A DNA stretch of 15,220 nt from Candidatus Methylomirabilota bacterium (GTDB lineage: Bacteria; Methylomirabilota; Methylomirabilia; Rokubacteriales; CSP1-6), in assembly GCA_046726415.1 (NCBI GenBank), contig JBKPAK010000158.1, positions 1 through 15,220 on the forward strand, read 5' to 3'. The position numbers and the translations under genes are program-made. Numbering within the stretch: position 1 is the stretch's first letter; each line of letters starts with the position of its first letter. This document shows, one piece after another, positions 1 to 15,220 of the stretch. The notes beneath the pieces are model-generated. The model was not told the DNA's origin. It did not search any database and was given only the letters and a program-made list of their open reading frames with translations.

Positions 1-382
1 CTGCGGGGGCGAGCAGCTCCTCACTGTGCGCCACTACCGGCCGTACCTCGAGCGGCACGCCATGGACACCGTGATGGTCGACGTGTGCTGGCAGGGATTC
101 TCTGCGGCGAAGAAGGTGGCCGATCTCGCCGAGGCGCACGAAACCAACGTGGCTCCGCACAACTACAATGGCCATCTCTCGACGTTCCAGGCGCTGAACT
201 TCGTCGCCTCCGTGTCGAACGTCAAGATCATGGAGAGCGACCCCGACGCGGTGCCGCTGCACGACGAGCTCTTCACCGTCTTGCCGGACATTGACAACGG
301 CCGGATGACCATCCCGACGCGGCCCGGATGGGGCACGGAGCTCAACGAGAAGACGGCGCGCGCGCACGCCTGGTCGGGCTGA
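1..382 (+). CDS. Mandelate racemase/muconate lactonizing enzyme (enolase superfamily) protein, 5'-partial; probable acid-sugar dehydratase-like
   Basis: Frame is open from the window edge (CGGEQLLTVRHY...). C-terminal barrel motifs GE, D..W.G, APHN (His), ME and P.RPGWG.EL.E match the MR/MLE C-terminus. Stop TGA at 380-382. Confidence 0.88.
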   Translation, partial: CGGEQLLTVRHYRPYLERHAMDTVMVDVCWQGFSAAKKVADLAEAHETNVAPHNYNGHLSTFQALNFVASVSNVKIMESDPDAVPLHDELFTVLPDIDNGRMTIPTRPGWGTELNEKTARAHAWSG

Positions 383-563
383 CCGCCAGCGCCCCCCCTG
401 TCTCCGAACGAGAGGCGTGCGATGGGCGACGATCGTTCCTGAGTGGCGGCGTAACAGCGGCGGCCTCGACCCTGCGCCGGCCCATCCGCCCACGATGCCT
501 CCACCCGGATCCTCCTCCCCACCGCGAATCTCGGGGGTACGATGGTGGAGAAGAGGCACGGTC

Positions 564-1793
564 GTGAAGACACTGGCGATTGTCGTGGGCGGGGGCCCGG
601 CTCCCGGGATCAATGCGGTCATCGCGGCGGCGACCATTGAGGCCCGCAACCACGGGGTTCGGGTGCTCGGCTGCTACGACGGCTTCCGCTGGCTCATGGT
701 CGGCGATACCACGCGCGTCGTCGAGCTCGAAATCGGCGACGTCTCGCGCATCCACTTCGAGGGCGGGTCCATTCTGCGAACCTCGCGTGCCAATCCCACG
801 AGGATGCCGGACGGACCCCGCCGGGTGGCCGAGACGCTGCAGGTTCTCGGCGTCAACCACCTGATTGCCATTGGCGGCGACGACACGGCCTTCGCGGCCG
901 CCCGGCTCGCCAATGCCGGGTCTGGCCTCACAGTGGCCCACGTCCCCAAGACGATCGACAACGACCTGCCTCTGCCGAGCGACATCGTCACCTTCGGGTT
1001 CACCACCGCCTGTGACTTGGGCAAGGACCTCGTGCGCAACCTCATGCAGGACGCGGTGACGACCGAGAAGTGGTTCTTCGTCACCGTGATGGGACGGCAT
1101 GCCGGTCACCTCGCCCTCGGCATCGGCGGCGCCGCCGGCGCCACGCTCACCGTCATCGCCGAGGAGTTCCCCCTGGCCTCGATCGGCCTTCAGGATCTCG
1201 TGGACGTCCTGGAGGGGGCGATCATCAAGCGGCGGATGCAGGGACGCGAGCAGGGAGTGGCGATCCTGTCGGAAGGGCTGGCCGAGAAGCTCGATCCCGC
1301 CACCCTGGGACCGGTCGAGCACGACGCCTACGGCAACGTGCGCCTCACCGAGCTGGAGCTGGGGCGCGTGCTCAAGGAACAGGTGTCGGCGAGCCTCAAG
1401 GGGCGGGGGATCGAGGTCAGCATCGTGGCCAAGGACTTGGGCTACGAGCTCCGCTGCGCGCCGCCGGGCGCCCACGACATCCAGTACAGCCGCAGCCTCG
1501 GCTACTGGGCGACGCGATTCCTGCTCGATGGCGGCAGCAATGCCATGGTCACGATTCAGTCCGGACGCCTGGTGCCGGTGCCGTTCGGGCTGATGATCGA
1601 TCCGCGGACCGGACGGATCCGCGTCCGGTACGTCGACGTCGAATCCGAAGCCTATCAGACCCTCGCCGCGTACATGATCCGTCTCAAGCCGGAGGACTTC
1701 GCCCAACCGGAGACGGTGACCGCCCTGGCCCGGGCTGGCAACGTGACGGACGCGGAATTCGTCGCCCGCTTCGGCCGTCTCGCTCGCCGCTGA
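564..1793 (+). CDS. pfp: Pyrophosphate-dependent 6-phosphofructokinase (PfkA family, short-clade type), about 409 aa
   Basis: GTG at 564 after purine-rich GGAGAAGAGG. Motifs GGGPAPGIN, GGSIL.TSR, IGGDD (Asp at the 104-equivalent), PKTIDND (Lys at the 124-equivalent), MGR.AG and LGYELR. The Asp/Lys pair is the established PPi-specificity signature. Confidence 0.93.
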   Translation: MKTLAIVVGGGPAPGINAVIAAATIEARNHGVRVLGCYDGFRWLMVGDTTRVVELEIGDVSRIHFEGGSILRTSRANPTRMPDGPRRVAETLQVLGVNHLIAIGGDDTAFAAARLANAGSGLTVAHVPKTIDNDLPLPSDIVTFGFTTACDLGKDLVRNLMQDAVTTEKWFFVTVMGRHAGHLALGIGGAAGATLTVIAEEFPLASIGLQDLVDVLEGAIIKRRMQGREQGVAILSEGLAEKLDPATLGPVEHDAYGNVRLTELELGRVLKEQVSASLKGRGIEVSIVAKDLGYELRCAPPGAHDIQYSRSLGYWATRFLLDGGSNAMVTIQSGRLVPVPFGLMIDPRTGRIRVRYVDVESEAYQTLAAYMIRLKPEDFAQPETVTALARAGNVTDAEFVARFGRLARR

Positions 1794-1800
1794 TCTGTTC

Positions 1801-1831
1801 GCTCGCGCCGGGGCGACGTCCGGCGTCGAGC
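1801..1831 (+). terminator. GC-rich hairpin downstream of pfp (possible terminator or stabiliser)
   Basis: GCTCGCGCCGG...CCGGCGTCGAGC inverted repeat with one bulge, 7 nt after the stop codon; no clear U-tract. Confidence 0.35.
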
Positions 1832-1900
1832 TTCGCCCGCGATCCACTCATCATGTGAGTCCGTCCGTCATGCCACTCCCGCCGTGTGGCGAATCGCAAT

Positions 1901-1929
1901 TTGACTTGCCGAGGGTCCCTGGCTAGCGT
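1901..1929 (+). promoter_or_regulatory. Sigma70-type promoter for the DUF3159-like gene
   Basis: TTGACT (1901-1906), 17-bp spacer, TAGCGT (1924-1929), 22 nt upstream of ATG 1952. Confidence 0.55.
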
Positions 1930-1951
1930 CGGCGTGAGAATATCGCGTGAC

Positions 1952-2641
1952 ATGACGCTCCCTGCTAAGCCTCCCGGCCGTGTGTCACTGATCGAGCTAC
2001 TGCTCGGGTCAGGACCCCGCTTCGCCCGCGATGCGCTCGGGCCCGTGCTCGCCTTCTATGTCGCCTGGAGGGTGGCGGGATTGTTTGCTGGTGTGGTGGC
2101 CGCCACGCTCGTCGCGGTCTTGGCGTTTTGGTGGCAGCGGCGGCAGGCGGGCACCGGCATCATGCCGGCCGTCGGCCTCGGGATCGCAGCCGTCCAGGCG
2201 GTCGTGGGACTGGCATCGGGGAGCGCGTCGGCCTTTTTCGCGCCGGGCGTCATTGCCAATGGTCTCTACGGCGGAGTCTTTGTCAGTTCGGTTGCCCTCG
2301 GCCGTCCGCTGGCCGGCGTCTTCGCCGGTGAGATGTACGCGTTTCCGAGGCGCGTGCGGGATTCGGCGCTCTTCCGCCGCACCTTCTCGGTAGTCTCACT
2401 GGTCTGGGGCGGATACATGCTGCTTCGCAGCTCTGTGCGCCTCCTGGTCCTTCTCTGGAGCTCCGTCGACCTCTTCGTCGTGGTGAGCATTGCGACGGGA
2501 ATTCCCTGCACCTTGGCTCTCATGACCTGGTCCTTCTGGTATCCCCTTCGAGCATTTCAACGGCAGCCCGAACTGTGGGGTGTCGAGGAGCCGGGCGGCG
2601 CCGCCGACGCAAGCTCGAAGCCGCCCAGCGCATCCACATGA
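1952..2641 (+). CDS. DUF3159/VC0807-like multi-pass membrane protein (IspA/YciB-like), about 229 aa
   Basis: About 6 hydrophobic segments with the pattern S...GRPL.G........P.......FRR.F...S.VWG....R typical of this family. ATG 1952 follows the promoter. Confidence 0.72.
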   Translation: MTLPAKPPGRVSLIELLLGSGPRFARDALGPVLAFYVAWRVAGLFAGVVAATLVAVLAFWWQRRQAGTGIMPAVGLGIAAVQAVVGLASGSASAFFAPGVIANGLYGGVFVSSVALGRPLAGVFAGEMYAFPRRVRDSALFRRTFSVVSLVWGGYMLLRSSVRLLVLLWSSVDLFVVVSIATGIPCTLALMTWSFWYPLRAFQRQPELWGVEEPGGAADASSKPPSAST

Positions 2642-2830
2642 ACATCGACCCTGTGAAGGCCGTGGCCACGCGATGAACATCGACCCTGTGAGAGCCGTGG
2701 CCACGCGATGAACATCGCCCCGGTGAACGCCGTGGCCACGCGCGCCTTCGTCGAGAACGAGGTCGCCGGCGATACCGACTTGGCGGTCAAGATCGGCCTT
2801 CGCCGGGAGGCAGGCTACAGCAGGCCGTAG
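2611..2830 (+). pseudogene. Probable C-terminal gene remnant interrupted by the tandem repeat (tentatively TctC/Bug-like substrate-binding protein)
   Basis: Collapsing the repeat gives KLEAAQRIHMNIDPVKAVATRAFVENEVAGDTDLAVKIGLRR with G/C-ending codons. Family assignment is by eye only. Confidence 0.3.
2638..2742 (+). repeat. Three-copy 35-bp tandem direct repeat
   Basis: Units 2638-2672, 2673-2707 and 2708-2742 (consensus ATGAACATCGACCCTGTGAAGGCCGTGGCCACGCG). Units 2 and 3 differ from unit 1 by 2 and 3 substitutions. Each carries the palindrome CGTGGCCACG. Confidence 0.95.
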
Positions 2831-2994
2831 AGCTTGCCGGCGTTCTCGCAGACGATCTTGCGCTGCACGGTCGGGCTGACGGACGCGAGATCCTCGGCGA
2901 TCCACTTCCGCGAATCGGGCCAGATTCCGTCTGGATGGGGGTAGTCGGAGCCCCACATGATGGTGTCCTCGCCGATGAGCGGGATGCGAGCCAT
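2815..2994 (-). pseudogene. C-terminal remnant of an amidohydrolase_2 (LigI/ACMSD-like) gene
   Basis: IGEDTIMWGSDYPHPDG.WP.S....IVCENAGKLYGL* is the conserved C-terminus of the family. The N-terminal HxH region and most of the barrel are absent, and upstream DNA belongs to the divergent methyltransferase. Confidence 0.82.
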
Positions 2995-3112
2995 CCAGGA
3001 GCCGAGGTGGCTGATGCGCGGAGTATACTCGACCGGTTCCCCACGAGCGCACGAGCGTGATAGGTGGTAGATGATGGTGCTCGCGTTCTTCCCTCGCCCT
3101 GGCGGGGCACCG

Positions 3113-3694
3113 GTGACGAGGCACGCGCCACTCGGAGCGTGCTGGGCGCTTCTTTGCGCGATCATCGCCGCGGGTTGCCTGGCGGGTGCAGGCTGGGCGC
3201 AGGGGCCCGGCGGCGTGCCTCCGGTGCGCGTGCCCGATGTGCATTACGAGCCGTCGGAGATGGAGGTCGTGCAGGCCATGTTGCGGCTGGCCGACGTCAG
3301 GCCCGGCGACGTCGTGTACGACCTCGGGTGCGGTGACGGGCGCATCGTCATCGCTGCAGTGCGCCAGGCTAACGCCAGCGGTGTCTGCGTGGACATCGAT
3401 CCCCAACGCATCGACGAAAGCCGGGAGAACGCTCGGCGGGCGGGAGTCGCCGACCATATCCAGTTCCTGAACCAGGACTTGCTGACCACGGACATCGGCG
3501 GCGCCACTGTCGTGATGCTGTTCCTGTCGCCCCAGTTGAATCTCAAACTACGCCCCAAGCTCCTGCGCGAGCTCCAGCGCGGCACCCGCGTCGTCTCGCA
3601 TTGGCACGACATGGGCGACTGGGCGCCACAGCAAGTCGTGCTCATGTCGAGCGGCGGTCGCGAACGTCGGATCTACCTTTGGACGATCCCCTAG
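3113..3694 (+). CDS. Class I SAM-dependent methyltransferase (FAM173/aKMT-like family) with predicted N-terminal signal peptide
   Basis: PDV.YEPS...V..ML.LA....DVVYDLGCGDGRIVIAA, VDID, ATVV.LFL...LN.KLRPKL, G.RVVSH. Start uncertain: GTG 3113 preferred, ATG 3071/3074 possible. Confidence 0.88.
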   Translation: MTRHAPLGACWALLCAIIAAGCLAGAGWAQGPGGVPPVRVPDVHYEPSEMEVVQAMLRLADVRPGDVVYDLGCGDGRIVIAAVRQANASGVCVDIDPQRIDESRENARRAGVADHIQFLNQDLLTTDIGGATVVMLFLSPQLNLKLRPKLLRELQRGTRVVSHWHDMGDWAPQQVVLMSSGGRERRIYLWTIP

Positions 3695-3727
3695 GGCAGT
3701 GGGAAGAACCACGCCTCGTCGGGCCGG

Positions 3728-4867
3728 TCAACCGAGTCGCAGATTGGTGGACGAGAGGTCGCTGCGGAACTGCGCCTCGGGAATGGCTGAGAAGAGCGAC
3801 CGGTACTCGGTCGGGATGGGAGCTTCGGCGACGGTGGCGAAGCGCCCTGTCCCGTCCACGCGCCCGGCGACCAGGAAGCGGCATCCGTGGGCGGCGATCT
3901 CGTCCAGCGCCGTGCGCATCGCCGTCTCGCGGTTTCCGTAGTACCGGGGCTGCGCAATGCGTTCGGCGGTATCGCTGCCGACCACGAACGTCGCGCCGGG
4001 AAACAGGCGGGCCTTCTCGCCGAAGGTGGGAGCGCGGGTCAGCTCGACGACGTACCGCCACTCGAACTGTCGGAGCCGGCGGCGGACCTCGGCCACCCTG
4101 AGGGACGGCTTGTCGACGTTGGTGACAGACAACTCGAACACGACGGGGGCGCTGAGGATTTGGCCGGCGACGTGGGCCAGGGCGAGATGACCGGCGTGCA
4201 GAGGATTGAACGAGCCGGGCAGGACGGCGCGCGGGATGGGAGCGCTGCGCGCCAGCTGGCCGTCGGGACACGACGTCAGCCGTTCGATCGCCCCGGCCAG
4301 CAATGACTCCAACGGGTCAGGCGGAGGCCGACGCTCCTCCGTGAGCTGGTCGACCGAGTCGAGCAGGCTGCCGATGCTCGGAGTGTCAACCCCACAGGCG
4401 CGGGCCAGCGCGATGACGATCGCTTGCGCCACGATGTCCTCCTCGGCGGCGCGGCCGCGGCGATCCTTGCCCAGCACGATGGACGTCACGTCGATCCCAT
4501 CGTCCGTGACGACGGCGATGTGGCAGCGGTGCTCGCCTTTCTTGGGCCGGTCGCTGGCCAGGCTCGCCGTCGCGCCGAGGCCCACGGTAGCCGTCGCCTC
4601 CGGGGCGAGCTCCTGCGTCCGCTGGCGGGCCTGGAGCGCCATCGCCGTGGCGGTCTCCTCACTGCACGCCTGGGCGGGCGCGCTCGTCAGGAACTTGGCG
4701 AGCGCAGCACCGTCGTAGGGCACGATCGCCTCGACGAGCATGCGCGAGCCGCCGGGCACGCGCAGCAGCTCGCCGATCGCGCCGCTACCGCCGCCGGTGA
4801 TGGCCAGCACCACTCGGCGGCCGGAAGCGTGAATCTTCTCGATGAGTTTTCGCCACGCGTCGTCCAT
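3728..4867 (-). CDS. Two-domain protein: CinA/PncC-like N-terminal domain plus HxGH nucleotidyltransferase (NMNAT/Pof1-like) domain, about 379 aa
   Basis: N-terminus AITGGGS.A...LL.VPGGS..L.EA.VPY...CS.ETA..MA. C-terminus PGSFNPLHAGH, ELSV.NVDKP, TRAPTF.EKA.LFP, FVVG.DT..RI, DLSST.LR. ATG 4867 chosen. Confidence 0.82.
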   Translation of the reverse strand: MDDAWRKLIEKIHASGRRVVLAITGGGSGAIGELLRVPGGSRMLVEAIVPYDGAALAKFLTSAPAQACSEETATAMALQARQRTQELAPEATATVGLGATASLASDRPKKGEHRCHIAVVTDDGIDVTSIVLGKDRRGRAAEEDIVAQAIVIALARACGVDTPSIGSLLDSVDQLTEERRPPPDPLESLLAGAIERLTSCPDGQLARSAPIPRAVLPGSFNPLHAGHLALAHVAGQILSAPVVFELSVTNVDKPSLRVAEVRRRLRQFEWRYVVELTRAPTFGEKARLFPGATFVVGSDTAERIAQPRYYGNRETAMRTALDEIAAHGCRFLVAGRVDGTGRFATVAEAPIPTEYRSLFSAIPEAQFRSDLSSTNLRLG

Positions 4868-4874
4868 CGCGGGC

Positions 4875-4880
4875 AGTATA
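4875..4880 (-). promoter_or_regulatory. -10 element TATACT 7 nt upstream of ATG 4867 (leaderless-type)
   Basis: Minus strand reads GGA-TATACT-GCCCGCG-ATG. No Shine-Dalgarno and no recognisable -35. Confidence 0.45.
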
Positions 4881-5081
4881 TCCGGTGGCATTTGATGTGG
4901 GGTGCGCTCGTTCGCCCCCGGGTTCACGGAGTCCCCGTTCGGCAGCGGTGCCTCATTCGTTGCGACGGCATGACGATTCGTGGAGCGGCTGGTCGCCGAG
5001 GGGAAGCCGCGGTACGCTGGTTCTGTTGGCCCGGAGTTTCTCCATTCTCACGTTCGTCCACAGCGCAAAAGGGAGGCAGTC

Positions 5082-5453
5082 ATGGCAAACCCGTTCGTGC
5101 ACGTGGAGCTACACACCAACGACCTCGCGCGCGCCCGGCAGTTCTACACGAGCTTGTTCGGATGGAAGCTGCAGGACATGCCGATGCCGGGGAACGGAGG
5201 CACCTACACGATGATCGACGTCGGCGGTGGGACCGGCGGCGGCATGATGCTCAACCAGGCGCCGGGAACGCCATCGCACTGGCTGGCTTACGTCGGAGTG
5301 GACGACATCAACGCATCGACGAAGAAGGCCAGGGAGCTGGGAGCCAAGGTGATCGTGGACGTGATGGAGGTCGGCGAATTCGGCTGGATGAGCGTGATCA
5401 GCGACCCCACCGGCGCCACGGTGGCCATGTGGAAGTCGAAGAATACTCAGTGA
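5082..5453 (+). CDS. VOC family (glyoxalase/bleomycin resistance) protein, 123 aa
   Basis: RBS AAGGGAGG. Sequence MANPFVHVEL.T.DL..A..FY..LFGW...W..YV.VDDI......A.ELGA...DPTGA. Confidence 0.92.
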   Translation: MANPFVHVELHTNDLARARQFYTSLFGWKLQDMPMPGNGGTYTMIDVGGGTGGGMMLNQAPGTPSHWLAYVGVDDINASTKKARELGAKVIVDVMEVGEFGWMSVISDPTGATVAMWKSKNTQ

Positions 5454-5454
5454 C

Positions 5455-5564
5455 GTGGGGGGCCCGAAGTGGCCCCCACACCCCACAGCGCTCGGCCCGG
5501 CGGCGCGGGGGGCGATCCTGACGGAGCGGCCATCGTCGGTCGGACCGCTCGTCAGGATCGTCCC
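5455..5564. terminator. Two GC-rich hairpins between convergent genes (bidirectional terminator or REP-like element)
   Basis: Hairpin 1: GTGGGGGGCC-cgaagt-GGCCCCCAC (5455-5479). Hairpin 2: arms of about 20 bp, GGGGCGATCCTGACGGAGCGG (5509-5529) and CCGCTCGTCAGGATCGTCCC (5545-5564). Confidence 0.6.
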
Positions 5565-6628
5565 GGGAGCTGCCAGCCCCCGTACAGGGCATGGGTGTCG
5601 TCGATCGGTAGGCGGACCTGCTGTCGCGTCCGAGCCGCGTGGTACACCGAGGTGATCAACTCGGCCGACGCCCGGGCGTCGGCCACCGCGACGGGGAGCT
5701 CGGAACCGGACTCGAGCGCCCGGTGAAAGCGAAGGAACTGGCCGGCAAAGCCCTCGGGCAGGGGCACGAACGCGGTCAGGGCCTCCCGGATCTGCTTGTC
5801 GATCTCCGGTGAGTCCCCGGTGAACGTCCACGAATCACTGGAGTTGCGGTAGGGCTCGGTGTTGCTTTCGGCGCTGAGGTTGGCGAAGCAGAACCGATGT
5901 CGGCTGATTTCCCGGGCCGAGCCCGTCGTCACCGATAGCGTGCAGAGCGAGCCGTCGGCCATCTCGAGAGTCGCCGCCACACAGTCCTCGGTCTCGATCG
6001 GATTCACGAGGGTGGTGAGGTGGGCGGATACGCTGCGGGCAGGCCCCAGGAGGTAGTACACGAGATCATGGCCGTGGATGGCCAGGTTGACCAGCGGGCC
6101 ACCGAGCTCCGTCGCCCACTTGGCTCGCCACGGGACCGCGTAGTACGCGGCTCGGCGGCGCCATGCCGTCTCCACGGTTGTCAGGTAAGCGCGCCCCGTG
6201 ATCCCTTGATCGGCGAGGAATTTGAGCTTCTGGATGCCGTGGCCGAAGCGGTACTGGAAGATTGGCATCACGCGGCGGCCAGATCGCTTCTCGGCCTCGG
6301 CCACCCGGTCCGCTTCCTGGAGTGACCCGGCCAGCGGCTTCTCGCAGATCACGTGCCGTCCCGCTTCCAGGGCCTGGAGCGTCTGGGCAACGTGTAGGTA
6401 GGGCGGCGTGCAGATGTCGATGACGTCCAGATCGTCCATCGCGCAGAGCGCGCGGAAATCCGTGGTCACGCGAGGGATCGCGTACTGCGTCGCGACCTGG
6501 CGCATTCGCTCCTCATCGAGCTCGCAGATCGCGGCCACCTCGAACTGTTCGGGCAGGCTCCGATAAGCGTCCACGTGTGGTCGCCCGATGCCACAGCCGA
6601 CCACGCCTACCTTCAACCTACCGCTCAT
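5552..6628 (-). CDS. Gfo/Idh/MocA family NAD(P)-dependent oxidoreductase, 358 aa
   Basis: VGVVGCGIG Rossmann motif, D..DICTPP..H, HVICEKPL, GG....AIH.HD; RBS GGGAG. Confidence 0.93.
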   Translation of the reverse strand: MSGRLKVGVVGCGIGRPHVDAYRSLPEQFEVAAICELDEERMRQVATQYAIPRVTTDFRALCAMDDLDVIDICTPPYLHVAQTLQALEAGRHVICEKPLAGSLQEADRVAEAEKRSGRRVMPIFQYRFGHGIQKLKFLADQGITGRAYLTTVETAWRRRAAYYAVPWRAKWATELGGPLVNLAIHGHDLVYYLLGPARSVSAHLTTLVNPIETEDCVAATLEMADGSLCTLSVTTGSAREISRHRFCFANLSAESNTEPYRNSSDSWTFTGDSPEIDKQIREALTAFVPLPEGFAGQFLRFHRALESGSELPVAVADARASAELITSVYHAARTRQQVRLPIDDTHALYGGWQLPGRS

Positions 6629-6683
6629 GGCGCTCCCGCCCTGCCAGGCGTCGGACCCCTCCCACAGGGTAGGGTGGCCAACG

Positions 6684-7697
6684 TCAGCGGGCCGCTCCGA
6701 GCCTCACCGCCGTGGCCTCGGCCTCCAGCGCCAGCTGGCAGGCCCGGAAGCAGTGCGCCTGTGACATAGCGGTCTCGGTCCGATTGAGGATGTCGGAGAC
6801 GAGCCGACGTCCATAGGGCAGGTCGCCGCCGCTGGCGTCCACGTGGCGGGTGGCCTTCTGGTCGACCACGAACAGATGGTTTCCGCCGGGACGCCCGCCC
6901 ACATCCACGTACTTGCGCAGCTCGATGTAGCCTTCGGTGCCCAGGATGACGAGACGGCCATCCCCCCATGTCCCGAGGCCGTCGGGCGTGTACCAGTCCA
7001 CCCGAATGTAACCGGTCCCGCCGTCGCCGCGCAGTATGATCTCGCCAAAGTCCTCCAGTTCTGGCCACTCCGGGAATTTCCAGTTGGCCACCTGGGCTGC
7101 CACGACTTCCGCGTCGGTCGAGCCGGTGAAGAAAAGGAACTGATCCGTCTGGTGCGAGGCGATGTCGGCGAGTATGCCGCCGTACTGCGCCCGCTTGAAG
7201 AACCACGGGGGGCGGCCGGCTGCATTGAGCCGATGGGGCCCTAGACCCACCGTGTGGACGACCTTCCCAATCGCTCCTGCCTCGACCAGCTCCCCCGCCC
7301 GCACCGTGGCGGCATTCTCGAATCGCTCGCTGAAGCAGACCGAGAAGATCCGCCGTGTCTCCGCCTGGACTCGCCGAGCCTCCGCCAACTGCTCCAGCGT
7401 GGTGAAGGCGGGCTTGTCGCTCATGTAGTCCTTCCCGTGACGCATCGCCTCGATGCCAAGCCCGGCGCGGTCGCACGGGATGGCCGCGCTGACGACGAGG
7501 TGGAGGCGTGGATCTTCCAGGATCTCCCGCCGGTCGCCGGCCGGCTTCGCCCGCGGGTACCTCCGACCAAACTGGGCGGCCAGGTCAGGCTCCTCAGCAA
7601 AGAACGCGACCAGCTCTGCCCCCGCGCGGAGCAGGAGATCCGTCTGGGCAAAGATGTGGTCATGGTTGAGGCCGATGACCGAAAACCGTATGGCCAC
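6684..7697 (-). CDS. Gfo/Idh/MocA family oxidoreductase, 337 aa
   Basis: GKDYMSDKP (EKP variant), GAIGKVV, GGILADIASHQ.DQF, ILGTEG.IE; atypical N-terminal IGLNHDHI; GTG start. Confidence 0.9.
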   Translation of the reverse strand: MAIRFSVIGLNHDHIFAQTDLLLRAGAELVAFFAEEPDLAAQFGRRYPRAKPAGDRREILEDPRLHLVVSAAIPCDRAGLGIEAMRHGKDYMSDKPAFTTLEQLAEARRVQAETRRIFSVCFSERFENAATVRAGELVEAGAIGKVVHTVGLGPHRLNAAGRPPWFFKRAQYGGILADIASHQTDQFLFFTGSTDAEVVAAQVANWKFPEWPELEDFGEIILRGDGGTGYIRVDWYTPDGLGTWGDGRLVILGTEGYIELRKYVDVGGRPGGNHLFVVDQKATRHVDASGGDLPYGRRLVSDILNRTETAMSQAHCFRACQLALEAEATAVRLGAAR

Positions 7698-7727
7698 GTC
7701 ACTTCGCCGAGGGCGAGAGGGGCTCGA

Positions 7728-7778
7728 TCAGCCCTTCATCCCCGTCGTGCTGATGCCGTGCGCCAGATACCGCTGGAC
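7728..7778 (-). pseudogene. Relic C-terminus of a carbohydrate ABC transporter permease (MalG/UgpE/TogN-like)
   Basis: Minus frame reads VQRYLAHGISTTGMKG*, matching the QRY...G....G.KG* terminus of CUT1 permeases. In-frame stop at 7794-7796 and no start codon upstream. Confidence 0.7.
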
Positions 7779-7939
7779 GTGATGAGCGCCTGCTCATCGC
7801 CAAGAGAGTGTACCTACCTCCGCGGAGTTCCGCCGGGCGAACGCCCCTGTCCCTCAGCGGGGACGGGACCCAGCCCGCCGAGGAGGCCGGCGACGGTGAT
7901 CGGAGTTACATTGGCGGGACCGCCAGGGAGGGGGAGCCC

Positions 7940-8803
7940 ATGCCGATGCGCTTTGGATTGTTTTCCACCAACGCCTATGCCTCGGTGGAGCCGGGCACGA
8001 TGGCGCGCGTGGCCCGCGCCGCGGAAGCCGTCGGCTTCGAGTCGCTGTGGGGCGGCGAGCACGTCGTGCTGCCGGAACCCCAGGCACCCCCGTCGCCGAT
8101 GGCCCCGACCGACCCCATCCTCGATCCGGGGATTGCGCTCACGTACGCGGCGGCGCTGACAACCCGAGTGCGCCTTGGCACCGGCATCATCATCCTGCCC
8201 CAGCGCAGTCCGCTCGTGCTGGCCAAGGAGCTCGCCAGCCTCGACGTGCTGTCGAGCGGTCGGCTCATCGTCGGCATCGGCGTCGGCTACCTCGAGGCGG
8301 AGTTCCGGGCGCTCGGCGCGCCCTTCGAGCACCGAGGTGCTGTCACCGACGAATATCTCGCCGCCATGCGCTCCATCTGGGAGCAGGTGAAGCCCGCCTA
8401 TCACGGGCGCTTCGTCTCGTTCGCCAACGTGCAGGCCTATCCCCGGCCCGTGCAGCGTCCGCATCCGCCCGTGGTGATCGGCGGTCGCTCCGCCCCGGCC
8501 TTTCGCCGCGCCGTGCAGCAGGGCAACGGCTGGTATGGCTTCGCGCTCGACCTCGACGGAACCCGGCGCGCCCTGGACGGGCTCCGCGAGGCGGCGGCGC
8601 AGCACCCGCGCCCGGCTGCCCTCGGCGACCTCGAGATCAGCATCACGCCGGGCCGTGGTGTCGGGGTCGACCTCGCGACGTGTGAGAAGTACGCGGCGCT
8701 CGGCGTGCACCGGCTGATCCTCATGCCGTCCGCGAAGCTCGACGCCGACGGCCTTGAGCGCTACGTCGAGACCGTGGGCGAAAAGCTCGTCGGGCGGATG
8801 TAG
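7940..8803 (+). CDS. LLM-class (luciferase-like) oxidoreductase, probable F420-dependent Rv2161c-type, about 287 aa
   Basis: RBS GGAGGGGGAG. Motifs AE..GFESLW.GEHVVLP, DP...L..AAA.T.RVRLGTGI.ILPQR.P..LAKELASLD.LS.GR, P.PVQ.PHPP..IGG.S..AFRRA...GNGW. Confidence 0.9.
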   Translation: MPMRFGLFSTNAYASVEPGTMARVARAAEAVGFESLWGGEHVVLPEPQAPPSPMAPTDPILDPGIALTYAAALTTRVRLGTGIIILPQRSPLVLAKELASLDVLSSGRLIVGIGVGYLEAEFRALGAPFEHRGAVTDEYLAAMRSIWEQVKPAYHGRFVSFANVQAYPRPVQRPHPPVVIGGRSAPAFRRAVQQGNGWYGFALDLDGTRRALDGLREAAAQHPRPAALGDLEISITPGRGVGVDLATCEKYAALGVHRLILMPSAKLDADGLERYVETVGEKLVGRM

Positions 8804-8848
8804 GGCGGGAGGGCTCCAGGCGCTGGCGGACATCTGCCGGGGATCCGA

Positions 8849-8876
8849 TTGACAGGCCCGATGGTTCCCCCATAAT
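8849..8876 (+). promoter_or_regulatory. Near-consensus sigma70 promoter of the solute-binding protein gene
   Basis: TTGACA (8849-8854), 16-bp spacer, CATAAT (8871-8876). Confidence 0.75.
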
Positions 8877-8888
8877 GGCGCCGCCATT
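8874..8888. promoter_or_regulatory. Candidate operator overlapping the -10 and start site
   Basis: Perfect 7-1-7 inverted repeat AATGGCG-C-CGCCATT. Confidence 0.45.
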
Positions 8889-8930
8889 CGCGCTCGGCGC
8901 GCGCATCTGAACTCAATGAGGAGGCCGACC

Positions 8931-10460
8931 GTGCACCATCTCAGACTGGCCGTGTGTGCTCTGCTCGCCTTGATTGCCGTCACCTCACCCGCCGCCGCCG
9001 CTCCCGAGGGGCAGCTGACGTGGGGTGTTCACATCTCATTGGCGCCGACGTGGTTCGATCCCGCCGAGACGCAGGGAATCATCACGCCGTTCATGGTGAT
9101 GTACGCGATTCACGACGCGCTAGCCAAGGCCATGCCCGGAAACCCGACCGCGCCGAGCCTGGCCGAGTCGTGGCAGATGTCGCCCGACGGGCGCGTGTAC
9201 GACTTCACCTTGCGCAAGGGGGTGAAATTCCACAACGGCGACCCGCTCACCTCCGAGGACGTGAAGTTCTCGTTCGAGCGCTACAAGGGGGCTGCTGCGA
9301 AAACCCTCAAGGACCGCGTGGCCGCCGTGGAGACGCCAGGTCCCCTCCACGTGCGGTTCCGGCTGAAGAACCCCTGGCCCGACTTCATGACGTTCTACAC
9401 GGCGGCCAGCGGCGCAGGCTGGATCGCGCCAAAGAAGTACGTCGAAAAGGTCGGCGAGGACGGGTACAAGAAGGCGCCCATCGGCGCCGGGCCCTACAAG
9501 TTCGTCGCCTTCAACCCGGGGATCGAGCTAGTCATGGAGGCCTTCGATGGGTACTGGCGCAAGACGCCGAGCGTGAAGCGGCTGGTCTTCAAGGTCATCA
9601 CGGACGAGACGACCCGGTTGGCCGCCCTGAAGCGCGGCGAGGTCGACGTGGTGTATTCGATCCGCGGGGAGCTCGCGGAAGAGCTCCTGCGCACCCCAGG
9701 GCTCACCTTGAAGCCGACGGTCATCCAGGCCCCGCAGTGGTTGAGCATGCTGGACCAGTGGGATCCGAAGTCGCCCTGGCACGACAAGCGCGTGCGCCTG
9801 GCCGCCAACCTGGCGATCGACCGCAAGGCCATCAACCAGGCCATCACCCTCGGCCACTCGAAGCTGACGTACAGCATCATCCCGAGCACGTTCGACTTCT
9901 ACTGGCAGCCCCCCAATCCCTATCCGTTCGATGTCGCGCAGGCCAAGAAGCTCCTCGCCGAAGCGGGCTACCCGAGCGGCTTCGACGCGGGCGATTATTA
10001 CCTGGACATCTCGTACGCGAACGTACAGGAAGCGATCGCGGGCTACCTGCAGCAGGTCGGCATTCGCTCCAAGCTGAGGCCGGTCGAGCGCGCGACGCAC
10101 TGGAGCAGCTACCAGGACAAGAAGTACAAGAACCTCGCGTACACGGCGAGCGGCGCGTTTGGCAACGCAGCGACCCGCCTGGAGACCTTCGTGATCGCCG
10201 GCGGTTCGTACGTCTACGGCAGCTATCCGGACATCGACTCGCTCTTCAAGGACCAGGCGGCCGAGCTCGATCGCAAGAAGCGCGAGGCGCTCCTCCACAA
10301 GATCCAGCAGCTCATGCACGAAAAGGCCATGCACATCCCGATCTGGGAGCTGGCCTTCATCAATGGACAAAGCGCCCGGGTCCAGGAATCCGGGCTCGGT
10401 CTCATCCCCGGCCATGCCTACTCCGCGCCCTACGAGGACGTGACGCTCAAGGCAAAGTGA
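8931..10460 (+). CDS. ABC transporter substrate-binding protein, family 5 (peptide/nickel type), about 509 aa
   Basis: RBS GAGGAGG then GTG 8931. Signal peptide ending SPAAA/A. Motifs PSLAESW..S.DG..Y.F.LRKGVKFHNG..LT.EDV.FS.ER, PIG.GPYKF, D.RVR.A...AIDR, AKKLLAEAGYP.GF. Confidence 0.94.
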   Translation: MHHLRLAVCALLALIAVTSPAAAAPEGQLTWGVHISLAPTWFDPAETQGIITPFMVMYAIHDALAKAMPGNPTAPSLAESWQMSPDGRVYDFTLRKGVKFHNGDPLTSEDVKFSFERYKGAAAKTLKDRVAAVETPGPLHVRFRLKNPWPDFMTFYTAASGAGWIAPKKYVEKVGEDGYKKAPIGAGPYKFVAFNPGIELVMEAFDGYWRKTPSVKRLVFKVITDETTRLAALKRGEVDVVYSIRGELAEELLRTPGLTLKPTVIQAPQWLSMLDQWDPKSPWHDKRVRLAANLAIDRKAINQAITLGHSKLTYSIIPSTFDFYWQPPNPYPFDVAQAKKLLAEAGYPSGFDAGDYYLDISYANVQEAIAGYLQQVGIRSKLRPVERATHWSSYQDKKYKNLAYTASGAFGNAATRLETFVIAGGSYVYGSYPDIDSLFKDQAAELDRKKREALLHKIQQLMHEKAMHIPIWELAFINGQSARVQESGLGLIPGHAYSAPYEDVTLKAK

Positions 10461-10469
10461 CCGCCGCGG

Positions 10470-11630
10470 TCAGGGTTCGCCGGCGGATGTCACCGTCTTG
10501 ACAGGAGCGCCGGTCGACAGATACACGCGGGCCACGCGCGGCCCGACGGTAGTGGCCACGTGGTGCAGGCCGAGGCCATGCTGTCTGGCCACCTCCGCGG
10601 CGGTGATTTCGGCATCACCCTGGCGGCCGATGATCACGACCTCGTCGCCGACGTGAGCGTCCGGCACCTGGGTTAGGTCGATGCGCGTGTGCTCGAGCGA
10701 GGGGCCGCCAATGATGGGCGCGGCTCGCCCGCGCACGAGGACCCGCCCGGCGTGGAGCCAGAGGAGGCCGTCGGCCGAGCCCATGGGGATCACCCCGAGC
10801 TTCATTGATGCCGTCAGGGGAAACGGCGCCAGCTCGGCGAAGCGCTCCCGCGGCGACAGTTCCTTGAGGGCGATGATGCGCGTGGTGAGCGCCCGAAAAG
10901 TCGGTCGCAACGGCAGGGACGATGTCTCGCCGGGGAACGTAATCCCATAGAGCATTCGCCCGGGATCGACGGCGTTCAGGTACGTCTGGGGGAACTTCAG
11001 CACGAAAGGCGAGGCGGCGAGCAAGCGAGTGGGCACCGGCACCCCCCGGGCCTCCAGCTCGTCGACCACCGTGGTAAACCGGCCGAGCTGCCACTCGGCG
11101 TACGCGGGGTCGTCGCCGTCGTGGGGGTGAGCGCAGAGTCCGGCCAGGCGCAGGCGCGGCAGCTCCAGCATGGCCGTGACGATCTTCACCGCTTGCTCGG
11201 CCGGCACGCCCAGCCGCTCGAGCCCGACGTCGACCTTGACGAACACGTCGCACGGGCCGGCGGCCGCTTCCGAATACGCCCGCGCGCCGTCGAGGTCCGT
11301 AAGCGCCGGGGTGAGAGCGTGAGCGATGGTGTCCGGCGCGGCCTCGGGCAATGAGTTCGGGTATACGAGGATCGGTGTGGTGATCCCGCGCCGGCGGAGG
11401 CGGATTCCCTCGGCGAGATCGGCGACGGCCAGTGCATCGGCGCCATGCGCGGAGAAGACGGCCCCCATCTCGGCGGCGCCGTGCCCGTAGCCGTCGGCCT
11501 TGACCACCGCGAAGATCTTTCGCCCCGGTCCCACCCGCTGGCGCACGGCCCGCACGTTCGCCGCGGCGGCATCGAGGTCGATCTGGAGGGTGGTCGGCCG
11601 GGGCGGTCGCGACGCGGGTGTGGTCGTCAT
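10470..11630 (-). CDS. alr: Alanine racemase-family (fold type III PLP) enzyme with divergent active site, 386 aa
   Basis: IDLDA...N, AVVKADGYGHG (PLP Lys), LAVA.L.EGI.LR..GI..PILV, KVD.G..RLG, GDEVVIIGRQG; RBS GAGGAG. The symbol is family-level only; several racemase residues are substituted (see findings). Confidence 0.88.
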   Translation of the reverse strand: MTTTPASRPPRPTTLQIDLDAAAANVRAVRQRVGPGRKIFAVVKADGYGHGAAEMGAVFSAHGADALAVADLAEGIRLRRRGITTPILVYPNSLPEAAPDTIAHALTPALTDLDGARAYSEAAAGPCDVFVKVDVGLERLGVPAEQAVKIVTAMLELPRLRLAGLCAHPHDGDDPAYAEWQLGRFTTVVDELEARGVPVPTRLLAASPFVLKFPQTYLNAVDPGRMLYGITFPGETSSLPLRPTFRALTTRIIALKELSPRERFAELAPFPLTASMKLGVIPMGSADGLLWLHAGRVLVRGRAAPIIGGPSLEHTRIDLTQVPDAHVGDEVVIIGRQGDAEITAAEVARQHGLGLHHVATTVGPRVARVYLSTGAPVKTVTSAGEP

Positions 11631-11661
11631 GGCGGCTCCTCTTCGAGGAGGATACTCGGAA

Positions 11662-12744
11662 TCACACCCGCGGGATCAGGTGCGCGTCGCCCGTGCCCCA
11701 GCCGACTTCCACGGTGGCGCCCTCCCGGACGGACTCCGGCGGCGCGCCAGCGATGCGAAGGCGCAGCGCCTGCGTTCCCACTGCGCCGATCGCGAGAACG
11801 CTGTCGCCGTAGTTGGCGACGACGTCGATGCGCATGGCAAGGCGGTTGGGCGGGCCGGGGGCGCCCCCGGCGCCGGCCAAGCGGATGCGCTCGGGCCGTA
11901 CCAGCACGTCGACGGCGCCACCCCCGATCCGGCGGCAGGCTTCGGGATCGACCTGGATGGGACCAAGGCCATCCAGGGCGACGGTGCCAGGGCGTGCGAG
12001 GTCGAGGGTGCCCGTGAAGAAGTTGCTGTCGCCGATGAACTCGCCGACGAAGCGCGTGCGCGGCCGGTGGTAAACCTCCAGCGGCGGCGCGACCTGCTCG
12101 AGCTTGCCATGGCTGAAGACGGCGACGCGGTCGGACATGGTCATGGCCTCGCTCTGGTCGTGGGTGACGTACACCATGGTGATGCCGACCTCGCGGTGGA
12201 TGCGCTTGAGCTCGACCTGCATCTGCTCGCGCAGGTTCTTGTCGAGCGCGCCGAGTGGCTCGTCGAGGAGCAGCACGTCCGGGTCGAAGACGAGCCCGCG
12301 CGCGAGCGCGACGCGCTGCTGCTGGCCTCCCGACAGTTCGCGCGGGTACCGGCCGGCGAAGCCGCCGAGGCCGACCAGGTCGAGGATCTCGCGCACGCGC
12401 GCGGCCTGGTGATCGCGGGGGAAGCGGCGCATGCGGAGGGGGAAGGCGACGTTGCGCTCGACGGTCATGTGCGGAAAGAGGGCGTAGTTCTGGAAGACCA
12501 TGCCGATGTTGCGCTCGTACGGCTTGCGACGGGTGAGGTCTTCTCCACCGAGCTCGATGGCGCCGGCGGTGGGTTCCTCGAAGCCCGCGATCATCATAAG
12601 GGTCGTCGTCTTGCCAGAGCCACTCGGACCGAGGAAGGTGAGGAACTCGCCCCGCGCGATGTCAATGTCGATGTCGTCGACGGCGTTGACGCGGCCGTCG
12701 TAGGACTTGACGACGTTGCGGAGCCGAAGGTACGGCGTGCTCAC
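11662..12744 (-). CDS. ABC transporter ATP-binding protein, PotA-like (polyamine/opine class), 360 aa
   Basis: Walker A GPSGSGKTT, VFQNYALFPHM, LSGGQQQRVALAR, LLLDEPLGALD, YVTHDQ.EA, C-terminal TOBE-like region. Confidence 0.95.
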   Translation of the reverse strand: MSTPYLRLRNVVKSYDGRVNAVDDIDIDIARGEFLTFLGPSGSGKTTTLMMIAGFEEPTAGAIELGGEDLTRRKPYERNIGMVFQNYALFPHMTVERNVAFPLRMRRFPRDHQAARVREILDLVGLGGFAGRYPRELSGGQQQRVALARGLVFDPDVLLLDEPLGALDKNLREQMQVELKRIHREVGITMVYVTHDQSEAMTMSDRVAVFSHGKLEQVAPPLEVYHRPRTRFVGEFIGDSNFFTGTLDLARPGTVALDGLGPIQVDPEACRRIGGGAVDVLVRPERIRLAGAGGAPGPPNRLAMRIDVVANYGDSVLAIGAVGTQALRLRIAGAPPESVREGATVEVGWGTGDAHLIPRV

Positions 12745-12775
12745 CCCACGTGGTGGAGCCCGAGGTCCGCCACGC

Positions 12776-14875
12776 TCACCGCGCGGGGACGATCAGCGCG
12801 TCGACGACGACGCAGCCCCGCCCGGCCGGGCGAACGACGATCGGGTTGAGGTCGATCTCCTCGATGTGGGCGCGTTCGGCGTGGGCGAAGTCGGCGAGGG
12901 TTTCGAGGCAGTGCACGAGACTCTCGACGTCGGCGGGCGGACTCCCCCGCTGGGCCCCCAGCGAGGGAGCGCCGCGGATCTCGCGCACCATGGCGCCGGC
13001 ATCGCCCTCGCGCAGCGGCAGCGGGCGCAGGGCGAAGTCACGCAGGAGCTCGACGGCGACGCCGCCCACGCCGAAGGCGAACACGTGGCCGAACTCGGGG
13101 TCGCGGCTCACCCCGGCGAAGACCTCGACGCCGCCGGTGACCATCTCCTGGACGAGGAAGCCAGCAACGCGGGCCGACGAGGGGATGCGTCCCTCGAGGG
13201 ACTTCCAGGCCTTCTCGAGCGCGGCGTCGTCGGCGAGCGCGAGCGCCACCAGGCCGAGGTCGGTCTTGTGGCCGATGTCGTCGGAAACGACCTTGAGAGC
13301 CACGGGATAGCCGAGCTCGCGCGCGGACGCCCGCGCGTCGGCCAGCGATGCGGCCAGCCGCTCGCGCGCGACGGGCACGCCATGCGCGGCGAGGAGCCGC
13401 TTCGCGTCGTGCTCGTGGATGCTCGGGCGCGCGCCACCGGCCAGGAAACTGGCTACGCTTGGCCCGGCGAGCGGGCGCGAGGGCCGTCGCGGCGGCCGCG
13501 GCTCGGCCCACGCGGCCATCCGGTCCACGGCGCCCAGCCCCTGGCGGGTGCCGCCGATCATCGGAATGCCAAGCCCGGCGAGGAACTGTACCTGTTGCCG
13601 CTGCATGACGCCGGGCCGGGTGTTCATCATGAAGTGGGGCTTCCGGCTCGTCTGGGCGGCAGCGGCGAAGAGGCGCGCGTAATCGAGCGCTCGCTCGGCC
13701 TGCCCCATCGGCGCTTCGTCGCAGCTGTCGCTGCAGAACGCGATGGCGTCCACTGTGGTCGCCGCGTCGAGGGCGGCGAGGGCGTGGGGGAGGTTGGTGC
13801 GGTAGTCTCCGTTGCCCCACGCGTCGAGCGGATTGCCATCTCCGGTGATGGAGCCCACCACTCGCTCGACCTCCTGTCTGGTCTCGGGCGGCAGGGGAGG
13901 CAATGCGAGATCGACGGTCGAGGCCACGTCGAGGATCAGCTCGGCCTGGCCGCCAGAGGCGGTGACGACGGCGAGGCGGCGGCCGCGCGGCCACCGGTGC
14001 CCCTGGCACACCGCGAGCACCTCGGTCAGCTCGTCGAGGTCGTTCACCTCGATCGCCCGGTGGGCCCGCAGCATGGCCGAAAACACGCGCGATTCGCCGG
14101 CGAGACCGCCGGTGTGGGTGGCGATGGCGCGGCGCGTGCGCTCGTGACGACCCACTTTGAGGACCACCACCGGCTTGCCGCGGTCGGCGGCGCGGTCGAG
14201 CGCGGCGACGAAGCGCTCGGGATCGCCGACCCACTCGGTGAACGCGGCGATCAGAGCGGTGTGCTCGTCGTCGACGAGCGCGTCGATGTAGGCGGCCGTG
14301 CTGACCACGGCCTCGTTGCCCGACGAGATCACGTGGCTGTAGCCGAAGCGGCGCACGTCGGCGAGCAGGCCGATGCAGACGGAGCCGCTCTGAGAGACCA
14401 GGCCCACGTTGCCGGCCAGACCGCGGGGGTCCCGCACTTCCTGCAGGTAGAGCGAGCTGCGGTCGTGGGGGTTGAGGATGCCCATGCAGTTGGGTCCGCA
14501 CAGGGCGATCCCGGCCTCGCGGCAGATGCCCGCGATCTCGGCCTGGAGCGCGCGTCCCTCCTCGCCGCGCTCGGCGAAGCCGCCGTCGAAGATCACGGCA
14601 CCCCGCGCGCCGGCGTCCGCGAGCGCCCGGAAGTTCTCGAGGATGCGCGTCGCGCTGACGCAGAGGCAGACCACATCGGGCGCTTCCGGCAGGTCGTGCA
14701 CGCTCCCGTAACAGCGCTGGCCCAGGACTTCGGGATAGCGGGGGTTGATCGGGTAGACGCGCCCCGCGAAGCCGAGGCGCCCCGCCGACTCGAGGAGCGC
14801 ACGCCCGATCGACGGGCGTTCGGAGGCGCCGAGGACGGCGATGGAGCGGGGACGGAGCAGGACGTCAAGCGACAT
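12776..14875 (-). CDS. ADP-forming acetate/acyl-CoA ligase family protein (fused CoA-binding, ligase and ATP-grasp domains), 699 aa
   Basis: L.PRSIAVLGAS, YPINP, GPNCMG, SQSG, S.GNE, KPVVVLKVGR, THTGGLAG (phospho-His), SGG, NPLD, GYPV.LK, HKTD.G.V, EIDLNP, VDA. ATG 14875 with RBS GGGAGG; overlaps the permease stop. Confidence 0.93.
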   Translation of the reverse strand: MSLDVLLRPRSIAVLGASERPSIGRALLESAGRLGFAGRVYPINPRYPEVLGQRCYGSVHDLPEAPDVVCLCVSATRILENFRALADAGARGAVIFDGGFAERGEEGRALQAEIAGICREAGIALCGPNCMGILNPHDRSSLYLQEVRDPRGLAGNVGLVSQSGSVCIGLLADVRRFGYSHVISSGNEAVVSTAAYIDALVDDEHTALIAAFTEWVGDPERFVAALDRAADRGKPVVVLKVGRHERTRRAIATHTGGLAGESRVFSAMLRAHRAIEVNDLDELTEVLAVCQGHRWPRGRRLAVVTASGGQAELILDVASTVDLALPPLPPETRQEVERVVGSITGDGNPLDAWGNGDYRTNLPHALAALDAATTVDAIAFCSDSCDEAPMGQAERALDYARLFAAAAQTSRKPHFMMNTRPGVMQRQQVQFLAGLGIPMIGGTRQGLGAVDRMAAWAEPRPPRRPSRPLAGPSVASFLAGGARPSIHEHDAKRLLAAHGVPVARERLAASLADARASARELGYPVALKVVSDDIGHKTDLGLVALALADDAALEKAWKSLEGRIPSSARVAGFLVQEMVTGGVEVFAGVSRDPEFGHVFAFGVGGVAVELLRDFALRPLPLREGDAGAMVREIRGAPSLGAQRGSPPADVESLVHCLETLADFAHAERAHIEEIDLNPIVVRPAGRGCVVVDALIVPAR

Positions 14876-15220
14876 GAGCGGGCCTCCCGCGACGCGCCAC
14901 CCAGACGACCACCCCGAGCACGACGGTGGATACGAGCAAGGTGGAGACGACGGCGATGACGGGGTCGGATTCGAGGCGGATGCTCTCGTACATTTTCTTG
15001 GGCAAGGTTGCGGCACCGCGGCCAGCGATGAACAGCGCCACCACTGCCTCGTTGAACGAGGACAGAAAGGCGAAGAGCGCGCCGACCAGCATGCCGGGCC
15101 GCAGCACCGGCAGGGTCACGTGCAGGAACGTGCGCAGGGGTCCGGCGCCTGCGCTCATGGCCGCCCGCTCGAGGTTCCGGTCGAATCCCTTGAGGCTGGC
15201 CGCGATCACCAGGAAGGCGA
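14865..15220 (-). CDS. ABC transporter permease, PotC-like, 5'-partial
   Basis: EAA-loop variant D.NLERAAMSAGA.P.RTF..VTLP...PG...GALFAF..SFNE, TLP..M...I.....P.IA.VST. Frame is open to the window edge. Confidence 0.92.
   Translation of the reverse strand, partial: AFLVIAASLKGFDRNLERAAMSAGAGPLRTFLHVTLPVLRPGMLVGALFAFLSSFNEAVVALFIAGRGAATLPKKMYESIRLESDPVIAVVSTLLVSTVVLGVVVWVARRGRPAHVA

Follow-up and report, generated by a model that had tools for sequence, protein, structure and literature searches.

The gene at positions 10470..11630 on the reverse strand of the window (the whole 15,220-nt stretch of DNA that was analyzed) encodes a 386-residue protein, P0001, which sequence comparison and structure prediction together indicate is best explained as a functional, dimeric PLP enzyme of the alanine racemase (Alr) fold with a function other than that of the housekeeping alanine racemase. 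As to its reaction, we tentatively favor, with a probability of roughly 0.36, a chemistry that uses lysine as its only base, places an aspartate at the pyridine N1, and yields a 2-oxo acid. Alr is the textbook example of PLP tuning, in which Arg219 keeps the pyridine unprotonated and Lys39 and Tyr265′ flank Cα. The clade to which P0001 belongs changes the N1 partner and the second base together, with compensating changes, and curated HMMs still call its members alanine racemase. Study of a single member would put to the test ideas on reaction specificity for which point mutants have so far been the basis, and would correct a systematic misannotation; fold type III might also gain a new reaction.

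The P0001 reading frame is open from its ATG start, which is preceded at 6 nt by a GAGGAG, and its translation contains AVVKADGYGHG, NAVDPG, KELSPRERFAELA, GSADG, GPSLE, and LHHV, with the codon coordinates confirmed. The only Pfam domains found at E ≤ 0.001 are Ala_racemase_N (PF01168; 6.8e-55) and Ala_racemase_C (PF00842; 7.4e-21), and an Atlas protein search with P0001 returned clusters of the Alr family only. The score against the NCBI alr equivalog TIGR00492 is 229.8 bits, above the curated cut-off of 168, so that annotation pipelines name the gene alr; relatives likewise bear the name "alanine racemase" in their sources. An earlier, sequence-only reading had anticipated this label as an error, and the automatic name is indeed probably wrong. 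The gene has an intact frame and evolves under purifying selection, with dN/dS values of 0.14–0.23 against 14 orthologues; together with the conservation of the substitutions in homologues, this bears out the earlier view that the frame is not decaying. Searches of the whole 15,220-nt window gave no Rfam match, and scans for promoters and terminators found no signal exceeding that of shuffled sequence. A weak hairpin lies at 10458–10472, between P0001 and the convergent gene.

Active site and predicted dimer

The gene and the segments of its product that map to the Alr active site are as follows.

10470..11630, reverse strand: gene for the Alr-fold PLP enzyme P0001 (386 aa), open reading frame with ATG start
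11478..11510, reverse strand: AVVKADGYGHG; Lys44 (codon 11499-11501) is the equivalent of K39, the PLP Schiff-base lysine, and Tyr48 that of Y43
11214..11216, reverse strand: Arg139, retained equivalent of R136 (profile alignment)
11121..11129, reverse strand: His168-Pro-His170; His168 is the retained H166, and His170 stands in place of Alr Ala168
10956..10976, reverse strand: NAVDPGR; Asp222 (codon 10965-10967) is at the Arg219 position
10821..10847, reverse strand: ERFAELAPF; Glu266 (codon 10833-10835) is at the catalytic Tyr265 position
10776..10778, reverse strand: Ser285, replacing Tyr284 (profile alignment)
10683..10700, reverse strand: SLEHTR, replacing CMDQxM; Glu313, His314, and Arg316 are predicted to go to the partner-subunit active site
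10560..10565, reverse strand: His356-His357; His356 is at the Tyr354 position

Residues were mapped by profile alignment to 13ld_A, a 388-residue chain of a G. stearothermophilus-type Alr, with the numbering verified at K39 and R219. In this alignment, P0001 retains K44 (K39), Y48 (Y43), K132 (K129), R139 (R136), and H168 (H166), and it replaces R219 by D222, Y265 by E266, Y284 by S285, Y354 by H356, H127 by V131, and H200 by L203. In Alr, R136 binds the carboxylate and O3′, and Arg219 is hydrogen-bonded to the pyridine N1. Every motif quoted in the sequence-only reading was found in the translation, and the profile alignment reproduces the retained equivalents of the K39 motif, K129, R136, and H166 and each of its six listed losses (Arg219, Tyr265, Tyr284, Tyr354, His127, and His200). 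The pairing of Glu266 with the catalytic tyrosine recurs in three pairwise phmmer alignments (4y2w, 5irp/8zpe, and 4ecl), so that four independent alignments agree, and the segment ERFAELAPF has no tyrosine. In the C-terminal domain, S311-L312-E313-H314 aligns with C311-M312-D313-Q314 of Alr. The contrast first drawn here, GPSLE against RICMD, is present. That reading had missed that the replacement of D313 by glutamate is conservative and that it is His314, Arg316, and His170 which stand out as gains specific to the clade.

P0001 is approximately 30–33% identical to the bacterial Alr enzymes of G. stearothermophilus (1SFT/1BD0/1L6F), T. tengcongensis (4Y2W), and B. subtilis (Alr2; 5IRP). It shares with them the two-domain fold, the predicted head-to-tail dimer, the PLP-Lys motif, and the equivalents of Tyr43, Lys129, Arg136, and His166, and it differs from them in the changes of Arg219 to Asp, Tyr265 to Glu, Tyr284 to Ser, Tyr354 to His, Ala168 to His, and CMDQxM to SLEHTR. 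The AF2 monomer model has a pLDDT of 94.9, and its best Foldseek matches are Alr structures (TM 0.87–0.90). A homodimer model with PLP riding along reaches an ipSAE of 0.90, versus 0.01 for the best of three controls. In calibration of the predictor, the pass mark was reached by 20 of 30 proteins whose solved structures are pairs of one chain and by 1 of 23 whose structures are single chains. The runs share 73% or more of their contacts, and the partner chain has a pLDDT of 90 or more. Since solved Alr dimers exist, the score may reflect the predictor's familiarity with the family. P0001 is predicted to form an Alr-like, head-to-tail dimer with active sites shared between subunits.

In the dimer model, residues 311–316 of one copy contact K44, Y48, and R139 of the other, the individual contacts being E313′ to K44, L312′ to K44, Y48, and H356, and R316′ to R139. 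Ser285 contacts His357 and Lys44 of the partner, and H170, H314, H356, and H357 all lie within the dimer interface.

The variant clade

The family was sampled with 115 aligned representatives, 60 of which fall in the clade of P0001. The clade signature consists of D/E219, no Tyr265, Glu313, His/Tyr314, and Arg316, with Lys39, Arg136, and His166 kept, and P0001 lies inside the 60-row clade and carries every one of these features. SH-like support is 91 for this clade, 97 for its 49-row core, and 99 for the clade of canonical Alr. The combination of D/E219, no Tyr265, Glu313, and Arg316 occurs in 52 of the 115 representatives, and that of Arg219, Tyr265, Asp313, and no Arg316 in 37 of 115; 52 of the 53 rows with Arg316 are without Tyr265. 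Judged from these alignments, the substitution pattern of P0001 is far beyond chance. It is common to the 60-row clade and, apart from Glu266 and Ser285, shows no variation among 121 close orthologues. The coherence first perceived among the active-site substitutions is that of a conserved signature of this large clade.

The retained residues are nearly universal: Lys44 is present in 60/60 clade rows and 121/121 orthologues, Arg139 in 57/60 and 121/121, and His168 in 60/60 clade rows. At the position of Asp222, the clade has Asp in 58 rows and Glu in 2, and all 121 orthologues have Asp. Glu313 is found in 59 of the 60 rows, His314 in 50 (with Tyr in 6 more), and Arg316 in 53, and L312, E313, H314, T315, and R316 are invariant in the 121 orthologues, which have S (101), N (19), or A (1) at position 311. 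His170 occurs in 39/60 clade rows and 121/121 orthologues and in none of the 41 rows that have Arg219. His356 and His357 are invariant in the orthologues and are not conserved across the wider clade. Position 266 is acidic (E or D) in 37/60 rows and is E in 104, D in 14, G in 2, and A in 1 of the 121 orthologues, which makes Glu266 the least conserved of the P0001 substitutions; Ser285 is variable over the clade (orthologues: S 110, T 8, M 2, L 1). Of the set D219, E265, S284, and SLE that was expected to co-occur, Asp219 and Glu313 hold clade-wide, but an acid at 266 and Ser285 do not. Position 171, an Asp in P0001, has D 69, G 12, E 8, S 6, and V 6 among its residues in the 121 orthologues. 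Altogether, 119 of 386 positions are invariant over these orthologues, including every PLP-binding and signature residue.

The clade is large, diverse, and uncharacterized, with members in Rokubacteria, on Rhizobiaceae plasmids and one betaproteobacterial plasmid, and on many soil metagenome contigs. Matches to P0001 from other phyla (L026–L032) were considered as members and proved to be canonical Alr. The fusion proteins found (MurF-Alr, Clp_N-Alr, and a tandem double Alr) are all of the Arg219 type and, like an N-terminal fragment joined to DctQ, gave no functional clue. Searches of an open-access library turned up no publication describing an Alr relative in which position 219 is acidic.

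Genomes and gene neighborhoods

The host is a 98%-complete Rokubacteria MAG, in which P0001 is the sole match to TIGR00492 and to Ala_racemase_C. A separate canonical alr was sought in this genome and none was found, which counts against the proposal, made from the sequence, that P0001 is a neofunctionalized enzyme; the intact gene, the misleading label, the clade signature, and the occurrence of a paralogue count for it. The genome encodes a D-Ala-D-Ala ligase (ddl), two BhcC-like aldolase homologues of the D-threonine aldolase/D-serine dehydratase family (contigs C186 and C103), a LysA-like decarboxylase, and four class-IV aminotransferases, none of which reaches D-amino-acid transaminase cut-offs.

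Among 33 sampled genomes of the host's bacterial family, 8 carry the variant type together with a canonical alr, and the variant motifs were verified in all 8. This co-occurrence identifies the variant type as a paralogue of alr and sets it apart from Alr itself. The 29 canonical Alr loci that could be extracted from the phylum all have VR(P/I)G, SYG, GY(A/G)DG, and (C/T)MD. One near-complete genome (G027; 8 contigs) has the variant type only. In a further 11 of the 33, Alr-family genes are absent altogether, and ddl is present in 5/5 of those tested, which argues for a D-Ala source in the family that does not depend on Alr; for the same reason, the missing canonical alr in the host counts less against the paralogue reading. 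The finding that a third of the sampled family genomes have a D-Ala-D-Ala ligase yet no Alr-family gene raises the question of where their D-Ala originates.

The genes flanking P0001 in the window are listed below.

11662..12744, reverse strand: TOBE-domain ABC ATPase resembling PotA, located 31 nt upstream of P0001 (TIGR01187, 353.6 bits; cut-off 355.6)
12776..15016, reverse strand: gene of the ADP-forming acyl-CoA synthetase family, upstream of the ATPase gene at a distance of 31 nt
8916..10460, forward strand: convergent family-5 solute-binding protein gene, ending 9 nt from the P0001 stop

The ATPase gene is probably cotranscribed with P0001, and the true start of the acyl-CoA synthetase gene is probably the ATG at 14875. 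The contig end at 15220 bounds the view of the operon upstream. Across 26 related loci, the acyl-CoA synthetase, ABC ATPase, SBP5, and LLM genes have no conserved linkage to P0001 orthologues.

These related loci were found with P0001 alone, and metagenome loci were found with a 10-sequence alignment; the metagenome reading frames were called by a crude method, and each neighbor cluster was named from one representative. All 80 metagenome loci carry the clade signature. A GarL/HpaI-type pyruvate aldolase lies directly upstream on the same strand in 22 of the 80, and a PhyH dioxygenase lies directly downstream in 12 of these 22. A second subclade has an operon (4 loci) of caprolactamase-like A/B, ALR, class II aldolase, SDR, and 2-oxoacid:ferredoxin oxidoreductase, and D-2-hydroxyacid dehydrogenase genes are near clade members at 5 loci. 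Intergenic gaps at the metagenome loci are mostly ≤50 nt. These partner enzymes use 2-oxo acids, and no other amino-group-removing enzyme was found within three genes on either side of the clade members at the metagenome loci. Orthologues at 74–85% identity, however, sit in differing operons (HpcH–PhyH; Amidohydro_2 on both sides; ECH; TRAP or ABC transporters; and, for P0001 itself, the acyl-CoA synthetase and ABC ATPase genes). Synteny specific to a lineage may account for each of these layouts, and the argument from neighbors is weak.

Of five regions inspected on Rhizobiaceae plasmids, four have the clade member within an ABC importer operon of the Lys/Arg/Orn type, as the operon's sole enzyme. 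Family-3 binding-protein genes were considered as a link shared by the Rokubacteria orthologues and the Agrobacterium clade member and were set aside, as their products have no BLASTP similarity. One orthologue (L010) is followed after 17 nt by the gene for an S13 D-Ala-D-Ala carboxypeptidase.

Candidate reactions

The protonation state, reaction outcome, and substrate of P0001 are inferred here from this arrangement of residues. The clade retains the D-face half of Alr, comprising the Schiff-base Lys44, Glu313′ (on Lys44 in the model), Arg139 for the α-carboxylate, and His168. The remainder is replaced: Asp222 stands at the position facing the pyridine N1, the L-face Tyr265′ is gone, and, as modeled, His170 lines the pocket and the partner subunit gives a new Arg316′ beside Arg139 as well as His314′. 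In the proposed reaction, an external aldimine would form with an amino acid other than alanine, the substrate carboxylate would be held in plane by Arg139 and Arg316′, and Lys44 would take the Cα proton. The resulting quinonoid, which Alr is built to avoid, would be stabilized by a protonated pyridine salt-bridged to Asp222. With no L-face base, Lys44 itself would resolve the carbanion, either by protonation of C4′ (transamination) or by loss of a β-substituent, and the net product would be a 2-oxo acid, handed to neighboring catabolic enzymes. To our knowledge there is no fold-type III aminotransferase, which stands against the transamination branch; aminotransferases are assigned to fold types I and IV in a review (PMC6411801). 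Also against a 2-oxo acid product are the PDB list, in which every characterized protein with Ala_racemase_N and Ala_racemase_C is a racemase, the presence of ddl in a host without canonical alr, and the chance that a new L-face base is provided by His170, His314′, or Glu266′.

The engineered enzymes offer a partial parallel. Reviews (PMC6411801, PMC4401734) describe a retro-aldolase activity acquired by Alr Y265A and side reactions that become accessible to R219E, and P0001 combines both kinds of change. R219E is also associated with a quinonoid, and the aldolase base proposed for Y265A, His166, is retained in P0001. These laboratory point mutants are poorly active, and the covarying Glu313, His314, Arg316, and His170 of the clade are absent from them. 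A natural parallel is ornithine racemase (OrnR) of Salmonella, an Alr-family enzyme that lacks the catalytic Tyr and whose gene lies beside amino-acid transporter genes; it is the only natural Alr-family racemase known to be without this Tyr. OrnR keeps the N1 arginine (Arg220), has Asn in place of His166, and uses as its base Cys164, three residues past that position (PMC13397332). In P0001 the N1 residue is Asp222, His166 is kept, and the position of the OrnR cysteine is the variable Asp171. Since OrnR dispenses with Tyr and keeps Arg220, loss of Arg219 is not needed merely to accommodate a new base or substrate.

The possibility that P0001 racemizes or epimerizes some amino acid other than alanine, with Lys44 as the D-face base and a recruited L-face base (His170, His314′, or Glu266′), is nearly as likely as the 2-oxo acid reading. 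It agrees with the function of all characterized proteins of this domain composition, and OrnR, which recruited a Cys, illustrates that the Tyr can be replaced (PMC13397332). His170 and His314 are clade-specific, invariant in the 121 orthologues, and located in the modeled interface, and variability at positions 284 and 354 suggests many substrates. The Rhizobiaceae importer operons (4 of 5 regions), having the clade member as their only enzyme, fit a racemase just as well as the 2-oxo acid reading and are the layout expected for conversion of an imported D-amino acid. It must nonetheless account for the acid at N1 (Asp 58/60, Glu 2/60), as the arginine is kept in every known fold-III racemase including OrnR, and for the side reactions reported for Alr R219E (PMC6411801); moreover, no candidate base is universal (H170 39/60, H314 50/60, acid at 266 37/60). 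Distinctly improbable is the narrower proposal that P0001 is the real alanine racemase of its host, with an unusual base, supplying D-alanine for the cell wall. The single TIGR00492 and Ala_racemase_C match in a 98%-complete genome that has ddl and no aminotransferase at D-amino-acid transaminase cut-offs, the carboxypeptidase gene beside the L010 orthologue, and the variant-only genome G027 all fit it, but coexistence with canonical alr in 8/33 family genomes and the Alr-independent D-Ala source indicated by the 11 genomes without an Alr-family gene do not, nor do the loss of both Arg219 and Tyr265 and the replacement of tyrosines 284 and 354 of the small-substrate pocket.

Another carbanion reaction, either decarboxylation or the retro-aldol cleavage of a D-β-hydroxy amino acid, the latter with possible help from a metal at the His cluster, is improbable. 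Alr Y265A uses His166, kept here, for its retro-aldolase activity (PMC4401734, PMC6411801), and in the model the orthologue-invariant His170, His314, His356, His357, and Glu313 round the pocket recall a metal site. The fold-III D-threonine aldolase/D-serine dehydratase family, exemplified by AxDTA, likewise has an Alr-like barrel, a dimer, and D-specific, Lys-driven chemistry with no second base, but AxDTA has Gln249 at N1 and a different, Mn site formed by His347 and Asp349 (PMC4401734). The C-terminal domain of P0001 is Ala_racemase_C, not the D-serine-dehydratase-like domain of that family (Pfam), the host already has two BhcC-like homologues, and His356 and His357 are not conserved over the clade. 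An alignment of the D-threonine aldolase metal ligands with the CMD/SLE loop was considered and set aside, as the ligands lie in the barrel domain (PMC4401734). The likeness to the fold-III Orn/DAP/Arg decarboxylases is one seen by eye: an acidic residue before Pro-Gly at N1 and a partner-domain Gly-Pro-x-x-Glu loop, with Asp-Pro-Gly and Gly-Pro-x-x-Glu of P0001 resembling Glu-Pro-Gly and Gly-Pro-Cys-Cys-Glu of the host LysA-like protein. In hhalign, the clade profile gave no significant alignment with that protein (probability 0.5%), P0001 has no Orn_Arg_deC_N or Orn_DAP_Arg_deC domain (Pfam), and two arginines, Arg139 and the modeled Arg316′, at the α-carboxylate would argue against decarboxylation. 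Highly improbable, finally, is the view of P0001 as a PLP-binding regulator or as an Alr relic, whether decaying or already catalytically dead: the loss of both catalytic hallmarks would be explained, but not the low dN/dS, the 119 invariant positions, the large and diverse clade, or the confident structure model.

A more specific version of the favored reading, which we regard as unlikely, is that the clade represents the first natural aminotransferase or deaminating lyase on the fold-type III Alr scaffold, Lys-only, with Asp at N1 and a two-arginine carboxylate site (Arg139 and Arg316′), which in soil bacteria would make 2-oxo acids from D- or hydroxylated amino acids, to be used by 2-oxoacid oxidoreductases and class II pyruvate aldolases. 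Thousands of alr annotations would in that case be wrong in reaction class as well as in substrate. The pair formed by Arg139 and Arg316′ would be analogous to Arg386 and Arg292* of the fold-I aminotransferases.

Fold and active site of P0001

The window is one complete 15,220-bp contig of a Rokubacteria MAG of 7.6 Mb and 98% completeness. Its alr-like gene (10470–11630, minus strand) is an intact frame, as the sequence-only reading had stated, and has 386 residues, an ATG start and GAGGAG 6 nt upstream. Its product, P0001, contains both alanine-racemase Pfam domains (PF01168, 6.8e-55; PF00842, 7.4e-21) and scores 229.8 bits on the NCBI alr equivalog TIGR00492 (cut-off 168), so that pipelines will name it alanine racemase, as foreseen in that reading and as sources already name its relatives. 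An AlphaFold2 model (pLDDT 94.9, pTM 0.92) was built with an alignment of its clade, an unnamed Alr-fold group defined by Asp219, the lack of Tyr265 and Glu313-His314-x-Arg316 (Geobacillus stearothermophilus Alr numbering). The best Foldseek matches in the PDB are all alanine or serine racemases (TM 0.85–0.90, 27–33% identity); by fold and HMM, P0001 belongs to the Alr family. Sequence and profile searches of the PDB found no solved clade member, the best match being canonical 4y2w.

In established work on Alr (PMC6411801, PMC4401734, PMC13397332 and the primary papers they cite), Lys39 and Tyr265′ (prime, partner subunit) serve as its two bases, the quinonoid is disfavoured by an Arg at N1, the pyridine nitrogen of PLP, the R219E variant shows a quinonoid and side reactions, and Y265A and Y265S transaminate D-alanine; the first two sources also describe a D-specific retro-aldolase activity gained by Y265A via His166. 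Ornithine racemase of Salmonella (OrnR; PMC13397332), the one natural racemase of the Alr family known to lack the Tyr, uses a Cys on another loop as base and keeps Arg220 at N1, whereas P0001 has Asp222 there. Assignments of P0001 to the OrnR type, to the D-threonine aldolase/D-serine dehydratase family and to the fold-III decarboxylases were each ruled out. In the main texts of the open-access papers searched, no Alr relative was found described whose N1 partner is acidic. The protein holds real interest for PLP enzymology and for the quality of annotation.

The clade profile was aligned to the 388-residue chain of a G. stearothermophilus-type Alr, with numbering checked at K39 and R219. The resulting residue map bears out the earlier by-eye alignment, and all motifs quoted with it are present in the translation.

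Residues of P0001, Alr equivalents by profile alignment, and occurrence in the 60-row clade
K44: K39, kept; 60/60
Y48: Y43, kept
K132: K129, kept
R139: R136, kept; 57/60
H168: H166, kept; 60/60
H170: A168, changed; 39/60
D222: R219, changed; 58/60 (plus 2 Glu)
E266: Y265, changed
S285: Y284, changed
S311-L312-E313-H314: C311-M312-D313-Q314, changed; E313 59/60 (plus 1 Asp), H314 50/60 (plus 6 Tyr)
R316: 53/60
H356: Y354, changed

Val and Leu occupy the His127 and His200 equivalents, and Glu266 also lies opposite the catalytic Tyr in pairwise alignments with 4y2w, 5irp/8zpe and 4ecl. P0001 fails two defining catalytic features for which it was tested, Arg219 and Tyr265, and for this reason we do not class it with the alanine racemases.

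Modelled as two copies together with PLP, the protein reached an ipSAE of 0.90 versus 0.01 for the best of three controls, passing a mark that 20 of 30 proteins solved as pairs of one chain and 1 of 23 solved as single chains reach in calibration; because Alr dimers are already solved, this pass may reflect the known family structures and shows likeness only. The runs share at least 73% of contacts, with partner pLDDT of at least 90. In the model, Glu313′ and Leu312′ sit on Lys44, Arg316′ on Arg139, and Ser285′/Ala286′ on His357 and Lys44; the interface includes His170, His314, His356 and His357.

A clade with Asp or Glu at position 219

Among 1.84 billion representatives searched, 21,959 gave Alr-family matches at E ≤ 0.001, and the 115 full-length sequences (330–430 aa) among the best 150 were aligned for a FastTree tree, midpoint-rooted for drawing only. 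One clade is canonical (40 rows, all Arg219; SH-like support 99); the second, which contains the query, has 60 rows, all Asp/Glu219 (support 91, with 97 for a 49-row core). Asp/Glu219, no Tyr265, Glu313 and Arg316 are combined in 52 of the 115 rows, and Arg219, Tyr265, Asp313 and no Arg316 in 37; since the rows are kin, the former represent one coherent lineage signature, not 52 independent events. Small intermediate groups pair Asp, Asn or Cys at 219 with Glu-His, some retaining Tyr265, and in the eight groups with non-Arg219 and Tyr kept Arg316 is absent except in one row. A His two positions past His166 occurs in 0 of 41 Arg219 rows. The co-occurrence as a clade that the sequence-only reading proposed to test was seen for Asp219, Glu313 and the loss of Tyr265. 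Position 285 varies in the clade, as does 356/357, and 37 of 60 rows have an acid at 266.

In 121 close relatives (the query and its 120 best matches, 80–99% identity), K44, Y48, K132, R139, C166, H168, H170, D222, R225, L312-E313-H314-T315-R316, H356 and H357 are invariant, and position 266 is mostly E (104), otherwise D (14), G (2) or A (1). With dN/dS of 0.14–0.23 against 14 MAG orthologues, the gene is under purifying selection. The sequence-only reading had named decay as the meaning of substitutions unconserved among homologues; the signature is conserved across the 60 rows, and the rebuilt active site is a clade signature rather than decay.

Alr Lys129 is carbamylated and pairs with Arg136. 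Its equivalent, query residue 132 in clade alignment A1, is Glu in 10 of 60 members, which would mimic the carbamate. A separate Alr-like group (P0145, P0206, P0209, P0217, P0248, P0270) carries Cys in place of Arg219 (NAVCPG) and an SLEH motif, without Tyr265 or Arg316, and occurs in three genomes of the query's bacterial family (G010, G031, G037; loci L168–L170). The 763-residue representative P0147, another divergent Alr lineage outside the Asp219 clade, fuses two complete Alr-like units in tandem, both with Arg219 and without the Tyr265 motif (GWNNE and GRRHC instead) or the CMD motif.

Gene neighbourhoods

In the window the alr-like gene is the last of three co-oriented genes separated by 31-nt gaps, following an ADP-forming acyl-CoA synthetase family gene and a PotA-like ABC ATPase gene, and is convergent with a family-5 binding-protein gene; none of its neighbours is conserved across 26 related loci. 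The listed GTG start of the synthetase gene (12776–15016, minus strand) gives a 47-residue Pro/Ser-rich leader without a domain, and translation more likely begins at the ATG at 14875 (MSLDV...). The following window genes are not linked to the alr-like finding.

417–1793, plus: PFK-family kinase
1886–2641, plus: DUF3159 membrane protein
3071–3694, plus: SAM methyltransferase with signal-like N-terminus
3728–4927, minus: CinA-like/cytidylyltransferase-like fusion
5552–6628 and 6684–7697, minus: two Gfo/Idh/MocA oxidoreductases
7808–8803, plus: luciferase-like monooxygenase

Eight Rokubacteria MAG loci have varied neighbours (LLM oxidoreductases, a family-3-like binding protein, Amidohydro_2 genes, MFS transporters), and in one an S13 D-Ala-D-Ala carboxypeptidase lies 17 nt downstream of the orthologue. 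Two MAG orthologues, L014 (5052–6172) and L025 (10019–10730), each align to the query as two segments that lie in different frames, reflecting either a pseudogene with a frameshift or an error of assembly.

Scanning metagenomes yielded 80 loci, many cut by contig ends, all with K44, R139, D222, E313-H314 and R316, and 70 of them 61–85% identical to the query. With crude in-house ORF calls and each neighbour cluster named from one Pfam-scanned representative, a GarL/HpaI-type class II pyruvate aldolase is directly upstream in 22 of 80, 12 of these having a PhyH dioxygenase directly downstream; an aldo-keto reductase and a PuuE-like deacetylase are frequently near. Amidohydro_2 genes are immediate neighbours, on one side or on both, in 18 of 80, enoyl-CoA hydratase is downstream in 5 and TRAP transporter genes surround the gene in 6. 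Four loci of a distant subclade (42–44% identity) read caprolactamase-like A/B, ALR, class II aldolase, SDR, 2-oxoacid:ferredoxin oxidoreductase. Most gaps between genes are ≤50 nt.

Genes annotated alr on Rhizobiaceae plasmids and one betaproteobacterial plasmid are clade members (DAVDPG, HLEH(I/L)R, no Tyr265; two checked). In four of five plasmid regions inspected, ALR lies inside an amino-acid ABC importer operon in the order ATPase, permease, permease, ALR, Lys/Arg/Orn-type binding protein, a conserved five-gene cassette that looks like an uptake plus one-enzyme module for an amino-acid-like nutrient.

L064, 5681–9958: five-gene cassette, Agrobacterium vitis plasmid
L065, 6755–10964: five-gene cassette, Rhizobium sp. 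plasmid
L066, 6701–10960: five-gene cassette, Agrobacterium sp. T29 plasmid
L067, 6744–10960: five-gene cassette, Roseateles sp. plasmid

The three Rhizobiaceae plasmids, conjugative with tra genes near, have AraC regulators and an MFS gene upstream of the cassette, and the Roseateles plasmid a LysR-family regulator. The clade sits in transport and catabolic settings, not cell-wall gene clusters; partners vary by lineage even for near-identical orthologues, which limits the proof value of the neighbours.

D-Alanine supply and the proposed reaction

TIGR00492 was searched over 61 genomes of the phylum, and matches were fetched and motif-checked. Canonical alr was called at ≥300 bits and the P0001 type at 72–87% identity with the full signature; the tally covers the 33 sampled genomes of the query's bacterial family, the query genome excluded.

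Alr-family genes in 33 family genomes
Canonical alr and P0001 type, 8: G019, G023, G025, G033, G035, G040, G049, G052 (canonical gene motif-checked in G023, G033, G035, G049; other four by score)
Canonical alr only, 4
P0001 type only, 5: G015, G027, G042, G050 (motif-checked), G029 (by score only)
Other Alr-like types only, 5: G012 (Asn219, Tyr kept), G010/G031/G037 (Cys219), G021 (fragment)
No match to the alr model at E ≤ 1e-10, 11 (86–100% complete): G013, G017, G028, G030, G032, G038, G039, G043, G056, G057, G060

The unpublished genomes G029, G047 (one of 29 canonical loci) and G057 enter counts only. VR(P/I)G, SYG, GY(A/G)DG and (C/T)MD are found in all 29 canonical loci extracted, of 30. 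The P0001 type is a paralogue of canonical alr, not a replacement. The sequence-only reading had looked to a separate canonical alr in the host genome; none was found there by TIGR00492 or PF00842, which match the P0001 gene only. Further PF01168 matches are two BhcC/D-threonine-aldolase-like genes and one YggS-like gene.

That P0001 is after all a true alanine racemase is kept alive by this genome, which has ddl, no canonical alr and four class-IV aminotransferases of which none reaches the D-amino-acid transaminase cut-offs. Against it, ddl is above cut-off in all five Alr-less genomes tested (G013, G017, G030, G032, G057); the family evidently draws its D-alanine from elsewhere, the missing alr of the query genome therefore proves little, and we regard this reading as improbable.

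We favour, at roughly 36%, a reaction in which Lys44 alone resolves the quinonoid, by transamination or β-elimination, giving a 2-oxo acid. The clade retains the D-face machinery (Lys44 and Glu313′) and Arg139 as carboxylate and O3′ binder; it gains a second arginine, contributed by the partner subunit at the very site of the lost Tyr265′, and places an Asp on N1. Lys44 would start Cα deprotonation to a quinonoid stabilised by Asp222. The 2-oxo acid would feed the neighbouring aldolase, 2-hydroxyacid dehydrogenase and 2-oxoacid oxidoreductase, in whose operons no other enzyme that removes the amine was seen within three genes. Nearly as probable is a racemase or epimerase acting on a different amino acid, with other-face reprotonation by His170, His314′ or Glu266′. 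An aldolase or decarboxylase is doubtful, though slightly less so than alanine racemization, and a small remainder falls to something else. Least credible of the named alternatives is an inactive, decaying P0001, a reading opposed by the purifying selection on its gene.
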